This document shows, piece after piece, positions 1-64,000 of a stretch of DNA of 64,000 nt (positions within the stretch are counted from its first letter, which is position 1; every line of letters starts with the position of its first letter). A program made the position numbers and the translations under genes. The notes beneath the pieces are model-generated. The model was not told where the DNA came from, made no database searches, and saw nothing but the letters and a program-made list of their open reading frames with translations. The stretch is from Bacilli bacterium (GTDB lineage Bacteria; Bacillota_I; Bacilli_A; RFN20; CAG-631): assembly GCA_900754115.1 (NCBI GenBank), contig CAAEBM010000056.1, positions 2,936 through 66,935 of the forward strand. The letters run 5' to 3'.

Positions 1-80
1 GTCAATGAAGCCATTCAAAAAAAGATGAAGTGAAAAAGAAAACAAAAATTCATTTTTTTAGTCTTATTTTAAATATGATA

Positions 81-113
81 AAAGCCATCGCTTAAAAAAC
101 GATGGCTTTTGCT
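81..113 (+). terminator. Rho-independent terminator hairpin
   Basis: AAAGCCATCG-N9-CGATGGCTTT, a perfect 10-bp stem followed by a T-rich tail. It lies downstream of an open frame that enters the window and stops at TGA 31-33. Confidence 0.6.
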
Positions 114-193
114 TTAAATTTTGTCAATAAGTTTGAAATATATTGTTTTTCTAATGTTTCTAACTCTTTTGTACGATTGATGAATTTTTGCAT
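92..193 (-). pseudogene. 33-codon N-terminal remnant resembling the start of an archaeal-type/DUF234-like AAA ATPase
   Basis: GGAGG RBS then ATG (complement of 191-193). Peptide MQKFINRTKELETLEKQYISNLLTKFKAKAIVF* resembles the FxNRxxELxxLxxxY N-termini of that ATPase family. The frame runs into the terminator hairpin and stops. Confidence 0.3.
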
Positions 194-351
194 TTTTATT
201 CCTCCTATACTCTCTTGTTAATGTTATAACCAAAATTATAATAATTTCAAGTATAATAAATGTTAAGCAACTTTTAAAATAAAAAAAGTAACTTTATCGA
301 CGAATTGTTACTTTTTTTAAATATAGATAAAAGAAAATTAAAATATCGCTT

Positions 352-1626
352 TTATTTTGAATGTTGTTTTTTAAAGGTTTCAATTGAAATGGATTGTCCT
401 TTATGAATTCTAGATTCTTCTGCAGCCATACAAACCAAATGACTCATTACAGATTTTTCTATGCTGGAATCGATTTTACTTTCTTGATTTTCTAAAAGGT
501 TAATTAGTTCGTTGAGCATGACGCGATCTCCACCTAAATGACCACTGAGATCATCTGTTAAAGTCGTTGCATCAATGATGATTTCTTCTCCACTAATAAA
601 AGGGTGGACAATGATTTGGTTGGTCAATCCGTTTGCAATTAAATCCCCTTTTGTTCCATAAATTCGCAAGGTACGATAACAATCATTTGAAAAAGCACAC
701 ATCGTATGAGTGACAGTGATTTGGTCTTCATATTGAATATTCATCACTTGATGATCGACCACATCATTATCACAAGCAAAAACACATTGTCCATAAGGGC
801 TTGTCTTTAAAGCTTCCAATAACTTTTCTGGTGTAGGATCTAAAACGACAACATCATAGGGCCAACCCAATACTTTTTGTTTTTTTGCATTATCTACATA
901 ATAACGAACCGCATCATAAGGACATTGGGAAGCAACTTTACAATCAATACAACGAGTAGCACTTCCTTTTGGTGCGTTTTCTTTTTTAAAATAGCGTAAA
1001 GAACCATAAGAAGAAACAAAAAGTGGTTTTTTACCAATGAGCCAATTTAATAAATCTGCATCATGACAGCATTTTGCTAAAATCATTGGTGCAGTTTCTT
1101 TTGAATTACGCCAATTTCCTCTTACAAAACTATGTGCTTGATGCCAATATCCTACATTTTCAACGCTATTGATATTGACGATTTCTCCTAATTGTGAAGA
1201 ATCAATAATTTCTTTAATTTTACGATAAAAAGCAGTATAACGTAAAACGTGACAGATGACAACAATCCGATTTTTTTCTAAAGCTTTTTTTTCAATTTCT
1301 ATGCATTCTTCAATAGAAGGAGAAATAGGCTTTTCTAATAACAAATGATAATTTAAGGATAAAGCAGCCATAGCGTGTTCATAATGTTGTTGATCTAAAG
1401 TTGCAATGATTAAAAGATCTGCTAATTTTCCCGCTTTAAAAAAATCCTTTGAATTGGAATAACAGCAGGAAGCATCTAAATGATATTTATTTTGATAATA
1501 GGCTAATTTTTTTTCATCGATATCACAAATGGCTGTGATTTGTACTTTATCTTTTAATGTATTTAAATAATCCCCATAAGTCGTAGCTCCTCTACTTCCG
1601 ACTCCTAAAATTGCAATTTTCAACAT
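352..1626 (-). CDS. Gfo/Idh/MocA family NAD(P)-dependent oxidoreductase
   Basis: 424-aa ORF. N-terminal Rossmann motif MLKIAILGVGSRG and the EKP motif (LLLEKPIS) typical of this family. RBS-like AAAAGGTGA upstream. Confidence 0.8.
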   Translation of the reverse strand: MLKIAILGVGSRGATTYGDYLNTLKDKVQITAICDIDEKKLAYYQNKYHLDASCCYSNSKDFFKAGKLADLLIIATLDQQHYEHAMAALSLNYHLLLEKPISPSIEECIEIEKKALEKNRIVVICHVLRYTAFYRKIKEIIDSSQLGEIVNINSVENVGYWHQAHSFVRGNWRNSKETAPMILAKCCHDADLLNWLIGKKPLFVSSYGSLRYFKKENAPKGSATRCIDCKVASQCPYDAVRYYVDNAKKQKVLGWPYDVVVLDPTPEKLLEALKTSPYGQCVFACDNDVVDHQVMNIQYEDQITVTHTMCAFSNDCYRTLRIYGTKGDLIANGLTNQIIVHPFISGEEIIIDATTLTDDLSGHLGGDRVMLNELINLLENQESKIDSSIEKSVMSHLVCMAAEESRIHKGQSISIETFKKQHSK

Positions 1627-1772
1627 TTTATCACCTTTTTCCTATACCATTATAATTGATTTAAAATTTAAAAACAATTCTAAAAAAAAATGAATGAAAT
1701 ATTTTTTTTTACAAAATATTTATGCTATGATATTAATAGTAGTAGTCATATCAATTAAAAAAGGAGAATCTT

Positions 1773-3008
1773 ATGTATAAAAAAGAATGTGTTGCCATGA
1801 TTTTGGCAGGAGGACAGGGAAGTCGATTGGGTGCCTTAACTAAAAAAATAGCCAAACCAGCCGTTCCTTTTGGCGCCAAATATCGCATTATTGATTTTAC
1901 ATTGTCAAATTGTTCTAATTCAGGAATTAATACAGTTGGGGTTTTAACACAATATCAACCTTTAGAGTTAAATACGTATATTGGCAATGGTCAACCTTGG
2001 GATTTAGATGTCAGTAATGGTGGGGTGTTTGTTTTACCTCCTTATATGAAAGCAGAAAAAGGGGAATGGTATAAAGGAACCGCGAATGCCATTTATCAAA
2101 ATATTGAATTTATTGATGGTTTTGATCCTGAATATGTATTAATTTTATCAGGAGATCACATTTATAAAATGGATTATTCAAAAATGTTACAATACCATAT
2201 TAAAAAGAATGCTGATGTGACCATTTCAACTATAACCGTTCCCTTAGAAGAAGCAAGCCGTTTTGGGATTTTAACTTATGATGAAGAAGGAAAAGTATTA
2301 CAATTTGATGAAAAACCTAAACATCCTAAAAGTAATCAAGCTTCTATGGGAATTTATATCTTTAATTGGAAAGTGTTAAAAGAAGAATTGATTTTAGATG
2401 AAAACAATCCTCAGTCATCAAACGATTTTGGAAAAGATGTCATTCCCTCTATTTTAAAAAAGGGAATGCGACTTTATGGTTATCCTTTTAAAGGATATTG
2501 GAAAGATGTGGGCACCATTAGTAGTTTATGGGAAGCCAACATGGATTTATTAGAAGAAGATAATGAATTTAATTTAGATGATGCTACATGGCCCATTATG
2601 GCTCGTTCAAGTGCTTTACCACCCCATTATATTGCTAAATCGGGAGTAATAAAACAATCATTAGTCACAGAAGGGTGTGAGATTGAAGGAGAAGTAGAAC
2701 ATTCTATTTTATTTAGTGGGGTTAAAATTGGTAAAAATAGTCAAGTTATTGACAGCATTATCATGAATAATACGATTATTGGAGAAAATGTATACATCAA
2801 AAAAGCCATTATTAGCAATGATTGTGTAATAGAAAATGATGTTTCAATTAATGAAGAAGGAATAGAAACACCAGAATATGTTTCAACAAGAATTTGTTCC
2901 CAAGATCTTTCTTTAATTGCGCCTAAGGTAAAAATAAATAAAAATGTTAAAATTGGAAAATTGTCGATGATTAATTCTTCGATTAAAGCAAAGGAGGGAC
3001 AACGATAA
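1773..3008 (+). CDS. glgC: glucose-1-phosphate adenylyltransferase
   Basis: 411 aa. [13 protein letters not shown] nucleotide-binding motif, [18 protein letters not shown], and a C-terminal left-handed beta-helix repeat region. AAGGAG RBS. Confidence 0.95.
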
Positions 3009-4126
3009 TGAAAGATGTTTTAGGGATTATTTTTGCAGATGATCAACATACTAAAATTGGAGAACTGACAAATCGCCGCCCATTAGCAGCTATTCCTGTC
3101 GCTGGTCGTTATCGCTGTATTGACTTTGTTTTATCTGATATGGTAAATAGTGGTATTATCAATATTGCCGTCGTTACCCAAAACAATTATCATTCATTAA
3201 TGGACCATTTAGGAAGTGGAAAGGCTTGGAATTTAAGCCGTAAAAAATATGGTTTATATCTTTTTCCACCTTATAGCAGCCCAGATAGTGCTGGACATGA
3301 TAGTCGCATCGATATTTTATATAGTTTACTTTCTTATTTAAAACACTCTTCTCAACAATATGTCATTTTAAGTGAAAGTAATCTTGTCATCAATGCCACC
3401 TTTACAAAGGCTTTTGCCCATCATTTAGAGACAAAAGCAGATATCACAGTGTTATATGAAAAAATGAATTCATTCAATCAAATGAAAGAAAATGATTCGT
3501 TTATTTATACAGATAAAGAAGGTGCAGTGATTGATATTGAAATCAATGCTAATTACAATGAATCTGATAAACGTTGTATTGGAGTATACATTATTGACCG
3601 AATTCGTTTAATTCAAATCATTGAAAACTCTTTTTCTAGAGGGAAAAAAGGATATTTAATGAATTTAATTTCACGTAATATTGGACGATTAAATATACAA
3701 TCTTATCAAATTACCTCTTATATGCAACGCATAGCGGATATTGGAGATTTTTATCGTGTCAATATGGAAATTTTAAAACAAGAAGCTAGAGAAAAACTTT
3801 TTCAAGCCGATAATACCATTTACACAAAAGTCAAAGATACAATTCCGACGACTTATTTAAAAAATGCAAAGGTTAAAAATAGTTTTATCGCTGATGGATG
3901 TGTCATTGATGGAACGGTAGAAAATTGTATTCTTTTCCGTGGAGTAAAAGTAAAAAAAGGAGCAGTATTAAAAAATTGTATTATTTTACAACAATCTGAA
4001 ATATTAGCAAATTGTCATTTAGAAAATGTAATAACCGATAAATTAGTTTTAATCAATGAAGGAAAAACTTTAATTGGAACAAAAGATTTTCCTATCGTTG
4101 TACCAAAAGAAAAAGTGATTTTATAA
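3008..4126 (+). CDS. glgD: glucose-1-phosphate adenylyltransferase regulatory subunit GlgD
   Basis: 372 aa. GlgC paralogue that lacks the GGxGxRL motif (PVAGRYRCIDFVLSDMVNSG). Its start overlaps the glgC stop (TAATG). This is the Firmicute glgC-glgD arrangement. Confidence 0.9.
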   Translation: MKDVLGIIFADDQHTKIGELTNRRPLAAIPVAGRYRCIDFVLSDMVNSGIINIAVVTQNNYHSLMDHLGSGKAWNLSRKKYGLYLFPPYSSPDSAGHDSRIDILYSLLSYLKHSSQQYVILSESNLVINATFTKAFAHHLETKADITVLYEKMNSFNQMKENDSFIYTDKEGAVIDIEINANYNESDKRCIGVYIIDRIRLIQIIENSFSRGKKGYLMNLISRNIGRLNIQSYQITSYMQRIADIGDFYRVNMEILKQEAREKLFQADNTIYTKVKDTIPTTYLKNAKVKNSFIADGCVIDGTVENCILFRGVKVKKGAVLKNCIILQQSEILANCHLENVITDKLVLINEGKTLIGTKDFPIVVPKEKVIL

Positions 4127-4146
4127 AAAGCAAGGAGGTTGACGCA

Positions 4147-5571
4147 ATGAAAAAGATCAAAGTACTCATGGTGACCAGTGAAGCCGAACCTTTTGCAAAA
4201 ACAGGAGGACTGGGTGATGTTTTAGGAGCCTTACCTCAAGCTTTAAAACAACAAGATATTGATGTTCGAGTGGTCATGCCTCGTTATCAAATCATTCCTG
4301 AAGTTTATAAAGAAAAGATGAAGTATTTGGGTTATATTTATATTGATGTCAATTGGAGACATCAATATTGTGGAATTTTTTCTTTAAAAAAAGAAGGGGT
4401 GACCTATTATTTTTTAGATAATGAATTTTACTTTGGCAGTGATCATCTTTACGATGAGATGGATTTAGAACGATTTAGTTTTCTAAGTTATGGTGCCTTT
4501 GACTTATTAGCTTTTTTAAATTATCAACCCGACATTTTACATTTACATGATTGGCATACGGGAGCGATTGCCGCTTTATTTGATTATCGGTATCGTCATC
4601 TACCTTTTTATCAAAATATTAAAATTGTTTATACGATTCATAACTTACAATATCAAGGAAAATTTGATGCACAACATGTCAAGGATATGCTTCCTTTGTC
4701 TGATGATTATTATGATGGTTATTTAGCTAATTTCATGGCTTGGGGAATTCGTTATGCACATCAAATCACGACAGTCAGTCCTTCTTATAAAGAAGAGATA
4801 CAAACACAAAAATATGGAGAGGGATTAAATCATTTATTATACCAATATAAAGATAAATTAGTGGGAATTTTAAATGGCATTGATGTGAAACGCTATAGTC
4901 CTGAAGTCGATAATGAAATATATTATAAATATACAAAAGAGTCTTATCGCCAAATAAAACCATTAAATAAAAAGAAATTATTACAAGAAATGCAATTGAA
5001 TGAAGATCTCAATCCCCCTTTGATTGGAATTGTTACACGCTTAGCAACCCAAAAAGGGATTGATTTAATACTAGGTGCGCTTCATCAAATTTTAAAAGAA
5101 GATATAAACGTTGTTTGCTTAGGAAGTGGAGACAAACAATATGAACAGGCTTTATTAGATTTGATGAATCAATATCCGACAAAATTCAAAGCAGTTTTAA
5201 AATTTGATAATACTTTAGCGCATAAGATTTATGCATCAAGCGATTTGTTTTTAATGCCTAGTATTTTTGAACCTTGTGGGTTAGCACAAATGATTTGCTT
5301 ACGATATGGAACCTTACCGATTGTTCGAGAAGTGGGTGGCTTAAAAGATACGATTTCATCTTATGATGAAATAAAACAAGAAGGAAATGGTTTTTCTTTC
5401 ACTTATTATAACTTAAATGATTTTATTTATACCATTTATCGTGCAATTGGTTTATACTATAATAAAGAGGTGTTTTGCCAAATAATTGATCAAGCGATGG
5501 ATTGTGATTTTTCTTGGCATGCATCCGCTCTTCAATACAAAAAAGTGTATTGTGAATGTTTAAAAAAATAA
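4147..5571 (+). CDS. glgA: glycogen synthase (ADP-glucose type, GT5)
   Basis: 474 aa. N-terminal SEAEPFAKTGGLGDV motif and C-terminal EPCGLAQM motif. AAGGAGG RBS. Confidence 0.95.
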   Translation: MKKIKVLMVTSEAEPFAKTGGLGDVLGALPQALKQQDIDVRVVMPRYQIIPEVYKEKMKYLGYIYIDVNWRHQYCGIFSLKKEGVTYYFLDNEFYFGSDHLYDEMDLERFSFLSYGAFDLLAFLNYQPDILHLHDWHTGAIAALFDYRYRHLPFYQNIKIVYTIHNLQYQGKFDAQHVKDMLPLSDDYYDGYLANFMAWGIRYAHQITTVSPSYKEEIQTQKYGEGLNHLLYQYKDKLVGILNGIDVKRYSPEVDNEIYYKYTKESYRQIKPLNKKKLLQEMQLNEDLNPPLIGIVTRLATQKGIDLILGALHQILKEDINVVCLGSGDKQYEQALLDLMNQYPTKFKAVLKFDNTLAHKIYASSDLFLMPSIFEPCGLAQMICLRYGTLPIVREVGGLKDTISSYDEIKQEGNGFSFTYYNLNDFIYTIYRAIGLYYNKEVFCQIIDQAMDCDFSWHASALQYKKVYCECLKK

Positions 5572-5586
5572 AAGGAGTAAAGAAGT

Positions 5587-5985
5587 ATGGAAAAAAAGGA
5601 AAAGACAAACACGGGGAAATACCATGTGACTAAACATCCAGATGGTGGTTGGCAAGTCGTTCTTGGAGGAGGAAGTAAAGTTATTCGGCGCACTAAGACG
5701 CAAGAAGAAGCGTTTAAAATAGCAAAAGAATTCGCAGAAAACAAAAATTCTACAGTTTATCTTCATGGAAAAAAAGGTTCAATTCGTTCGGCAGCTTCCT
5801 TTAAAAAAGAAGAAGAAAAAACAAATAAAAAAGTAAAAGAAGAAAAACCAGTTGTTAAGAAAGTGAAAGAAGAGAAAAAAGGAAAAGAAGAACCAATTAA
5901 GGACACGAAAGCAACGAAAGCAAAAGAAACGAAAAAAAGTGTTTCTGCAGAAAAAAAAGCAACGAAAAACACGAAGAAAAAATAG
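5587..5985 (+). CDS. DUF2188-like small protein with a Lys/Glu-rich tail
   Basis: 132 aa. The N-terminal ~65 aa (YHVTKHPDGGWQV...TQEEAFKIAKEFAENKNSTVYLHGKKGSIR) match the DUF2188 pattern. The C-terminal ~65 aa are low-complexity KKVKEEK-type repeats. AAGGAG RBS. Confidence 0.7.
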   Translation: MEKKEKTNTGKYHVTKHPDGGWQVVLGGGSKVIRRTKTQEEAFKIAKEFAENKNSTVYLHGKKGSIRSAASFKKEEEKTNKKVKEEKPVVKKVKEEKKGKEEPIKDTKATKAKETKKSVSAEKKATKNTKKK

Positions 5986-5999
5986 TGGAGGAATGAAGA

Positions 6000-6704
6000 A
6001 TGGTAAAGGTCAAGAAAAAAAAGGTCCATTCGGCCGCTTATAGAACCAAAACCTATACTATTGAAGAAGTTGTCTCCATTCCCTATGAATTTGTTTGCGA
6101 AAAATGCCAAGAAAAAACCTTCAATGAATATAAGATTCGAAAACACTGCAATTATACGGTAATGACTGAAAAAACAAAGGATAATGAATGGATTGATTTG
6201 CCTTTGCCAAAAGAAGTGGAAGAAAAGACGTATCAACAGTTTGATAATGAAATTCAAAATGAAATAGAAGTTTTACAAAAAAGTATTTCTAAAAACAATT
6301 ATCATATGATACATGACCATTTATGCAGTCATTGCAGAGCACCCCAAAGTTGGAAAGCGATATATGAATATCGGTTAAACCTTTTGTTTTCATTTTTTAT
6401 TTCTTTATTGATAATTGGTTGTGGTGCTTTAGTTGGTTTAATATTAGATAACGCTTTAAGCAATTTAGCCCGCTCCATTCATATCAATTTTATTCAAGAT
6501 TTATTTAATAATGGAATTTTATTTGGAGCGTTGATTGGACTTATTGTGGCTATTATTTACTTATTACGACATTGGGCGAAACAAGATGATGTACGATATA
6601 ATATCGAAAATGTACCCAAAAAAGAAATTCCTATTCTTCATTTTGATCAAATCAAAGTAGAAAAAAAGACTTATGAATTGTTAAAAGAAGATCGATTGAA
6701 ATAA
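6000..6704 (+). CDS. hypothetical membrane protein with a split CxxC...CxxC motif
   Basis: 234 aa. Contains CEKC and CSHC pairs and two predicted TM helices (LLFSFFISLLIIGCGALVGLIL; ILFGALIGLIVAIIYLL). GGAGG RBS. Confidence 0.6.
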   Translation: MVKVKKKKVHSAAYRTKTYTIEEVVSIPYEFVCEKCQEKTFNEYKIRKHCNYTVMTEKTKDNEWIDLPLPKEVEEKTYQQFDNEIQNEIEVLQKSISKNNYHMIHDHLCSHCRAPQSWKAIYEYRLNLLFSFFISLLIIGCGALVGLILDNALSNLARSIHINFIQDLFNNGILFGALIGLIVAIIYLLRHWAKQDDVRYNIENVPKKEIPILHFDQIKVEKKTYELLKEDRLK

Positions 6705-6737
6705 AAAAGAACTTGAGATAACCCAAGTTCTTTTTTT
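6704..6737. terminator. bidirectional terminator between convergent genes
   Basis: AGAACTTG-N8-CAAGTTCT stem with an A-run on one side and a T-run on the other. It lies between the stops at 6704 (+) and 6739 (-). Confidence 0.7.
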
Positions 6738-6738
6738 A

Positions 6739-7278
6739 TTAATAATTATTTGCTTTTAATTCAAAGTAAGCTTTGTCATGGCTGCAAACAGGGCAAATCG
6801 TAGGAGCTTGTTTACCAATGTGGACATGACCACAATTTCTGCACACCCAAACTACTGGAGATTCTTTTTCAAATACGGTTCCAGTATTGACATTTTCTAA
6901 TAATTTTAAATATCTTTCTTCATGTGTTTTTTCAATTTTTGCAACAGCATTGAAAAGGTAAGCTAATTTATCAAAACCTTCTTCTTTGGCTACTTTTTCA
7001 AATTCAGCATACATTTCGGTCCATTCTTCATGTTCTCCAGCTGCAGCGATTTTTAAGCATTCCATTGTTGAAGGGATTTCGCCACCACATAAATATTTAA
7101 ACCAAATTTTTGCGTGTTCTTTTTCATTGGCTGCGGTTTCTTCAAAAATAGCAGCGATTTGTTGATATCCTTCCTTTTTGGCTTTAGAAGCAAAATAAGT
7201 ATATTTATTTCTTGCTTGAGATTCACCAGCAAATGCAACGGCTAAATTCGCTTCTGTTCTACTTCCTTTTAAATCCAT
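6739..7278 (-). CDS. rbr: rubrerythrin
   Basis: 179 aa. Ferritin-like di-iron ExxH motifs ([21 protein letters not shown]) plus a C-terminal rubredoxin-type CRNC...CPVC. Confidence 0.92.
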
Positions 7279-7467
7279 AGTTGTTTCCTCCCTTTGTATT
7301 TATACTTATATTATAGGTTAAAAAATCTCAGTTCTCAACAAAAAAAAGATAATTTTTGATTAAAAGTGTAAGGAAAGCCATGAAATAATATTAAAATTAA
7401 AAAAAATAAATATTTTTTTTAAATAAAAGTATGGTATAATAAAAATAATCACGAAGGAGAGATGCGA

Positions 7468-8247
7468 ATGTTTACTTTTGACATTGATTACACAAATGAA
7501 GAGTATATGGAGTATTATAAAGATGTTTTGATTACGAGAAAAATTGTGCGAAACATTATTTTTATTTTAATTTTTGTGGCGATTGCAGTGATTTGGTGGG
7601 TGGACAAAACAGATGCAACTAAAGGAAACTTTATCCCTATATTTGCATTAGTTGCAGCAGTTATCTTACCCCTATCTAATTTACTATACATTCCTTTATT
7701 AAAAAGACAATTGCGATTAAGAGAAAATGAAGTTAAAAATGTGCATTTGTTTTTAACTTTTGAAGAAGACAAAATCATTTATGAAAATAAAACCGAACCT
7801 TTACCTCCTATTGAACCAGTAGAAGCAGAAGAAAAAGACGAACAAGTAGAAAAGCAAGATACACAAAATGAAGAAGTAGTAGAATCTAAGGAAGACATAG
7901 AAACTTCTACGCAAACAGAAACTGAAGAAGAATTTGAAACGGAAGAGGAAGAAGAAAAAAAAGAACCTCAAAAAGTGTTCACTTTGCACTACAATAATTT
8001 TTATGAAGTGACTTCAACTAAAAATTTAATTATGATGGCTTTGGATCGCCAAACGGTCATTATTATTCCAAAGCGTACCATTCAAACTGGAACAATTGAT
8101 AATTTTATTCAATTTTTGTCAAGTAAGATTTACCCTTCTAGATTTAAAATAAAAGGAGTAAAAAGTACGTATGTGAATGCCCAAGTTTCAGAACCCATAC
8201 AAGAAAATGATAAAAATGAAGAATCTCAAGATGATAAAAATCAATAA
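7468..8247 (+). CDS. YcxB-like membrane protein with an acidic low-complexity insert
   Basis: Two N-terminal TM helices, a central E/D/Q-rich stretch and a C-terminal YcxB-like region (LDRQTVIIIPKR). ATG 7468 lies 8 nt after GGAG, which fits better than ATG 7462. Confidence 0.6.
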   Translation: MFTFDIDYTNEEYMEYYKDVLITRKIVRNIIFILIFVAIAVIWWVDKTDATKGNFIPIFALVAAVILPLSNLLYIPLLKRQLRLRENEVKNVHLFLTFEEDKIIYENKTEPLPPIEPVEAEEKDEQVEKQDTQNEEVVESKEDIETSTQTETEEEFETEEEEEKKEPQKVFTLHYNNFYEVTSTKNLIMMALDRQTVIIIPKRTIQTGTIDNFIQFLSSKIYPSRFKIKGVKSTYVNAQVSEPIQENDKNEESQDDKNQ

Positions 8248-8248
8248 A

Positions 8249-8277
8249 AATATAGGATAGATTCCTATATTTTTTTT
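8249..8277 (+). terminator. Rho-independent terminator
   Basis: AATATAGGA-TAGAT-TCCTATATT stem-loop followed by a T7 run. Confidence 0.75.
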
Positions 8278-8353
8278 AATATTTTACCCTTCTTTAGCCG
8301 TATATTTTTACAAAATAAAGGGCATAATGATACTGATACTAAAGGAGAAGAAT

Positions 8354-8566
8354 ATGAATAATTTAAAAAATCAAGTTTCGGTTACCGATTTTAAATATGC
8401 AAAAGAAATTCTTGAATTAACGTTACTTTTTTATAAAAAGATTCAACTCTATAAAAATCAAGCCCATGAAGAAGTCATCAGTTCAAAATTAGAAGAATTA
8501 AGTAAAAATTGTTTAGAACAATTTGAACAACTCTTATCGATTTTGGAGGTGCAAGATAATGAATAA
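8354..8566 (+). CDS. small helical hypothetical protein
   Basis: 70 aa. AAGGAG RBS 7 nt upstream of ATG 8354. Overlaps the next ORF by 8 nt, so they probably form an operon pair. Confidence 0.5.
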   Translation: MNNLKNQVSVTDFKYAKEILELTLLFYKKIQLYKNQAHEEVISSKLEELSKNCLEQFEQLLSILEVQDNE

Positions 8567-8882
8567 AAAAACATTGAGCAAGACACCTATCAATCACAAA
8601 GAGGAATTTAATGATTATGATATTTTATATGATTGCAAACAAACAGCACATGATTTATTAGTTCTTTATTTTTATTTTATGGCAGAAGTTTCTAGTGAGC
8701 AAAATTTTAATAAAATTGAAGAAGTGGCGTATGAACTCATTGAAGATTATCGAGGAATGCTTACGCTTATTCAACAATTGGGATGGTATCATGAAGATAT
8801 CATTCCCAATAATGAAGTCGTTTCGTTAATTCATTCTTTGAAATCTAAACGTAAAACGATTGAAAAGAAAAATAATTTGTAA
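8559..8882 (+). CDS. Coat F domain-like small protein
   Basis: 107 aa from ATG 8559, with GGAGGTG upstream. The pattern NDYDILYDCKQ...AEVSS...QQLGWY resembles the Coat F family (NDxDIL...E...GWY). Assignment is from memory of the motif only. Confidence 0.45.
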   Translation: MNKKTLSKTPINHKEEFNDYDILYDCKQTAHDLLVLYFYFMAEVSSEQNFNKIEEVAYELIEDYRGMLTLIQQLGWYHEDIIPNNEVVSLIHSLKSKRKTIEKKNNL

Positions 8883-8885
8883 AAT

Positions 8886-8913
8886 AAAAAGTTGACTTCG
8901 TGTCAACTTTTTA
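8886..8913. terminator. bidirectional terminator
   Basis: AAAAGTTGAC-TTCGT-GTCAACTTTT perfect 10-bp stem between convergent genes. Confidence 0.75.
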
Positions 8914-9405
8914 TTTATTGATATGATGTGCAACATCAATTAATGCCACAGGAGATTTGAAAACACGAACAACCACTTTTTCTTTATCTACTTGGTCAAT
9001 ATGAATTAAAGCAACATCAATTTTTGGACTAGGTAAAACATTAGCTTCAGGTTCCTTAGCAAAAGAAGGATCAATATCTTTAATTTCAATGTCTTCATCT
9101 GTTTCTGGATAAAGAGCGACGCCATCTTTTACTAAAACAACTTCTTTTCCTTTTTCAATTTGAATGTTTCTTAAAGGAACATAAGAAAGCAATTCTTTCT
9201 TTCTCAAATTTGCTTTTGCAATGAAGGAAAAGACAGCAAAAGCGAATAAAGCAACAATTAAGACTGCCATGACAACAATGCTTAACACATCAAAACGATC
9301 AATAGGGAAAGTAGTAGCATAATAAATAATGGCAATGGCATCAATGATAAATAAAATGTCTAATACTTTAGCAGCTTTACTTTTTGATCTCATTTTATTC
9401 ACCAT
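8911..9405 (-). CDS. hypothetical membrane protein
   Basis: 164 aa. Two N-terminal TM helices followed by a soluble C-terminal domain. Overlaps the upstream ORF by 11 nt. Confidence 0.55.
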   Translation of the reverse strand: MVNKMRSKSKAAKVLDILFIIDAIAIIYYATTFPIDRFDVLSIVVMAVLIVALFAFAVFSFIAKANLRKKELLSYVPLRNIQIEKGKEVVLVKDGVALYPETDEDIEIKDIDPSFAKEPEANVLPSPKIDVALIHIDQVDKEKVVVRVFKSPVALIDVAHHINK

Positions 9406-9784
9406 CCTTTTCTACTTCTTCATTGACAACAACCATGCTAGGCACAATTGCATCTTTGCTATAATCAATAGCATAAGCAGTTTGCTTTACATTAATCGGT
9501 GGCATTGTTTGATCATTAACTGGTTTAACTCTTAAGAAGATTAAAGCCAAAACAGAAATAATTAATACAGCAAATACAGCAATATAAAATACAGGTCCTA
9601 AATCTAAATAAGATATGAATTTTTGTACGCCATCACTGTAATACCAAGTGTGAATAGGTTCTAAAAATGTTCCACCAAGTAATTTGCCAGAAACTCCTTC
9701 AGCAACCATCACAAAAGAGAAAAAGATTCCAGCTAATCCAAAAATAATCGAAAAAATCGTAAATAATACAACACGTTTTTTCAT
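9395..9784 (-). CDS. hypothetical membrane protein
   Basis: 129 aa with two TM helices. GAGGTGAG RBS-like sequence upstream of the ATG. Confidence 0.55.
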   Translation of the reverse strand: MKKRVVLFTIFSIIFGLAGIFFSFVMVAEGVSGKLLGGTFLEPIHTWYYSDGVQKFISYLDLGPVFYIAVFAVLIISVLALIFLRVKPVNDQTMPPINVKQTAYAIDYSKDAIVPSMVVVNEEVEKDGE

Positions 9785-10012
9785 ATCAATCTCACCTCTT
9801 ATAAATAATATACTAGATTTTCAATAAAAATTCAATGTTTTTTTAATAAAAAGCGAAAAAAATATCAAAATTTGTTAAGCGATTACAAATCTGCCGATAA
9901 AAACGATAAAAATATTATTTTTAAAAAATGTTTTTTGCTCCATTTAATGCTGATAATGATAAATTTATTTATAATTAAGTGAGAAAATGCTATAATAAAT
10001 CCGGTGATTTTC

Positions 10013-10585
10013 ATGAAATTAATTGTAGGACTTGGTAATCCGGGAAAACAATATCAATATACACACCACAATGTGGGTTTTTTGTTTATAGACCAATATG
10101 CAGCATTAAAAGGATGTCAATTTAAAAAGAAATTTGATGGTGAATATGCTCAATTTGACTTTCAAAATGAAAAAGTATTGTTATTTAAACCACTTACCTA
10201 TATGAATTTATCAGGAGAACCATTGAGTCAAATCATGCGCTTTTTTCACATTGCGTTACAAGATATTCTGGTCATTTATGATGATATGGATTTACCTTTT
10301 GCAACTTTAAGGTTACGCAAAAAAGGGAATGCTGGTGGACACAATGGGATAAAAAATATTTTATTGCATGTTTCTAGTAATGAATTTTGCCGAATTCGTA
10401 TTGGAATCGATCGTCCTACAACTGAAAATTTTGTGAATTATGTGTTATCTGACTTTTCTAAAAAAGAACTCAATCAGCTTGCTTTAACCTTTGAAAAAGT
10501 TAATCAAGCAGTGGATTTATTTATAATGAATCAATTTGATATGGCTATGAATCGCTTCAATGGAGCTGAAAACACGTATGAATGA
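10013..10585 (+). CDS. pth: peptidyl-tRNA hydrolase
   Basis: MKLIVGLGNPG...YxxTHHNVGF...GGHNGIKN motifs. ATG 10013 is preferred over GTG 10004. Confidence 0.93.
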   Translation: MKLIVGLGNPGKQYQYTHHNVGFLFIDQYAALKGCQFKKKFDGEYAQFDFQNEKVLLFKPLTYMNLSGEPLSQIMRFFHIALQDILVIYDDMDLPFATLRLRKKGNAGGHNGIKNILLHVSSNEFCRIRIGIDRPTTENFVNYVLSDFSKKELNQLALTFEKVNQAVDLFIMNQFDMAMNRFNGAENTYE

Positions 10586-13500
10586 AATGCTCGCGTTTTT
10601 TAAAAAAGTTCCCCAATTGAATCAACAGGCAATTGAATTAAAGGAAGCTTGTTTTTATCATGATTCTTCCTTTGCTTTTTTGATTGCCTTAAAATATTTA
10701 AATCAACCACAAACCATTGTCATTATTAAAGACAATTTATTAGGGGCTCAGCAACTTTATAATCAACTATCTTTATTGTTAAAAGAAAATTGTCAATTAT
10801 ATGCGGTTGATGAAGTGACAAAATTCACAACTCTTGCCACTTCTCCAGAAATGGAAGCTACTCGATTATATGTTTTAGGACAATTGATTTTAAAAAAGCC
10901 CATTGTTGTCGTTACTCATACGATGGCGATTCAACGTTTAGTCCCAAAAAAAGATTTGTTTTTACAACAAATTTTAACTTTTGAGGTGGGAAAAAAACAA
11001 ACAAAAAAAGAATTATTGCAACAGTTAATCTATTTGGGTTACAAATCGGTATTACAAGTCACACAAACTTTTGAATTTTCTTCTCGTGGGGGAGTCATAG
11101 ATATTTTTAGTATTCAATATGCTCAACCGATAAGAATTGAATTTTTTGATGATGAAATAGAAAGTATTCGCTTTTTTGATCCTACAACCCAACGAACAAC
11201 AAAAGTACTTACAAGTTGTTCTATACTGCCTGCAACTGAGTTTTTAGTAAAGGAATCCTCTTTTGAACTTGGTTTACAAAAAATAGAAAAGACATTAGAA
11301 CAACAACTTTTACAATGTTCTTTCAATTTAACTTTAGAAGAAAAAGTAAAAGAAGATTTAGCAAAATTAAGAAATAAAAATTTTGATGAATCGTTATATA
11401 AATATTATGCTTATTTTAATTGCTATGAATCTTTTCCCACTTATGTAAAAGAAGCAACGTGGTACATCTGTAATCGGGACCATGTGCATGAAACTGCGCA
11501 ATTTATTGAAAACGAAATGCATGAAACGATGGTGGATATGTTTGAAAAGGGATTATCATTAAATCATTCTACTTTATTATATCCATTGACGACTATTTTA
11601 AATGAAATAAACTTTTATGATATTGAAATTGGCCTACAACCAAGTTTTCCTTTGAAGTTTGAGTTTTTAAAAGTAGAGTCTTTTCATTTTAATTACCAAT
11701 TATTAGAACAAGCTTTTCAAGATTGGCTAGCCTTGAATAAAACAATTTATATTGGTTTAGAAAATTCAATCCATTATGATTCATTAAAAACTTATTTATT
11801 AGAAAAAAATATTCCCTTTCAGGAAATAAAAGAAATAGAAAGTACTTTAAAACCAGGGATTTATCTTTCTACCCAAGATTGGCATATAGGGTTAGATTTA
11901 ATTCCTTATCCTTTAGTCATATTGGGTGAAAATGAAATCTTTACGCGCCAAACACGTCTTCGTGGACCTTTTTCTCGTTTTAAAAATGCGATAACGATTG
12001 ATAGTTTAGAAGAATTAAAAGAAGGAGATTATGTTGTTCATGAACACCATGGTATAGGAATTTATCGGGGAATTAATACACTTCAAACCAATGGGATTCA
12101 TAAAGATTATTTAAAAATCGAATATAAAAATAAGGATGTTGTCTATATTGCTTTAGAACAATTTAAACTCATTCGAAAATATGTTTCTAAAGATGGTGCA
12201 GTTCCTAAAATTCATAAATTAGGTTCAAAAGAATGGGAAAAGACAAAATCAAAAGTCAAAGATCGCATTAAAGATATTGCAGAAAAACTAATTCAACTCT
12301 ACAGTTTGCGTTCTCAAAAAGCAGGATTTGCTTTTGCTAAAGACGATTTTTTAAGTCAATCTTTTGAACAAGATTTTGGTTATGAATTGACAATAGACCA
12401 AAAAAATGCTTTGCAAGAAATCAAAGCAGATATGGAAAAACCAATTATCATGGATCGTCTTTTATGTGGAGATGTCGGCTTTGGAAAAACAGAAGTGGCT
12501 TTCCGAGCTGTTTTTAAAGCCATTAATTCAGGAAAACAAGTCGCTTTATTATGTCCAACGACACTACTTGCAAGACAACATTACCTCACGGCATTAGAAC
12601 GATTTAAAAATTATGGAGTGCGCATTGCTTTATTAAGTCGCATGGTATCAGAAAAAGAACAACAACAAATTTTAAAAAAATTAAAAGAACATGAAATTGA
12701 TTTTGTCATTGGAACGCATCGCTTATTATCTAATGACGTTTGCTTTGCAGATTTAGGATTCTTAGTCGTCGATGAAGAACATAAATTTGGCGTAGAACAC
12801 AAAGAAAAAATTAAAGAATTAAAAACTAATGTCGATGTTTTAACCCTATCAGCTACGCCAATTCCTAGAACGTTACAAATGGCTCTTACTGGAGTGAGAG
12901 GATTTTCAACCATTACCACTCCTATTGAAAATCGAATGCCTGTCCAAACATTTGTCTTGGAAAAAAATGATTACGTCATCAAAGAAATCATTGAAAGAGA
13001 ATTAGCGCGTGGGGGACAAGTGTATTATTTACATAACCGCATTGAAGAGTTGCCAAAAATTGCAAGCAAATTAAATAAAATGATTCGAAATGCGAAGATT
13101 TCTATTGTTCATGGTCAGCTACCCGCAGAAGAAATCGAAGATATCATGGAAGAGTTTGTAATGGGAAAAACGAATATTTTATGTTGTACAACGGTTATAG
13201 AAAATGGAATAGATATTCCCAATGTCAACACCATAATTGTTGAAAATGCAGATCACTTTGGTCTTTCACAATTGTATCAAATTCGGGGAAGAGTCGGGAG
13301 AAGTGATCGTTTAGCCTACGCCTATTTGTTTTATAAATCACAAAAAAATCTATCTGAAATTGCTCAAAAAAGATTGATAACGATTAAAGAATTTACACAA
13401 CTTGGAAGTGGATACAAAGTCGCCATGCGTGATTTAATCACTAGAGGTGCCGGTGATTTATTAGGAGCGGAACAATCAGGGTTTATTGAAAGTGTAGGCA

Positions 13501-14045
13501 TGGATATGTATATTGATTTATTACATGAGGCCATTGAAGAACAAAAAAATGGGACGGTTGCGCCTAAAAAAGAAATCAAGCCTAAAACCACATTACAAAT
13601 TGATGCTTATATTCCTCAAGGATTTTTCAATAATGATTATGAAAAAATTGAATTGTATCGACAAATTGACAAAGTTGACCGATTAGAAAATTTAAATCAA
13701 TTAAAAGAAGAAGTGATTGATAAAACAGGGCAATTACCAGAATCAATTCGCTTGCTTTTTGAAAAAAAAGTCATCGATATTATTGAACAAGAAGGAATTA
13801 TTGAAAATTATCGCGAATCAAAGCAAGAATTGGTGTTACAATTATCCGAAACATTTTCTAATTATCGAGGAGTAGGGGTGGATATTTTTGAATTAGCCAA
13901 TCAAATTTCTACTTCAATTGTTTTAAAATTTCCTCGTATGCGTATTGAAGTACATGTAAAAAAAGTGGACCAATGGCTCTATATTGTCAGTGATTTTGTC
14001 AAAGGATTGGTTCAAATTCAAAAAAAATTTAAGAAAGGAGAATGA
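10560..14045 (+). CDS. mfd: transcription-repair coupling factor
   Basis: About 1160 aa. CarD/RID-like region (GDYVVHEHHGIG), helicase Walker A GDVGFGKTEVA, DEEH box (VVDEEHKFG) and a TRG-type C-terminus. Conserved pth-mfd synteny. The exact start is uncertain (ATG 10560, 10578 or 10587). Confidence 0.93.
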   Translation: MELKTRMNEMLAFFKKVPQLNQQAIELKEACFYHDSSFAFLIALKYLNQPQTIVIIKDNLLGAQQLYNQLSLLLKENCQLYAVDEVTKFTTLATSPEMEATRLYVLGQLILKKPIVVVTHTMAIQRLVPKKDLFLQQILTFEVGKKQTKKELLQQLIYLGYKSVLQVTQTFEFSSRGGVIDIFSIQYAQPIRIEFFDDEIESIRFFDPTTQRTTKVLTSCSILPATEFLVKESSFELGLQKIEKTLEQQLLQCSFNLTLEEKVKEDLAKLRNKNFDESLYKYYAYFNCYESFPTYVKEATWYICNRDHVHETAQFIENEMHETMVDMFEKGLSLNHSTLLYPLTTILNEINFYDIEIGLQPSFPLKFEFLKVESFHFNYQLLEQAFQDWLALNKTIYIGLENSIHYDSLKTYLLEKNIPFQEIKEIESTLKPGIYLSTQDWHIGLDLIPYPLVILGENEIFTRQTRLRGPFSRFKNAITIDSLEELKEGDYVVHEHHGIGIYRGINTLQTNGIHKDYLKIEYKNKDVVYIALEQFKLIRKYVSKDGAVPKIHKLGSKEWEKTKSKVKDRIKDIAEKLIQLYSLRSQKAGFAFAKDDFLSQSFEQDFGYELTIDQKNALQEIKADMEKPIIMDRLLCGDVGFGKTEVAFRAVFKAINSGKQVALLCPTTLLARQHYLTALERFKNYGVRIALLSRMVSEKEQQQILKKLKEHEIDFVIGTHRLLSNDVCFADLGFLVVDEEHKFGVEHKEKIKELKTNVDVLTLSATPIPRTLQMALTGVRGFSTITTPIENRMPVQTFVLEKNDYVIKEIIERELARGGQVYYLHNRIEELPKIASKLNKMIRNAKISIVHGQLPAEEIEDIMEEFVMGKTNILCCTTVIENGIDIPNVNTIIVENADHFGLSQLYQIRGRVGRSDRLAYAYLFYKSQKNLSEIAQKRLITIKEFTQLGSGYKVAMRDLITRGAGDLLGAEQSGFIESVGMDMYIDLLHEAIEEQKNGTVAPKKEIKPKTTLQIDAYIPQGFFNNDYEKIELYRQIDKVDRLENLNQLKEEVIDKTGQLPESIRLLFEKKVIDIIEQEGIIENYRESKQELVLQLSETFSNYRGVGVDIFELANQISTSIVLKFPRMRIEVHVKKVDQWLYIVSDFVKGLVQIQKKFKKGE

Positions 14046-14048
14046 TGG

Positions 14049-14660
14049 ATGCAAATTCATTTTTGTACAGATGCTCTTTTTTTAAAAAAACATAAAGATA
14101 GATGGTTAAAAGAAAATGTAGTACTTCTTGAAAAAGATTTCTTTTATGAAATTGATGCGATTTCTTATCCTGAAAGCTTGATACGATTAAAAGAGTACTT
14201 ACCCTATATTCAAAAAATTTGGATTTATATTGATTTTTCAATGGTTTCTTTTGTCAATTTAATCATTTTAGGAGATTATTTTTATAGTCATCAATATCAG
14301 CAAGAATTACAAATTGTCTATTATCAAAAAGAAACAGGGGCCATTTTGTTTGAAAAAAATATTTTAGATGCTTCTTTAGGGGTTTCTTTTTTTCAAGGGA
14401 AAAAGTATTTACAAAATCAGCAAATCCAAGATGAGATGTTTAAACTTAAACCTTTTATTCCCCATTTCAAAGAATGCCTTCGTCTTTATTCTTTGATTCG
14501 TTTTGATAAATTAGCTTTTAAGATGATTTTACAGACGTGTTTGCAAAATGATTTAGAAATGGAACCAGAACAATATTTTATGAAGACGTATCCTAATTTT
14601 GGATTAAAAGAAGATTACATTCAAAAATTATTTTTAGATGTAAAGGAGGAAAGCAAATGA
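14049..14660 (+). CDS. hypothetical protein
   Basis: 203-aa ORF packed between mfd and tilS, with a 4-nt overlap with tilS. I recognised no motif. Confidence 0.5.
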   Translation: MQIHFCTDALFLKKHKDRWLKENVVLLEKDFFYEIDAISYPESLIRLKEYLPYIQKIWIYIDFSMVSFVNLIILGDYFYSHQYQQELQIVYYQKETGAILFEKNILDASLGVSFFQGKKYLQNQQIQDEMFKLKPFIPHFKECLRLYSLIRFDKLAFKMILQTCLQNDLEMEPEQYFMKTYPNFGLKEDYIQKLFLDVKEESK

Positions 14661-15886
14661 ACGTTTCTTTTCCTTATTTAAAAACAAAACGTTACTTAGT
14701 AGCGGTTTCTGGTGGCCCCGATTCAATGGCTTTACTAGATCTTTTATATCATCAAGGATATACTTTAATCGTTGCCCATGTCAATTATAAAAAAAGAAAA
14801 GAAAGCGATGAAGAAGAAGCATTAGTAAGACAATATTGTTTTGAAAAAAAGATTCCCTTTTTTGTTTCTTATTACAAAGAGAATGAAAAAAAGCAATCGT
14901 TTCAAGTTAAAGCACGGGAATTTCGCTATCGCTTTTTTGCAACTATTTATCAAAAAGAAAAATGTGATGGCCTTTTTGTCGCTCATCATTTCGATGATTT
15001 ATTAGAAACCTATCTCATTAAAAAGACTAGAAATGTTGTCAATGACTCCTATTTTATTGCTAGTCAAACCAAACTATGGGGAATGCAAGTATTTCGCCCT
15101 TTACTTTCCTTTGAAAAAAAAGAATTATTAGATTATTGCCTTTGTCACAATTTGCCCTTTGGCATAGATAAAACCAATGATCAAGATTGTTATTTAAGAA
15201 ATCAAATTCGACATCAACTGCAAGTAAAAGATAAACAAGCAATTTATAAACAAGCTTTAAAAGATGAAAAAAAATTAAAAGAAACGCAAAAAGAAGTACA
15301 AGAGTACTTAAAGGCACATACGAGTTATAGTGTGGCAGATTTACAAGCAAAAGAAGATCTGTTTTTACAAATTTTTTTATATCAAGCGGTTTTAGAAGAA
15401 TTCCGTCCTTTTATTAATCATCATATTTTGTCGAATTTAAAAAATTTTCTGTGGAGTAAAAAACCGAATTTAAAACATAAAATAAAGAAGGACTATTATA
15501 TGATAAAAGCTTACCAAAAGATAGAATTTAAAACCCTTTCTTTTATCCGTCCTTATTGTTACACCCTTTATGAAGCAAATCTTATCCAAACTCCTTACTT
15601 TCAAACAGCCTATGAAGGAGAAAAATTGCAAGGAATTGCTTTGCAAACAAAAGATTTTCCTATTCAAATTCGAAGTTACCATCCTTCAGATAAAATTGAA
15701 CTAAAAAATGGAACAAAGAAAATAAGTCGCCTTTTTATCGATAAAAAAGTTCCTTTAGAAAAAAGAATTTTGATTCCCGTCGTGGAAAATAAAGAGGGAA
15801 AAATTTTGTTGGTGAGTGGATATTATCGATATTTTTCAAATAATAGGACACAAAATAATTATTTTGTGATAGAATATAAAAAGTAA
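14657..15886 (+). CDS. tilS: tRNA(Ile)-lysidine synthase
   Basis: 409 aa. PP-loop VAVSGGPDSMAL and HHFDDLLET motifs. Conserved position upstream of ftsH. Confidence 0.9.
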   Translation: MNVSFPYLKTKRYLVAVSGGPDSMALLDLLYHQGYTLIVAHVNYKKRKESDEEEALVRQYCFEKKIPFFVSYYKENEKKQSFQVKAREFRYRFFATIYQKEKCDGLFVAHHFDDLLETYLIKKTRNVVNDSYFIASQTKLWGMQVFRPLLSFEKKELLDYCLCHNLPFGIDKTNDQDCYLRNQIRHQLQVKDKQAIYKQALKDEKKLKETQKEVQEYLKAHTSYSVADLQAKEDLFLQIFLYQAVLEEFRPFINHHILSNLKNFLWSKKPNLKHKIKKDYYMIKAYQKIEFKTLSFIRPYCYTLYEANLIQTPYFQTAYEGEKLQGIALQTKDFPIQIRSYHPSDKIELKNGTKKISRLFIDKKVPLEKRILIPVVENKEGKILLVSGYYRYFSNNRTQNNYFVIEYKK

Positions 15887-15935
15887 AATAAATGTTTATA
15901 TAAACATTTATCAATAAAAAAAGGAGATGAACAAA

Positions 15936-18113
15936 ATGAACAATCCAAATATCTATGGAAAGCGAAATAGCAAATCTTCTATATGGAAATATTTATTATT
16001 TTGGTTACTAATCATTATTTTAGTAATTACATTAGTTTTTACCATGTCAGGTAGAAGAAGAGAAATTGTCACTTGGACACATAATGATATTAGAAACTAT
16101 CTTACCAATACAGAATTGCAAGAAGTGATTCCTGAAGATGGCACAATTGATGATGTGGATGTAGAAATCAAAGAAGCACTTGAAAGCGAATATTTGGAAA
16201 GATTAGAAAATATTGAAGGAATTGAAATACAAGTTGGTCCTTATAAGACAACGTTTTTAATGGACTATAAGGTACAACGTACAGAAAATAAAAAATCAGT
16301 TACGTACTATTATCGTGCCAGTTACGAATTCGCAGCCAATGATGGTGGAAATGAATTAACTCAAATTAAAGGGTATTTAACTGAAGCAAATGACTTTTTA
16401 ATACTCAAAAATAAAAATACACTTCCGACAGGAATTGTCGATACCACAGAACCGAATTTCTGGTTAGAGTTATTGAAGTCTTTAATTCCAATTTTAATTG
16501 TTGGATTATTAGCTTTCTTTATTATCGGAAAACTTGCCAATGCGCAAGGTGGAGGAAAGTCTACTTTCGACTTTGGAAAATCAAAAGCGAGAAGAGAAGA
16601 TGCCTCTACTGTTCGGTTTAATGATGTCGCTGGTTGTGAAGATGAAAAAGAAGAAATGAAAGAAATTGTGGACTATTTGAAAAATCCACGTAAATATGCA
16701 AAATCAGGAGCTAGAATTCCCAAAGGAGTTATTTTAAAAGGACCTCCTGGAACAGGTAAAACGTTACTTGCTAAAGCCGTTGCAGGAGAAGCAAGTGTTC
16801 CTTTTTATTACATTTCTGGTAGTGATTTCTTAGAAATGTTTGTTGGTGTGGGTGCAAGCCGTGTTCGGGATATGTTCAAAAAAGCACGTTTAACTGCTCC
16901 ATGTATTATCTTTATTGATGAAATTGATGCTGTCGCTCGTCAAAGAGGAACAGGCCTTGGCGGTGGACATGATGAAAGAGAACAAACATTAAACCAATTA
17001 TTAGTTGAAATGGATGGTTTTGAAAACAATTCTGGTATTATTGTTCTTGCAGCAACAAACCGAATTGATGTTCTTGACCCAGCATTGTTGCGTCCAGGTC
17101 GTTTTGATAGACAAATTGATGTAAACCTTCCAGACTTAAAAGGAAGAGAAGAAATCTTAAAAGTACACTCTAGAAATAAAACACTAGCAAGTGATGTCAA
17201 TTTAGAATCTGTAGCGAAAAAGACACCAGGATTTAGTGGTGCTGAATTGGAAAATGTTATGAATGAAGCTGCTATTTTATCCGTTCGTAATAAACATGAT
17301 AAAATCAGTAGTGCGGATATTGATGAAGCAATTGACCGTGTCATTGGTGGACCAGCCAAGAAAACAAAAATTATCAGTGATCGCACAAAAAGAATGGTGG
17401 CTTATCATGAAGCAGGTCATGCAGTAATTGGTTTAAAGGTTGCTTTAAGTGAAACGGTTCAAAAAATTACTATCATTCCTCGTGGTGATGCGGGTGGATA
17501 TGTATTAATGACACCAAAAGATGAAAGTATGCTCCAAACAAAAGGAGAACTTTTAGCAAAAATTACTTCTTATTTAGCAGGTCGGGCTTCGGAAGAAATA
17601 TTCTTTGATGATGTGACAACAGGGGCACATAGTGATATTGAACGGGCTACACAAATTGCGCGTGTAATGGTCACTGAACTTGGTATGTCTCCATTAGGAC
17701 CTGTGCAATATGAAAGAGATAGCAGTCAAGTCTTTTTAGGAAGAGATTATGGCAGCACACGAATTTCTGGTGAAGTTGCAAATGAAATTGATAAAGCCGT
17801 TCGTGAAATTATAGAAAGTTGTTTAGAAACGGCACGGAATTGTATTTTACAAAACAAAGATATTTTAATCTTGATTGCGGAAACCTTGTTGAAATATGAA
17901 ACAATTACAGCAGAAGAAATTGATTACCTCATTGAACATGGTTCATTAGATGAATATAAAGAACAACAACAAAGAAATGCGATGAACAGTGTAGAACCAG
18001 AAGTTGAAAAAGAAAACACGCCATCGACTGCTGATACTCAACAACAATCACAACAAGAAGTCTCTTCAGATGAATCGACTGATGTAAAGGAAGATTCAAA
18101 CGATGACAAATAG
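15936..18113 (+). CDS. ftsH: ATP-dependent zinc metalloprotease FtsH
   Basis: Walker [12 protein letters not shown] region and Zn motif HEAGHA, with two TM helices flanking an unusually long (~150 aa) extracytoplasmic loop. ATG 15936 lies 9 nt after GGAG; ATG 15927 directly abuts the RBS. Confidence 0.95.
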
Positions 18114-18975
18114 TAGATTATACAAATATTTAGGATTAAATAAGGAAATACTCATTTATAGCGTAGATAGCAAAGACGTTTTAGCAACCTATGCAGAAAA
18201 TGTAGTTGCTTCTGCAGTTGCCTTAGCAGCGATTGGCCGACTGATGAGTGGTGCTTTACTCATGGCCGGTCAATTAAAAGGGGAAGAAAAAATTTTAGTC
18301 AGCATCGAAGGGAATGGTCCCTTAGGGATTTTAAAAGCAGAAGCTGATGCAAAAGGAAATGTTAGAGGATTTGTCACAAATCCTCTTTTCGACGTTCCTT
18401 TTAAAGAAAATGGGCATTTAGATGTAGGTGCAGCAGTTGGACAAGAGGGATATTTAACAGTTAAAAAGCAACTTTCAATGAAAGAACCTTTTATTGGAAG
18501 TAGTGCACTAATCAGTGGAGAAATTGCAGAAGATATCAGTTATTATTATGGAACGAGTGAACAAATTCCTACTATTGTCGCTTTAGGTGTACTTATCAAT
18601 CCTGATTATACGATTAACCAATCAGGGGGATTTTTTGTTCAATTACTACCAAATGCATCTGAAAAGACTTATCAATATTTAGAACAATTATTAAACAAAG
18701 TAGATTCGGTTTCTAATTTATTAAAAAATATGGGTGCAGAAAAAATGATTCCTCATCTTTTTCCTGATGCACAATTATTAGACCAATATCCCGTACAATT
18801 TCATTGCAATTGCAGCCTTGATTATGCAAAACAATTACTAGTTAAAATTGATCCTGAAGAATTAAATGCCATGATTCAAGAAAATAAACCTATCGAAATT
18901 ACTTGTAATTTTTGTCAAAAAAAATATAGCCTTACTATTCAAGATTTAAAAAGAATTCAAAAGGAACGATTATGA
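18103..18975 (+). CDS. hslO: redox-regulated chaperone Hsp33
   Basis: 290 aa. C-terminal zinc centre CNCS...CNFCQKKY (CxC...CxxC). Conserved position after ftsH. Confidence 0.9.
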   Translation: MTNSRLYKYLGLNKEILIYSVDSKDVLATYAENVVASAVALAAIGRLMSGALLMAGQLKGEEKILVSIEGNGPLGILKAEADAKGNVRGFVTNPLFDVPFKENGHLDVGAAVGQEGYLTVKKQLSMKEPFIGSSALISGEIAEDISYYYGTSEQIPTIVALGVLINPDYTINQSGGFFVQLLPNASEKTYQYLEQLLNKVDSVSNLLKNMGAEKMIPHLFPDAQLLDQYPVQFHCNCSLDYAKQLLVKIDPEELNAMIQENKPIEITCNFCQKKYSLTIQDLKRIQKERL

Positions 18976-19817
18976 AACCAATATTTATTTTTTTAATTTG
19001 TTTAGGAGTGCTTTTATTTTTAGGCTTAAGCATTTATCTTTATGGCTATTTTTTTGAAGTACGCAAGACAAAAATATTACGATTTCAATTTGAAAAAAAA
19101 CAATTGAAAAAAATTAAAGACCCCGTTGCTAATGCTTATAAAATTGTTTTTTTTAGCGATTTGCATGTGGGAAAAATGTTAAAAGGAAAACAATTAAAAA
19201 GAAAGATTGAGTTGTTAAAAGAGTGTAAGGCGGACTTATACTTGTTTGGTGGCGATTTAATAGGGTATCATACAGCTAAATATTTTAAAAAAGAAGATAT
19301 TGCAAAAGAGTTTCAATTCTTAAACAATACAGTGGGATTTAAAGTAGAAGGAAACCATGAATATAAAAAAGAAAAGCATATTACACAATCTCAAAAAGAG
19401 GATTTATTTGCTGCTTTTCCTTTACCCTTATTGCAAAATGAGTCGGTAGAAATCATGGCACATGATAAAAAACTGATTGTCACAGGTTTAAAGGAAGGAC
19501 AATACCATACACCTAAGCAACCCACAAAATTGCCAGGAGATATTCATCTTGTTGTCGTTCACCAAGGAGATTATTTTGATCAAATTAAAGATGCGGATAT
19601 CGTCTTATCTGGACACACACATGGTGGTCAAATTCGTATTCCCTTTTTGCCTTTAATTTATAAGCCTAAACATGGAAAAAAATATATTCAAGGGATGTAT
19701 CAAAAAGATCAACAATATCTTTTAGTTTCTAAAGGAATGGGTTGCAATATGTTTAAGTTTCGTTTTTGCGCTCCGAGTGATATAATAGAAATATATCTTA
19801 CAAAAGAAGGAGAATGA
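18972..19817 (+). CDS. membrane-anchored metallophosphoesterase
   Basis: 281 aa with an N-terminal TM helix. Calcineurin-like motifs DLHVG, GGDL, GNHE and GHTHGGQ. ATGA overlap with hslO. Confidence 0.85.
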   Translation: MKPIFIFLICLGVLLFLGLSIYLYGYFFEVRKTKILRFQFEKKQLKKIKDPVANAYKIVFFSDLHVGKMLKGKQLKRKIELLKECKADLYLFGGDLIGYHTAKYFKKEDIAKEFQFLNNTVGFKVEGNHEYKKEKHITQSQKEDLFAAFPLPLLQNESVEIMAHDKKLIVTGLKEGQYHTPKQPTKLPGDIHLVVVHQGDYFDQIKDADIVLSGHTHGGQIRIPFLPLIYKPKHGKKYIQGMYQKDQQYLLVSKGMGCNMFKFRFCAPSDIIEIYLTKEGE

Positions 19818-19821
19818 TCTG

Positions 19822-21576
19822 ATGTGTGTGTTTAAAATGAATACCATTCAAACTTTATTTTTCGTCATTCTTTGTATTCTTGCTTTTTTTATTTGTATTG
19901 ATTTATTCCTTTTAATTTTTCAATTATTAAAGAAAAAAAATCGTACTTTTGCAGAAATGATGGATGAAAAAAAGAGCAATCGCTTATCACTAGTCATTGA
20001 TTTAAGTCGAAAAATTGTAGAAATTTATTATGTCTATGAGACCAACAATAAGACAAAGACGTTAAATTATGATGAATTTACCTATTCTTTAGATTCAGAA
20101 AACTTAAAAAAATTAACCGAATGGTTGCAGTTTATTCAAAATAATAGTGAATATGGCAACTATCGCAGAATTGAATTGCAAATGTATGATGATACTGGAA
20201 ATAAAAGATTATATCGGTGTAGTTTACAAAATTATATTCCAGAAAGTAATAAATATTTTATCATGGCACAAGATATTACTGTAAGCAATCAAATGATTAA
20301 AGATTATGAAAAAAAGTTATCGTTTTATGATACGGAATCATTTTATGAAAAAATCCAAACGTTACTAAAGTTAACTTTAGAAAATGAACTTGCTTGCATT
20401 GTGACCATTCGCTATAAAGAATATGAAGCCATTATGAAAGATTTTAAAGATGATTTTGTCAAATTAATTGATTATGAAGTGCTAAATCGTTTAGAAGCTA
20501 TTTTAGAAGAAGATATGGCAATTTGTCAAAGTAAAGAAGCGACATTTCACATTTTTTTAGGAAAAATTATGTCTTTTGCCAAATTAAAACAAAAATTAAA
20601 AAAGATATTACAGACTTGTTCTGGAAATATTGTTGTTGGTAAAGGGAATTTTAACATTAACTTTTTAGCTGGAGCGATGATTATTGAAGAAAATGATCCT
20701 TTGAATTGTTTAGAAAAATCAGAAATAGCTTTAAACCAATGTTTAAAAAGACGCTTTTTTAATGATAAGATTCGCTTTTTTGACAAAGAGTTATCTATAA
20801 TTGAAAAGGAAAATGTTGAAAAATTGTCTTTAGTGAAAAAAATCATCGATGAGTGGGATTTTGATTTAGTGTACCATCCCATTTTAGATGTCGTTACAAA
20901 AAAAGTTAGTGCCTATCATGTCGATATTTCTTTAAATAAAGAAATGGATTTATCAAAAGAAAAATTTATTGCCATGGCACAAGAAATAGGGGAACGAAAA
21001 AAGTATTTTGTAGGCATTTTTGAAAAAATATTACAACAAGACCTTCAATTACCTGTTTTTATTGTCATTCCTCATTCACAAATTTCTCGCTTTTGTGATG
21101 CTTATGCTTCAAATGAAGCTTTTCACAAAATAGATTTAAAAGTGATGATTTCTTTTGAAAATTTAGTCGTTTCTGAAACGAATTTAGTGACGATGGAAAA
21201 AATAATTAAAGGAAATAAAGAATCAAATCAAATTCAATTTGGAATTGCAATTAGTAATTTTCAAAATCCCTATTTAAATGAAATTATTTATACGAAATTA
21301 GATTATTTGATGATATTTGAAGAAGTGATTGATACTTCTTTTGATTCGACACATTATCAAATTGCATTTTTAACCAATCAAAAAATTGCTGAGCAATATG
21401 ATTTGTCTATTATCGGTGTGGGAGTGAATAGTCTATATCAATATGAAAAACTATTCAATATTCATGCAAAATGGATTTCAGGCCCTTTGTTTAATGAAAA
21501 AATTTCAGAAAATCAATTAATGGATAAACATTTATTGAAACAATTAAACGAAATTGAAAATAAAAATAAAAAGTAG
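19822..21576 (+). CDS. membrane protein with degenerate GGDEF-like and EAL-like domains
   Basis: 584 aa with an N-terminal TM helix. The central block IVTIRYKEYEAIMKDF...QSKEATFHIFLG aligns to the GGDEF fold but has KEATF in place of GGDEF. The C-terminal LVYHPILDVVTKKVSAYHVDISL...FIAMAQEIG aligns to the EAL-domain start (YQPI...EALxR) with the Glu replaced by His. Confidence 0.6.
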   Translation: MCVFKMNTIQTLFFVILCILAFFICIDLFLLIFQLLKKKNRTFAEMMDEKKSNRLSLVIDLSRKIVEIYYVYETNNKTKTLNYDEFTYSLDSENLKKLTEWLQFIQNNSEYGNYRRIELQMYDDTGNKRLYRCSLQNYIPESNKYFIMAQDITVSNQMIKDYEKKLSFYDTESFYEKIQTLLKLTLENELACIVTIRYKEYEAIMKDFKDDFVKLIDYEVLNRLEAILEEDMAICQSKEATFHIFLGKIMSFAKLKQKLKKILQTCSGNIVVGKGNFNINFLAGAMIIEENDPLNCLEKSEIALNQCLKRRFFNDKIRFFDKELSIIEKENVEKLSLVKKIIDEWDFDLVYHPILDVVTKKVSAYHVDISLNKEMDLSKEKFIAMAQEIGERKKYFVGIFEKILQQDLQLPVFIVIPHSQISRFCDAYASNEAFHKIDLKVMISFENLVVSETNLVTMEKIIKGNKESNQIQFGIAISNFQNPYLNEIIYTKLDYLMIFEEVIDTSFDSTHYQIAFLTNQKIAEQYDLSIIGVGVNSLYQYEKLFNIHAKWISGPLFNEKISENQLMDKHLLKQLNEIENKNKK

Positions 21577-21585
21577 GTGAAAAAG

Positions 21586-23067
21586 ATGAAAAGAGGAAGT
21601 GGAATTTTATTACATATTAGTTCTTTGCCTTCTGCTTATGGCATTGGAACTTTTGGAAAAGAAGCTTTTCAAATGATTCGTCTTTTAAAAAAATCTTGTC
21701 AAAAATATTGGCAATTTCTTCCACTTTCACCTACAGATTTTAAAGATTCACCTTATCAAAGCTTTTCAACCTTTGCTTTAAATCCTTATTTTATTGATTT
21801 AGATTCTTTAATTCAAGATGGGCTATTAAAGCAAGAAGAAGTAAAGAGTTGTAATTGGTTTGTAAAAGAAGATCAAATTGATTATGGATTAATTTATGAA
21901 AATAAAGAAAAAATGCTTTGGCTTGCTTATCAAAGAGGGTATGGGAAATATCAAAAATTGATTCAAATATTTTATAAAAAAAATCAATATTGGTTAGAAG
22001 ATTATGCACTTTTCATGTCTTTAAAGAAATATTTTAATCAAAAACCTTGGATGGAGTGGGAACATGACTATAAAGTTCGTAAAAAAAGTGTTCTTCATCA
22101 ATTCCAAGAAGAATATTACGATTGGTGCCAATTTTATATTTTTTGTCAATATCTTGCCTTTAAACAATATCAAAAGTTAAAAAAATTTGCTGCTGTAAAC
22201 CAAATTTCTTTAATTGGTGATTGTCCCATTTATGTCAATTTAGATAGTAGTGATGTCTGGGCAAATCCTCGTCTTTTTTTACTCGATGCCCAATATAAGC
22301 CTACTCTTGTCGCTGGTGTTCCGCCTGATTATTTTTCTAAGACTGGACAACTTTGGGGAAATCCCATTTATAATTATGAACAAATGAAAAAAGATCACTA
22401 TCGTTGGTGGACACTTCGTTTTTTTCATTTGTTACAATTATATGATTATCTTCGTCTTGATCATTTCCGAGGCTTTGAAAGTTACTACGCTATTCCCTTT
22501 TTAGATACCAATGCGATAAATGGCAAGTGGTATCCTGGTCCAGCACAAGATTTTTTTGATACGATTATTCAAAATTTAAATCAAGCACCATTTATTGCAG
22601 AAGATTTAGGAATCATTACCAAAGAAGTGAATGATTTAAAAAATCGGTATCAATTCCCTGGCTTAAAGATTCTTTTATTTGCCTTTGATTCTTTAGATGC
22701 AAATCATCCTTATTTGCCACGCAATTATGAAAAAAATTGTATCGCCTATATTGGAACTCATGATAATGCTCCTTTTTTTGGTTATATTCATCAAAACCAA
22801 AATGGCTATCAAAATATGCATCAATACTATCATACTACCGGTGAAAAAGAAACATATGAGGCAATTTTAGAAGATTTATATGCTTCTTCCGCAGATGTTG
22901 TTTTATTGCAAATTCAAGATGTATTATTGCAAGATGAAAACTATCGCATGAATATTCCAGGTAGTGAAGAAAACAATTGGCAATATCGGTTATTAAAAGA
23001 ACAATTAAATGAAAAATATTTTGAAACAATCGCAAAATTGACCAAAAAACACCAAAGAGATGAATAA
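21586..23067 (+). CDS. malQ: 4-alpha-glucanotransferase (amylomaltase, GH77)
   Basis: KRGSGILLHISSLPSAYGIGTFG N-terminus typical of MalQ, plus LRLDHFRGF and IGTHDN motifs. AGGTG lies 6 nt before ATG 21586. Confidence 0.92.
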   Translation: MKRGSGILLHISSLPSAYGIGTFGKEAFQMIRLLKKSCQKYWQFLPLSPTDFKDSPYQSFSTFALNPYFIDLDSLIQDGLLKQEEVKSCNWFVKEDQIDYGLIYENKEKMLWLAYQRGYGKYQKLIQIFYKKNQYWLEDYALFMSLKKYFNQKPWMEWEHDYKVRKKSVLHQFQEEYYDWCQFYIFCQYLAFKQYQKLKKFAAVNQISLIGDCPIYVNLDSSDVWANPRLFLLDAQYKPTLVAGVPPDYFSKTGQLWGNPIYNYEQMKKDHYRWWTLRFFHLLQLYDYLRLDHFRGFESYYAIPFLDTNAINGKWYPGPAQDFFDTIIQNLNQAPFIAEDLGIITKEVNDLKNRYQFPGLKILLFAFDSLDANHPYLPRNYEKNCIAYIGTHDNAPFFGYIHQNQNGYQNMHQYYHTTGEKETYEAILEDLYASSADVVLLQIQDVLLQDENYRMNIPGSEENNWQYRLLKEQLNEKYFETIAKLTKKHQRDE

Positions 23068-23085
23068 GTTTCTTTGGTGTTTTCG
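23049..23085 (+). terminator. malQ terminator
   Basis: AACACCAAAGA-N12-TCTTTGGTGTT, an 11-bp stem that spans the malQ stop codon, followed by TTT. Confidence 0.65.
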
Positions 23086-23100
23086 TAACCAAACGTAACC
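23084..23100 (+). promoter_or_regulatory. direct repeat CGTAACC-N3-CGTAACC just upstream of a TTGACA -35 (candidate response-regulator site)
   Basis: Two exact heptamers with a 10-bp period at 23084-23090 and 23094-23100, 10 nt upstream of TTGACA (23111-23116) and about 60-75 nt before the response regulator start codon. Confidence 0.35.
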
Positions 23101-23160
23101 ACTCCGTTTATTGACAATCCTTTATGGTTGTGAAAATATAAATATTAGAGAGGGATTGCC

Positions 23161-23838
23161 ATGGAAGATGTATCAAAAAGGGTGTTATTGTTGGTAGAAG
23201 ATAATCGAAATTTACTAAAACAAATGGAAGATTATTTTTTAAGTCTAGAAAATGAAGTGTATACTGCTACATCTTTAACAGAAGCAAAAAGACTCGTTGA
23301 AAACATTCATTTTGATGCGATTATATTAGATTTAATATTACCTGATGGTTCGGGTTTGGATTTATTAAAAGATAGGCGATTACCTCCAGTCATTGTTTTA
23401 TCTGATTTAAGCGATGAAAAAGATATTTTAGCTGGTTTTAAAAACGGAATTGCCGATTATATTGTTAAACCTTGTTCCATGCTTTTATTAAAAACGCGTC
23501 TTTCACTCAGACTTTTACCTTTAGAAAAAGCGATTATTGAAAGTAGAGGAATACAAATCAATGTTCGATATCGCAGTGTAACTTACAAACAAAAAGAAAT
23601 TCATTTAACAAGTAGTGAATTTAATATCTTACATTTTTTAATGACGCATCCAAATCAATTTTTTTTGGCCAATGAAATCTATGAACAAGTTTGGAAATCC
23701 AAAAGTTTAAACACGACAACAATAAAGCGTCATTTATCTACTTTAAGAAGAAAAATGATAGAAGTGGAACCGACAAAAACCTTTATTTTAACGCAATTTG
23801 GAAATGGATATGCCTTTATTTCAGAGGAGAAAATATGA
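23161..23838 (+). CDS. OmpR/PhoB-family response regulator
   Basis: 225 aa. Receiver domain (LLVEDN...DAIILDLILPDGSG...KP) plus a winged-helix C-terminal domain (LTSSEFNILHFLM...GYAF). Confidence 0.9.
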   Translation: MEDVSKRVLLLVEDNRNLLKQMEDYFLSLENEVYTATSLTEAKRLVENIHFDAIILDLILPDGSGLDLLKDRRLPPVIVLSDLSDEKDILAGFKNGIADYIVKPCSMLLLKTRLSLRLLPLEKAIIESRGIQINVRYRSVTYKQKEIHLTSSEFNILHFLMTHPNQFFLANEIYEQVWKSKSLNTTTIKRHLSTLRRKMIEVEPTKTFILTQFGNGYAFISEEKI

Positions 23839-25766
23839 AAAAGAATCATTTCTTTTTTTCCCTTTTACTCGTTTTTTTTATTTTGTCTTTATTGGCCATT
23901 CCCATTTTTATCAAAATACAGCATTTGTCTTTACAAACTTTACCTACTTATTCGATAACGAACGCTGAAAATGATTTAATATCAGCCGTTAAAATCGAAG
24001 ACATTGAAAAATATCATCAAATAGATTCTTATAATTTATTTTTAGATAGTGATAAAATAAAAGATAATAAACAAAATACAAAAGATGCAGGGACCATTGC
24101 AATCGTTTTATTAAATTTAGATCCTTTAGATGAACAATTTGAACAAAAAGCGAATTCCTTAAAACCTTTTTTGCAAAAAGATAATCAATGGCATTTCACA
24201 CTTTATTTACCTCCTATTTTTGTTTCAAGTAGAGTTTATTTAAATGATGTATTAATTGCTTCTAATACTTTAAAAAATCAAGTTGCACAACCCCTTTTTA
24301 TTGACTTGCCTTTTTCTACTTTCAAAGAAGAATTACTCCATCAACCAAGTTTGCAGAGAAATGTCATCACTATTCACTTTGAATCACAAAATGTTGATTT
24401 TACAAAAGAAAATGGTACGTTGCTTGTCGGACTAGATGAAATGATTCGAGAAGTCATCAAAAGAGATATCTTTTTTATTTATGCGGTCGTTTTAATTTCA
24501 ATTTTTATTTTAGCTTTATTTATTTTTGTTTCTATTTTAAAAAGAACGCATCATTATTTGCCTCAAATTGTCGGTATCATCGGTATATTTTTATTATCAA
24601 CCTCGTTATATGAACTTTATAATGGCACAAATATTCCCTTCTTTTGGATTGCTTTTTTTAAAAGTAGTTTTTTAATAGTCTGTTTAAGTGGCTGTATGGA
24701 TTTATTTAAAGAAAAGAAAAACAAAGGAAAAAAATCTTTATTTATGGGATGTTATGCGTTTTTGTTTATTATCAGTTTTATTGTTGAATATTTTTATCTA
24801 CAAACACTTATTTTAATTGTAGAAATCATTCAATTAATTATCGCTTTTGGCATTTTTATTATTGCTTTAATTCGCATTTATCTTCACCATAACCATAAAC
24901 AATATTTGCAAATCATTTTAATGCCCTCCCTTGTTCTTTCTTTATGTATTCAAAAAAGTACCTTGATTTATTTGTCCGCTTTTTTTTACTTTGCTTTGTT
25001 AATTTTGCTCATAATTGCCTTTTTAGGAATGAAAGAATTCATTTTATTAGAACAAACAAATCGATATTTGATGAACAATATGCAAGAAGAAGTCAAAATT
25101 CAAACTAAAAATTTACAAACACTAATTGAAGAAAAAGACACGATTCTTCGTTATGTCTCACATGATATGAAAAAACCGATTCAAGGCATTCATAATGATT
25201 TAAAATTGTTAAAAATCAATCCAAATGATGAAAAACAATTCAAAGCATTTGAAGGAATTGCTTTAAAAAGTTCACAAATTGCTAAGAGTTTAGAAGATTT
25301 AGCAAAGTATGAAAAAAATAATTTTGTGCTTGAAGAATCACATAGTCTTTCTTGTAAAAAAATTATTCAAACTGTTTATGAAGTGATGAAACCAGATTGT
25401 GATGCCAATGGAATAGAATTTAGTATTCACCCGTTAAACTTTAATATTTATGGAAAAGAAAACAATCTCATTTCTATTTTAACCAACTTAGTTTTAAATG
25501 CCATTGAACATGCCAATTGTACAAAAATCATGATTCAATCTTTTAAAATTAAAGAAAAAGGATATATTGAAATCATAGATAATGGAAAAGGAATCAAAAA
25601 TCAAGTCGATATTTTCCAACCATATTATTCTGAAAATCAAACAGATGAAAATCGAGGGTTAGGATTATATATTTCTAAAAAATTTATTCAATCCATGGAT
25701 GGCGATATCACTTATCGAAATGAAAATAATCATCTCATTTTTACTATCACTTTACCCTTGGCATAA
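23836..25766 (+). CDS. sensor histidine kinase with an extracytoplasmic domain and a 7-TM module
   Basis: ATGA overlap with the response regulator gene (MKKNHFFF...). Signal anchor, ~220-aa external domain, seven further TM helices, H-box ILRYVSHDMKKP, N-box LVLNAIEH, G-boxes DNGKGI and GLGLYI. The upstream extension in the ORF track (23691) is rejected. Confidence 0.88.
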
Positions 25767-25823
25767 TCATTGCAATTTGTCTAAAAATTTGATATATTGA
25801 TAACGTTGAAAAGAGGAATCAAT

Positions 25824-27449
25824 ATGCAAAAAAAATGGTGGCATGACAAAATTGTTTATCAAATTTATCCAATGAGTTTTGCCGATGCAAATAATGATGG
25901 CTATGGAGATTTAAAAGGAATTATTCAACATTTAGATGATTTAAAAGAATTGGGAGTAGATATTTTGTGGCTTACTCCTTTTTTTGCTTCCCCTATGGAA
26001 GATAATGGTTATGATGTGGCCGATTATTATCGCATTAATCCACTATTTGGAACGATGGAAGATATGGATCAATTATTAGAAGAAACCAAAAAAAGAGACA
26101 TGTATATCATGATGGATATTGTGGCAAACCACACTTCTAGTGCCCATCAATGGTTTCAAGAATCTAAAAAAAGCAAAGATAATCCTTATCGAGAATATTA
26201 CATTTGGAATGACCAACCTTTATTTGATATGCATTCTACTTTTGGTGGTTCTGCGTGGGAATATGATGCAACTACAAAGCAATATTATTTTCACGAATTT
26301 GGCATTGGTCAACCTGATTTAAATTGGGAAAATCCCAAAATTATGGATGAATTTGTAAATATTATTAACTTTTGGATGAAAAAAGGCATCAGTGGCATTC
26401 GTTTTGATGTCATTCAACTCATTGGTAAAGAAATAGATAAAGATATTCATGCATATGGACCAACTTTACATCAAAAAGTGAAGGAATTAAATTTGCGCTC
26501 CTTTGGTCAATATGATGCTGTAACTGTTGGAGAGGCATGGGGAGATTTAGAAAAAGCGATTGAATTTACCAATCCAGATCATCATGAATTAGACATGGTC
26601 TTTCAATTTGAATGCACGTCCTCTACCTGTGATTTTACACGCTATCATAAATTTACTCCCAAACCGATTAACATGAAATTGATTAAAGAAATTTTATGTA
26701 AATATCAAAATGGGCTAAATGATTTGTCTTGGAATGCCTTGTTTGTTGAAAATCACGACTTGGGTCGTTGTATCAATAAGTTTGGCAATGAAAAATATTA
26801 TTTAGAATCAGCAAAAGCTATTGCGATTATGAATTACTTTTTAAAGGGAACTCCTTTTATCTATCAAGGTCAAGAAATTGGAATGACAAATATCGTTATG
26901 GATTCTATAGAAGAATATCGGGATATTGAAATTAAAGGATATTACCAAGAGTTAGTTCTTGATAAAAAAGTGTTAACGTATGAAGAATTTATGAAAGCTT
27001 GTTATCAAGAAGGGCGAGATAACAATCGTACACCAATTCAATGGGATGATAGTGTCAATGCAGGATTTAATCAAGGAGCACCCACCTGGATTAAAGTGAA
27101 CCCTAATTATAAAACAATTAATTTAAAAGCTGCCAAAAAAGATCAAAATTCCATTTATCATTTTTATAAAAAATGGATTCAACTTAGAAAAAACGAAACT
27201 TATAAAAATACCTTTGTATATGGTAAATTTCAAGCTTATCTTCAAGAAAATGAAAACGTCTTTGTCTATACACGTCAAGATGAAAAGTATCGCATTGCCA
27301 TTGTAGTCAACATGAACCAATTTAAAGAAACGATTACATTACCTTTTGAAATAAAAGAAGTACTTTTACAAAATTACGAAAAGGTTTCTTTTAATACAAC
27401 GCAAACTCTTCGACCTTATGAAGCCTTTATTTATATTTGTAAAAATTAA
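25824..27449 (+). CDS. GH13 alpha-glucosidase / oligo-1,6-glucosidase family enzyme
   Basis: KWWHDKIVYQIYPMSFADANNDGYGDLKGI, MDIVANHTS, GIRFDVI, GEAW and VENHDL, the conserved GH13 subfamily-31-like blocks. Confidence 0.9.
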   Translation: MQKKWWHDKIVYQIYPMSFADANNDGYGDLKGIIQHLDDLKELGVDILWLTPFFASPMEDNGYDVADYYRINPLFGTMEDMDQLLEETKKRDMYIMMDIVANHTSSAHQWFQESKKSKDNPYREYYIWNDQPLFDMHSTFGGSAWEYDATTKQYYFHEFGIGQPDLNWENPKIMDEFVNIINFWMKKGISGIRFDVIQLIGKEIDKDIHAYGPTLHQKVKELNLRSFGQYDAVTVGEAWGDLEKAIEFTNPDHHELDMVFQFECTSSTCDFTRYHKFTPKPINMKLIKEILCKYQNGLNDLSWNALFVENHDLGRCINKFGNEKYYLESAKAIAIMNYFLKGTPFIYQGQEIGMTNIVMDSIEEYRDIEIKGYYQELVLDKKVLTYEEFMKACYQEGRDNNRTPIQWDDSVNAGFNQGAPTWIKVNPNYKTINLKAAKKDQNSIYHFYKKWIQLRKNETYKNTFVYGKFQAYLQENENVFVYTRQDEKYRIAIVVNMNQFKETITLPFEIKEVLLQNYEKVSFNTTQTLRPYEAFIYICKN

Positions 27450-27450
27450 A

Positions 27451-27477
27451 AAATGTAGAACTTTCTACATTTTTTTT
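27451..27477. terminator. bidirectional terminator
   Basis: AAATGTAGAA-CTT-TTCTACATTT perfect 10-bp stem flanked by A and T runs, between convergent genes. Confidence 0.75.
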
Positions 27478-28297
27478 AATTAATCCAAATGGCTGTTTGC
27501 GTTGTAATGTTTTCATACAACCATTTGGCATTTTGAATTTCCATACGAATACAGCCATTAGAAACTTTTTTTTGCATTGAAGTGTTTAAAATTTCACCAT
27601 CTAAAGAATAAGGAACGGAATGCAATAAATATTGTCCACTATATTTTAACCAATAATAGCATTTATAAAATTTTGCTTCGTTATAAAAGACTGGACCTTT
27701 ATTTTCAATGATGTAATGCCCTCTTTTTGTAGGAGTAGAATTTTTACCTGTTGCACAAGGAAATTTTTTGATTAAAAAGTAATATCCATTTAGATTTTCA
27801 AAGGTAAAAATCATCTGTCTTTGAAGGTCAACAAATAAAAAAAGATCGGTTGCACTTTTTACTTTTAAATAATTGACATATAGTTCTATATATTCATCTG
27901 GCAAAGGTTCTAATGGGAAATTGTCTTCTTGATAAAGAATTTGAAGTTGATCTTGTTGCACCCATATATCAATATAGTCATTTTGAATGTGATAGCGTTT
28001 GCCATTTTTTTGATCTTCAATGATTTCTACTTGAATTTGAAAGGATTCTTCTTCAATAGAAACGGTTAAAAGAGCATAAATGATATCAGGAAGAATTTTA
28101 CTATCAATTTCTTCAAATATAGTGGCTAAATATTCCATTTCATTGACAAAAGTGCCAAAATCGGGACGTTGTTCAACAATTTGATCTGTTGAATAAAAAA
28201 AAGAGGGTGATATCGGTTTTTCTTTACAAGAAACCAAACAGTTTAAGGTTAGAATGAGGAATAAACTATAAGCTTTCTTTTTCACCAATATCACCAA
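27476..28297 (-). CDS. L,D-transpeptidase (YkuD fold) lipoprotein
   Basis: 273 aa. Lipobox-like LVSC after a signal peptide. C-terminal catalytic motif HSVPY...SNGCIRM. Confidence 0.8.
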   Translation of the reverse strand: MVILVKKKAYSLFLILTLNCLVSCKEKPISPSFFYSTDQIVEQRPDFGTFVNEMEYLATIFEEIDSKILPDIIYALLTVSIEEESFQIQVEIIEDQKNGKRYHIQNDYIDIWVQQDQLQILYQEDNFPLEPLPDEYIELYVNYLKVKSATDLFLFVDLQRQMIFTFENLNGYYFLIKKFPCATGKNSTPTKRGHYIIENKGPVFYNEAKFYKCYYWLKYSGQYLLHSVPYSLDGEILNTSMQKKVSNGCIRMEIQNAKWLYENITTQTAIWIN

Positions 28298-28335
28298 TTA
28301 TAGTATTTGAAAAATCAACAATTTTATTCTTTGAA

Positions 28336-29415
28336 TTATTGTTTATCTTTTTTTATTTCTTCTAAGTCCGCAAACGTCAATTTTTTAATAAAGGCGGTTA
28401 AAAGTTTAACGGTTGCATCTAAATCATCTTCATGCACAATGGAACTATGAGAGTGGAAATAACGACAAGGGATAGAAAGAGTCATATTGACAACACCATC
28501 GTAAACTTTATGGATTTCTCCACTATCGGTTCCACCAGCTGCTAATCCATCATAAGTAAAAGGAATGTTTTCTTCTTTGCATATTTTTTCCATGTATTTG
28601 ACTAATCCAGTATGTGCAATGACACTGTGGTCATATAAACTTAAAGCGACTCCTGTTCCTAATTTGGCTTGTCCATCTTGAATGGTAGGCAAGTCATAAC
28701 ACATCGTCACGTCAATGGCAATTGCTACATCTGGATGAATCATTTGGGCGACAGTTTTTGCACCTCTAAGTCCAACTTCTTCTTGCACAGTTGCGGCTCC
28801 ATAAACAATATTAGGATGCTCTTGATTTTTTAAATTGTCTAAAGTTTCAATAATTGCGGCCACAGCAATGCGGTCATCCCATGCTTTTCCATATAGATAT
28901 TTTGGATTATTCATTCTTCTAAATTCTGAAAGTGGACAAATCGGGTCTCCTACTTGCACTCCTAAATCTTCAACTTCTTTTTTACTTGCAACTCCTAAAT
29001 CAATATATAAATCTTTTGCTTCTTTTACTTTGTTTCTTGCTTCAGGACCCATTCCATGTGGAGGTTCGGCACCAAATACACCAAAGATTTTTTTACCTTC
29101 TCGTGTAGTAATCATTACTTTTTGTGCTAAGATGACATGAGCCCACCAACCACCTAAGGGATGAACGCGAATATAACCATTTTCATCAATAGATTTTACG
29201 ATAAAACCGACTTCATCGATATGGCCAGTGAGTAAAATTTTGGGACCATTTTCATTTCCAACTTGTTTTCCAACGATCGATCCTAAATTGTCGTATTGGA
29301 TTTCATCACAAGATTCTAAAAAATACTTTTTAACGACTCTGGTCGCTTCTTTTTCAAACCCAGATACGCCATGAACTTCACTAATTTCTTTTAATAATAC
29401 ATCTTTATTCATCAT
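28336..29415 (-). CDS. M42 family metallopeptidase (glutamyl aminopeptidase / FrvX-like)
   Basis: 359 aa. HGVSGFE, GHIDEVGF, DDRIAVA, VQEEVGLRGA and GGTDSG blocks typical of M42. Confidence 0.88.
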   Translation of the reverse strand: MMNKDVLLKEISEVHGVSGFEKEATRVVKKYFLESCDEIQYDNLGSIVGKQVGNENGPKILLTGHIDEVGFIVKSIDENGYIRVHPLGGWWAHVILAQKVMITTREGKKIFGVFGAEPPHGMGPEARNKVKEAKDLYIDLGVASKKEVEDLGVQVGDPICPLSEFRRMNNPKYLYGKAWDDRIAVAAIIETLDNLKNQEHPNIVYGAATVQEEVGLRGAKTVAQMIHPDVAIAIDVTMCYDLPTIQDGQAKLGTGVALSLYDHSVIAHTGLVKYMEKICKEENIPFTYDGLAAGGTDSGEIHKVYDGVVNMTLSIPCRYFHSHSSIVHEDDLDATVKLLTAFIKKLTFADLEEIKKDKQ

Positions 29416-29431
29416 AATCCTCTCCTTTTTT

Positions 29432-29458
29432 GCAAAAAAACTGGGAGTGCCCCAGTTT
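29432..29458 (-). terminator. rpsO terminator
   Basis: On the minus strand: AAACTGGG-GCACT-CCCAGTTT followed by a T7 run, immediately after the rpsO stop. Confidence 0.75.
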
Positions 29459-29459
29459 A

Positions 29460-29732
29460 TTAAATATTATCTCTAATTTTTAATTTTTCGATTAAAGATA
29501 CGTAAGATGTATAGTTGTTGCTCTTTAAATAAACTAATAAGCCGCGTCTTTTACCGACTAATTTTAAAAGTCCACGTCTAGAATGATGGTCGTTTTTGTG
29601 TTCTTTTAAGTGTTCCGTTAAATAGTTAATACGAGCACTTAAAATTGCAATTTGAACTTCAGGAGAACCTGAATCGGTTTCAGTCTTTCCGTAGGTTTTT
29701 ACAATTTCGGCTACTTGTTCTTTTGTTAACAT
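29460..29732 (-). CDS. rpsO: 30S ribosomal protein S15
   Basis: 90 codons from [16 protein letters not shown]...[17 protein letters not shown], with GGAGG RBS upstream of that ATG. The longer 117-aa track ORF is an upstream artefact. An extended -10 (TGTTATAAT, complement of about 29812-29820) suggests an ~80-nt leader. Confidence 0.93.
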
Positions 29733-29826
29733 TCTTTTTCCTCCTTTTTTTATTTCAGCACAAACCAAGAATACAATCGGAGATTTTGTAATCTTCGTAA
29801 GTGTCATCACCATTATAACATTTTTT

Positions 29827-30414
29827 TTATTTTTCGCAATCTTTTTGTTGCTTAATTTTTAAACCATCTTGAAAAGCATGGCCTACTTTTTTTCCTAATT
29901 GAATGTAATGATGGGAAACAGCATCATAAGTGATAGGTTTTAATTTGTCGACATCAATTTTTCCTTCCGTTAAAATCGATTCATCTGCAGAAACATTGAC
30001 GATTTTAGCAATCATGATGTCTGTTTTTTCATCAAAGGATTCCATTTCACATTCTAATGTCAAAGGAAGTTCTTGAATAAGTGGCGCATCGACAAATTCA
30101 CTTTTGATTATTGTCCAACCTGTATTTTTAAGTTTGTCTTTTACATCATTTGCTGAAACAATTCCGACATAATCACAAGCAACGACATTTTCTGTATTGG
30201 CCATAGAAATAGTCAAAGCTTTACGTTTTAAAATATTTTTGACGGTTTTGTGCTCTGCACTTAAACATAAAAAGACTTTTTGGTAATCACAAATTCCACC
30301 CCATGCCGCATTCATGGCATCAGGAATACCATTTTCATCATAACTGCCAATGATAAAAACGGGTTGGGGATAAAGATAGGTGTTTGCTTTAAAATTTTTT
30401 CTCATGTGTCTCAT
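29827..30414 (-). CDS. flavin reductase-like FMN-binding domain protein
   Basis: 195 aa. [27 protein letters not shown] matches the flavoredoxin / flavin reductase-like domain. ATGA overlap with ribF. Confidence 0.75.
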
Positions 30415-31322
30415 CCTTTCAAAGTCCAGTTTCCATAAGCTAAACTTATTTTATCTTCTTTTAATTGTTTTTTCAAGGCTGCTAAATTTTGAAATTTCAT
30501 CTCTGGTCGATGAAAATATAAGAAAGTGACATGTAACATTTGTCCATAGATATCTTGATTGAAGTTTAAAAGGTGTACTTCTATTTTTTGACTTTGATCA
30601 TGGTCAATTGTTGGATTGGTTCCAACATTAATCATTGCTTTATAGGTTTGGTTTTGATATTGAGCATAGCCAAAATAAACGCCTTGTTTTAAATAAAGAG
30701 GGTATTTGATTTGCAAATTTGCAGTTTTACAATCTAACGTTCTTCCTAGTTCTTTACCATGTAATACTATAGAATCAAGACTAAAGGGAAAATATAAATA
30801 CTGATTGGCTTGTGTGATTTTTCCTTGGGCAAATAATTGTTTAATAAAAGAAGAAGATATTTTTTGATTTTGATCTAAAACATCATCAATTTGTTCGACA
30901 GGAATGAATGGGTTTAAATCCTTTCCCTTTTTTAAATCCTTGCCAAAGGTAAAATCATTTCCACAAAATATGCGACAAACTTTCAAAGGGAGAAGAATTT
31001 TAAAAATAAACTCCTCCCCTTTTAAATTTAAAATCGCACTGGAATTTTTTATAATATAAACTACTTCAATTCCTAATTGCAAAAAGGCTTCTAGTTTTTT
31101 TTCTTGTTGACATAAAGGAGTCGTCTTTTTTAAAAAGAAATTGCAATCATCTGAAAAAGTGATAACAATGGCTTGTTTATGATCTTTTTTTGCCTTTGCG
31201 ACACATTGTTTTATAATTTTTTGATGTCCGATATGAACGCCATCAAAAAAACCAATGCAACAATAGCTTTCTAAAGCATTATGAAAAAAGTCTTGAATTT
31301 GATTAATGAAGATGGTTTTCAT
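30411..31322 (-). CDS. ribF: bifunctional riboflavin kinase / FMN adenylyltransferase
   Basis: GFFDGVHIGHQKII (FAD synthetase HxGH) and a C-terminal riboflavin kinase region (GKELGRT...PTANL-like, MINVGTNPT). The start is probably MKTIF at 31322. Confidence 0.9.
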   Translation of the reverse strand: MKTIFINQIQDFFHNALESYCCIGFFDGVHIGHQKIIKQCVAKAKKDHKQAIVITFSDDCNFFLKKTTPLCQQEKKLEAFLQLGIEVVYIIKNSSAILNLKGEEFIFKILLPLKVCRIFCGNDFTFGKDLKKGKDLNPFIPVEQIDDVLDQNQKISSSFIKQLFAQGKITQANQYLYFPFSLDSIVLHGKELGRTLDCKTANLQIKYPLYLKQGVYFGYAQYQNQTYKAMINVGTNPTIDHDQSQKIEVHLLNFNQDIYGQMLHVTFLYFHRPEMKFQNLAALKKQLKEDKISLAYGNWTLKG

Positions 31323-32172
31323 AATAAAATCCCCTTGCACAAGTATAATAATGTGTTTTTTCTTTTTTATAAATAGCTAAAGCATTTTTCTTTTCATCTA
31401 CCCATAAAATAAAGTTTTCGTCACTTTCATAATTGATGGGTTTTCCATCTTTGATTTGTAAAAATAATTCTTTAGAAGGTTGTGCACAAAAAAAAGGAAC
31501 GGCTTGATAAATAGGAAGGAAGTGAACGAGTTGTAATTGATTTAAGAATTGGGCTTGACTGAGGTCAAAATGACCAATATTAGTACGAGTTAAAGCTGTT
31601 AAATGACCAAGCATATTTAATTTTTTAGCGATTTCTTCACCTAATACTCGAACATAGGTCCCTTTAGAACAGACGACTTTGAATTGAATCCAATCTTTTT
31701 TAAAATCAATAAGTTGCAGTTTATCAATTTGTATTTCTCTGGCTTTTCGTTCAATTTGCACGTTTTGACGGGCCAATTCATATAATTTTTTGCCATTTAC
31801 TTTGATTGCACTATACATGGGTGGAATTTGCTTTTGTTTTCCTAAAAAAGAGTGAAAAACCTCTTCAATTTGTTCTTGAGTAAAAGGTAATATAGGTTGT
31901 GTGTTTACAATTTCTCCCGTTTTATCTAAAGTCGAAGTTTGACTTCCTAGTTTTAAAGTGGCAATATAAGTCTTTTTTTCAAATTCTAAATAAGGTAAAA
32001 TTTTTGTTCCTTGATTTATACCAAGAATTAATAACCCTGTAGCAAAAGGATCTAAAGTTCCACAATGACCTACTTTTTTTACACCAAGTTTCTTTTTGAC
32101 AATTTGACAGACATCTTGACTAGTGTAACCTTCTTCTTTATGAATTAATACAATTCCATCCATGGTCTTCAT
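31303..32172 (-). CDS. truB: tRNA pseudouridine(55) synthase
   Basis: MDGIVLIHKEEGYTSQDV...GHCGTLDPFATGLL (catalytic Asp motif). The long N-terminal extension in the track ORF is rejected; the start is at 32172 or 32163. Confidence 0.9.
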   Translation of the reverse strand: MKTMDGIVLIHKEEGYTSQDVCQIVKKKLGVKKVGHCGTLDPFATGLLILGINQGTKILPYLEFEKKTYIATLKLGSQTSTLDKTGEIVNTQPILPFTQEQIEEVFHSFLGKQKQIPPMYSAIKVNGKKLYELARQNVQIERKAREIQIDKLQLIDFKKDWIQFKVVCSKGTYVRVLGEEIAKKLNMLGHLTALTRTNIGHFDLSQAQFLNQLQLVHFLPIYQAVPFFCAQPSKELFLQIKDGKPINYESDENFILWVDEKKNALAIYKKEKTHYYTCARGFYYENHLH

Positions 32173-32281
32173 CCTTTCTTTTTTATTATAAAGCAATTTT
32201 ATGATTTTGCCAATGAAGGGAAAAGGAAAAATTCCCTTTTTTTTCTGTTTTTGATATAATAAAAAACCAGAGGTGTTGAAG

Positions 32282-33154
32282 ATGTCTTTAAGAAAAGTAT
32301 TAGGAGCCATCCGTCAAGCCGATCAAGATTTTGGCTTGATTGATGATCATGATAAAATTGCGGTTGGAATCTCAGGTGGAAAGGATTCAATTGTTCTTTT
32401 GTATGCTTTATCTTTATATCAAAAGTTTTGTCCTCATCCTTTTGAAATTGTTGGAATTCACATCAGTCTTGGTTTTCCTGATATGGATTTTTCTGCAACA
32501 AAAGCATTTTGTCAACAACATCAAATTGAATTTGTGGAATGCCCTAGTGATGTCTATGAAATTTTAAAATTAAATTTAAGAAAAAATGGTATGTTAGAAT
32601 GTTCTATTTGTTCGCGAATGAAAAAAGCGTTAGTAATTAAGGCTGCTAAAGAACTCCATTGTAATAAAGTGGCTTTTGCTCATCACGTTGATGATGCGAT
32701 TGAAACGCTTTTTTTAAATATGATTTATGGTGGAAGAATTGCAACTTTTGATCCCATTATGCAGCTTACAAAAAGTGATATTACTTTTATTCGCCCTTTA
32801 ATTTATGCTAGAGAAAAAGACATTTTAAGAGCGCAAAAAAAAGAAAATCTTCCAGTGGTCATTTCAACTTGTCCCAATGATAAACACACCCAAAGAGAAG
32901 ATATCAAACAACTTTTACAGCAAATTTATCACACTTATCCTAGTGCTTATGATAATTTTAAATATATGTTATCGAACACGTCTAAAATGAAAGTTTTTCA
33001 TAAAAATCCTAAATTAAATCACGCTTTGATGGAATATTATAAATTATTTGATCAACCTTTTCCTATCTATTTATTTTCCATGGATGAACAAGCTCTTTTA
33101 TCATTAGTTGAAGAATGTATTGAAAAACAGATGCCTTTTTCTTCAAAAAGTTAG
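32282..33154 (+). CDS. PP-loop ATPase, TtcA-like tRNA 2-thiocytidine synthase family
   Basis: ISGGKDS PP-loop, CSICSRMKK cysteine motif and AFAHHVDD. AGAGGTG RBS 6 nt before ATG 32282. Confidence 0.8.
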   Translation: MSLRKVLGAIRQADQDFGLIDDHDKIAVGISGGKDSIVLLYALSLYQKFCPHPFEIVGIHISLGFPDMDFSATKAFCQQHQIEFVECPSDVYEILKLNLRKNGMLECSICSRMKKALVIKAAKELHCNKVAFAHHVDDAIETLFLNMIYGGRIATFDPIMQLTKSDITFIRPLIYAREKDILRAQKKENLPVVISTCPNDKHTQREDIKQLLQQIYHTYPSAYDNFKYMLSNTSKMKVFHKNPKLNHALMEYYKLFDQPFPIYLFSMDEQALLSLVEECIEKQMPFSSKS

Positions 33155-33167
33155 TTTTGTTAAGTAA

Positions 33168-33207
33168 AAAAACAAGCAAAACCTAAATTTTTGCTTGTTT
33201 TCTTTTT
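33168..33207. terminator. terminator hairpin between convergent genes
   Basis: AAACAAGCAAAA-N7-TTTTGCTTGTTT 12-bp stem followed by a T-rich tail. Confidence 0.75.
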
Positions 33208-33244
33208 TGTGTATGGAAGATATACATCTTTACTAAGTATAAAA

Positions 33245-34450
33245 TTATGACAGTAGAAAATCTAAAAGATTGACAATCTTTATGCCATTTATATTGGTGA
33301 CATAAGTTTTATCTGTGGTGATGATCGTTTTTTCATAAAAATCATTGGTAAAACGGAAGGCGGCTATTTCTCGCTCCTGCGTAATTTTATCGGCAAGCGT
33401 TTCAGTAACTTGAAAATAGCGGGTTTCTTCTTTGTTTATTGCTACAAAGTCGATTTCCTTGTTGTCGTTTTTTCCAACATAAACTTGATAACCACGACGC
33501 AAAAGTTCTAAATATACAACGTTTTCTATCGAATGTCCATAATTTTTAAGCGAATATCCAACTATCGTATTCTTTAAACCTGTATCAGCAAGGTAATATT
33601 TTTCAAGTGATTTTAATACCTCTTTCCCTTTCACATCATATCGGTTAGCTTTATAAATAATAAACGCATTTTCAAGCATTTCAAGAATATTGCCAATCGT
33701 TGCGGGGCGTAGTGATTTATCAAGTTTTGCTTCGTTTGCAATATATTTTGCCATACTATTCGTCGAAGTAATGCTGCCAACATTTCCACAAACAAAAGCA
33801 TAAACTCGTTTTAAAAGGTCAATGTCTTTAAGTTTATTGCGACCAAGCACATCTTTAAGAATTATAGTATCGTAAACGCTAGATAAAAATGAACTTATTG
33901 TTTGTTCATCTTGTGGAAGCGACAATAATTGTGGCAAGCCACCATATTTGAGGTAGTTATTAAATAGTTCTTCTTTGTCCTTTCCTGTATTGCAATAGTA
34001 ACTATAATATTCTTTGAAGGACAAAGGTAACATTTTGATTTCTACATATCTGCCTGATATTAAAGTCGCCAATTCAGAAGAAAGCAAATAAGCATTGGAT
34101 CCCGTAACATAAATATCTGCATCGTATTCAAGTGAAAGTGAATTAATCGTTTTTTCCCACCCATTCACCTGTTGAATTTCATCAAAAAACAAGTAGTTCT
34201 TTTTGTCAGACAGCATTTTTTTGGTTACTAAATCATAGAGTTGTTTGTAAGAACGAATAGTATCATACTTCATTAATTCAAAATTGATGTATTGTATTTG
34301 TTCGGATTGAACGCCACTTTGCAGCAACTCATCACGAAACATTTCCAAAAGCGTTGATTTACCTGAACGACGCAAACCTGTAATTACTTTGATTATTTTG
34401 TTGTCTTTGAACGCTTTTAAACGTTGCATATATTCTTTTCTGTATATCAT
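33245..34450 (-). CDS. AAA-domain ATPase with a DUF4143-type C-terminal domain
   Basis: 401 aa. Walker A GLRRSGKST, Walker B LFFDEIQ, and a C-terminal PD-(D/E)xK-like region (EIDFV). This architecture is common in accessory regions. Confidence 0.8.
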   Translation of the reverse strand: MIYRKEYMQRLKAFKDNKIIKVITGLRRSGKSTLLEMFRDELLQSGVQSEQIQYINFELMKYDTIRSYKQLYDLVTKKMLSDKKNYLFFDEIQQVNGWEKTINSLSLEYDADIYVTGSNAYLLSSELATLISGRYVEIKMLPLSFKEYYSYYCNTGKDKEELFNNYLKYGGLPQLLSLPQDEQTISSFLSSVYDTIILKDVLGRNKLKDIDLLKRVYAFVCGNVGSITSTNSMAKYIANEAKLDKSLRPATIGNILEMLENAFIIYKANRYDVKGKEVLKSLEKYYLADTGLKNTIVGYSLKNYGHSIENVVYLELLRRGYQVYVGKNDNKEIDFVAINKEETRYFQVTETLADKITQEREIAAFRFTNDFYEKTIITTDKTYVTNINGIKIVNLLDFLLS

Positions 34451-34734
34451 GACTTTGCTCCTTTTGAAATAATTATATGCAAAAAGTAAAATAAAATCAA
34501 TAGTTTTTACTTTATAGAGTAAAAACTTTTTAAATAATACAAATTTTTACAAAAAATATACAAAAACTTTTTATTTATTTTAGTTTATTTTTGATATTTT
34601 TAAAACTTGATTTTGTAAACTTAGTTTTGTAGGTAAAATCCCAATTTTCATTTTCATCCTATATTCACCCAAAAAAAACATAAAAACACACATATGGTTT
34701 AGTGTAGTTGATTTCTATGGAAGTAGGTGAATCT

Positions 34735-35193
34735 ATGAACAATGGAAATTATACAAACTGCTGTGGTGCTTGTTGTCCTGAAGTGAGCTGTACATTATCA
34801 CAAAATGTCGATGTTTTAGAACCTTGTGACATTATTACTTATACAGCTACTTGTATCAATAATGATCCACTAGTAACGAATGCTGTTTTTAGAGATTGTT
34901 TACCAGCACCATTAGTCTTTATTCCTGGAACATTGTACATCAACGGTGTCAATTATCCAACCTTAAGTCCAGAAACAGGATTGCCAATTTCGTTTGCAGC
35001 TTTAGGTAATTCAATTACAATTACCTACATGGCTAGAGCCTATGGAGATAGTTGCTGTTGTGTTAAAACAACCAACTGTGAATGTTGTCGTACTTTTAAA
35101 ACAGTATGCAACAGAGCGCAATTATGCTTTATTCAATGCTGCTGCCGTAAAACGGTATATACCAATGTTTTAGGAGTTCAAGTTGAGTATTAA
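34735..35193 (+). CDS. cysteine-rich small protein with a central DUF11-like beta-domain
   Basis: 152 aa from ATG 34735, with AGGTG 6 nt upstream. 19 Cys clustered at both ends (NCCGACCPEVSC; SCCCV, NCECC, QCCCR). The central DIITYTATCINNDPLVTNAVFRDCLPAPLVFIPGTLYING matches the DUF11 conserved-repeat pattern. Confidence 0.75.
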   Translation: MNNGNYTNCCGACCPEVSCTLSQNVDVLEPCDIITYTATCINNDPLVTNAVFRDCLPAPLVFIPGTLYINGVNYPTLSPETGLPISFAALGNSITITYMARAYGDSCCCVKTTNCECCRTFKTVCNRAQLCFIQCCCRKTVYTNVLGVQVEY

Positions 35194-35211
35194 TCCAAAG
35201 TTTACTACGTT

Positions 35212-35241
35212 AAAAGAGATGAAAATTCATCTCTTTTTTTA
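35212..35241 (+). terminator. terminator of the Cys-rich gene
   Basis: AGAGATGAA/TTCATCTCT stem followed by a T7 run. Confidence 0.7.
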
Positions 35242-35256
35242 GTAAAAAAAGATAAA

Positions 35257-35297
35257 TAAAAGTATATACTCATTTATTTCAAGTATATACTTTTTTT
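35257..35297. terminator. terminator hairpin for the convergent minus-strand gene
   Basis: The self-complementary 10-mer AGTATATACT occurs twice, 11 nt apart, flanked by A and T runs. Confidence 0.6.
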
Positions 35298-35318
35298 AAA
35301 AAGATAGTAAATTAAAGT

Positions 35319-36521
35319 TTAAGCAATCTCAGCTTTTTTTGATTGTATTTTATTCCCAATAAGCCACAAAACTCCTGCAATAAGTTGAAAAGCAAAAGAT
35401 AGGATAGTTGGTAAATAATCTATTTCCACAATGAAAAACTCCTCCTTTTGAGCTTTTAAATCGTCATATATATCAGTTAACATTTGTTGAGTAAGCATAA
35501 AAATGAGAGAAAAATATATTATTGTAACTAATAAAAATGAACAAATTAACCAATAATTGATAGGTTTAGGTTCTATTTGAATTAGCATTTTTGAAAAATA
35601 TACGAGTGCTATTGTTTGTAAGATAAAATATAATGGTGCAATATAATATAAAAATTCTTCATTAGAAAAATCTGCAATGTGTTGAAGTGAACTATAGTGA
35701 ATGTTACCAAAATTAGAAGTTATTTCATAAACTTTATCCGAAAGGATAATAAAAGATAAAATAATTAAACTTATTCCTATTCCATTAAGAAAACAACGAG
35801 AAATCAAAAATTTTTCATTGATTTCTTTAGCATAAGAAAGATAGTAAAAAACTAACGCTCCAAATATTAACAATATAGTCAAAATAAAATAGATTATTCC
35901 TGCAGTGCCTAAAGAAACATCTTCGGGTGTAGAACCATATAACATTATTTTTTGATAAAAATAAAAAGTAATAAAACAGAAAAAACTAATGAATGCAATC
36001 CACAAAGAATGCTTTGAACAATTATCGGATAAAGCATTTTTAATAAAATAAAAGATTGCTAAAATCAATAAAATAACAAAGGCTATTAATGTAAATATGG
36101 AAAAGTAAAAAGAGGAGTTTACAAGATATTTTAAATTAGGCCGAGATTTTCCTATATTTAATAAATCTGTCAAAAAATAAGTGATATTATAGTTTTTTTC
36201 AATGATAAATCCACCATTGAAATCTATTATTTTCATAAAGGGAGTAAAAAGAGAAATAAAAGATAAAATAACAATTAAAAAAGATAAAATTGAACTAATG
36301 ATAGATAATGAATTTGTTTTTTTTGAAGGTAAAGGAGCAATTCTTTTTTCTATTTTTAAAACAGAAAGATGACATTTAGGACAATTATTATCCTGTTCTA
36401 GCAAGGCTTCCCCACAATAGGGGCAAAAATTATGTATTTTTTTCTTTAAAGTTTCTCCACAAATTGGACAATAACTAAATTCATCAGAATATTCTTTCTG
36501 ACACTGATTACAAATTTTCAT
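35319..36521 (-). CDS. double zinc-ribbon domain polytopic membrane protein
   Basis: 400 aa. N-terminal CNQC...CPIC and CPYC...CPKC (two zinc ribbons) followed by about 9 predicted TM helices. Confidence 0.7.
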   Translation of the reverse strand: MKICNQCQKEYSDEFSYCPICGETLKKKIHNFCPYCGEALLEQDNNCPKCHLSVLKIEKRIAPLPSKKTNSLSIISSILSFLIVILSFISLFTPFMKIIDFNGGFIIEKNYNITYFLTDLLNIGKSRPNLKYLVNSSFYFSIFTLIAFVILLILAIFYFIKNALSDNCSKHSLWIAFISFFCFITFYFYQKIMLYGSTPEDVSLGTAGIIYFILTILLIFGALVFYYLSYAKEINEKFLISRCFLNGIGISLIILSFIILSDKVYEITSNFGNIHYSSLQHIADFSNEEFLYYIAPLYFILQTIALVYFSKMLIQIEPKPINYWLICSFLLVTIIYFSLIFMLTQQMLTDIYDDLKAQKEEFFIVEIDYLPTILSFAFQLIAGVLWLIGNKIQSKKAEIA

Positions 36522-36663
36522 ATTTCCTCCTATTAAATGTTTTCTTTAATTTTAATTTAACATACCACTTGAAATAAAACAAGAGCGAATACAGAGTTGT
36601 CAAAAAAAATTAAAAAGTTTATGATAATTATAGGAGGGATAGTTTTTTAACTATTGAAAAAAA

Positions 36664-38523
36664 ATGAAATCAAAATGGCGTTTAGTTTTAGTATTCTTTT
36701 TGATGTTAGTTGTGACCGCTTGTAATCAAACGAATACTTCATCATCTAATTCGGTGTCTTATCCTTCAATGAGTGGAAGCAGTACATCTTCAACACAAGG
36801 TGGACAAACCATTCAAGATTGGGAACAAGAGGATAAAGATTTAATGATTGAGATTGTTAGTGAAGTCATTCCTGTCGCTCCTTTAACTTCTAATTATCTT
36901 TGTATTAGCGATGAAGATGAATATGGTCCTTATCTTTATATTTATGATGAACAATCACCTGACATTAGCGAAGAATACAGTGACATTCTTATTGCAAATG
37001 GTTATCTTTATGATAGTTTTTCTGAAGGATATTATTTTTATTACAAGGAAGTTTCTGAAGAATCTCTTTTGATATTACAATTTGGTTATTATCCAGGGGA
37101 TAGTGATTATCCTGCTTCAATGGATCTTTTTGCTTGGTTAGAAGGAAATACTTCATCTTTAGAAACGATTACAAGCTGGGATCAAGAATTACTAGATATG
37201 ATGCAAGAAGTATTATCCACTCCACTTCCAGTTGCTTCTTTAACCAAGCAATATGATTATATGAATTATGTAGATGATGTAGGAGATAATATCGTTTACA
37301 TTTATGATCTTTACGTGGATGATATCAGCAATGAATATGCAAAAACATTAGAAGAAAACGGATATATTTTAGAAGAAGAAGGAACTGAAGATGAACCCTA
37401 TTTTCTTTATTCTATCCTAATCGCTGATGCTCAAATTTATGTGCAAATTGATTATTTTTATGGCTTTGAAATCTTTGCATGGAAAAATCAAAATTTAATT
37501 ACTTCTTTAACACAATGGCCAACGCAAGAAATCGAAAACGTGTTACAAGGTTTGAATTTGACAATTCCAGCTTATTTAGATGCTTCTTCTTATCGATTTG
37601 AACTTTATGATGCAACTGCATATTCAATGATGATTTCTGTATGTGAAGTGCAATCGGAAGCATTAACAATTTACAATCAAATTTTAACAACTGCTGAATG
37701 GACAATTATTGAAGAAAAAGAAACAGGGAATGTGGCTTTAGATCCTTCTCAACAATATATCTTGGAATACTGGTATGACCAAGATAATCAAATGTTATGT
37801 ATTTATTTTGATACCTATGGAAGTGTGCCAGTTTTATCTTGGCCTGCACAACAATTAGTACAATTTTTAAAGCTTCAAGATGTCGTTGTACCAGCGTTTT
37901 CTTCTACATCTTATTTGATTGAAAATCAAATTCAATCCTTTGTTATTTATGCTAGCGCCTCTTCTATTGACAGTGAAGACATTTATTTACAAACATTAAA
38001 AGACCAACTTTGGGTAGTGGATTCATCACAATATGAAACCCTTGGTCATATTGCAATTGATTCAACCAATCAAGTGCAATTAACTTTTTATTATAGCAAT
38101 TCTTATCTTATCATCACAGTAGAAAGAATTATTGAAGTAAAAGAAACACTTCGCCTTTTACCAACTGATTTTTCTAGCCAAAGTTATGCAGCAAATGAAG
38201 GAGAAGTTACCATTCAAGAAATTCGTTTTACTTGTCATAATGTAATGAATCAACAAGGAAAAATTCAAATAAAAAAATCAAATAATGATGAAGATTCCTA
38301 TTTTTATAATAATGATGCTTTGAATTTAGTTTCTCTTCAATTAGAAAATCTTTTTGGAAGTCCAACGATTTATGGTTGTTATTCAGCCGGAGACTATACA
38401 AATGGTGTGGCAATTGAAGCCGATGAAAATGGTGTGTATTCTCTTTATAGTTTTAATTATTTTTGTATTGTAAGTGGAACAGGTGTAACCACCATGAGTG
38501 AATTAATTATAGAATTAGCCTAA
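36664..38523 (+). CDS. lipoprotein with four tandem divergent ~105-aa repeats
   Basis: 619 aa. Lipobox VVTAC and a Ser/Thr-rich linker. Repeat starts are DWEQEDKDLMIEIVSEVIPVAPLT, SWDQELLDMMQEVLSTPLPVASLT, QWPTQEIENVLQGLNLTIPAYLD and SWPAQQLVQFLKLQDVVVPAFSS. Confidence 0.75.
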   Translation: MKSKWRLVLVFFLMLVVTACNQTNTSSSNSVSYPSMSGSSTSSTQGGQTIQDWEQEDKDLMIEIVSEVIPVAPLTSNYLCISDEDEYGPYLYIYDEQSPDISEEYSDILIANGYLYDSFSEGYYFYYKEVSEESLLILQFGYYPGDSDYPASMDLFAWLEGNTSSLETITSWDQELLDMMQEVLSTPLPVASLTKQYDYMNYVDDVGDNIVYIYDLYVDDISNEYAKTLEENGYILEEEGTEDEPYFLYSILIADAQIYVQIDYFYGFEIFAWKNQNLITSLTQWPTQEIENVLQGLNLTIPAYLDASSYRFELYDATAYSMMISVCEVQSEALTIYNQILTTAEWTIIEEKETGNVALDPSQQYILEYWYDQDNQMLCIYFDTYGSVPVLSWPAQQLVQFLKLQDVVVPAFSSTSYLIENQIQSFVIYASASSIDSEDIYLQTLKDQLWVVDSSQYETLGHIAIDSTNQVQLTFYYSNSYLIITVERIIEVKETLRLLPTDFSSQSYAANEGEVTIQEIRFTCHNVMNQQGKIQIKKSNNDEDSYFYNNDALNLVSLQLENLFGSPTIYGCYSAGDYTNGVAIEADENGVYSLYSFNYFCIVSGTGVTTMSELIIELA

Positions 38524-39143
38524 TGGATAGTAAAGATTTAACCCTTGATTATTTACCTCAAAAAGAAAATATCAAACTTTACCAACATCAACAGATGTTT
38601 AGAATCAACACTGATACGGGATTGTTAGGTAATTATTTAAAAATACCACAAAAAGCCCGTGTATTAGACATTGGTACAAATAATGGAGCATTATTATTAT
38701 ATGCTTCCACTTTTCCTTATCAAGAATTAGTCGGTATTGATATTCAACCGATGGCAATTGAAATTGCAAAGCTAAATATGGAATTAAACCATATCACAAA
38801 TTATCGATTATATCAAAAAAATATTAAAGATTTTAAAGATGATGAAGGCTTTGATGTCATTCTTTGTAATCCACCTTATTTTCACCAGCATACCTGCAAT
38901 CAAAATCAAACATTATCCATCGCTAGGCATGATGAAAATTTACCTATTGAAACGTTGTTTTTTAAAGTTTTTCAGTTATTAAAAAAGACAGGGAAATTTT
39001 ATTTTATTTATCGTTATGATCAATACAAAAGAATAATTCAAGAAATACAAAAAAATCATTTAGAAATTGTCGATAAAAAAGAGGTTTTTAGTAAACCTCA
39101 AAAAATTAAAACGATTTTACTAACAATCAAAAAGCAAATATAA
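38523..39143 (+). CDS. SAM-dependent methyltransferase, tRNA1(Val) m6A37 (YfiC/TrmN6)-like
   Basis: 206 aa. SAM motif VLDIGTNNGAL and the N6-adenine catalytic motif NPPYF. The start overlaps the upstream stop (TAATG). Confidence 0.75.
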   Translation: MDSKDLTLDYLPQKENIKLYQHQQMFRINTDTGLLGNYLKIPQKARVLDIGTNNGALLLYASTFPYQELVGIDIQPMAIEIAKLNMELNHITNYRLYQKNIKDFKDDEGFDVILCNPPYFHQHTCNQNQTLSIARHDENLPIETLFFKVFQLLKKTGKFYFIYRYDQYKRIIQEIQKNHLEIVDKKEVFSKPQKIKTILLTIKKQI

Positions 39144-39172
39144 AATCCGCTACAAAAATAGCGGATTTTTTT
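39142..39172. terminator. bidirectional terminator
   Basis: AAAATCCGCTA-CAAAAA-TAGCGGATTTT 11-bp stem followed by a T-run. Confidence 0.8.
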
Positions 39173-40061
39173 AGTAAGGGATTTTAAAATAGTCTAAATA
39201 TTTTTTAAATTTATCTTGTGCAGTTAAACAAGTGTCACGTAAGTAACCCCGTTGTGTATTCCATTCCTTCAATCCTCGATAATAATATAACTTTAATTTT
39301 TCATCGATAATAAAGGGAACGATATTGTATTTTAAACAATCTTTAAATAATAGCAATCTTCCAATCCGACCATTGCCATCTTGAAAAGGATGAATATATT
39401 CAAATTGATAATGAAAATCTAATAAATCATCCAAAGTTTTTTGCTCTTTTTGATTATAAGAAAGAAGTAATTTTTTCATTTTGTCGGCTACTTCTTCAGG
39501 AAGAGCAGTTTCCATATCTCCTACGGTGTTAGGTAATTTTTTATAATCCCCTACTGCAAACCATTCTTGTCGTGCATCGGTAGTTCCATTTTTTAAAGTG
39601 CGATGTAATTCTTTAATTAAAGATTCACTCATCGTTTTTTTAGCATACTCAATGACAAGATCAATACATTTAAAATGATTTGCTGTTTCTACAAGATCAT
39701 CTATTTTGATTGACCCTTGCTCCATTCCAATCGTGTTCGTTTCAAAAATATATCGCGTTTGATCATGAGTGAGACGACTACCTTCTATATGATTCGAATT
39801 GTAAGTCAATTCGACTTGAATTTTGTGATAAATTCCTCCAGAAAGTTTTGCTTTTTTTTCAGCTATTAAGACTTCTAATAAATTGGTAGGTAAAAAAACT
39901 TTTTTGTTAATTCGATTTGGTTTTATAGCATCTTCTGGAATATTCCATGTCTTACCAGTTAAAAATGCTCCTTGAATTCTTCCTTGTGCACAATAGTTAC
40001 GCACACTGCGTTCAGAAACATTCCATTTTTTTGCGATTTCAGTTACAGATAGATATTTCAT
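39171..40061 (-). CDS. fic: Fic-family protein (class II, autoinhibited) with an N-terminal HTH
   Basis: Fic motif HPFQDGNGRIGR, inhibitory-helix motif SNHIEG ([ST]xxxE[GN]) upstream of it, and N-terminal LSVTEIAKKWNVSERSVRNYC HTH. ATG 40061 has GAGGT 8 nt upstream; the alternative start is 40076. Confidence 0.88.
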   Translation of the reverse strand: MKYLSVTEIAKKWNVSERSVRNYCAQGRIQGAFLTGKTWNIPEDAIKPNRINKKVFLPTNLLEVLIAEKKAKLSGGIYHKIQVELTYNSNHIEGSRLTHDQTRYIFETNTIGMEQGSIKIDDLVETANHFKCIDLVIEYAKKTMSESLIKELHRTLKNGTTDARQEWFAVGDYKKLPNTVGDMETALPEEVADKMKKLLLSYNQKEQKTLDDLLDFHYQFEYIHPFQDGNGRIGRLLLFKDCLKYNIVPFIIDEKLKLYYYRGLKEWNTQRGYLRDTCLTAQDKFKKYLDYFKIPY

Positions 40062-40090
40062 AGTACATAACCTCATTCCTATTATAGTCT

Positions 40091-40149
40091 ATTATCGGCA
40101 AAAAAACAACTATAATAACTATAAAAAAATATTGTTTGTTGCCGATAAT
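40091..40149. promoter_or_regulatory. long inverted repeat bracketing the fic -10 region (candidate operator)
   Basis: ATTATCGGCAAAAAAACAA...TTGTTTGTTGCCGATAAT. The core 11-bp arms ATTATCGGCAA/TTGCCGATAAT are perfect. The 22-nt centre contains TATAAT-like hexamers and lies 30-90 nt upstream of the fic start. Confidence 0.45.
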
Positions 40150-40159
40150 GGCAAAAAAT

Positions 40160-40244
40160 AAAGTAGTCTTTTTACAACAAAGACTACTTTTTAGTTAAAA
40201 GAGAGTAAAAACTAATTACTCTCTTTTAATGAGCAAAGCTCATT
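40160..40244 (-). terminator. three tandem hairpins downstream of the protease gene
   Basis: AAAGTAGTCTTT/AAAGACTACTTT (12 bp), GAGAGTAA/TTACTCTC (8 bp) and AATGAGC/GCTCATT (7 bp). The first two have T-runs on the minus-strand transcript. Confidence 0.6.
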
Positions 40245-40308
40245 TTGTGTTAAAGTGCAATATAAATGACTATGTAGCAAAACTTTTTTTAAAGCAATTC
40301 AATCAATT

Positions 40309-41736
40309 TTAATTGACGCCAGGACGTGAAAGATAACCACATTCAGTACAACTTCTAAATGTCACTGGGCCAATAAAAGTATGAGCTTCATTTTCAATTG
40401 TGGCTCCACAATCTTTACAAACTTTCGTATGTGTAGATGAAGTGAGATTCGTATATTCCCAATCATGATAATGATAGGTATATTCACCGCAAGGACACAT
40501 ATACGTAATGACTTCAGGTTCCACATAATAGTAATTTTCACTATGCTGATGATTACTTGTATATTTAACAGCGAAAAGACTTTCAACAGTATAATTCTTA
40601 ATAATAACATCAGTTAAATCTAAAGTTTTTTCACCAAAATGAACACGATAAGCATTGCCATTGTCTGTATATCCATAAGCTGTGACAGCATGTCTAATAC
40701 TCTCATTTGGAAGAACATCTGAGTCCATTCCGCTAATTCCTAAAATGACAACAAAATTTTGATATAAATATGTTATTATTTGTAATTTTAGCGCACTAGA
40801 CATTGAACTTTCACTGACATAAGTGAAAGAAGGTGCATATTCTTCTGAATATTCTTTATGAATATTTTTTAATTGTGACATGGATATAGCAGATGAATAT
40901 CCTAACTGAGAACCAATGGAAAGTAATTTATAATGGAAATCATAATTACTACCCGCAGATTCGGTCCACTCAGAAGGAATTTCCGAATAAACTTGTTCTT
41001 TTTCTATGTATTCATCAGGAATTAGTCCACCTTGTCCACCAAAATTGTTGAAATAACCTAAAGTAATTTGTAATGCAATATAACCACAACTTCCTAAATA
41101 ATTTTCACAATAATTTTCATGTAAATTTGTAAAATAATAAGAATAAGGAAGACTATAAGTACCTGGAAGAGTCACATAAGCATTTGCATCATCTATTGAG
41201 TTCACAAAAGAATCGTTTTCTGCTTGTTCTTTATTGCTTTGAATAGTTTCATAAACTATTGAAAGATTGTTTTGCTCAATAGCAGTTAAGGTTTTATCAC
41301 TGGCAATATCTTTAAGTTGTCCATTACTCACATGGCAATAATTTCCAGGACCTACATATACTTTTATTTCATTTTGGTGTTTTAAGTAAGGTGATAAAGA
41401 AGTCTCAGAATATTCTTGATAATCCTGCGTCTCTATATCGTATATCATATATCCAAAATCTTCAAACGTGACTAGGTAATACATTAATTCAAATTGAATA
41501 TCGTAAAGATTCTCTATTTTTTCAATCACTTTATTTGGCATAAGATCATTTACGATTTGCTCGATTTTTAAATCATGAATATTTGTTGATTGAATTTTCT
41601 TAGTTAAAAAATTTGTTTGTCTAGCATCATTTAAAACGTGCTTGCTTTTTTCTGGCACGACAGAATTTTTATCATTGTTTCCTAAATGAATAGAAAACAA
41701 CGTCAAAATGGCACATAAAATAGTCGTAGATTTCAT
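40309..41736 (-). CDS. secreted papain-fold cysteine peptidase-like protein with a Cys/His-rich C-terminal tail
   Basis: 475 aa with a signal peptide. Candidate catalytic Cys in LGSCGYIALQ and His in RHAVTAYGY. The C-terminal ~70 aa carry CPCG, HYH, CKDCG and CTECG motifs (zinc-ribbon-like). Confidence 0.55.
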   Translation of the reverse strand: MKSTTILCAILTLFSIHLGNNDKNSVVPEKSKHVLNDARQTNFLTKKIQSTNIHDLKIEQIVNDLMPNKVIEKIENLYDIQFELMYYLVTFEDFGYMIYDIETQDYQEYSETSLSPYLKHQNEIKVYVGPGNYCHVSNGQLKDIASDKTLTAIEQNNLSIVYETIQSNKEQAENDSFVNSIDDANAYVTLPGTYSLPYSYYFTNLHENYCENYLGSCGYIALQITLGYFNNFGGQGGLIPDEYIEKEQVYSEIPSEWTESAGSNYDFHYKLLSIGSQLGYSSAISMSQLKNIHKEYSEEYAPSFTYVSESSMSSALKLQIITYLYQNFVVILGISGMDSDVLPNESIRHAVTAYGYTDNGNAYRVHFGEKTLDLTDVIIKNYTVESLFAVKYTSNHQHSENYYYVEPEVITYMCPCGEYTYHYHDWEYTNLTSSTHTKVCKDCGATIENEAHTFIGPVTFRSCTECGYLSRPGVN

Positions 41737-41756
41737 TGAAATACTCCTTTATGAAA

Positions 41757-42572
41757 TTATATTAATGTTTTTACTATAATTTTGTTTTGATTAAAATCAT
41801 ATTTAGCGATATAAGTTAGTTCTTCAAATCTTAGTTCATGTTCTAAATAATACTCATGTGAATAAGTATCAAATTTGAGTTGTGAAAAGATTCCTGTATC
41901 CTTTCCATTTAAAAATTCAGTTGCTAAAGTGCTTCCAATTTTTTCTTCAAAAGATGTGATTAATTCTTGAGATGTATAAGGCAAATTACTTTCAAGTCGA
42001 TAGCGACAAAAATCGTCGTTTTTTGTTAACAAGTATAAATATTCTTTCTCATCTTTTTCATAAAGAATAACGCTTGCAAAAGACTCATCGAAATTTGTGA
42101 CTGGTGTGTAAACGACTTGCATATGTTCAACGAATTCAACACTTTCTAAAGTTTGAAGGTTGTTTTCATTTATAATATTTGCCTTTTCTAAATTTGGTAT
42201 TGCGGTTTCACTGAGAAAAAATGAACAAACAGGAATAACATTTGTTTTGATGTCAAAAATAATGTTTTTCTTTCCATCTAATCCAACATAAGTATATTCC
42301 TTTGTTATGTCTTGTGCTTGTTTATTAACTGTTAAACCATAAACAATTCCACCACCTACAAAAATACCCATCATTAAAGATACCATAAAATAGGCTGATT
42401 TTGCAAAAATTAATTTAAAACTCTTATTTGTTGTTGTGGCAACTGGTTTGACATTGCTGTCATCCATACTAAAGGTCAATTTAGATTTTATCATTTCACT
42501 ATTAACGATGGGTGTTTCGCCCTTACAAATTCGAGATTCTAAATCGTGTTTAAATTCTAATTTAAAATTCAT
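41757..42572 (-). CDS. single-pass membrane protein (putative anti-sigma factor by position)
   Basis: 271 aa. ~55-aa cytoplasmic N-terminus, one TM helix (AYFMVSLMMGIFVGGGIVYGLTV) and a ~185-aa external domain. It lies directly downstream of the sigma factor gene. No HxxxCxxC motif is present. Confidence 0.45.
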   Translation of the reverse strand: MNFKLEFKHDLESRICKGETPIVNSEMIKSKLTFSMDDSNVKPVATTTNKSFKLIFAKSAYFMVSLMMGIFVGGGIVYGLTVNKQAQDITKEYTYVGLDGKKNIIFDIKTNVIPVCSFFLSETAIPNLEKANIINENNLQTLESVEFVEHMQVVYTPVTNFDESFASVILYEKDEKEYLYLLTKNDDFCRYRLESNLPYTSQELITSFEEKIGSTLATEFLNGKDTGIFSQLKFDTYSHEYYLEHELRFEELTYIAKYDFNQNKIIVKTLI

Positions 42573-42618
42573 TGTTTAATTCCTCCTTTGTTTGTTAAAA
42601 GTTACTTTTTTTGCTTTT

Positions 42619-43155
42619 TTATTTTTGTTCATTTAATTCTTCTTCGCGCTTTTTTTCCTTATAAAGTGTTCTTACTTTTTTAAGAACTCGATAATATTTT
42701 GCTACAACTCTATCAAAACTAGTATTTAGTAATGTTGCAATTTCTTTGAAACTAATTCCGTAAACTAGATGATAAATGACGATTAAATTGTCTTCTGCTG
42801 AAAATAACTTCGGTAAATCAAAATTAAATTGTGATTCATAATTGTCAGAGACATATTTTTCGATATCACACTCTTCTAATGGAACAAATCTTGCGAATTT
42901 CTTAGCTACGGTAAAAGCCGTATTTTTAGCAATTTTGATGATCCACGAATGAAAATTCTTAGCGCTTCTTAGTGATGGTGATTCAACAAACACCTTGATA
43001 AACACATCTTGCAAAACATCTTTAGCTATTTCATGATTTTTCACGATTGAATAAATCAGAAAATACAACAATTTTTCGTATGCATCATAAACTTGATTGA
43101 ATGCAGACTCATAACCTCTTTTTAACAACTCAACTGTTTCTAAACTTACTTTCAT
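42619..43155 (-). CDS. sigma-70 family (ECF-like) RNA polymerase sigma factor
   Basis: 178 aa from ATG 43155, with GGAGGGAGG RBS. Region 2 (LLYFLIYSIVKNHEIAKDVLQDVFIKVF...FHSWIIKIAKN) and region 4 HTH (ISFKEIATLLNTSFDRVVAKYYRVLKKV). Confidence 0.85.
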   Translation of the reverse strand: MKVSLETVELLKRGYESAFNQVYDAYEKLLYFLIYSIVKNHEIAKDVLQDVFIKVFVESPSLRSAKNFHSWIIKIAKNTAFTVAKKFARFVPLEECDIEKYVSDNYESQFNFDLPKLFSAEDNLIVIYHLVYGISFKEIATLLNTSFDRVVAKYYRVLKKVRTLYKEKKREEELNEQK

Positions 43156-43341
43156 TTTAAATTTCCTCCCTCCTAACATTAAATGCTTTCATTAATATAG
43201 ACTATCTTACATGCCATTTTTTGACAAATTTTTTAAAAATATTCATCTTTTTTAAAAAAAGCAAAAAAGCACTTTAACATTTACCACTATAAAACGAACG
43301 TGATAAAATATAAAGTGCATGTTTGATAGTTTTTTTTTTAA

Positions 43342-45255
43342 CTATTTACTACTTTTTATCATTAATTCACACATTTTGTTAGAAAAGGCAACGGGATCTT
43401 TTAGTGGGAAACCTTCCATTAGAAGAGCTTGATTATATAGTAATTGTGCGTAATCGTTTAATAATTGAGCATCTGTAGCATATATTCGTTCCATCGCTTT
43501 AAATAATTCATGATTTGGATTCAATTCTAAAACTTTTTGTGCTTTTGCTTTGTTTTCAGTTGGTAAAGAAGCTAAAACTTTTTCCATCTCTAAGGATACT
43601 CCATCTTTACTTACTAAACAAACTGGAGAATCACTTAAACGAGAGGAAATAACTACATCACTGACATCATCCTTTAATATTTCTTTTAGTTTTTCAATGA
43701 ATGGTTTTTTGAGGTCTTTTAACTTTTCTACTTCTTCTTTTTGTTTATCATCTAAGATGTTTAAATCCCCTTGATTAATGGATTTAAAAGTTTTCTTATC
43801 ATAAGTTTGAATCATGTTAATGACAAACTCATCAATTTGATCATCTAAGATTAAAACATCATAATCATGTTTTTTAATTAAATCCATTTGAGGCATTGCT
43901 AGTACTGCATTTTTATCTTTAGCAGAAGCAAAATAAATGAATTCTTGTCCATCTTTCATGGATTCAACATAGGTTTTTAAAGGAATGGGTTTTTCTTGAT
44001 GAATGGTTTTATAGACTAATAAATCTTGCAACTTTTCTTTATCAGCGCCATAACTATTATATATTCCATATTTAAAGTTCACGCCATATTGATTAAAGAA
44101 GTCTAAATATTTATCATAATCATCTTTTTGTAATTTGGTTAACTCATTTAATACTTTCTTTTCAATGTTTGCTGCGATTTTAGTGAGTTGTCTATTTTGT
44201 TGTAAAATTTCACGACTGATATTTAAAGATAAATCACTAGAGTCAACAAGTCCTTTTACAAACCGTAAATAGTCAGGAATTAATTCTTTACATTTATCCA
44301 TGATGAAGACACCTTTGGTGTATAATTTTAATCCTTTTTCATAATTTTCGGTATATAAATCATAAGGTGCTTTTTTAGGAATAAATAATAAAGCGTTATA
44401 GGTTAACATACCTTCAGCATTGACAAACATGGATAACATCGGATCGTTGTAATCGGAAAACTTTTGTTTATAAAATTCATTTAAATCTTTTTCGGTGACA
44501 TCATTTTTGGACTTTTTCCAAATGGGGACCATAGAATTTAAAGTAATGGTTTCTAAAACCGTCTTATATTTGTTTTCGATTTCTTTTCCATCTTTATCGA
44601 CTTCTGGAACGCTTTTTTCTACTTCCATGGTAATCGGATAACGAACATAGTCACTATATTTTTTAACTAAAGATTGAATGTGATAATCATCTAAGAAAGC
44701 ATCATAATCTTCTTCCTCGGTACTTTTCCGTAAATAGATTTTAATTAGCGTACCGACCTGATCCTTTTCAATTTCTTCAATTTCATATTTTTCTGTTCCC
44801 TTTGAGGTAAAACGATATCCTTTTTCACTTAAAGGTGATTTAGTTTCAACGACAACTTTATCACTCACCATAAAAGCGCTATAGAATCCTACCCCAAATT
44901 GTCCAATAATATCAATATCTTTTGCTTGATCTTCTTTTAGATTGTTTAAAAATTCTAAAGAACCACTTTTAGCAATCGTTCCTAAATTGTTAATAACTTC
45001 ATCATACGTCATTCCAATTCCATTATCTTCAATGGATAATATTCGATGTTCTTTATCTACAGATAAATGAATATGATAGGCATCCTGCGAAGGAATGTTT
45101 GAATTGGTAAGAGATAAATAATGATATTTATCAATTGCATCGGATGCATTAGAAATCAATTCTCTTAAAAAGATTTCTTTATTGGTATAAATGGAATTAA
45201 TCATAAGGTCTAATAGACGTTTTGATTCAGTTTTAAATTTTTTTACTTCACTCAT
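43342..45255 (-). CDS. htpG: molecular chaperone HtpG (Hsp90)
   Basis: RELISNASDAIDK, GQFGVGFYSAF and a full-length ~637-aa Hsp90 architecture. AGGAGAGG RBS before ATG 45255. Confidence 0.95.
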   Translation of the reverse strand: MSEVKKFKTESKRLLDLMINSIYTNKEIFLRELISNASDAIDKYHYLSLTNSNIPSQDAYHIHLSVDKEHRILSIEDNGIGMTYDEVINNLGTIAKSGSLEFLNNLKEDQAKDIDIIGQFGVGFYSAFMVSDKVVVETKSPLSEKGYRFTSKGTEKYEIEEIEKDQVGTLIKIYLRKSTEEEDYDAFLDDYHIQSLVKKYSDYVRYPITMEVEKSVPEVDKDGKEIENKYKTVLETITLNSMVPIWKKSKNDVTEKDLNEFYKQKFSDYNDPMLSMFVNAEGMLTYNALLFIPKKAPYDLYTENYEKGLKLYTKGVFIMDKCKELIPDYLRFVKGLVDSSDLSLNISREILQQNRQLTKIAANIEKKVLNELTKLQKDDYDKYLDFFNQYGVNFKYGIYNSYGADKEKLQDLLVYKTIHQEKPIPLKTYVESMKDGQEFIYFASAKDKNAVLAMPQMDLIKKHDYDVLILDDQIDEFVINMIQTYDKKTFKSINQGDLNILDDKQKEEVEKLKDLKKPFIEKLKEILKDDVSDVVISSRLSDSPVCLVSKDGVSLEMEKVLASLPTENKAKAQKVLELNPNHELFKAMERIYATDAQLLNDYAQLLYNQALLMEGFPLKDPVAFSNKMCELMIKSSK

Positions 45256-45296
45256 AATATCCTCTCCTTTTTTCATATTTTATTATATCCCATTTT

Positions 45297-45323
45297 TTAG
45301 CACTGTCAATATATGAGTGCTAA
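45297..45323. promoter_or_regulatory. CIRCE element (HrcA operator) overlapping the htpG promoter
   Basis: TTAGCACTG-N9-GAGTGCTAA against the consensus TTAGCACTC-N9-GAGTGCTAA (one mismatch). On the minus strand, TTGACA (spanning the junction of the N9 spacer and one repeat arm), 16 nt and TATAAT precede the htpG RBS. Confidence 0.8.
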
Positions 45324-45380
45324 AAATTAAAAATCTTTTATCTTTTCTATCTTTTTGTTACAATAAAAATGGTGAGAAGT

Positions 45381-46070
45381 ATGGGAAATGTAATTCGTTT
45401 GCATGATTTTAATCTTTATTATAAAAAAGAAGGAAATGGAGATCCTGTAATTTTATTACATGGAAATCAAGAAAGTTTAAAAATTTTTGATAAGACGATA
45501 AAACGTTTATCAAAAAGATTTACTGTTTATGCTTTAGATAGTCGGGGTCATGGAAAAAGTGATGGCTTTAATGAGTCGTTTTCTTATCAACAAATGGCTG
45601 AGGATGTCAAAGAATTTATGGATTTAAAAAAAATAAAACAGGCGGCAATTTATGGATTTAGTGATGGTGGAATCGTCGCTATTTATTTTACTTTGGCTTA
45701 TCCTGAACGCGTCAAAACTTTAATGTTTAGTGGCGTTAATATTTTTCCAAAAGGCTTAAAATGGCGCTATCGTCTTTCTTATCAAATTAAAAGAAATCAA
45801 GCTACAGATTATAAGCAAAAAATGCTATATGATTTAATGCTTACGCAACCCAATTTAACATTTGAGGATTTAAAAGCCATTCAAGTTCCAACTTTAATGA
45901 CAGTGGCTAAACGAGATGTTGTCAAAAAGAGTCATACAAAAGCGATTCACCAAGCTATACAACATTCGCAATTAATATTAATAAAGAATGCCAATCATGA
46001 AAATTATGTTTGTAATTCTGAAATGATTGGTCGACTTTTGTTTCAATTTTTAACGACAACTGTTCAATAA
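45381..46070 (+). CDS. alpha/beta-fold hydrolase
   Basis: HG oxyanion motif (ILLHGN), nucleophile elbow GFSDGG and a C-terminal His (NANHE). GGTGAG RBS before ATG 45381. Confidence 0.8.
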   Translation: MGNVIRLHDFNLYYKKEGNGDPVILLHGNQESLKIFDKTIKRLSKRFTVYALDSRGHGKSDGFNESFSYQQMAEDVKEFMDLKKIKQAAIYGFSDGGIVAIYFTLAYPERVKTLMFSGVNIFPKGLKWRYRLSYQIKRNQATDYKQKMLYDLMLTQPNLTFEDLKAIQVPTLMTVAKRDVVKKSHTKAIHQAIQHSQLILIKNANHENYVCNSEMIGRLLFQFLTTTVQ

Positions 46071-46136
46071 TATTAATCATGTCGGATAATGAATTATCCA
46101 AAAGTGACACTTATACTATACATAGAGGTGAATGGT

Positions 46137-46433
46137 TTGAAAAATATTATCGCCGAAAGAATTAAGTGTCTGAGAGAACAAAATCAACTGACTCAAGCTC
46201 AACTGGCAAGAAAATTACAGGTTTCACGGAATTGTGTAAATGCATGGGAGATGGGAATTTCCCTTCCAAGTACAAAAATGATGTTAGAACTATCGACCTG
46301 TTTACACACAAGTTTAGATTATCTCATGGGAAAAGATGATAAACAGAAAATTGATATTAGTATTTGTAATGAAACGGAAAAACAAGTTTTGTATCAATTA
46401 TTAGAAATATTTCAAAATAAAAAAGTAAAGTAA
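46137..46433 (+). CDS. XRE-family HTH transcriptional regulator
   Basis: IKCLREQNQLTQAQLARKLQVSRNCVNAWEMG is a canonical HTH_3. A TTG start at 46137 follows AGAGGTG. The track ORF starts at ATG 46089, so the start is uncertain. Confidence 0.75.
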   Translation: MKNIIAERIKCLREQNQLTQAQLARKLQVSRNCVNAWEMGISLPSTKMMLELSTCLHTSLDYLMGKDDKQKIDISICNETEKQVLYQLLEIFQNKKVK

Positions 46434-46481
46434 AATATAAGTAACATAGTAAAATATAAAATTCATCTATAATATAACGTA

Positions 46482-46508
46482 AAAAGTTTCAATAAAGAAA
46501 CTTTTTTT
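46482..46508 (+). terminator. Rho-independent terminator
   Basis: AAAAGTTTC-AATAAA-GAAACTTTT followed by TTT. Confidence 0.7.
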
Positions 46509-46582
46509 AATTAAACTTTCTATTATTTTCAGTAAACAGTATGCAAAAAAACATATCCAAGATAGTTAAGCATTGGATATTT

Positions 46583-46597
46583 AAAGTGGACCACTTT
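46583..46597. promoter_or_regulatory. perfect palindrome AAAGTGG-A-CCACTTT (candidate operator)
   Basis: 7-1-7 palindrome about 60 nt upstream of an extended -10 (TGATATAAT, about 46656-46664) that serves the AlbA_2/ATPase gene. It is relatively GC-rich within an AT-rich spacer. Confidence 0.3.
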
Positions 46598-46677
46598 ATT
46601 TTTGTAAAATTAAATGGTTTTTATACTATTAAGATTTAAAAATAATGGTCATAATGATATAATTTAATTGAAAATAG

Positions 46678-48045
46678 GTGATGAAATTGAAATATGAAGA
46701 AAGTAACATTATTGAATTCAAAGAAGTTTTAACTGATGACTTAAATTTTGAAAAAGAAGTAGTTGCTTTTTTAAATTATTCTGAAGGTGGAATCATCTAT
46801 ATTGGTATTGATAAAAATAAAAAAGTAGTAGGTGTTGATAACCCTGATACCATTCAACTAAAAATAAAAGATAGAATAAAAAACAATATAGCACCTTCAA
46901 CGATTGGACTATATGACGTTGTGTTAGAAGAAAAAGAAGGAAAACATATCATCAAAATAATGATTTCTACAGGGAATAAAAAGCCTTATTATATTAGAAA
47001 ATATGGAAGAAGTCCTGAAGGCTGTTTTTTAAGGATTGGAAGTGCTAAAAATAAAATGAGTGAAGAGATGATTGAAGATTTATTTATTTCTCACACTCAA
47101 GTTTCTTTAAAGGATATTCCATCACCAAAGCAAGATTTAACTTTTAGACAATTAAGAATTTTATATGATCAAAATCAAAAAGATTTAAGCGACACTAGTT
47201 TTTTAGCTAATCTAGGTTTATTAACAGAAGATAAAAAACTGAATTATGTTGCTTATTTAGTAGCAGATTCTAATTCAGTTCCTATCCCTGTAGCAAGATA
47301 TGCGGGGAATGATAGGATAGATTTACTTGAAGCAAAAGAATGTGGGTTTAAATCTTTATTAACTGCAACAATAGAAATTCTAAGTTTAATAGAAGCCTAT
47401 AATAAGCGTTATATGCATAAGACCAATTATGGTCATGAAACTGCTTATATGTATGAGTTTGATGCGATAAAAGAGGCATTTGTAAACGCTGTCGTTCATA
47501 ATGATTATACGATGAGTTCTACACCATGTGTAAACTTTTATAATGATAGAATGGAGATTATTTCAGCAGGTGGACTTCCTCAAGGGTTAAATAAAGAAGC
47601 TTTCTTTAAAGGCATTATTTCAAGAAGAAATCCTGAATTGGTTAAAATATTTCAAGATGTCAAACTAACTGAAAATTTGGGTTCGGGAATGAGAAAGATA
47701 TTAAGATATTATGATAAAAGTTGTTTTGAGTTTGTAGGTAAATATATTATTTGTACATTTAAATTTAAACCGAATCCTTTTGTTAATGAATTTAATTCTT
47801 CTGTATCAGAAATAAAAAATGTTACAGATGATGTTACAGTAAATGTTACAGATAAAATAACTATTGAGGATAAAATATTAAGAATAATAGAAAGTGATAA
47901 AAATGTAACTCAAGAAAAAATATCTAAAATTCTTGGTATTTCTAGAATGACAGTATATAGAATTATTAAAAAAAGTAATAAGATTAAAAGAGTTGGATCT
48001 GATAAAAATGGTCATTGGGAAATAATAGAAAATAAAAAAGATTAA
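46678..48045 (+). CDS. AlbA_2 (Schlafen-like) DNA-binding domain, HATPase_c_4-like and C-terminal wHTH protein
   Basis: About 455 aa. N-terminal ESNIIEFKEVL...VAFLNYSEGGIIYIGID (AlbA_2 pattern), central FVNAVVHNDY...GSGMRKI (ATPase-like) and C-terminal ILRIIESDKNVTQEKISKILGISRMTVYRIIKK. Start is ambiguous (GTG 46678, ATG 46681 or TTG 46687). Confidence 0.75.
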   Translation: MMKLKYEESNIIEFKEVLTDDLNFEKEVVAFLNYSEGGIIYIGIDKNKKVVGVDNPDTIQLKIKDRIKNNIAPSTIGLYDVVLEEKEGKHIIKIMISTGNKKPYYIRKYGRSPEGCFLRIGSAKNKMSEEMIEDLFISHTQVSLKDIPSPKQDLTFRQLRILYDQNQKDLSDTSFLANLGLLTEDKKLNYVAYLVADSNSVPIPVARYAGNDRIDLLEAKECGFKSLLTATIEILSLIEAYNKRYMHKTNYGHETAYMYEFDAIKEAFVNAVVHNDYTMSSTPCVNFYNDRMEIISAGGLPQGLNKEAFFKGIISRRNPELVKIFQDVKLTENLGSGMRKILRYYDKSCFEFVGKYIICTFKFKPNPFVNEFNSSVSEIKNVTDDVTVNVTDKITIEDKILRIIESDKNVTQEKISKILGISRMTVYRIIKKSNKIKRVGSDKNGHWEIIENKKD

Positions 48046-48055
48046 TTAAATTAAG

Positions 48056-48092
48056 AAAAACCACTTCATTCATTAAATTGAGTGGTTTTTAA
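48056..48092 (+). terminator. Rho-independent terminator
   Basis: AAAAACCACT-N15-AGTGGTTTTT. Confidence 0.7.
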
Positions 48093-48593
48093 TTTTAGTT
48101 AAAATGATTTGAAATAAATATATTAATTAAATTGAAAAAGATTAGATTGTATCTAGTCTTTTTTAACATATAACATGTTTTAAATTTGAATTATAAACAA
48201 AAAAATATCAACTTAAAAACAAATTATTTATTGTATTTTTGTGAAATTTTCTCAAAATCAACGAAAATAATTTAAATATTATTGATTTTTTAATGGAAAT
48301 ACGAATAATGTGAAAAGATTCGTTTTCTATTCAATTTTATGTTTAAAAATTATAAATCTCTATGTTGGCTAATAAAGACAAAACACATGAAAAAACTTAA
48401 TTCATATCATTTTACAGATGCCCTAAAATTTAATAACTCTTCTTTTTATAATTGAATATATATTTTTCTGCCGATATGTTCTTTCAAAATATATTTCATG
48501 TTATGTCCTCATTTTTAAGAGTAGTAATCATCGCCTAAAGATGTCTTTATTTTTTTATAGCGGTCCCTCAATGCTACTTTTAAATGAAAAACC

Positions 48594-48619
48594 TTGACTT
48601 TCAGTGGGGGGGGTATAAT
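48594..48619 (+). promoter_or_regulatory. sigma-A-like promoter with a G8 homopolymer in the -35/-10 spacer
   Basis: TTGACT (48594-48599), 14-nt spacer TTCAGT+GGGGGGGG (G8 = 48606-48613), TATAAT (48614-48619). GGAGGGG RBS and ATG 48641 follow. Confidence 0.6.
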
Positions 48620-48640
48620 AAAAAAAGGAGGGGTTATTAT

Positions 48641-49660
48641 ATGTCAAAATCAAAAAAGAAAAGTTTTTTAAGTGCAGGTTCAAGGTTCGCTGGTTTAATT
48701 AAAGCAATTATTATATTTGCTATTATTGCTGTTGTAGGAGCAATCATTTTTGCAATAGTTGGGAAAGATGCTACATTTATTTTTGGCTTTGCATTCATGA
48801 CTGGTATTGTTAACGTTATTTTTTATTTTTTATTTAACTGGATAGCGGCTAGAGGTGGAAAACTTGGAAAAATTGCTTTTTTTATTGCTCTTGCGATAGA
48901 AGCGGTTTTTATTATTTTAGGAATTGCATCAATTGGAAATAAGGCAATTTTTTTCAGTTCAGCCAATACTTTTTTAGGAAGAACAGGATATGTTGGAATG
49001 ATTATTTGTGTTCCACTTTTACTAAATCTTTATGTTCTAGATTATAGTGATTTCACTTCATTTGACTATCTTAATGGATATAATCGGCATTTTTATGGGT
49101 TATATGGTACTGTTGTAAGTGGTGTTGTTGCAATTGTTTTAGCAATTTTATTAAAAGACTTAAATCTATTAAGTATCATTACATTATTAATTGCGATTGG
49201 TGTAAATGTAATTACTGTTCTTACATGGATAAAAATGGGTATTCCATTTTCAAAAATGGAAATAACAACCGGTTCTTCATCTAGTTCATCTTCATCAAGA
49301 TCATCTAGCAGTTATTCATCAAGTTCTAGTACAAATCAAGGTGGATATACAGATGTTTATTCTAGAATGGAGTCACTTTGCTATGATATGGCTGAAAATA
49401 AGAGTTTAAATTTTGGTGATGTTGATTTCCAAGTTAGTTTAGTAAATATTACTTCTAATACTATTAATTTTAGAGTTGATTATCGCACAGAATTAAGAGC
49501 TGAAAAAGAATCAGAATTATATGAATTTAATCGTTTTTTAGAACAAGCAATGAGAAATAAATTAAGTGAAGTATCTAGAAAAGCTAAAAATGAACTTAAG
49601 AATTTAAATGTTTCTACAAATTATTCTGTCAATGTTGAATCAGGAAGAAAACTAAATTAG
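48641..49660 (+). CDS. uncharacterised polytopic membrane protein with a poly-Ser linker and a C-terminal soluble domain
   Basis: 339 aa from ATG 48641 (AGGAGGGG RBS). About 6 TM helices, SSSSSSSSRSSSSYSSSSS linker, then a ~100-aa domain I could not assign to a family. The track ORF start at 48584 would read through the promoter and is rejected. Confidence 0.7.
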   Translation: MSKSKKKSFLSAGSRFAGLIKAIIIFAIIAVVGAIIFAIVGKDATFIFGFAFMTGIVNVIFYFLFNWIAARGGKLGKIAFFIALAIEAVFIILGIASIGNKAIFFSSANTFLGRTGYVGMIICVPLLLNLYVLDYSDFTSFDYLNGYNRHFYGLYGTVVSGVVAIVLAILLKDLNLLSIITLLIAIGVNVITVLTWIKMGIPFSKMEITTGSSSSSSSSRSSSSYSSSSSTNQGGYTDVYSRMESLCYDMAENKSLNFGDVDFQVSLVNITSNTINFRVDYRTELRAEKESELYEFNRFLEQAMRNKLSEVSRKAKNELKNLNVSTNYSVNVESGRKLN

Positions 49661-49737
49661 GCATTTTAAATCATAAAAGGGCTATAAAGTGAAGTGTGCT
49701 CAAAAATTGGAAACTTTAAAAGAATTAACAAACCTAT

Positions 49738-49776
49738 AGGATTGAGATTTGTAATCACAAAACTCAGTCCTTTTTG
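49738..49776 (+). terminator. Rho-independent terminator
   Basis: AGGATTGAG-N16-CTCAGTCCT (one mismatch) followed by a T5 run. Confidence 0.6.
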
Positions 49777-50012
49777 TTTAATTTTAATTCTTTTAAAGTA
49801 TTCTTTTTTTTTGACTATATTTTAAAACTAGGTTTTTATAGTTTTTTTATTGAAATTTAATAAAAATAGTTATAAAAATTTTAGATTCTAAAATAGCTTC
49901 TATAGTAAAATTTAATTTTGAAGAGTTTAAATGAGGTTTCTCTACCAAAATTATTAAAACCCTAATGAAAAAAGAATAAAATGCCTTGTTATTAATTACA
50001 TTCACAAATTGC

Positions 50013-50042
50013 TTGACAAAAGTCGGGGGGGGGAATTATAGT
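50013..50042 (+). promoter_or_regulatory. sigma-A-like promoter with a G9 homopolymer in the -35/-10 spacer
   Basis: TTGACA (50013-50018), 18-nt spacer AAAGTC+GGGGGGGGG+AAT (G9 = 50025-50033), TATAGT (50037-50042). GAGGGG RBS and ATG 50077 follow. Confidence 0.6.
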
Positions 50043-50076
50043 GATATTGAAATTATTTACAATGAGGGGATAATGT

Positions 50077-51252
50077 ATGGAAGAAAGTAAAAAAGAAATT
50101 TTAGCAAAATTGTATTGTATAAAAGCCGGTTTGAGTGCAATTTCTTTAGAAAAAGATAAATTGAAAAAAGAAGAAGACCAATGTATTCAAATCCATAAAG
50201 AAATTGATGAAAATCAAAATAAAAAGAATCAGACGATTCAACAATTAAAGATGGTATATCAAGACATAAAAAGTAACGAAAGAAACATTGCTGATTTAAA
50301 TTTTCAAAAGAATAAATCAGCAAAAGTTAATATTGGCCTTGTAATAGGTGTTGGGTTCTGTTCTGGAATATTTTTTGGTCCAATTATCTGGATTGTGATA
50401 GTATTTATTCATGATTTGCTACAATCCATGAAAAATGGTAATAACCAATTTAGTAGTAATTTAATGGGTAAAATTTGGATTCCGATGATTATTGTGGCAA
50501 TTTTAACTTCTATTATTTATTATTTGGTGGATAAGCACAAAAAAAATACAGATAAAAATAAGCAAATTCAAAATTATCAATCTCGCATTACGCCTTTGAA
50601 AAAAAGTCAAACAAAGATGCAAAACGATCTTTCTAATTTTGATGAGACAAATAATAGATTAAATCAATCCCATACACTTGCATTAAAAAAATATGATCAA
50701 GTTAAAAATACCACCATTGATGCAAGTAAAAATTTATATGAAGCTTTGATGTTTGAGTTTTCTTCAGTTTTAGATTCAAGAGACTGGGAAAATATCGACC
50801 TTATTATATTTTATTATGAAACAGGGAGAGCAGATACGCTGAAAGAGGCTTTACAACAAGTAGATAAACAAAGACGTCACGAAGAGTTAATAGATGCAAT
50901 TGAAGAAGCTTCAAATAAAATTTCAAATACAATTCAAATGAGTATGAAAGAATTACAATCTACGATGATAACTTGTTATCAAGGATTATCCTTACAACTA
51001 CAAAAACAACATAATCAATTAGTTCAGCAAATATCACAAGTTCAAACGAATTTAAATTCAATAGGAGAAAATATAGGAAAAGTTAATGAATCAATCCAAC
51101 AATTAAATCAAAAAACTACTGAATATATTACATCAATTGCATCAAAAGATTATTTGCAACAAGCATTACTTGAAAAAATAAGTGTCAATAGTTTATCTTT
51201 AGTAGAAGATGTTAATTATCTTTTATTTTATAAAAAACCAGCAGTTCTTTAA
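50077..51252 (+). CDS. uncharacterised coiled-coil membrane protein
   Basis: 391 aa. N-terminal ~85-aa heptad-like K/E/Q-rich segment, two TM helices (IGLVIGVGFCSGIFFGPIIWIVIVFI; IWIPMIIVAILTSIIYYLV) and a long Q/N-rich helical C-terminus. GAGGGG RBS. Confidence 0.7.
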   Translation: MEESKKEILAKLYCIKAGLSAISLEKDKLKKEEDQCIQIHKEIDENQNKKNQTIQQLKMVYQDIKSNERNIADLNFQKNKSAKVNIGLVIGVGFCSGIFFGPIIWIVIVFIHDLLQSMKNGNNQFSSNLMGKIWIPMIIVAILTSIIYYLVDKHKKNTDKNKQIQNYQSRITPLKKSQTKMQNDLSNFDETNNRLNQSHTLALKKYDQVKNTTIDASKNLYEALMFEFSSVLDSRDWENIDLIIFYYETGRADTLKEALQQVDKQRRHEELIDAIEEASNKISNTIQMSMKELQSTMITCYQGLSLQLQKQHNQLVQQISQVQTNLNSIGENIGKVNESIQQLNQKTTEYITSIASKDYLQQALLEKISVNSLSLVEDVNYLLFYKKPAVL

Positions 51253-51253
51253 A

Positions 51254-51293
51254 AAAAAGCAGAAATTGAATTGAATTCAAAATCTGCTTTTTA
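51254..51293. terminator. bidirectional terminator
   Basis: AAAGCAGA...TCTGCTTT outer stem enclosing the palindrome TTGAATTCAA, flanked by A8 and T5 runs, between convergent genes. Confidence 0.65.
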
Positions 51294-51305
51294 ATGAAAT
51301 TTGCA

Positions 51306-52673
51306 TTATTTTTGTCTTTTTGTCATTTTAAATTGAATCGAGTTTAATTTAGGATAAAATGGTTTTGATTGGATTGGTTCATCAATTGTTTCTTTTTTTG
51401 GAATATCAACAAATAATTTAGAAGTTGAATAATCTTTTAATAAAGTAGAAGAATCAACTTTGCTCACACTAGGCAATTCATAAGAACGAGTCAAATATAA
51501 AGACAATTTTGCACAGGCAGGACCCATGAGTTCATATAAAATGGAAGAAGAAAGAATAATAGTGGTTAGCATATTTCCTAAAGTGGAAGGTAAAAGTCGA
51601 GCGCCTAAACTAGCGAGTCCAATAGCGACTCCCGCTTGTGGAATCAAAGCAAGACCTAAATATTTTTTATTATTAGAAGTTGAATGGGTGATGATACTGC
51701 CTAGGGTTGCTCCAATATATTTGCCAACAATGCGAACGATAAAGTAAACAACACCAATGATTCCTAACGTCGATAAAGTAGAAAGGTTGAGATTCATTCC
51801 AGATAATACAAAGAAACATAATAAAATCGGTGGAGAGAATCGACTTAGACTTTCAAATAAGTGATGATCGTGACTTAAATTAATATAAATAGTTCCCATC
51901 ATCATACAACCTAATAAAGGAGAAATGTCAAAAATTGAACAAACACCACTTAATAATAAAATCATGGAAATAGCGATGATAAGTTGACTATCTGAACTGC
52001 GTTTCTTTTTGAAAAGTAAAAAGATGAAAAGTCCGAAAAGTAAACCGATAGCGATGATTGCAAGATTTTGCAAAATGGGTTTTAATAGCAACATGATACT
52101 GAATTTTGCTTTTGATTCTACAGCATTCGCTACAGCAACGGCAATAGAAAACAAAACTAAAGAGACGACGTCATCTAAAGCAACAATTTGTAAAACTGAA
52201 TCGACAAAGTCCCCTTTCGCTTTGGTTTGACGAATGGTCATTAAAGTGGAGGCGGGAGCAGTAGCAGAAGCAATTGCTGCTAAAATTAAACTAAACGATA
52301 AAGATAAATGAAAAAGAAAATACATGACAATAAAGATGAAAATTGATGCCATTACGGATTCAAAAAGAGTAATGACTACAATTTTTTTGCCACTTTTTTT
52401 CAAGTTAGACAACATAAAATATTCTCCAACATTAAAAGCAATAAAAGCTAAAGCGATATCTGTTACGAAATCCATATTGGAGATGACATCACTTGGAACT
52501 AATTTTAAGCAATAAGGACCAATTAAAATTCCTGAAAGAATATAACCTGTGACATTAGGTAATTTTAATTTTTTTGTAATTCGACTAAATAAAAATCCTG
52601 CAATTAAAATGATAGCTAAACAAATTAATATTTTTGCAGAATGAGTCATGTTTTGAAAAACGTTATCAAGCAT
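51306..52673 (-). CDS. cation:proton antiporter (Na+/H+ exchanger family, CPA-type)
   Basis: 455 aa with about 12 TM helices. N-terminal KLKLPNVTGYILSGILIGPY motif typical of Kef/NapA-type exchangers. Confidence 0.8.
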   Translation of the reverse strand: MLDNVFQNMTHSAKILICLAIILIAGFLFSRITKKLKLPNVTGYILSGILIGPYCLKLVPSDVISNMDFVTDIALAFIAFNVGEYFMLSNLKKSGKKIVVITLFESVMASIFIFIVMYFLFHLSLSFSLILAAIASATAPASTLMTIRQTKAKGDFVDSVLQIVALDDVVSLVLFSIAVAVANAVESKAKFSIMLLLKPILQNLAIIAIGLLFGLFIFLLFKKKRSSDSQLIIAISMILLLSGVCSIFDISPLLGCMMMGTIYINLSHDHHLFESLSRFSPPILLCFFVLSGMNLNLSTLSTLGIIGVVYFIVRIVGKYIGATLGSIITHSTSNNKKYLGLALIPQAGVAIGLASLGARLLPSTLGNMLTTIILSSSILYELMGPACAKLSLYLTRSYELPSVSKVDSSTLLKDYSTSKLFVDIPKKETIDEPIQSKPFYPKLNSIQFKMTKRQK

Positions 52674-52799
52674 GAGTTTTTCCTCCTTTCTTTACAACCT
52701 ATAGTATTCATTTCTTCTTGATTATAACGCTTCTTTTTGATAAAATCTAATTATAGTTTTTTATAATATTATAAATTTTTTTTATAGGAGGAGAAATGG

Positions 52800-53678
52800 A
52801 TGATTGATGAAAAGTTAAAAACTTTAATCACGTTGGCGCAAATTAAAAATTATACCAAAGCGGCAAAAATTTTAAATATTACCCAACCCGCTGTAACGCA
52901 ACATATTCAAAATTTAGAAAAAGAATATAATATTAAAATTTTTGAAAAGGATAAAAAAGAATTACTTCCCACTTATCAAGGAAGCATTTTAATTAAAAAT
53001 GCACAAAAAATAATGCAATTACATGAAAATTTATTATTGGAATTAAAAGAATCACATACCCATCAAAAAAATATTTCAATTGGAATAACGATGACGGCAA
53101 CGGATTATTTAATTGAAGATATCTTAGAAATTTGTAATCGTCAATATCCAAATTGTGCCATTAATTTTCATACAGATGTTTTAACTAATATTTATAATCG
53201 GTTAAAGATGTATGAGTTTGATTTTGCGATTGTTGATGGGACCTTAAGTAGTAAAAAAATTGAATCTGATTTACTTTATGATGATCATTTTTGTTTGATT
53301 ACTTCGATGGATCATCCGTTTGCTTCTTTAAAAGGAGTTAGTTTAGAAATGATTCGGCAAGAAAAGTTAATTCTTAGACATAAAAAGTCTAATACAAGAG
53401 AATTAATTGAAGATTATTTAACGACGCATTATGATACAATTCACAATTACAATGTCATTTTAGAATTAGAAAATGTCGCTTTAATCAAAGAATTAGTGGC
53501 AAAAAACTATGGAATCAGTATCATGCCTTATAGTGTTTGTAAAACCGATATTGAGAATCAAAAATTAAAAGAACTAAAAATTTCAGATATGCACCTTGGA
53601 AGAGGAATTTATCTTATTTATTTAAAAAAGAATGCCAATGACCCACTTATTGAAGCGATTAAAGCGTTGAAAAAATAA
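52800..53678 (+). CDS. LysR-family transcriptional regulator
   Basis: 292 aa. N-terminal wHTH LKTLITLAQIKNYTKAAKILNITQPAVTQHIQNLEKEY. Divergent from the antiporter gene. A TTATAATATTATAA palindrome (52761-52774) lies in the shared intergenic region. Confidence 0.88.
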   Translation: MIDEKLKTLITLAQIKNYTKAAKILNITQPAVTQHIQNLEKEYNIKIFEKDKKELLPTYQGSILIKNAQKIMQLHENLLLELKESHTHQKNISIGITMTATDYLIEDILEICNRQYPNCAINFHTDVLTNIYNRLKMYEFDFAIVDGTLSSKKIESDLLYDDHFCLITSMDHPFASLKGVSLEMIRQEKLILRHKKSNTRELIEDYLTTHYDTIHNYNVILELENVALIKELVAKNYGISIMPYSVCKTDIENQKLKELKISDMHLGRGIYLIYLKKNANDPLIEAIKALKK

Positions 53679-53840
53679 ATTACTACTATTTTGTTTTTTA
53701 TAAAGATAGTGCTATAATAAAAATAAAGATAAAAAAATAAAAATAAAGAGTAGTGATAAATAGTAAAAAAATAAAAACAGTAACCTTATCAATTTTTATT
53801 CCTATGTTTCCATTATAATTTTAAATAAGGAGCTAAAAAA

Positions 53841-54818
53841 ATGAATCTTTCTTTCAAAAACGAAAACAAGACAATATTTCGTCATGCCATTGTTTTTATC
53901 GCAACATTTTTAATTTTATCATTGTTTTTATTGATACCAATTTTTGAAAATAATAGTCAAGAAGTTAGTTTGTTTCAATTGATGTTATCCAATATTTTTC
54001 ATTTATCATCAACTTCTATTCTCAAATGGTTGTTTTATGCCTTTATTCCTTTAAGTTTGTATCTTGTCAGCTTGATTTATTTTATTGCAACAATTATTTT
54101 ATTCATTCAAAAAAATGGAAAGATAAATGGTTCTCAATATTTATTTTTTCAAATCATCTATCTTATTTTATTAGCAGATAGTATCGTTATTGGCGCATTT
54201 TATTATTTTTCTGCAAGACAAATCGTTTTATATGTCATTGGATTGCTGCTATTACTCTCAAGTTTGATATGTAATTATCTTTTTTTGAAAAAAGAATGGC
54301 CTATAGTTGATATAAAGAAAGAAAAGTCTCAAAAAATGGTGCAAAAAAACAAGACTTTTCTTGTTCATGCTATCCTATCTTTTTTGTTTTGCATCGCGTT
54401 GATCGTATTTTTAGCAATCAAAAATATTGATTATCAAGGAGGAGATGGCATTTATAGTTGGCTATTAATAGTTTTGGAGTCTATGTCACCTTATTTTTTA
54501 TTTGATTCTTTTTATCCTCAAGTTCAATCTTTACTTTTATTTGTAACGTTTATCATCGTTCTTTGTTATGCCATCCAGTTACTTCTTTGGTGTTTTAAAC
54601 AAAAGCCATCAATTTCCTTATCTACACTTTTATTTTATGAAATTAATTTTATTCTCTGTTCAAGTTTATTTTTAATTTTTGATCTTGATATTTCTGCACA
54701 ATATCGAATTGTTTTTCATTTATCACTTTATTTGGTATTGCCAGGATTATGTTTTGGATTGTATCATTTTATTTATACATTGGTACAAGCAAAAAAAGTG
54801 GTTGGAAGTGAAAAATAA
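53841..54818 (+). CDS. hypothetical polytopic membrane protein
   Basis: 325 aa with about 8 TM helices. AAGGAG RBS. I recognised no family motif. Confidence 0.6.
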   Translation: MNLSFKNENKTIFRHAIVFIATFLILSLFLLIPIFENNSQEVSLFQLMLSNIFHLSSTSILKWLFYAFIPLSLYLVSLIYFIATIILFIQKNGKINGSQYLFFQIIYLILLADSIVIGAFYYFSARQIVLYVIGLLLLLSSLICNYLFLKKEWPIVDIKKEKSQKMVQKNKTFLVHAILSFLFCIALIVFLAIKNIDYQGGDGIYSWLLIVLESMSPYFLFDSFYPQVQSLLLFVTFIIVLCYAIQLLLWCFKQKPSISLSTLLFYEINFILCSSLFLIFDLDISAQYRIVFHLSLYLVLPGLCFGLYHFIYTLVQAKKVVGSEK

Positions 54819-54849
54819 TTTGCTATTTTAAAAAAAGATGATTATAATA

Positions 54850-55073
54850 TCAGTGTAGCGATGACTGAAGACAATGTCTTTTGGTACTTTGTTTATAGAG
54901 AGAAAATCAATGGTGCAAGATTTTTAACAAAACCAAAAGAATACTCCTTCACAGCTCTATTAATCTTAGCGTATCTTCTGCGTTAAAGAAGAAAGAGAGC
55001 ATACAGCAATGTATGAATGCAGGTGGTACCGCGTAATTTACGTCCTTAGCGAAAGTTAAAGGGCGTTTTTTTA
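54850..55073 (+). promoter_or_regulatory. T-box leader (tRNA-Thr-responsive) with a terminator
   Basis: Promoter TTGCTA-17-TATAAT (54820-54848). Stem I elements AGCGATGA and AGAGA, and distal GGTGCAA. Candidate Thr specifier codon ACU (GAATACTCC) or ACA. T-box sequence AATGCAGGTGGTACCGCG (55016-55033). Terminator ACGTCCTT...AAGGGCGT followed by T7. Confidence 0.85.
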
Positions 55074-55092
55074 ATTTAAAGGAGTGAAAAAA

Positions 55093-56829
55093 ATGGTAAA
55101 TATTAAAGAAGATGAACGTTTAAACATACTCAATCATAGTTGTGCTCATTTGCTTGCTCAAGCCGTTAAACATTTATATCCACAAGCAAAATTTTGGGTA
55201 GGTCCAGTGATTGAAGATGGATTTTATTATGATATAGATTTGCAAGATCAAGTCATTAAAGAAGAAGATTTAGCGACCATTGAAAAAGAAATGAAAAAAA
55301 TTGCTAAAGATGGAAAACGAATTGTAAAAGAAATACTTAGCAAAGAACAAGCATTAGCCCTTTTTCATGATGATCCTTATAAAATTGATTTAATTGAACA
55401 TTTTGCTGCTGATGAACAAATTACAGCCTATCGTCAAGGTGATTTTATTGATTTGTGCCGTGGTCCTCATGTAGAAAGTGTGAAATTATTAAAACATTTT
55501 AAATTATTAAAAGTGAGTGGTGCTTACTATAAAGGTGATAGCAATAATAAAATGTTACAACGCATTTATGGCATTTGCTTTGAAAATGAACAAGATTTAC
55601 AAGATTACTTGAATTTTTTAGAAGAAGCCAAAAAAAGAGACCATCGAAAATTAGGGAAAGAATTAGATTTGTTTATGCTCAGTGAATATGGACCAGGATT
55701 TCCTTTTTGGTTGCCCGATGGTATGATTTTACGCAAACAATTGGAAAACTTCTGGATAGAAGAGCATTTAAAAGAAGGATATCAATTGATTCAAACTCCT
55801 ATTATGTTAAATAAAAAACTCTGGGAAATATCAGGACATTGGGACAATTATCGTGAAAATATGTATACCTCTGAAATCGATAAATATGAATTTGCTATTA
55901 AACCAATGAATTGTCCAGGTAGTTTACTTGTTTATAAAAATGCCATTCATTCTTATAAAGATTTCCCATTAAAACTCGGAGAATTAGGTTTGGTTCATCG
56001 TCACGAAGCAAGTGGAGCTTTAAATGGTTTATTTCGTGTTCGCACCTTTACACAAGATGATGCTCATTTATTTATGAGTGAAAAAATGATTCAAAAAGAA
56101 GTTAAAAAATTGATTGAATTTTATGACCGCATTTATTCTGTATTTGGACTTTCTTATAACATTGAATTATCCACTCGTCCTTTAAATAAGTATATTGGTA
56201 AAATTTCAACTTGGAATCGAGCTGAAAAGGCTTTAGCTAAAGCTTGCGAAGCGGCTAATAAACCCTATAAAGTGAATCCTGGAGATGGTGCTTTTTATGG
56301 ACCAAAATTAGATTTTAAATTAAAAGATTCTTTAGGACGAATTTGGCAATGCGGAACGATTCAATTAGATATGAATTTACCAGAACGTTTTGATATTACC
56401 TATGTGGAAAAAGATGGTTCTAAAAAAAGACCAATTATGTTACATCGTGCACTTTTAGGTTCAATTGAACGGTTTATTGGCATTATTATAGAACATTATG
56501 CGGGGGCTTTCCCACTATGGCTTGCTCCAAAACAAGTGGTCGTTTTACCTGTAAACAATGAGTATCATCGCGATTATGCCAATAAAGTCGTGCAATTTTT
56601 GAAAAAACATGGCATTCGTGCTCATGTTGATGACCGTGATGAAAAACTTGGATATCGCATTCGCGAAGCCAATTTAAAAAAGATTACCTATCAAGTTGTT
56701 GTTGGTGATGAAGAAAAAAATAATAAAACTTTAAAAGTTCGCCATTATGGAAGTCAACAACAAACCGTTTTCACTACAAAAGAATTTTTGAAAAAATTGC
56801 AAGTTGAAATTGCATCTAAGGCTCAATAA
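55093..56829 (+). CDS. thrS: threonine--tRNA ligase lacking the N-terminal TGS domain
   Basis: 578 aa from ATG 55093 (AAGGAG 8 nt upstream). It begins directly in the editing/SAD domain (NHSCAHLLAQAVKHLYP...GPVIEDGFYYD). Class II motifs are present (FRVRTFTQDDAH; GAFYGPKLDF), as is an anticodon-binding domain. Confidence 0.93.
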   Translation: MVNIKEDERLNILNHSCAHLLAQAVKHLYPQAKFWVGPVIEDGFYYDIDLQDQVIKEEDLATIEKEMKKIAKDGKRIVKEILSKEQALALFHDDPYKIDLIEHFAADEQITAYRQGDFIDLCRGPHVESVKLLKHFKLLKVSGAYYKGDSNNKMLQRIYGICFENEQDLQDYLNFLEEAKKRDHRKLGKELDLFMLSEYGPGFPFWLPDGMILRKQLENFWIEEHLKEGYQLIQTPIMLNKKLWEISGHWDNYRENMYTSEIDKYEFAIKPMNCPGSLLVYKNAIHSYKDFPLKLGELGLVHRHEASGALNGLFRVRTFTQDDAHLFMSEKMIQKEVKKLIEFYDRIYSVFGLSYNIELSTRPLNKYIGKISTWNRAEKALAKACEAANKPYKVNPGDGAFYGPKLDFKLKDSLGRIWQCGTIQLDMNLPERFDITYVEKDGSKKRPIMLHRALLGSIERFIGIIIEHYAGAFPLWLAPKQVVVLPVNNEYHRDYANKVVQFLKKHGIRAHVDDRDEKLGYRIREANLKKITYQVVVGDEEKNNKTLKVRHYGSQQQTVFTTKEFLKKLQVEIASKAQ

Positions 56830-56830
56830 A

Positions 56831-57436
56831 ATGCGAGGAAGGAATAAACCTTGGGCTGATGCCTACATTCAAAACCATTCTTCTTTCTTTTTTGAAGCCA
56901 CAAAATTGCCAAAAAATCAAGAAGTTTATTTAGAAATTGGCATGGGAAAAGGAGATTTTATTTTACAATCCAGTCAATATTATCCTAATGTTTATCATAT
57001 TGGTGTAGAAATCAATAAATCGGTTTTTGCCATGGCATTAAAAAAAATTGTAGAAAGCGAGACAAAAAATGTTGCTGTTTTACAAATTCCTGCCAGTCAA
57101 TTATTAGACTTTATTAAAACTGGCTCCATTGATAAAATCTTTTTAAATTTCAGTGACCCATGGCCTAAAAAAAGATATCATAAACGTCGATTGGTACATC
57201 CTAATCATTTAACCATATTTGAACAATGTTTAAAAAAATCAGGACAAATTGTCTTAAAAACGGATAATCAAGAATTATATTTTTATGCTCTTGAAATGTT
57301 TCAACAACGAAATTATCAACTTTTAGAAGTGAATCCAAATTATCAACTTTGTGAAGGTGATTTTATGAGTGAATATGAAAAACGTTTTCGCTCATTGAAT
57401 CAGCCAATTTATCGCATTGTAGCTAAAATTAATTAA
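56831..57436 (+). CDS. trmB: tRNA (guanine46-N7)-methyltransferase
   Basis: MRGRNKPWA...EIGMGKGDF...FSDPWPKKRYHKRRL, the TrmB signature. The start lies 2 nt after the thrS stop. Confidence 0.9.
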   Translation: MRGRNKPWADAYIQNHSSFFFEATKLPKNQEVYLEIGMGKGDFILQSSQYYPNVYHIGVEINKSVFAMALKKIVESETKNVAVLQIPASQLLDFIKTGSIDKIFLNFSDPWPKKRYHKRRLVHPNHLTIFEQCLKKSGQIVLKTDNQELYFYALEMFQQRNYQLLEVNPNYQLCEGDFMSEYEKRFRSLNQPIYRIVAKIN

Positions 57437-57451
57437 AAGGAGGAATCAAAA

Positions 57452-58528
57452 ATGCCTTTAACTAAAAAACAATTGCAAGTTTTAAAAGAATTTTGTTTAG
57501 GATATGGAGCTTCTGGTTATGAAAAAGAAATCACACATCTTTTTAAAAAATATGCTCAAGATTATTGTGATGAAATCATTTATGATAAACTTGGCTCAAT
57601 TTATGCAATAAAACGATCACAACAAAAAAATGCTTTAAAAGTGATGGTTTGTGCGCATAGTGATGAAGTGGCTTTAAAAGTGACATCGATTAATGAACAA
57701 GGACTTTTATCTTTTCAAGTCACTGGCATTTGGGACCAAATTTTAATGGGACAACGAGTGACCTTAATCAATCAAAAAAATGAAAAGTGGAAAGGAGCAA
57801 TTTGTGCTATTCCACCTCATTTACTCTCTTCAGAATTAAAAAATCAACCCGTAAATGCTAAAAACATGGTAGCAGATTTTGGATTTTTAAATAAAGAAGA
57901 TGCACTATCTCATGTGCGTTTAGGAGATCCCATTTTTTTAGATGGCTCTTTTGAAGTGTTAAATGACAATCGAATTTTAGCAAAAGCTTTGGATAATCGC
58001 ATTGGTTGTGCATTATGTGTTGAACTTTTAAAAAGTTTGAAAGATACGTCATTACCTTATGATTTGTTTGTTGGATTAAATGTTCAAGAAGAAGTAGGAC
58101 TTCGTGGGGCGACAACAGCTGCTCAAATGATTCAACCTGATTTTGCCATTGTCATTGATTGTTCTCCAGCAAATGATTTGACATCTAGTCAAGAACTTGG
58201 ACAATTAGGGAAAGGACTTTTAGTTCGTGTAGTGGATGGTGGTATGATTGCTTTTCCACAATTAATTGATTACCAACGTCAACTTTGTAAAAAATATGCA
58301 ATTCCTTTTCAATATTATCTTTCTAATGGTGGAACGGATGCAGGTGTGATTCATCGCACCATGAAAGGGGTACTTACTTTGACTTCTTGCATTTGTGCTA
58401 GAAATATTCACTCTAATTGTTCCATCATGGATACTAATGATTACCAAGCAAATTTAAAATTTTTAAAGTTAGTTTTAAAACAATTCAATGAAAAATTATA
58501 TCAAACTTGGTTAAAGGAAGGTCGATAA
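57452..58528 (+). CDS. M42 family metallopeptidase (second paralogue)
   Basis: 358 aa. YGASGYE, AHSDEVAL, DNRIGCA, VQEEVGLRGA and GGTDAG blocks. Paralogue of 28336-29415. Confidence 0.88.
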   Translation: MPLTKKQLQVLKEFCLGYGASGYEKEITHLFKKYAQDYCDEIIYDKLGSIYAIKRSQQKNALKVMVCAHSDEVALKVTSINEQGLLSFQVTGIWDQILMGQRVTLINQKNEKWKGAICAIPPHLLSSELKNQPVNAKNMVADFGFLNKEDALSHVRLGDPIFLDGSFEVLNDNRILAKALDNRIGCALCVELLKSLKDTSLPYDLFVGLNVQEEVGLRGATTAAQMIQPDFAIVIDCSPANDLTSSQELGQLGKGLLVRVVDGGMIAFPQLIDYQRQLCKKYAIPFQYYLSNGGTDAGVIHRTMKGVLTLTSCICARNIHSNCSIMDTNDYQANLKFLKLVLKQFNEKLYQTWLKEGR

Positions 58529-58529
58529 A

Positions 58530-59111
58530 ATGGCATTTGTGTTTCATATTCCACATTGTTTATTAATTAATTTTGGTTCAAACGAAAAAACAAAAGAAAC
58601 AAAAAAAATTGATGATGTCGTCGCTTTATATAATCAAGATCAAAAAATAATTGGCTATAATCTTTTTTGTGAAATGCCAAATCTTCCTTATGGATTACTA
58701 AAACATCCTACACAAGAGTTAGAAAACGTTTGTAATGAAATGCTAAAAAAAGCGCAATTTTTGCTCATTAAGCTGCAAGGAACAGAAAATATAGTCGTAG
58801 GAAAGGTGTTAGAGTGCACTTCTCATCCCAATTCGGACCATCTTCACATTACTAAAGTAGATGTGGGACAAGAAATCTTGACGATTGTATGTGGAGCAAA
58901 AAATGTTTGTGCAGGAATAAAAGTCGTTGTGGCAAAAGTTGGCACTATGATGTTTGATGGAACATTCATTGAAGCAAATCCCTTGCGAAATGTCCTATCT
59001 TGTGGTATGATATGTTCAGGATTTGAATTAAATTTGCCAAATTATCAAAAAGGACAAGGCATTTTAGTTTTAGATGATTCTTATTTGATTGGCGAACCAT
59101 TTTTTAAATAG
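58530..59111 (+). CDS. ytpR: YtpR-like tRNA-binding domain protein
   Basis: 193 aa. C-terminal OB-fold tRNA-binding domain (VGKVLECTSHPNSDHLHITKVDVGQE...IVCGAKNV...KVVVAKVG), as in PheT-N/CsaA/YtpR. Confidence 0.8.
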   Translation: MAFVFHIPHCLLINFGSNEKTKETKKIDDVVALYNQDQKIIGYNLFCEMPNLPYGLLKHPTQELENVCNEMLKKAQFLLIKLQGTENIVVGKVLECTSHPNSDHLHITKVDVGQEILTIVCGAKNVCAGIKVVVAKVGTMMFDGTFIEANPLRNVLSCGMICSGFELNLPNYQKGQGILVLDDSYLIGEPFFK

Positions 59112-59122
59112 GGGTGAAAAAC

Positions 59123-59281
59123 ATGGCAACAGAAAAAAAAGATGAAAAAAAAGAACTTCAAGATGAAACAGGGTTCATTCATACGGAAGAATTACGTGAT
59201 CTTTTAAAAGAAAAAGAAAATGAAAAAAAATTGCCTTGGTATAAGAGATGGTTTAGTAAAGGAAAAAATAAAAAGAAGTAA
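59123..59281 (+). CDS. small Lys/Glu-rich protein (52 aa, below the ORF-track cutoff)
   Basis: GGGGTG RBS then ATG 59123. Peptide MATEKKDEKKELQDETGFIHTEELRDLLKEKENEKKLPWYKRWFSKGKNKKK*. A strong terminator follows. Confidence 0.45.
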   Translation: MATEKKDEKKELQDETGFIHTEELRDLLKEKENEKKLPWYKRWFSKGKNKKK

Positions 59282-59284
59282 TGA

Positions 59285-59321
59285 AAAGAAAGAATGACTT
59301 TTTAGGGCATTCTTTCTTTTT
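59285..59321 (+). terminator. Rho-independent terminator
   Basis: GAAAGAATG-N11-CATTCTTTC followed by a T-run. Confidence 0.75.
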
Positions 59322-59402
59322 ATATTCAAGATTTATCAATATTCATCTTGCTAAACGAAGCCATAATTGATACAATAAAAATGAGATGATGGAGGGAAGT
59401 AC

Positions 59403-61139
59403 ATGAAAAAAATTCATAATAAAATCATTGTATCGAATCTTTTATTAATTGGACTATTAGTTGGATGTGGTTCTGTTTCTAATGGAACAAAAACTTATAG
59501 TTATGAATTCGACTATAAAAAGGTCGATGGTGGATTAGAAATCACAGGTATTCAATACAACAAAAAAAATAAAGTTTTAGATATTACCATTCCTGATGTG
59601 GTTCGCAATCAAAAAGTGGTCTCTATTGCACCACAAGCTTTAAAAGATGTCGATATTATTCGTCACGTCATTATGGGACCAAATATTCAATCTATTGGCA
59701 CAGAAGCTTTTTCTTCTTGTGACAATTTAATATCCATTACTTTCCCAACTGAAGTAGCGATGAAAATTGGCGACCGCGCTTTTGAAAATACGGCTATAAC
59801 CTCCATTCAAATTGGAAGTAAAATTGAATTAGGAAATGAAGTTTATAAAAATTGTTCTGAAGTAAAAACAATACAATCAGAAGCCATGGCTTATGGAAAA
59901 GATGTCTTTGCTGGTTGTCAAAAAGTAACGGATTTGACAATTAACTTTATTGGCGCTGATACTGAAAATCCTAAAACTTTAGATTATTTATTTGGAACTT
60001 TACCTACGACTTTAAATAGTATTACTGTGACTAATGCTGCAACATTTGCCGAAAATACTTTTGCTAATTTATCAAGTGTAACGAGTATTACCTTGCCGAC
60101 AAATCGTTATACGAAATCTCTTCCTCAAGGTATTTTTGCTGGTTGTAGTAATCTTTCTAAAGTGACAATTCCTTTTGTCGGCAGACAAACTTATGATGCT
60201 TCTAGTTCAATACCAGAAGAACAATATTCTCTTGCTTATTTATTTAATGTAGAAAGCAATGCTAATCTTCCCGCATCTTTAAAAGAAGTCATTTTACATC
60301 CAGTAGTCAGTATAGAAAGTGTAAAATATGGACAAACCAGTATTCGTCCAGTTAATTTTTCAAATAGTGCACATCTCACAACTTTAACAATGAATACTGG
60401 AGTGGAAACGATTGAATCTAATGCTTTTGCTGGATGTGTCGCATTAGAAAATATTACTTTATCTTCTTCTTTATCTAAAATTGGAAAAGATGCCTTCAAA
60501 GAAACAAAATATTATGCAGATCAATTAGAAGAAGGCAAAGATAAATTGATTACATTAGGCAGTTGGGCCATTGGATTTGAAACTAGTGGTGAAAATAACG
60601 ATGTAGAAATTAATAATTCTGTTGTCAGTGCTGTTGCTGATGAATTATTCAAAGACAATCCTTATATTACTTCTATTAAGTTATCAAATGTAAAAACTTT
60701 AGGTTCAGAAGTATTTAAAGGAGCAACACAATTAAAAAGTGTCGATATGAATTTGTTAACAGAGGTTCCTGCGTCCACCTTTGAAGATTGTACATCTTTA
60801 CAAGAAGTAAACTTACCAAGAATTACGAAAGTAGGAGCTCGTGCTTTTGCTAATAATACTTCTTTAGTAACGATGAATTTATCAAGAGTGACTGCCATTG
60901 CTGAATCAGCTTTTGAAGGATGTAGTTCATTAGAAACTATTACCATTTCAAAAGATCTTGAATCTGTAGGTGCCAATGCATTTTTAAACACTTCTTTAAA
61001 AACAGTAGAATGTACGAATTTAACACAAGCGGTAATTGATGCATTAAAAAGTTTACTTTCTTCAGATAATTATATCACGACAGGAAATGAATTACTTACA
61101 AATGCTATTAATGCTTTAACTCTTCCTGTAGAAGAATAA
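59403..61139 (+). CDS. BspA-type leucine-rich-repeat surface lipoprotein
   Basis: 578 aa. Lipobox LLVGCGS. Many ~23-25-aa repeats of the type xIxIPxxVxxIGxxAFxxCxxL (LRR_5 pattern). GGAGGG RBS. Confidence 0.85.
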   Translation: MKKIHNKIIVSNLLLIGLLVGCGSVSNGTKTYSYEFDYKKVDGGLEITGIQYNKKNKVLDITIPDVVRNQKVVSIAPQALKDVDIIRHVIMGPNIQSIGTEAFSSCDNLISITFPTEVAMKIGDRAFENTAITSIQIGSKIELGNEVYKNCSEVKTIQSEAMAYGKDVFAGCQKVTDLTINFIGADTENPKTLDYLFGTLPTTLNSITVTNAATFAENTFANLSSVTSITLPTNRYTKSLPQGIFAGCSNLSKVTIPFVGRQTYDASSSIPEEQYSLAYLFNVESNANLPASLKEVILHPVVSIESVKYGQTSIRPVNFSNSAHLTTLTMNTGVETIESNAFAGCVALENITLSSSLSKIGKDAFKETKYYADQLEEGKDKLITLGSWAIGFETSGENNDVEINNSVVSAVADELFKDNPYITSIKLSNVKTLGSEVFKGATQLKSVDMNLLTEVPASTFEDCTSLQEVNLPRITKVGARAFANNTSLVTMNLSRVTAIAESAFEGCSSLETITISKDLESVGANAFLNTSLKTVECTNLTQAVIDALKSLLSSDNYITTGNELLTNAINALTLPVEE

Positions 61140-61163
61140 AGCAAACAATTTTAACTTATACTT

Positions 61164-61193
61164 AAAACCATGTCTTTTAGGCGTGGTTTTTTA
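61164..61193 (+). terminator. Rho-independent terminator
   Basis: AAAACCATG-N11-CGTGGTTTT (one G-U pair) followed by TT. Confidence 0.65.
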
Positions 61194-61194
61194 T

Positions 61195-61840
61195 TGTCTG
61201 AGAAGGCATGAAATGACTTCGAGTGAAAACTCCCAGATAGTCTGGGAGTTCAAAAGAGCTTAAAGCTATGGAGAATAAAAAAACGAGATGAAGAACTAGA
61301 AATGCTTTATAACTTTAATCACATTAAAAAAGATAAAAGAAAATATTATAGCACCGCCTTTGAAACTGATTTAAAAACTAGAATGGGTAACGCAATTATT
61401 AACGAAATAGTACAAGCTAGAATGAATATTGGTAGAAGAACTGAAGGTAATAAGAATAAAAAATGTAAAACCAAATAACGTAAAGAAGAAATCTTAAATC
61501 TTGTTTAACACAATTTAAAAGTAATAGATGAGGCCAGTAAAGTGTTTTAAGAATACCAAATGAAATTAAGAAAAGTTGAATTTGAAAGAATAGTAAAAGA
61601 AGGAATTATTGATCATGATGGAAACTTAAGAAATGATAGTGAAATGGAAATGTAGCTATTATTTACTTAACATGATAAGAAAAACTAAAACATAGTTTTT
61701 CAGTGTTTCGCAACTTAGATACCAAGTTCGAACTATTAAAATGTTAGTAAATAATAGAATATTAAGTGTGTATTTTTATTGAAAATTTGCATATAATATG
61801 TTATAATCAAATTGATTAAAAATATTGAAATAATTATTTG
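61195..61840. other. about 650 bp with no intact ORF: probable decayed coding sequence or mobile-element scar
   Basis: Short broken reading frames with protein-like composition (e.g. MLYNFNHIKKDKRKYYSTAFETDLKTRMGNAIINEIVQARMNIGRRTEGNK; KLRKVEFERIVKEGIIDHDGNLRNDSEMEM) are interrupted by stops in all frames. A GC-rich perfect hairpin lies at 61228-61250. Confidence 0.3.
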
Positions 61841-61867
61841 ATTATAACAAATGTATGGAGGTACTTT

Positions 61868-62503
61868 ATGAGAACAATTATGGACTTAATAACTGAATAT
61901 ATTGATAATATTGGTAATGGTTATCCGATTTTCACAAGTGATATTCATGAGTATGTATTAAACGAAATTAAAGATGCTAAACCATTAGTTATTAATGAGT
62001 ACATCAATCGCTACGAAAAAAAGCATGATAATTTTATTAGATATAAAAAAGGGATTTATTATAAATGTGTTGATACTGTTTTTGGTAAAACAAAAATTAA
62101 ATATGCAGATTTAGTGAAAAGATTATATATCGAAGATGATAAAGAAATATATGGATATGAAACAGGGCCATCACTTATAAATAATTTAGGTTTAACCACA
62201 CAAGTTCCTAAATATGCATATCTTGCAACTAATAAATTACAAGTTGATAAAGTCGATGACACAATTAAGTTAGTAAAACCAGTAACCAAAGTCACAGAAA
62301 AAAATTATAAGTATTTACAATTATTAGATATTATTTCAAATAGATTTAAAGTACATATTGAAGTTGATGATTATAACTTTATTATTAGAAAAGAAATAGA
62401 TGAAATGAACCTAAATTTTGAGCAATTATTATATTATGCAAATTTTTATAATGATAATGGAATTTATAAAAAAATTGCAGAATTAGCGAAAGGAGAAAAT
62501 TAA
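61868..62503 (+). CDS. abiEi: AbiEi-like antitoxin (type IV TA / abortive infection)
   Basis: 211 aa from ATG 61868 (GGAGGT RBS). It lies immediately upstream of, and is coupled to, an AbiEii-family gene. Size and position fit AbiEi; I recognised no sequence motif directly. Confidence 0.6.
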   Translation: MRTIMDLITEYIDNIGNGYPIFTSDIHEYVLNEIKDAKPLVINEYINRYEKKHDNFIRYKKGIYYKCVDTVFGKTKIKYADLVKRLYIEDDKEIYGYETGPSLINNLGLTTQVPKYAYLATNKLQVDKVDDTIKLVKPVTKVTEKNYKYLQLLDIISNRFKVHIEVDDYNFIIRKEIDEMNLNFEQLLYYANFYNDNGIYKKIAELAKGEN

Positions 62504-62531
62504 TATAAAATTACATAAAGATAAACAAGCG

Positions 62532-63530
62532 ATGGAATTATTAATAACTAACATCAGCGAAAGAACTGGTGTTAGAAGAGATGTTTTAGAAAAAGATTAT
62601 TATGTTACTTTATTATTAAAAGAATTAACTACAAAAAAGGATCAAAATTTTTCGTATTTTAAAGGCGGGACTGCACTTTATAAAGCATTAAAATCTGTAA
62701 GAAGATTTAGTGAAGATATTGACTTGACTGTATATGTTAATGATTTACCTACACAGTCACAAAAACAAAAAAGATTAAAACAAACAGTTTTAAGTTATGA
62801 GTCATTAGAATTTAAAGAAAAAATTAAAGATAAAAGAAATAGTTTAGAAGCTTCTTATCAGTATGAGTCACTTTTTAAAGTTGTGCAAAGAGATTCATTA
62901 CAAAGATTTGGAAATGTGAAGATAGAAGCTACGAGTTTCACAGTTAGTGAACCTGTAATGATGTTAGAAATTGCTCCACATCTTTATGAACTTGCAAATG
63001 ATGAAGAAAAGAAAACATTAGAAGAAAATTTTGATGTTACACCTTTTAAAATTGGAACAATATCCTTAGAAAGAATATTTATAGATAAGTTGTTTGCTTC
63101 TGAATACTATTATGAAAGAGGAATGTATATTGATTTTTGTAAACATATTTATGATATTACAATTATGTACAAATTATCTGAAATTCAAGAATTATTGGAA
63201 GATGAACAATATATTAATTATTTAATCGGTTTAAAAAGAACTGAGGAACTTGCAAGAGAAGGGGGAGTTTCTTGTGAAGTAAGTATATGTGATTTTGAAT
63301 ATTTGAATAATATTGAATTTTATGAAAAAGAAGATTTTATTGAATCTTTAAATTATATTCATGATACATATGTTTTTGATAATAAAGATAAAATTGAAAT
63401 TGAGGATATTCAAGAAACATTATTAATACTTCACAAACTTTTCTCTATGATAGAAAATGAAAATTTAAGAAAAGAAATTATGGAAAAAGCAAAAAAAGAA
63501 AAGAAAAAAGAGTCCGATATGGAAATGTAA
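62532..63530 (+). CDS. abiEii: AbiEii/AbiGii-family nucleotidyltransferase toxin (DUF1814)
   Basis: LEKDYYVTLLLKEL...YFKGGTALYKALKSVRRFSEDIDLTV is the DUF1814 NTase signature. The frame is open from 62487. AGGAG lies 9 nt before an in-frame ATA at 62505, so the true start may precede ATG 62532. Confidence 0.85.
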   Translation: MELLITNISERTGVRRDVLEKDYYVTLLLKELTTKKDQNFSYFKGGTALYKALKSVRRFSEDIDLTVYVNDLPTQSQKQKRLKQTVLSYESLEFKEKIKDKRNSLEASYQYESLFKVVQRDSLQRFGNVKIEATSFTVSEPVMMLEIAPHLYELANDEEKKTLEENFDVTPFKIGTISLERIFIDKLFASEYYYERGMYIDFCKHIYDITIMYKLSEIQELLEDEQYINYLIGLKRTEELAREGGVSCEVSICDFEYLNNIEFYEKEDFIESLNYIHDTYVFDNKDKIEIEDIQETLLILHKLFSMIENENLRKEIMEKAKKEKKKESDMEM

Positions 63531-63571
63531 AAAGGAGGGAAGTTTATAGAATTAAAATTAATAGAAACTAA

Positions 63572-63799
63572 AGAATTATTATTAAAGGAGTTAGTAATAA
63601 TCGATTACTTACCTCAAACGAATATATTAGGAAGTTTAATGAACTTCAAGAAGAAATTGAATTAATTAATTATGAATGTGTTGATAATAAAACAATATTT
63701 ATAGTTAGTAGAACTTATAATGGAAAAAGAAGTTTAAAAGATATAATCTCACATCACCTACTAGAAGAAATAGATACTCAAAATAATGGGAGTATATGA
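63572..63799 (+). pseudogene. start-less open frame, possibly a TnpW-like transposon protein remnant
   Basis: Frame ...NEYIRKFNELQEEIELINYECVDNKTIFIVSRTYNGKRSLKDIISHHLLEEIDTQNNGSI* has no ATG/GTG/TTG start and ends in three consecutive stops. The xTxYxVxRxYxGxxxLKDxI pattern recalls small TnpW-type proteins (from memory only). Confidence 0.2.
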
Positions 63800-63937
63800 T
63801 GATAATGTGGTGCAGGTATAGATAACGTGGTTGCAACATTAGCTTTTTACGGAATGTATGCTGGTGCACAATTTGGATTGAAACAACTAATTGGCTATGG
63901 AATTAATCAAATTTGGTAGAAATTACGGAGGGGTTGC

Positions 63938-64000
63938 ATGGAAACATTTGTTTTAAACAATATTATATTTGATAAAAACGAAATTATTATTAAAAGAAAA
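63938..64000 (+). CDS. 5' end of an unknown CDS running off the window
   Basis: GGAGGGG RBS 6 nt before ATG 63938. Peptide METFVLNNIIFDKNEIIIKRK... is open to the window end. Confidence 0.4.
   Translation, partial: METFVLNNIIFDKNEIIIKRK

Follow-up and report, generated by a model that had tools for sequence, protein, structure and literature searches.

A homopolymeric tract lies between the -35 and -10 elements in promoters of the Neisseria meningitidis porA type. In Mycoplasma hyorhinis, a poly-A tract occupies the -35/-10 spacer of the vlp genes, whose products, surface lipoproteins belonging to a single paralogous family, also vary in size. A review of phase variation by repeats includes the Vlp system; the phenomenon has been described mainly from pathogens, with surface structures and restriction-modification systems as the main cargo, and the review asks whether this picture is due to database bias (PMC11868660). 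SSRs can tune promoters through the spacing of promoter elements, and the Opc promoter contains a size-variable poly-cytidine tract (PMC5084427).

The locus described here is situated in a 64,000-nucleotide stretch of DNA from a Bacilli bacterium, referred to below as the window. The predicted switch is of a known type, the promoter-spacer SSR, and its cargo, genes A and B (Table 1), is uncharacterised.

Table 1. Features of the A/B locus, with positions counted from the first nucleotide of the window
Feature	Position	Strand	Description
XRE-family HTH regulator, small	46089..46433	+	Pfam HTH_3, 2.6e-11
AlbA_2 (Schlafen-type)/HATPase_c_4/HTH protein	46678..48045	+	Pfam 4.2e-20, 2.1e-13, 9e-06
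Non-coding AT-rich stretch upstream of gene A	48046..48640		595 bp
Terminator hairpin of the AlbA_2 gene	48056..48090		z = -3.6
Gene A promoter	48594..48619	+	-35 TTGACT 48594-48599, TTCAGT, G8 48606-48613, -10 TATAAT 48614-48619
Gene A ribosome-binding site	48626..48631		AGGAGG
Gene A	48641..49660	+	339 aa, start codon ATG at 48641; near-orphan; 6 TM helices, Ser-rich disordered linker, ~100-aa alpha/beta C-terminal domain
Non-coding AT-rich stretch upstream of gene B	49661..50076		416 bp
Gene A intrinsic terminator	49738..49779	+	hairpin 49738-49770, then UUUUUGUUU; hairpin MFE -17.9 kcal/mol vs -6.7 in shuffles, z = -5.2
Gene B promoter	50013..50042	+	-35 TTGACA 50013-50018, AAAGTC, G9 50025-50033, AAT, -10 TATAGT 50037-50042
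Gene B	50077..51252	+	391 aa; member of an uncharacterised family: N-terminal helix/coiled coil, TM hairpin, coiled coil, C-terminal helical domain
Bidirectional intrinsic terminator	51254..51297	.	serves gene B as well as the Na+/H+ exchanger gene convergent to it; hairpin MFE -14.9 kcal/mol vs -4.2 in shuffles, z = -4.9; A-run and U-run flanks
Na+/H+ exchanger gene	51306..52673	-	convergent to gene B; Pfam 3.7e-37

The 64 kb contain only two runs of six or more G or C residues, one upstream of A and the other upstream of B, and both fall between -35 and -10 hexamers. The expectation for G8 is 0.03 per window (100 shuffles), and the two G8-9 runs per 64 kb represent an excess of about 60-fold in a genome of 29% GC. 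A homopolymer was considered prone to slippage at about 7 nt or more, and both tracts are of this length. The promoters are consensus matches, and the ON/OFF calls for A and B follow consensus spacing rules from model organisms. The gene B promoter agrees with the consensus at 11 of 12 positions and is the top promoter-like site between positions 46000 and 52900. Its spacer is 18 nt long with the G9 of the window and ranges from 16 to 19 nt between G7 and G10. The gene A spacer is 14 nt long in the window (G8) and 15 nt with G9, below the working range of 16-18 nt, so that this promoter is predicted to be weak or OFF. Being shorter than 16 nt, the spacer also caused the gene A promoter to be missing from the promoter scan, and the promoter was read from the sequence instead. 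A tract of predicted-ON length at gene A was found in none of the contigs seen. The window B promoter has no operator-like palindrome. Duplication of a promoter cassette or repeats between the two upstream regions was rejected, as they match in the G-run and the -10 element alone. The intergenic regions of the window have no nucleotide homology to those of Caccosoma.

The original prediction had the locus begin at 48584. This position is an ATG that is in frame with gene A through the G8 run, but it is probably not the true start, because no ribosome-binding site precedes it and its position is 5' of the -35 hexamer. The AT-rich non-coding DNA that had been taken to bound an islet is present, but it does not form islet boundaries; one stretch precedes gene A and the other precedes gene B, and a search of the whole window against Rfam found no RNA family in either. 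The neighbouring XRE and AlbA_2/ATPase/HTH genes were confirmed by Pfam. The latter is a neighbour and stands outside the switch.

The lengths of the tracts vary among contigs. Eleven contigs from other samples align to the window, several of them along ~13 kb, with 0-3 differences, a count that leaves out scaffold gaps (N runs and misassembly beside them). All indels in these alignments are in the G tracts except for one in a T6 run. Among contigs encoding an identical B protein, tract B was found as G7 (once), G8 (twice), G9 (seven times) and G10 (twice). Tract A was G8 in six contigs and G9 in two. The combinations differ as well, one contig having G8 at A and G10 at B and another having G9 at both. 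The phase switches of the original prediction are in agreement with these observations, in that the G tracts are located in promoter spacers and differ in length between otherwise near-identical genomes. The proposal that homopolymer promoter switches drive both A and B is strongly supported by the rarity and placement of the G runs, by these comparisons and by B homologues in other lineages. The predicted on/off control of gene B is well supported, since poly-G promoters of this design also precede members of its family in distantly related gut Firmicutes.

Homologues of B number at least 276 proteins. Window B was aligned over its full length with 20 homologues at 29-60% identity and has all of the invariant positions. 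It also has each of the family hallmarks, namely an N-terminal LYxxRAGxSxxS helix, the TM hairpin and a C-terminal RDWxx(I/V/L)DLIIFxxETGRADxxKEALQQVD domain. Homopolymer promoters, which it had been suggested to look for in homologues, were found for B in two further lineages. In Christensenella-like MAGs, whose B homologues are 31-36% identical to window B, the promoter reads TTGACA-AAAACGC-G(n)-TAGAAT. The tract there is G9 in 15 cases, G10 in five and G7 in one, and in a second collection G9 in six and G10 in two; some of these differences are between contigs encoding an identical protein, and the tract is kept in several species of the clade. An exact-pattern scan of JGI metagenomes returned eight matches to the Christensenella-type promoter and none to the window B promoter. 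The third lineage, L024, has TTGACA-AAAATA-G8-TGTATATT upstream of its B homologue. The placement of the tract is the same in the three lineages, which range from 27 to 49% GC. The modal count is G9 in both the window and the Christensenella-like lineages, with nominal spacers of 18 and 16 nt, respectively, suggesting that the -10 assignments may be a few bases out or that spacing may be only part of the story. In the Christensenella clade, a lipoprotein gene that diverges from B also varies in predicted length. An effect of the tract was rejected here, as the start region does not vary and the differences are due to gene calling and to variation at the C-terminus.

Most members of the B family have no G tract, and the switch is therefore not a defining property of the family. 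These other members have promoters of the TTGACA-17-TATAAT type, palindromes in or beside the spacer and an adjoining XRE gene. In up to 14 of 37 loci an XRE gene lies beside the B homologue, frequently in divergent orientation, and by gene neighbourhood XRE is the recurrent partner of B. The context is otherwise mostly housekeeping genes. In the tract-less lineages XRE may repress B through the palindromic operator. The locus of the closest relative (L017), in which B is 58% identical, has the order hydrolase-XRE-B, with XRE directly followed by B, and lacks both the AlbA_2 gene and gene A. The XRE protein of the window shares 83% identity with that of Candidatus Caccosoma faecigallinarum, where its gene immediately precedes the B homologue. 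In the window it is encoded 3.6 kb upstream of B. The two were probably paired ancestrally, with XRE as the regulator of gene B, before the AlbA_2 gene and gene A were inserted between them.

The product of gene B is all-helical, consisting of a helix at residues 3-79, a hydrophobic hairpin at about 86-112 and 128-153 and helices continuing to residue 383. The coiled coil, the two TM helices and the long helical region containing DWENIDLIIFYYETGRADTLKEALQQVDKQRR agree with the earlier description of the protein. The conserved C-terminal domain reads RDWxxIDLIIFxxETGRADTLKEALQQVD. The AF2 model has a mean pLDDT of 74. The topology of both A and B, predicted from hydropathy and the positive-inside rule (charge analysis), is N-in/C-in. 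The conserved parts of B are thus placed on the cytoplasmic side, and about 90% of the protein, with every invariant residue, is predicted to be cytoplasmic. The sole predicted outer loop (about residues 113-127) is short, and the alignment shows that conservation within the family is lowest there. In some homologues the N-terminus is extended by a zinc-ribbon-like CxxC...CxxC segment, in keeping with its predicted cytoplasmic location. Conserved parts that face the cytoplasm are unusual among phase-variable cargo.

The gene A protein has six TM helices, a Ser linker and a C-terminal domain of ~100 aa, as originally described. The hydrophobic segments are at about residues 22-40, 46-68, 78-96, 115-133, 150-170 and 176-194. 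The linker, TTGSSSSSSSSRSSSSYSSSSSTNQGG (residues 209-235), contains 17 Ser, and the C-terminal domain (residues 233-335) has the order helix-strand-strand-helix-strand. A search of 5.8 billion clustered proteins retrieved the protein itself alone, and 1.84 billion representatives yielded a single relative (P0122, E = 1.5e-21, about 34-37% identity), which has neither a G tract nor a B homologue as neighbour. There was no above-threshold family match in Pfam, NCBIfam, PADLOC, PHROGs or PDB sequences, and no family (0) of PADLOC-DB 2.0 matched. The AF2 model, based on a two-sequence alignment, has a mean pLDDT of 46 and was too poor for a fold search. Gene A encodes a rare polytopic membrane protein that gained the same kind of putative switch as B.

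The gene B protein has no significant match in Pfam, NCBIfam, PADLOC, PHROG, PDB or Foldseek. Family searches with both proteins (Pfam, NCBIfam, PADLOC, PHROGs) yielded no more than coiled-coil or TM noise below threshold, and profiles of B and the C-terminal domain of gene A retrieved from PDB sequences only heptad noise of the apolipoprotein, viral fusion and MCP types. Against PADLOC-DB 2.0 the best sub-threshold match of B is LeoA (E = 9e-4, 16 bits), in the coiled-coil region alone. Precomputed 'faint' matches to PF28006 (HpsJ) exist for some Christensenella-clade homologues and for window B there are none; no literature on PF28006/HpsJ was found. A search for annotated relatives that started from a divergent paralogue (L052) gave four matches, all unannotated. 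A phage or plasmid origin of B was rejected, as no relatives were found in phage and plasmid collections (tblastn) or in IMG/VR. The AF2 model of B matched nothing at E < 0.001 in Foldseek searches of PDB and BFVD. The top PDB matches were the ClyA-family tripartite alpha-pore-forming toxins (SmhB, AhlB, MakA/MakE), which resemble B in length (about 350-400 aa), in their long antiparallel helices and in having a hydrophobic helical hairpin at one end. However, the best of these has E = 0.031, with TM 0.20-0.33; the match of B to NCBIfam MakE (E = 9.5e-4) scores 18 bits against a cut-off of 360 bits; and the profile search of PDB did not retrieve the family. The hydrophobic segments of B are those of a constitutive integral membrane protein, whereas the ClyA-family proteins are soluble toxins. 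Membership of B in this family was therefore rejected, and the likeness is one of shape alone.

The likely explanation of these observations is that A and B are two independent single-gene units, each having a sigma-70-type promoter spaced by a hypermutable poly-G tract. Slipped-strand mispairing at replication would add or remove G's, and the changed spacer would alter promoter strength in a heritable and reversible manner, so that tract length is expected to change transcription. The common states of gene B, G9 (18 nt) and G8 (17 nt), are predicted to be ON, and one or two more slips in either direction would bring the spacer outside 16-18 nt. Gene A at G8 or G9 (14-15 nt) is predicted to be OFF or weak, and its full activity would need G10-G12. 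As the two tracts vary independently, a clonal population could hold several combinations of A and B expression. Terminator hairpins are found 3' of AlbA_2, A and B. The strong hairpin with its U-run separates A from B, which has its own consensus promoter, and co-transcription of the two genes is not predicted.

It might be argued that the tracts are neutral hotspots of mutation, arise from errors in sequencing or assembly, or serve as binding or structural elements of incidental length, and that A and B are conventionally regulated. All tract lengths are assembly consensus, and poly-G is error-prone in some Illumina chemistries and long-read assemblies. Contigs break at the tracts: four of the window species (three beginning at or just past tract A and one inside tract B) and four of the Christensenella-like clade begin there, which is suggestive of switching and possibly technical. 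In one contig (L012) an Illumina adapter is fused to the tract, showing that technical trouble occurs at these sites. The shared modal G9 at different nominal spacings and the occurrence of A at predicted-OFF lengths alone would also fit. Nevertheless, this explanation is distinctly unlikely in view of the excess of G8-9 runs, both exactly in promoter spacers, the recurrence of this placement upstream of the B family in three lineages of widely different GC content, and its retention across several Christensenella-like species. Furthermore, full-length contigs from different assemblers and samples have different integer lengths with identical flanks. The original prediction had joined A and B into a two-gene module, a co-functional envelope or defence unit in which phase variation would mask a receptor or limit a costly abortive-infection effector. 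The two genes are indeed adjacent, on the same strand, encode membrane proteins and share the switch design, and defence-associated ATPases are found near B in three loci: the AlbA_2/Schlafen-type gene in the window, an AbiLi-like ATPase (2e-85) that follows B in L017 and, in L024, two PDC-S01 genes that precede it. This link to defence is weak, being guilt by association, and direct support for such a role was not found. However, neither the single relative of A nor the locus of the closest relative (L017) has the two together. An all-vs-all BLAST of flanking ORFs from most of the 37 species loci detected no recurrent A-like neighbour, and the B family was never found beside an A-like gene in the loci examined. 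A and B have separate promoters and terminators, the tracts vary independently among contigs, PADLOC gave no significant match, and B is absent from phages, plasmids and IMG/VR. A conserved A-B module is thus largely refuted, and a joint function of this kind is very improbable.

Alternatively, the product of B, and possibly that of A too, could be a surface component of the classical phase-variable kind (for example a receptor for phage, an adhesin or an antigen), switched so as to evade phage or host immunity. Known phase-variable cargo consists predominantly of surface structures or R-M systems (PMC11868660). The poorly conserved outer loop of B would fit diversifying selection, and the Ser-rich linker of A is of a kind often found in wall-spanning regions. 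Against this, both termini of A and of B are predicted to be cytoplasmic, as is nearly all of B including its invariant residues, and the zinc-ribbon fusions point the same way. Signal peptides, lipoboxes and wall anchors are missing from both proteins, and most lineages appear to use XRE and an operator for B rather than a mechanism of variation. An envelope or receptor role for B is weakened because both of its conserved domains are predicted to be cytoplasmic and the outer loop is short and unconserved; a surface component is accordingly hardly probable.

Within the proposed scheme of independent units, the helical hairpin would anchor B in the membrane. The two conserved parts, namely the helix at the N-terminus and the RDW...ETGRADTLKEALQQVD domain at the C-terminus, would be in the cytoplasm, carried by a long stalk of antiparallel coiled coil. 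Most lineages would have B as a solitary gene whose strong promoter is combined with a palindromic operator, together with a small XRE regulator that is often encoded divergently, and in three lineages a poly-G tract would take the place of the operator. The presence of poly-G in three lineages and of apparent XRE repressors in others is a strong hint that B expression is under conflicting selection. Tentatively, and with low confidence, the B product may be costly or harmful at the cytoplasmic face of the membrane, for instance as a phage-exclusion, abortive-infection-type or membrane-perturbing effector. Cells would then repress B or restrict it to a subpopulation. It is a speculative and rather unlikely extension that the B family is an undescribed, conserved bet-hedging membrane effector of gut Firmicutes, harmful enough when expressed to have become XRE-repressed or, at least three times independently, poly-G-switched, with A as a second, lineage-specific phase-variable gene of the same set. 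If this were true, B would be expressed in a subpopulation alone. It could then, for example, act against phage as a novel one-gene system of abortive infection or exclusion, or permeabilise membranes altruistically with an alpha-pore-former-like geometry.

The locus provides a sequence-level, population-supported case of phase variation from uncultured Firmicutes that live as gut commensals, in a Bacilli lineage as well as in Christensenellales. Its cargo is a conserved uncharacterised protein family of predicted cytoplasmic orientation. The B family is a well-defined target for functional work, and the tract alleles could serve as an in-situ ON/OFF marker that is read directly from metagenomes.

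The closest counterparts are opc and porA of Neisseria meningitidis. As in those genes, the promoter spacer contains a G/C homopolymer of about 8-11 nt, the length of this tract is polymorphic among otherwise near-identical genomes, and the mechanism proposed for A and B is the same, single-base slippage changing the hexamer spacing and hence the level of transcription. The switches of A and B are predicted here from sequence. The hosts differ, Neisseria meningitidis being a Gram-negative pathogen and the present host an uncultured gut commensal Firmicute (Bacilli, also Christensenellales). So does the cargo, which is outer-membrane porins and adhesins in the case of opc/porA and an inner-membrane protein with predicted cytoplasmic domains here. 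With vlp of Mycoplasma hyorhinis the locus shares a spacer homopolymer at several independently switching single genes, combinatorial states and a low-GC, Mollicutes-related lineage. However, vlp has a poly-A tract and the window, with a genome of 29% GC, has poly-G; and the Vlp proteins are paralogous lipoproteins, whereas A and B are neither related to each other nor lipoproteins. Many B lineages, with an adjoining XRE gene of 70-125 aa, also resemble pairs of an XRE repressor and a single target (Cro/CI-like, C-protein-like). The B promoter in many of these lineages has a palindrome in or beside the spacer, and in the window the poly-G tract is found instead.

Only two runs of six or more G or C residues occur in the 64 kb of the window, whose GC content is about 29%. 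These are a G8 and a G9, and both lie inside promoter spacers; dinucleotide-preserving shuffles predict 0.03 G8 runs per window. Within 46000-52900 the top-ranking promoter-like site is that of gene B, in which 11 of 12 positions match. The placement of the runs, their over-representation and their length polymorphism strongly support the original prediction of homopolymer promoter switches upstream of genes A and B, and the two ORFs are found where it had placed them.

Features of the window and of related loci, with their coordinates
Feature	Sequence	Position	Strand	Details
Gene A	window	48641-49660	+	339 aa
Gene B	window	50077-51252	+	391 aa
Tract A	window	48606-48613		G8; promoter TTGACT-TTCAGT-G8-TATAAT, spacer 14 nt
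Tract B	window	50025-50033		G9; promoter TTGACA-AAAGTC-G9-AAT-TATAGT, spacer 18 nt
Upstream extension of gene A	window	48584-48640		in frame only with G8
Repeat in gene A linker	window	49277-49324		imperfect 24-nt tandem duplication, 75% identical
T6 run	window	47020-47025		1-nt deletion in one sample (ERR14040057, contig L007)
T10 run	window	43330-43339		just downstream of htpG
Membrane protein gene	window	53841-54818		325 aa, between LysR regulator and thrS
AbiLi-like AAA ATPase gene	L017	2116-3384		right after B homologue; PADLOC 2.3e-85
First B-family paralogue	L052	4908-6239	+	goat-caecum Clostridia MAG
Second B-family paralogue	L052	6248-7213	-	tail to tail with the first
Decayed promoter copy	L011	1414-1455		about 70 nt upstream of poly-G promoter

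Genes A and B each have their own Shine-Dalgarno sequence and a strong 3' hairpin with a U-run (z = -5.2 for A, -4.9 for B), and are predicted single-gene units. A hairpin with a U-run also follows the AlbA_2 gene. The neighbours are, as originally named, an XRE regulator and an AlbA_2/HATPase_c_4/HTH protein. The non-coding stretches taken earlier to bound an islet at about 500 and 400 bp are present, but they measure 595 bp (the one upstream of A) and 416 bp (the one upstream of B). The ThrRS of the window shares 85% identity with that of uncultured gut Bacilli MAGs and 65-69% with those of Erysipelotrichaceae and Izemoplasmatales, which places the organism in an uncultured lineage of gut Bacilli. 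Human gut metagenomes are the source of the contigs with this locus; samples in which it occurs include ERR11456837, ERR4341897, ERR414380, ERR7738665, ERR13299748 and SRR25477700. The 325-aa protein encoded next to thrS is highly hydrophobic and polytopic, has no Pfam match and is conserved in all contigs of the window species.

The window was compared by alignment with contigs from independent samples that encode an identical A or B protein, in several cases across about 13 kb. Excepting scaffold gaps (N runs and adjacent misassembly), each contig shows 0-3 changes relative to the window, and all indels but one are situated in a G tract. The exception among these near-clonal contigs is the deletion in the T6 run, which splits the AlbA_2/HATPase_c_4 gene into ORFs of 116 and 325 aa. 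Read as assembly consensus, as is every tract length given here, and in a sequence type that is technically difficult, tract B is G7 once, G8 twice, G9 seven times and G10 twice, and tract A is G8 six times and G9 twice. The two lengths vary independently. Four contigs of the window species begin at or inside a tract. In one contig, L012, adapter sequence is fused to the tract. The T10 run, the only A/T run of at least 10 in the window, is a possible control homopolymer for read-level slippage estimates. With the observed lengths, the spacer of B measures 16-19 nt, bracketing the optimum of 17 nt, and that of A 14-15 nt, under the working range, so that a predominantly OFF state is predicted for A.

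The gene A protein has six hydrophobic helices, a linker of 27 residues (17 of them Ser) and a C-terminal domain of about 100 aa with a predicted helix-strand-strand-helix-strand order. The duplication that encodes the Ser-rich linker showed no length variation among the sampled contigs. The ATG at 48584, from which the locus had been counted in the original prediction, is situated 5' of the -35 element and lacks a ribosome-binding site. Because it reads through the tract into gene A when the tract is G8, automated gene calls shift with tract length, giving versions of 339, 351 or 358 aa or a change of frame; this variation is an annotation artefact. Among 5.8 billion clustered proteins gene A finds only itself, and among 1.84 billion representatives it has one relative, P0122 (E = 1.5e-21, about 34-37% identity), of the same architecture. 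The P0122 gene directly follows another ORF and has no tract.

The gene B protein is wholly helical in an AlphaFold2 model (mean pLDDT 74). A helix formed by residues 3-79 is followed by a hydrophobic hairpin (about 86-112 and 128-153), a helix continuing to residue 228 and a helical C-terminal domain containing the DWENIDLIIFYYETGRADTLKEALQQVD motif that had been quoted originally. Hydropathy and the positive-inside rule predict an N-in/C-in topology for both A and B. All invariant residues of B would thus be cytoplasmic, and the least conserved part of the family is the short, predicted outer loop. The N-terminal zinc-ribbon-like CxxC...CxxC extensions of the homologues at L035, L037, L039, L043 and L052 (for example, MAFCSNCGAEVFGKFCSNCG) are consistent with a cytoplasmic N-terminus. 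The goat-caecum locus L052 carries two divergent paralogues, the second of which lacks the N-terminal helix, has a degenerate motif (NWGYLDSLISVFQNQRADTIASALAYLD) and has only 4 relatives in a large protein database.

The original remark that neither protein resembles a recognisable housekeeping family agrees with the searches: those of Pfam, NCBIfam, PADLOC and PHROGs and PDB sequence and profile searches gave nothing significant for either. The structure model of A (pLDDT 46) was too poor for a fold search, and for B no Foldseek match in PDB or BFVD had E < 0.001. Those ranking highest in PDB for B are the ClyA-family alpha-pore formers SmhB, AhlB and MakA (E >= 0.03, TM 0.2-0.33), and a MakE sequence match reaches 18 bits against the 360-bit NCBIfam cut-off. 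Both signals are far below significance, and B was rejected as a member of that family, which it resembles in shape only. Some B homologues have faint precomputed matches to PF28006 (HpsJ). There are 276 homologues at E <= 1e-3, with relatives in 37 species-representative genomes, nearly all from uncultured gut Clostridia or Christensenellales and Bacilli; none was found in phage, plasmid and IMG/VR collections.

Homopolymer promoters, whose presence in homologues had been named as a check, do recur in the B family. In a Christensenella-like clade (B identity 31-36%, genomes of 44-49% GC) the B gene is preceded by TTGACA-AAAACGC-G(n)-TAGAAT, in which the tract is G9 in 15, G10 in 5 and G7 in 1 of a first contig set, and G9 in 6, G10 in 2 and G7 in 0 of a second collection. 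Some of these differences separate contigs encoding an identical protein, and four contigs start at the tract. The tract is retained in several species of the clade, and G9 is the commonest length in each of the two B lineages despite their different nominal spacers. The context there is conserved and housekeeping (lipoprotein, B, Dak, Fe-ADH and NadE genes). In L011, L013, L135, L141 and L144 (alignment A5) the poly-G promoter is preceded by a decayed copy, TTGACAAAAACG..AAAAACAAA..GGGCATAGAAT, with the same -35 and -10 hexamers and a longer A-rich spacer in place of the G tract, which resembles the product of an ancient duplication of the promoter. In a third lineage, L024 (35% GC), the promoter reads TTGACA-AAAATA-G8-TGTATATT. 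No tract was found in the close relatives of the window B, from Candidatus Caccosoma faecigallinarum (58% identity) and two Bacilli MAGs (35-36%), nor in a near relative of L024, from which repeated gain or loss of the tract follows.

Most other family members have a near-consensus TTGACA-17-TATAAT promoter whose spacer contains or adjoins palindromes, and are neighboured by a small, often divergent, XRE gene. Such tract-less, near-perfect promoters with palindromes were found at L040, L041 (TCCTACAAATTGTAGGA), L042, L043, L046, L048 and L049 (TTAGGTCAAAAGTC...GGTCTTTTGACCTAA), in the 110 nt upstream. As an XRE gene adjoins B at several of these loci, the palindromes may be operators. Among the flanking proteins scanned only XRE recurs (9 of 97), the remainder being mostly housekeeping. 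The order in Caccosoma (L017) is hydrolase, XRE, B and AbiLi-like ATPase; its XRE directly precedes B and is 83% identical to that of the window, above the conservation of B itself, so that XRE and B look like an ancestral pair into which the AlbA_2 gene and gene A were inserted. At L024, two PDC-S01 (DUF4143) ATPase genes precede B. Defence-type neighbours of B occur in AT-rich lineages only.

The proposal that A and B form a two-gene phase-variable module is not upheld. The two genes are not linked: the one relative of A has no B-like neighbour, the locus of the closest B relative has no A, and the layout is monocistronic. Each gene would instead have its own switch. Slipped-strand mispairing would alter the hexamer spacing and with it transcription, by analogy with the established length-dependent spacing of SSR promoters (PMC5084427), yielding heritable, reversible expression states that, the tracts being independent, could combine into several A/B combinations. 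In tract-less lineages the B-family gene would be repressed through XRE and its operator. Tentatively, the family appears to be kept in check by an XRE repressor or by stochastic switching, and its product might accordingly do harm, or impose a cost, on the inner side of the membrane. The defence-type ATPases adjoining B in three AT-rich lineages hint faintly at a phage-related role. What speaks against a mobile defence gene is the setting of B in Christensenellales, which is mostly housekeeping and vertically stable.

A literature search found no paper tying Christensenellaceae to phase variation, the apparent confinement of which to pathogens is possibly a database bias (PMC11868660). Known phase-variable cargo consists mostly of surface structures and R-M systems (PMC11868660). 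The promoter-spacer type of switch is itself already known from opc and porA of Neisseria and vlp of Mycoplasma; what is novel is the setting, in that the hosts are commensal gut Firmicutes, Christensenellales among them, and the cargo is an uncharacterised membrane family predicted to face the cytoplasm, together with a near-orphan.

Follow-up and report, generated by a model that had tools for sequence, protein, structure and literature searches.

Two guanine homopolymers in the stretch of gut Bacillota DNA analysed here (64,000 nt in full, hereafter the window) lie within promoter-like sites upstream of two consecutive genes, which we call P1 and P2. Our preferred reading, to which we assign a probability of about 65%, is that these tracts (G8 at P1 and G9 at P2) are hypermutable repeats in the spacers of σ70/σA-type promoters and would act as slipped-strand switches for monocistronic membrane-protein genes. 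According to this mechanism, slipped-strand mispairing during replication would add or remove single G residues, each change would move the −35/−10 spacing by 1 bp and alter the use of the promoter by RNA polymerase, and expression would become heritably yet reversibly different between cells, either as phase variation or as graded expression. At P1, the G7, G8, and G9 alleles (13-, 14-, and 15-nt spacers) are predicted to be OFF or weak, and G10 to G12 would be required for ON; at P2, the G8, G9, and G10 alleles (17, 18, and 19 nt) would grade from optimal to weak. We infer that the hexamers mark promoters in use, that tract length sets transcription, and that switching is fast, reversible, and adaptive. 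P1 itself would presumably switch between ON and OFF, with an ON state that is hypothetical, since only alleles with spacers of 13 to 15 nt were found.

A sequence-only reading of the window had described the P1 promoter as TTGACT-TTCAGT-G8-TATAAT followed by an ATG at 48641, and direct reading of positions 48594-48619 bears this layout out, with the Shine-Dalgarno sequence AGGAGGGG standing between the −10 hexamer and that start codon (Table 1). About 7 nt, an A run, separate TATAAT from AGGAGGGG, and a transcription start site ~7 nt 3′ of TATAAT would give a 5′ UTR of ~15 nt that begins at the Shine-Dalgarno sequence. The spacer of the window allele is 14 nt, and the earlier arithmetic, by which some three extra G residues would restore canonical spacing, is right in that G11 gives 17 nt. 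Its prediction that this copy is OFF or weak likewise agrees with canonical spacing rules for a 14-nt spacer. The next gene has the same geometry: the P2 promoter reads TTGACA-aaagtc-G9-aat-TATAGT (50013-50042), and this site (18-nt spacer, 11/12 hexamer matches) is the top-scoring promoter-like site in 47900-51400. Both homopolymers are long enough for slippage (~7 or more G/C), and both lie between recognisable −35 and −10 hexamers, 5′ of a Shine-Dalgarno sequence and a start codon.

The G tracts are far beyond what chance would give in the window, whose composition is 29.5% GC and 15.7% G. The only G/C runs of at least 6 nt in the 64 kb are the G8 at 48606-48613 and the G9 at 50025-50033, the longest of the remainder being G5 (five runs) and C5 (one run). 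In 100 dinucleotide-preserving shuffles, GGGGGGGG (G8) was expected 0.03 times, against three overlapping matches observed, a count reached in 0/100 shuffles; the run census and the shuffles thus agree with the earlier claim that such a G8 is improbable and that the neighbouring G9 is the sole other run of 8 or more. The composite TTGAC-N7-G7 has two exact matches in the window, where 0.00 were expected. When flanking DNA of the same species is included, there are four G runs of at least 7 nt in ~84 kb, compared with ~0.27 expected.

Table 1. Positions of the promoter elements, genes, and terminator-like hairpins around the two G tracts (window coordinates).
Feature	Position	Strand	Remarks
Terminator-like hairpin and U-run, 3′ of the SLFN/AlbA_2-HTH gene	48056..48090	+	MFE −12 kcal/mol, z −3.2
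−35-like hexamer TTGACT, P1 promoter	48594..48599	+	Identical in every contig spanning it; 5/6 match of TTGACA type
ttcagt between −35 hexamer and G tract, P1	48600-48605	+	Direct reading
Poly-G tract 1, G8 in the window	48606..48613	+	G7/G8/G9 across samples, giving spacers of 13-15 nt
−10 hexamer TATAAT, P1 (perfect)	48614..48619	+	Direct reading
Shine-Dalgarno AGGAGGGG, P1	48626..48633	+	7 nt to ATG
P1, 339 aa, multi-pass membrane protein	48641..49660	+	5-6 hydrophobic segments, Ser-rich linker, C-terminal domain of ~100 aa
Terminator-like hairpin and U-run, 3′ of P1	49738..49775	+	MFE −17.8 kcal/mol, z −5.25
−35 hexamer TTGACA, P2 promoter	50013..50018	+	Promoter scan and reading
Poly-G tract 2, G9 in the window	50025..50033	+	G8/G9/G10 across samples, giving spacers of 17-19 nt
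−10 hexamer TATAGT, P2	50037..50042	+	11/12 matches
Shine-Dalgarno GAGGGG, P2	50064..50069	+	ATG 50077 downstream
P2, 391 aa, all-helical coiled-coil protein	50077..51252	+	Central pair of hydrophobic helices
Terminator-like hairpin, 3′ of P2, common to the convergent Na+/H+ exchanger gene	51254..51292	+	MFE −14.9 kcal/mol, z −4.9

Terminator-like hairpins bracket each gene (Table 1), and P1 and P2 are therefore likely to be transcribed as two monocistronic units from one poly-G promoter each; because of the hairpin 3′ of the SLFN/AlbA_2-HTH gene, P1 should be shielded from upstream read-through. Other kinds of regulatory element were considered for the region and rejected. Only AT-rich inverted repeats of low identity surround the promoters, with no adjacent recombinase, which does not fit an inverton; there is no Rfam match for a riboswitch or other known RNA; and an intragenic translational frameshift switch does not fit a tract that lies 27 nt 5′ of the Shine-Dalgarno-bearing ATG 48641. 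A σB-like promoter with GGGTAT as its −10 element was also rejected, as no GTTTAA-like −35 element occurs at 12-15 nt.

We compared tract lengths among contigs from independent human-gut metagenome assemblies of many samples, retrieved by exact-protein look-ups; the lengths are those of consensus short-read (Illumina) assemblies, not per-read counts. Identity to the window is 99.95% or higher in the clean ungapped contigs; one N-gapped scaffold (L008/L018) and two contigs of ~2x coverage (L020 and L021) were left out of the indel count for clean contigs. Tract 1 is G7 in L016, G8 in the window and in L001, L002, L003, and L017, and G9 in L004, L008/L018, and L020. Tract 2 is G8 in L017 and L005, G9 in most contigs, and G10 in L013 and L015. 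The expectation that tract length would differ among related strains is thus borne out at both promoters, with flanks that are otherwise identical.

These length changes stand out sharply from the rest of the sequence. Over 21,057 bases, a single SNP and a single indel, the G7 of tract 1, set L016 apart from the window; over 7,078 bases, L017 likewise differs by one SNP and one indel, the G8 of tract 2; and L004, L013, and L015 show no SNPs and a single indel each, located in a G tract. The sole indel outside the tracts in clean ungapped contigs is a T6-to-T5 change at 47025 in L002 (ERR14040057), which in that one sample breaks the SLFN/AlbA_2-HTH gene into ORFs of 116 and 325 aa. The A/T runs in the 8.7 kb around the tracts, of which five measure 8-9 nt and 21 measure 7 nt, are all invariant among the contigs. 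On one haplotype background, tract 1/tract 2 combinations of 8/9, 9/9, 7/9, and 8/8 indicate independent variation, and both +1 and −1 G changes are found. Both tracts therefore show polymorphic length with conserved flanks among close strains.

The changes in tract 1 also explain discordant gene models for P1, whose called length (339, 351, or 358 aa) follows tract length, with several contigs for each form. With G8, ATG 48584 falls in frame and yields the 358-aa call, whereas G7 creates an in-frame GTG and yields the 351-aa call (window 48584-48640). The 351-aa and 358-aa calls are tract-length-dependent annotation artefacts.

We consider it very improbable that the length differences are themselves sequencing or assembly artefacts and that the tracts are stable in vivo, even though all data come from Illumina-based assemblies and some variant contigs have ~2x coverage (L020 and L021) and errors near the tract. 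Variant lengths also occur in long clean contigs (a 597-kb contig, L016, with G7 at tract 1, and a 44.7-kb contig, L017, with G8 at tract 2), the three gene-call lengths each recur, runs of A8, T8, and T9 never differ, and a G9/G10 polymorphism appears likewise at a homologue in Christensenella. Contig ends are harder to interpret. Of the 22 contig ends in 47-53 kb, five fall within 12 nt of a tract, compared with 0.23 expected (P = 3e-6), and this pile-up could fit length heterogeneity within samples or, alternatively, trouble in sequencing homopolymers. Four contig ends also lie close together in a T9/AT-rich part of the P1-P2 intergenic region (49801-49891), a point in favour of an artefact; since contigs break there too, assembly breaks are not specific to the tracts.

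The proteins encoded downstream are mutually unrelated, and the idea that P1 and P2 are paralogues was rejected. P1 has no significant family in Pfam, NCBIfam, PADLOC, or PHROGs; P2 has none in these collections either, and the searches with the two proteins gave sub-threshold coiled-coil matches only (MakE, LeoA, ZorA, and a scaffolding protein). P1 is a near-orphan, with its own cluster and one relative at 37% identity (P0125) in sets of 5.8 billion and 1.84 billion proteins, the relative coming from the 1.84 billion representatives. P2, by comparison of its 276 matches, belongs to a conserved family with no assigned function. Its AlphaFold2 model is all-helical (pLDDT 73), and none of the PDB structures matched the model in Foldseek at E ≤ 0.001; the alpha-pore-forming toxins MakA, SmhB, and AhlB came closest (E ~0.03, TM < 0.3), a modelled resemblance that we regard as no more than a weak lead. 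Viral contigs yielded no relatives of P2.

The surroundings are those of an ordinary chromosome (Mfd, FtsH, HtpG, ThrRS), and the closest genome to the source species is that of Candidatus Caccosoma faecigallinarum (P2 shares 58% identity with its homologue there, and an LRR protein 77%). At its syntenic site (L022), the P2 homologue directly follows an XRE-HTH gene, and the SLFN/AlbA_2-HATPase_c_4-HTH gene and P1 (window 46678-49660) are absent; these two genes resemble an insertion in the source species. Farther along the window, an AbiEii-family gene (62532-63530) is followed by small ORFs, and strains (L206 versus L207) diverge after ~4 kb; the region 3′ of this gene may be a variable island.

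The promoter layout recurs upstream of relatives of P2. In Christensenella-like Clostridia (L025, L026, L027, and L043, around 2949), homologues with 33-35% identity are preceded by GCTTGACAAAAACGC-G9-TAGAAT with a 16-nt spacer, and this promoter (TTGACA-AAAACGC-G9-TAGAAT) lies ~50 nt 5′ of the start codon. Another homologue (L029) has TTGACAAAAATA-G8-TG-TATATT (TTGACA-AAAATA-G8-TG-TATATT). Among 12 more Christensenella-like contigs (within L180-L194), the tract is G9 in 10 and G10, with a 17-nt spacer, in two, and three further Christensenella-like contigs are cut at the tract. The closest homologue, that of Candidatus Caccosoma faecigallinarum, has an A7-containing spacer in place of poly-G. 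These promoters suggest that the P2 family has repeatedly been under poly-G control, in Bacilli as well as in Clostridia.

To see how far the layout extends, we scanned GTDB genomes for GCTTGACAAAA-N2-4-G7+, which matched at least 120 stretches; the 80 stretches listed supplied 81 sites for analysis. Among the matches listed, 52 of the 81 sites have a TAnnnT hexamer directly after the tract, most often TAGAAT (19), TAAAAT (17), or TATAAT (7). Spacers of 14, 15, 16, and 17 nt were counted at 10, 15, 24, and 9 of these listed sites, respectively, such that poly-G promoter spacers peak at 15-16 nt and not at 17 among the matches listed (L060-L139). The modal tract among the listed sites is G9 regardless of how many non-G nucleotides the spacer contains, and the idea that tract length compensates for them was dropped for lack of a clear effect. 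Several genomes carry many such sites among the matches listed.

A larger tally of 94 sites, made up of the listed GTDB sites and those from exact-match scans, addressed what lies downstream. A Shine-Dalgarno sequence and an ORF were found within 200 nt at 57 of the 94 sites among the matches listed, and 40 of these 57 ORFs, again among the matches listed, have N-termini resembling those of signal peptides or lipoproteins. One such site (L095) reads GCTTGACAAAAGTC-G8-TATAAT, with a 14-nt spacer as at P1, and stands 5′ of a lipoprotein gene. Altogether, the survey suggests that the poly-G spacer is a widespread promoter type, found mostly before genes for exported proteins. Scans for the exact P1 promoter pattern in GTDB genomes and JGI metagenomes gave no match, the species being absent or masked there. 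Exact matches to CTTGACAAAAGTC-Gn in 11 genomes of distant phyla were considered as a shared cassette and rejected; such matches are expected if 'GTC' is simply one triplet out of 64 among a great many sites, and we give them no particular weight.

Many copies of a distinct cassette are present in Christensenellales MAGs (L063, L064, L073, L077, L080, L088, L091, L097, L100, L112, L116, L119, L128, and L134). It consists of GCATTTTTGTTCAAGC, ~55 nt, and then GCTTGACAAAAATGC-G8-10-TA(G/A)AAT, and its upstream part is an inverted copy of its −35/spacer part. Several copies precede paralogous secreted proteins with SipW/TasA-like signal peptides; in other copies, there follows a 20-nt palindrome that takes in the end of the G tract together with the −10 hexamer. 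Within the source species, a third G8 lies directly after a TATAAT, ~150 nt 5′ of a gene for a BspA-type LRR lipoprotein (L209/L210, 19175-19182, ~8 kb past the left edge of the window), and a G7 occupies codons 5-7 of a small hydrophobic ORF (L206, 20479-20485, ~9.5 kb past the right edge).

The two promoters differ in the spacings that their observed alleles provide. Those of P2 (17, 18, and 19 nt) lie both within and beyond the functional range of 16-18 nt, a plausible span from ON to weak. For P1, no allele of ON length (G10-G12, spacers of 16-18 nt) was seen in ~10 samples, only spacers of 13-15 nt. It is possible that the OFF state of P1 prevails in stool populations, that its promoter is decaying, or that poly-G spacers work below 17 nt; the last would suit the 15-16-nt peak of the spacers in our survey, among the matches listed. 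As to the slipped-strand promoter reading put forward from the sequence, the length variation, the invariant A/T runs, and the recurrent layout speak for it, while the missing ON-length allele at P1 counts against it. The very short 5′ UTR that a start just past TATAAT would leave, the tract-free relative of P1, and the A7-containing spacer of the closest P2 homologue also count against it.

The spacings at P1 would also be expected if tract 1 were truly unstable but non-regulatory, that is, a neutral hotspot in the decayed or silent promoter of a dispensable orphan gene. In keeping with this account, which we judge unlikely, P1 is essentially without homologues, its sole relative (locus L195) has no G tract upstream, and P1 and the upstream SLFN gene are missing at the syntenic site in Candidatus Caccosoma faecigallinarum. 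Against this account, P1 has a perfect TATAAT, a TTGACT matching at five of six positions, and a strong Shine-Dalgarno sequence, and the adjacent gene has the same architecture at 17-19 nt. The short spacers are not peculiar to P1 either: spacers of 14-15 nt are common among the surveyed poly-G promoters that precede intact exported-protein genes, among the matches listed. The P1 ORF, moreover, has no base differences from the window in the exact-match contigs or in the other clean contigs that span it, although most contigs were found by exact protein match and this identity is not an independent test of conservation.

Alternatively, the tract could act in some other way: within the 5′ UTR, or where transcription begins, of a transcript made from another promoter (as for uspA1 and tprL), as part of a −10 element read by an alternative sigma factor for which a short spacer suffices, or through the reading frame of ATG 48584. 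We regard such modes of action as distinctly unlikely. Weak promoter-like sites do occur upstream, at 48282 and 48401, but sites of this kind are at chance level (27 found versus 25 expected). Although ATG 48584 is in frame with P1 in the G8 allele, and gene callers extend the product accordingly, it lacks a Shine-Dalgarno sequence, whereas ATG 48641 has AGGAGGGG. With respect to an alternative sigma factor, the 15-16-nt peak of the survey (among the matches listed) would suit a short spacer, but no σB-type GTTTAA lies at the expected distance from GGGTAT. The third G8 of the species (L209) comes after, not before, TATAAT, which also favours another mode of action; against it, the order TTGAC(A/T)-N6-Gn and then a −10 hexamer is common to P1, P2, and hundreds of other loci.

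Homopolymers in promoter spacers are a classical device. In Mycoplasma hyorhinis, the vlp genes for surface proteins carry them at several loci per genome; the vlp tracts are poly-A, not poly-G, and the genes form a paralogous lipoprotein family. The Mollicutes are phylogenetically close to Erysipelotrichales-like Bacillota. Invertons of gut Bacteroidales and Clostridia, which provide these commensals with phase-variable promoters, need flanking inverted repeats and a recombinase, unlike the locus studied here, where both are absent.

A close counterpart is porA of Neisseria meningitidis, where expression is high with 11G, 2-fold lower with 10G, and 13-fold lower with 9G (PMC3639595). As at P1 and P2, poly-G stands between −35 and −10, and the porA product is an envelope protein (PMC3639595). 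However, porA encodes a known porin of a Gram-negative pathogen and its alleles are centred on a 17-nt spacer, whereas the present switch is a predicted one in an uncultured gut Bacillota, with spacers of 13-15 nt for the alleles of P1 and a product of no assigned function. In Treponema pallidum, tp0126 shares the G tract in the promoter spacer, between −35 and −10, with a transcription optimum at 17 nt; G7-G11 tracts vary within isolates, and most of the 17 genomic poly-G tracts are variable (PMC7864442). The genome of that spirochaete has 53% GC, the cases there were examined experimentally with FFLA and GFP reporters, and its tprL differs in that the tract overlaps the −10 element and not the spacer (PMC7864442). 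For hifA/hifB of Haemophilus influenzae, as cited in PMC7911514, the number of TA repeats sets the −35/−10 spacing, with ON, intermediate, and OFF states among which 14-nt spacers occur; this system differs in having a dinucleotide repeat, divergent overlapping promoters, and fimbrial products. We suggest that the present locus is a member of the porA/tp0126/vlp type of promoter-spacer switch, and that what is new is its occurrence in an unstudied commensal lineage. Our literature searches returned no description of a poly-G promoter switch in Christensenella, Erysipelotrichales-like bacteria, or other gut Firmicutes; the earlier statement that no such switch was described in low-GC Bacillota is thus roughly right for gut Firmicutes, but the mechanism has long been known.

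Work on phase variation by simple sequence repeats (SSRs) has dealt almost exclusively with pathogens (e.g., Neisseria, Haemophilus, Campylobacter, Helicobacter, Treponema, and Mycoplasma), and attention in gut commensals has so far been mainly on invertible promoters. A 2025 review asks whether genomes rich in phase-variable loci are confined to pathogens or whether this reflects database bias (PMC11868660). Tentatively, and with somewhat less than an even chance of being right, we suggest that the tracts described here belong to a poly-G "phasome" of several loci in a commensal, and that poly-G promoter spacers are a widespread, overlooked system of uncultured gut Firmicutes. The third G8 and the G7 in flanking DNA, the Christensenellales cassettes, and the recurrent poly-G control of the P2 family support this broader reading.

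Although such a mechanism is familiar, its probable host lineage, the pairing of loci, the reappearance of the layout before one conserved protein family in two classes, and its apparent spread among uncultured gut Firmicutes are noteworthy, as is the finding that tract lengths differ between people's microbiomes against a near-clonal surrounding genome. If the switch is confirmed, annotators would be warned that gene calls (339/351/358 aa) and contig breaks follow the tract, and proteins of the P1 and P2 type would stand out as probable determinants of surface or contingency functions. Tract lengths at the level of reads could then be used to track selection by phage, immunity, and diet on specific membrane proteins. 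Moreover, if the phasome reading is true, SSR contingency loci would not be special to small-genome pathogens.

Follow-up and report, generated by a model that had tools for sequence, protein, structure and literature searches.

The porA gene of Neisseria meningitidis has a poly-G tract in the spacer of its core promoter, and its expression is high, intermediate or absent depending on the length of this tract. In Mycoplasma hyorhinis, poly-A tracts between the −35 and −10 hexamers switch the vlp genes, several independently varying genes for membrane proteins. For Neisseria, changes in the length of simple sequence repeats (SSR) are established to alter promoter spacing (PMC5084427), and in tp0126 of Treponema pallidum a poly-G tract is located between −35 and −10, with transcription being optimal at a spacing of 17 nt (PMC7864442). 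The mechanism considered in the following is already established by T. pallidum tp0126 and Neisseria opc; what is described here is a further case, from an uncultured organism related to Firmicutes CAG:631 / Ca. Caccosoma. The more interesting leads are that the promoter design recurs in orthologues that are only distantly related, and that promoters of this class are so widespread.

Two promoters with G tracts in their spacers

The window, i.e., the whole 64-kb stretch of DNA that was analysed (29.5% GC), is chromosomal, as it carries Mfd, FtsH, HtpG, and ThrRS. It contains two promoters with a G homopolymer in the spacer, termed P1 and P2, all elements of which lie on the + strand. For P2, the first-pass annotation had proposed the arrangement TTGACA, G9, TATAGT, GAGGGG and ATG 50077, which direct reading located in full: the −35 hexamer TTGACA at 50013..50018 is identical to the consensus, the −10 hexamer TATAGT at 50037..50042 is a 5/6 match, and the 18-nt spacer between them (50019-50036) is made up of AAAGTC, nine G's (50025..50033) and AAT. 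Both hexamers were also recovered by a promoter scan of the 48–52 kb interval, in which P2 was the best sigma-70-type promoter match (11/12). A weaker alternative −10 element, AATTAT (50034-39), adjoins the tract and has a 15-nt spacer at G9. Transcription is predicted from the sequence to start at purines 7–9 nt past the −10 hexamer (50049..50051). The RBS GAGGGG (50064..50069; sequence reading) lies 7 nt before the ATG of a coding sequence of 391 aa, listed among the open reading frames at 50077..51252.

Terminators are located on either side of the 391-aa gene, which, having a promoter to itself, therefore forms a single-gene unit. Upstream of P2, an intrinsic terminator (49738..49780) consists of a stem at 49738-49771 and a subsequent U run; downstream, a hairpin at 51254..51292, shared with the convergent gene of a Na+/H+ exchanger, ends the unit. 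The upstream element, postulated earlier at 49738-49776 as separating the two genes, was borne out by folding (−17.8 kcal/mol, z = −5.3). Both terminators were missed by a consensus terminator scanner because their stems are AT-rich, and were confirmed by folding. The inter-gene hairpin is also flanked by a 27-nt imperfect inverted repeat with 85% complementarity (49702-49810), which would lengthen the stem considerably.

P1 (48594..48619) precedes the upstream gene and comprises TTGACT (48594-99), a 14-nt spacer with G8 (48606-13), and TATAAT (48614-19). It is followed by the RBS AGGAGGGG (48626-33; sequence reading) and by a coding sequence of 339 aa (48641..49660) for a multi-pass membrane protein with a Ser-rich linker. 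The product lacks any family match, and because a search among 5.8 billion proteins revealed no homologue beyond its own 90% cluster, it is classified as an ORFan. Its Ser-rich linker is partly encoded by an imperfect 24-nt tandem repeat (49277-49324), a possible second length-variable site. The region directly upstream (46089-48045) contains an XRE-type HTH gene and a gene coding for a 455-aa protein with SLFN/AlbA_2, HATPase_c_4 and HTH domains, which shows weak PADLOC matches to pAgo-associated modules; contig L002 carries a divergent allele of the latter gene, with 97% identity and many indels.

The two promoters had been described as having the same layout. This holds for the distance from TTGAC (48594-98 in P1) to the first G, which is 7 nt in both cases as claimed, but not for the placement of the −10 hexamer or the length of the spacer: in P1, the −10 hexamer adjoins the tract and the spacer has 14 nt at G8, whereas in P2 three bases lie between tract and −10 and the spacer has 18 nt at G9. 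The view that P1 and P2 represent a repeated design rather than a recent duplication agrees with the comparison of the two loci, which have only about 15 nt surrounding the tract in common and whose products are unrelated to each other in sequence. Both tracts sit in promoter spacers, on the coding strand, and they are the only G/C runs of at least 6 nt in the window, compared to 0.00 expected from its composition; the pattern TTGAC-N7-G8 occurs twice, with 0.00 occurrences expected from 100 shuffles of the window. The spacer lengths of promoter-like matches in the window peak only modestly at 16–17 nt, a noisy signal in AT-rich DNA.

Two other types of switch were considered and rejected. Intragenic translational frameshifting does not fit P2, where the tract lies 44 nt upstream of ATG 50077 and the Met encoded by this codon is invariant in an alignment of 26 homologues. 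Nor does it fit P1, where an upstream ATG (48584) reads in frame through the tract at G8 and lacks an RBS, whereas ATG 48641 has AGGAGGGG. An invertible promoter (inverton) was rejected because only imperfect, AT-rich inverted repeats were found, none of which brackets P2; no site-specific recombinase was noted among the neighbouring genes examined, and a search for known RNA elements gave no Rfam match in the window. In practice, the P1 gene is annotated by gene callers as four different “proteins” (358, 351, 339 or 287 aa), according to the pipeline and, in part, to the length of the tract: the 358-aa call requires G8, and the 351-aa call requires G7, with a GTG start inside the G7 tract. 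This variability is an annotation artefact, which can also be used as a proxy of the tract state.

Tract lengths in independent assemblies

Contigs of the same species were retrieved from independent gut-metagenome assemblies by exact-protein look-up. Eleven of them (L001, L003-L009, L167, L168, L170) form a near-identical set, with 99.97–100% identity to the window over about 50 kb aligned. Only 2 substitution sites occur in this alignment, and its sole indels are the gain of one G in the P2 tract (L007, L009), the loss of one G from the P2 tract (L168), and the loss of one G from the P1 tract (L167). The heterogeneity in poly-G length that had been anticipated is present across the assemblies, with flanks otherwise identical over kilobases. 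For P2, G9 is found in the window, L001-L006, L167 and L170 (10 assemblies), G8 in L168, and G10 in L007 and L009; for P1, G8 is found in the window, L001, L005, L006 and L168, G7 in the 597-kb contig L167, and G9 in L002 (the same contig as L169). The P2 allele with one G less, which had been envisaged as shortening the spacer to 17 nt, thus exists in L168. Single contigs carry the P1/P2 pairs 7/9, 8/8, 8/9 and 9/9, indicating that the tracts change independently, as had been proposed as well. Judged from consensus assemblies rather than from reads, no other sites in the locus appear to be nearly as mutable as the G tracts. Contigs L008 and L172 start inside or at a tract, and L178 breaks at a tract, too; as a hint of length heterogeneity within populations, these breaks are only suggestive.

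The length differences are those between consensus assemblies of different samples, and it could be argued that they arise from sequencing or assembly at G homopolymers, the tract itself being a fixed promoter element. Illumina quality falls in and after long G runs, some of the variant contigs are short or of low coverage (L007, 3.1 kb; L009, 2.5 kb), and the low-coverage contigs L171 and L172 contain obvious errors near the P1 tract. However, variants are also located on long contigs (P1 G7 on L167, 597 kb; P2 G8 on L168, 44.7 kb; P1 G9 on L002, 62.8 kb), and P1 G7 was independently recovered via a separate gene call, P0135, on 2 contigs. Five A/T runs of 8–9 nt in the same region are invariant across the contigs. 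Moreover, where the matches listed from the metagenome scan described below include homologous G-tract promoters of other organisms, whose flanks have diverged, the number of G's is 7–12, a range too wide for consensus error. We consider an artefact highly improbable.

P2 is probably a sigma-A promoter that acts as a switch for the 391-aa gene, its strength varying as slipped-strand events lengthen or shorten the G tract. Slipped-strand mispairing during replication would add single G's to the P2 tract or remove them from it. G8 would result in the optimal spacer of 17 nt, G9, the commonest state in gut samples, in a sub-optimal one of 18 nt, and G10 in a spacer of 19 nt with which the promoter should be weak or off. 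The single-gene unit extending from the putative start site at about 50050 to the terminator at 51254-92 would thereby be expressed in a graded or ON/OFF manner that is both heritable and reversible. Since this unit is insulated by the upstream terminator, and the upstream gene has a G-tract promoter of its own, the two genes would switch independently. That tract length alters transcription we infer from general sigma-70 promoter rules and from the precedent of T. pallidum tp0126 (PMC7864442); the rate of change and its reversibility are presumptive as well.

At their natural allele lengths, the spacers have 13–15 nt in P1, which is below the optimum, and 17–19 nt in P2, which is at or above it, so a longer tract should raise the activity of P1 and lower that of P2. 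Under the usual spacing rules, P1 would have little or no activity in any of the populations sampled; the optimum would require G10-G11, a length absent from the sampled contigs. With spacers of 13–15 nt at all observed lengths, a rule of “17 nt = ON” would leave P1 nearly always off. It also counts against the preferred explanation that the commonest P2 spacer is 18 nt rather than 17 nt.

That the P2 tract is a neutral hotspot, hypermutable and devoid of regulatory effect due to similar promoter activity at 17–19 nt or to a different main source of mRNA, seems unlikely. Selection is indicated by the confinement of the G runs of the window to the spacers of two promoters. Tracts are also placed in this way in distant orthologues and in many promoters that are unrelated (see below), and spacer length strongly determines sigma-70 activity, as shown experimentally for the analogous G tract of T. 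pallidum (PMC7864442). Consistent with neutrality, on the other hand, are the predominance of G9, the alternative −10 element adjoining the tract, which could buffer length changes, and a number of weak, AT-rich promoter-like sites found upstream of P2 by the promoter scan. Like the artefact discussed above and the fixed-length element considered below, a neutral hotspot is less likely than a slippage switch.

The 391-aa protein family and the wider promoter class

The product of the P2-driven gene is predicted to be a membrane-anchored coiled-coil protein. Its AF2 model (pLDDT 80) is all-helical, with an N-terminal helix (residues 3–80), a hydrophobic hairpin (about 86–155), and a C-terminal helical bundle. 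Based on the positive-inside rule, both large domains are predicted to lie in the cytoplasm and just one loop of about 24 aa to be exposed; classic variable surface antigens do not usually have such a topology. Comparison with Pfam, NCBIfam, PADLOC and PHROGs yielded only sub-threshold matches of coiled-coil or transmembrane type and no curated family, a PDB profile search gave nothing meaningful, and a Foldseek search with the AF2 model against PDB and BFVD returned no significant match. Components of ClyA-family alpha-pore-forming toxins (SmhB/AhlB/MakE) were rejected as candidates, with Foldseek E values of at least 0.48 and TM scores of 0.26–0.42, and so was identity with MakE, given an NCBIfam score of 18 bits versus a cutoff of 360; the weak, repeated likeness to the ClyA family is only a hint. 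Phage interaction or envelope remodelling as the reason for switching the protein is a guess.

The family that includes the 391-aa protein has at least 276 members, all of them uncharacterised, and is marked by the invariant C-terminal motif RDW..DLIIFYYETGRADTLKEALQQVD. A scan of species-representative genomes, which did not return the window's own species, revealed orthologues with 33–36% identity in Christensenella-like MAGs of higher GC content (45–50%; L013-L015, L031). Their promoters read GCTTGACA-AAAACGC-G9-TAGAAT and are located about 45 nt before the ATG, while the orthologue in L017 has the promoter TTGACA-AAAATA-G8-TG-TATATT. Of further metagenome contigs with the Christensenella-like orthologue (within L173-L191), 14 have a G9 tract and 2 a G10 tract, and three of the contigs end at or just past the tract. 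Seven G runs of at least 8 nt were found in 230 kb of related loci, and five of them lie in the promoter of this gene family. Ordinary promoters also occur in the family: L018 and L020, from a related lineage, have a conventional spacer of 17 nt in the corresponding position, the tract is missing in the homologue of the closest relative, Ca. Caccosoma faecigallinarum (L010), and several other orthologues likewise have ordinary promoters. The ThrRS encoded in the window (55084-56829) is 92% identical to that of Firmicutes CAG:631 / Ca. Caccosoma faecigallinarum, compared to 58% identity between the 391-aa protein and its non-syntenic homologue in L010. The 391-aa protein thus evolves fast, and its gene may have been relocated.

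A metagenome scan with the pattern GCTTGACAAAA-N3-4-G7+ resulted in at least 120 matches (L047-L166) from many organisms and habitats. In 62 of the 117 matches listed, a −10-like hexamer (TAGAAT, TAAAAT, TATAAT) directly follows the G run, compared to a per-position background of 2.2%. Among these listed matches, spacers of 16 nt and tracts of G9 (51/117) are the most frequent, a regularity which is in part a product of the search pattern and of the need for functional spacing. Promoters of the type TTGACA-N6-7-poly-G-(−10) stem from gut, termite, sediment, and digester metagenomes, with tract lengths of 7–19 among the matches listed, and the callable downstream open reading frames of the listed matches often code for transmembrane proteins or for proteins that begin with a signal peptide or lipoprotein signal. 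When the listed matches were clustered strictly, without gaps, 10 same-locus groups resulted, 2 of which are polymorphic, looser visual groupings being weaker evidence; examples of groups differing only in the number of G's are L080/L091/L096 (9/8/9) and L119/L131 (8/9).

The scan also revealed a multi-copy cassette, aatttcGCTTGACAAAAATGC-G8-10-TAGAAT, which runs into a near-perfect palindrome of which the −10 hexamer is part (e.g., TAGAATAGGCTAGCAAAAA/TTTTTGCTAGCCTATTCTA). It was found in L049, L062, L069, L093, L132, L146, L155, L158 and others (samples ERZ1090861, ERZ1643247 and ERZ1643251), at many loci per sample, with no obvious open reading frame directly 3' of it and no Rfam match.

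The recurrence of similar tract lengths raises the question of whether a run of about nine G's is an element of fixed length, recognised or structural, which is sensed by RNA polymerase or a G-tract-binding regulator and mediates conventional, non-stochastic control. Natural alleles differ by ±1, as slippage predicts, and no candidate factor is adjacent in both lineages, the genes neighbouring the 391-aa gene being different in the window lineage and the Christensenella-like lineage. We know of no factor that senses such a G-tract spacer element. The G9 mode, observed over unrelated loci among the matches listed and in both orthologue lineages, and the invariable position of the tract in the 3' part of the spacer would be in line with a fixed element, but result largely from the search pattern and from the need for a spacer of 15–17 nt. 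We therefore regard control by a fixed-length element as quite improbable. The strong dominance of G9 in both lineages could also reflect stabilising selection on one length.

Returning to the slippage switch, it is conceivable, albeit somewhat doubtful, that promoters consisting of TTGACA, 6–7 nt, G8-10 and a −10 hexamer form a widespread and as yet unreported “phasome”, a phase-variation system of uncultured anaerobes from the gut and elsewhere, including CAG:631/Caccosoma-like Bacilli and Christensenella-like Clostridia, which preferentially controls envelope or secreted proteins. The 391-aa family would then be a target of stochastic switching conserved across class-level divergence, for example as a factor at the phage/host interface, and the ON/OFF state of such promoters would be readable directly from metagenomes.

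Implications and comparison with known systems

If P2 is a slippage switch, an uncultured, fairly clonal human-gut bacterium would diversify its envelope stochastically via at least two independent slippage switches, one of which would govern a protein family having the same switch in distant gut lineages. Homopolymer promoter phase variation, documented mainly in pathogens (Neisseria, Treponema, Mycoplasma, Campylobacter), would extend to commensal Bacillota. An uncharacterised membrane protein family would stand out as one on which phage, immunity or niche exert fluctuating selection, with the tract length providing a marker that is readable from metagenomes. A literature search turned up no account of switching by poly-G promoters in Christensenellales or CAG:631-like gut Bacillota.

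The vlp system of M. hyorhinis resembles the locus in its spacer homopolymer, in its host, a low-GC member of the Bacillota/Mollicutes radiation, and in the control of membrane-protein genes; it differs in that the tracts are poly-A and the genes form a paralogous lipoprotein family, whereas the tracts described here are poly-G and precede two mutually unrelated genes. Like tp0126 of T. pallidum, which codes for an OmpW homologue, P2 has a G homopolymer of about 8–10 between the −35 and −10 hexamers of a sigma-70-type promoter (PMC7864442). The tract of tp0126 varies in length among and within strains, the encoded proteins are envelope proteins, and tprE/G/J and tprL are further examples (Giacani 2007, 2015; PMC7864442). 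T. pallidum, however, is a spirochaete pathogen with a GC content of 53% in which G runs are common, unlike the window with its 29.5% GC and otherwise absent G runs, which derives from an uncultured member of the human-gut Bacillota.

The poly-C tract of N. meningitidis opc is likewise a spacer homopolymer within a core promoter, with high, intermediate or no expression depending on length (PMC5084427). With opc and porA, several loci of N. meningitidis switch independently; in contrast to the P2 locus, they encode Gram-negative outer-membrane proteins of known function, and switching rates have been measured. The sortase-pilus switch of Bifidobacterium breve shares with P2 the slippage of a G tract in a human-gut commensal, and its ON state is selected in vivo; unlike P2, this actinobacterial switch has its tract inside a gene, where it works through frameshifting (PMC9187656). 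Compared with these systems at the level of sequence, the P2 locus would qualify in every respect as a homopolymer promoter-spacing contingency locus.
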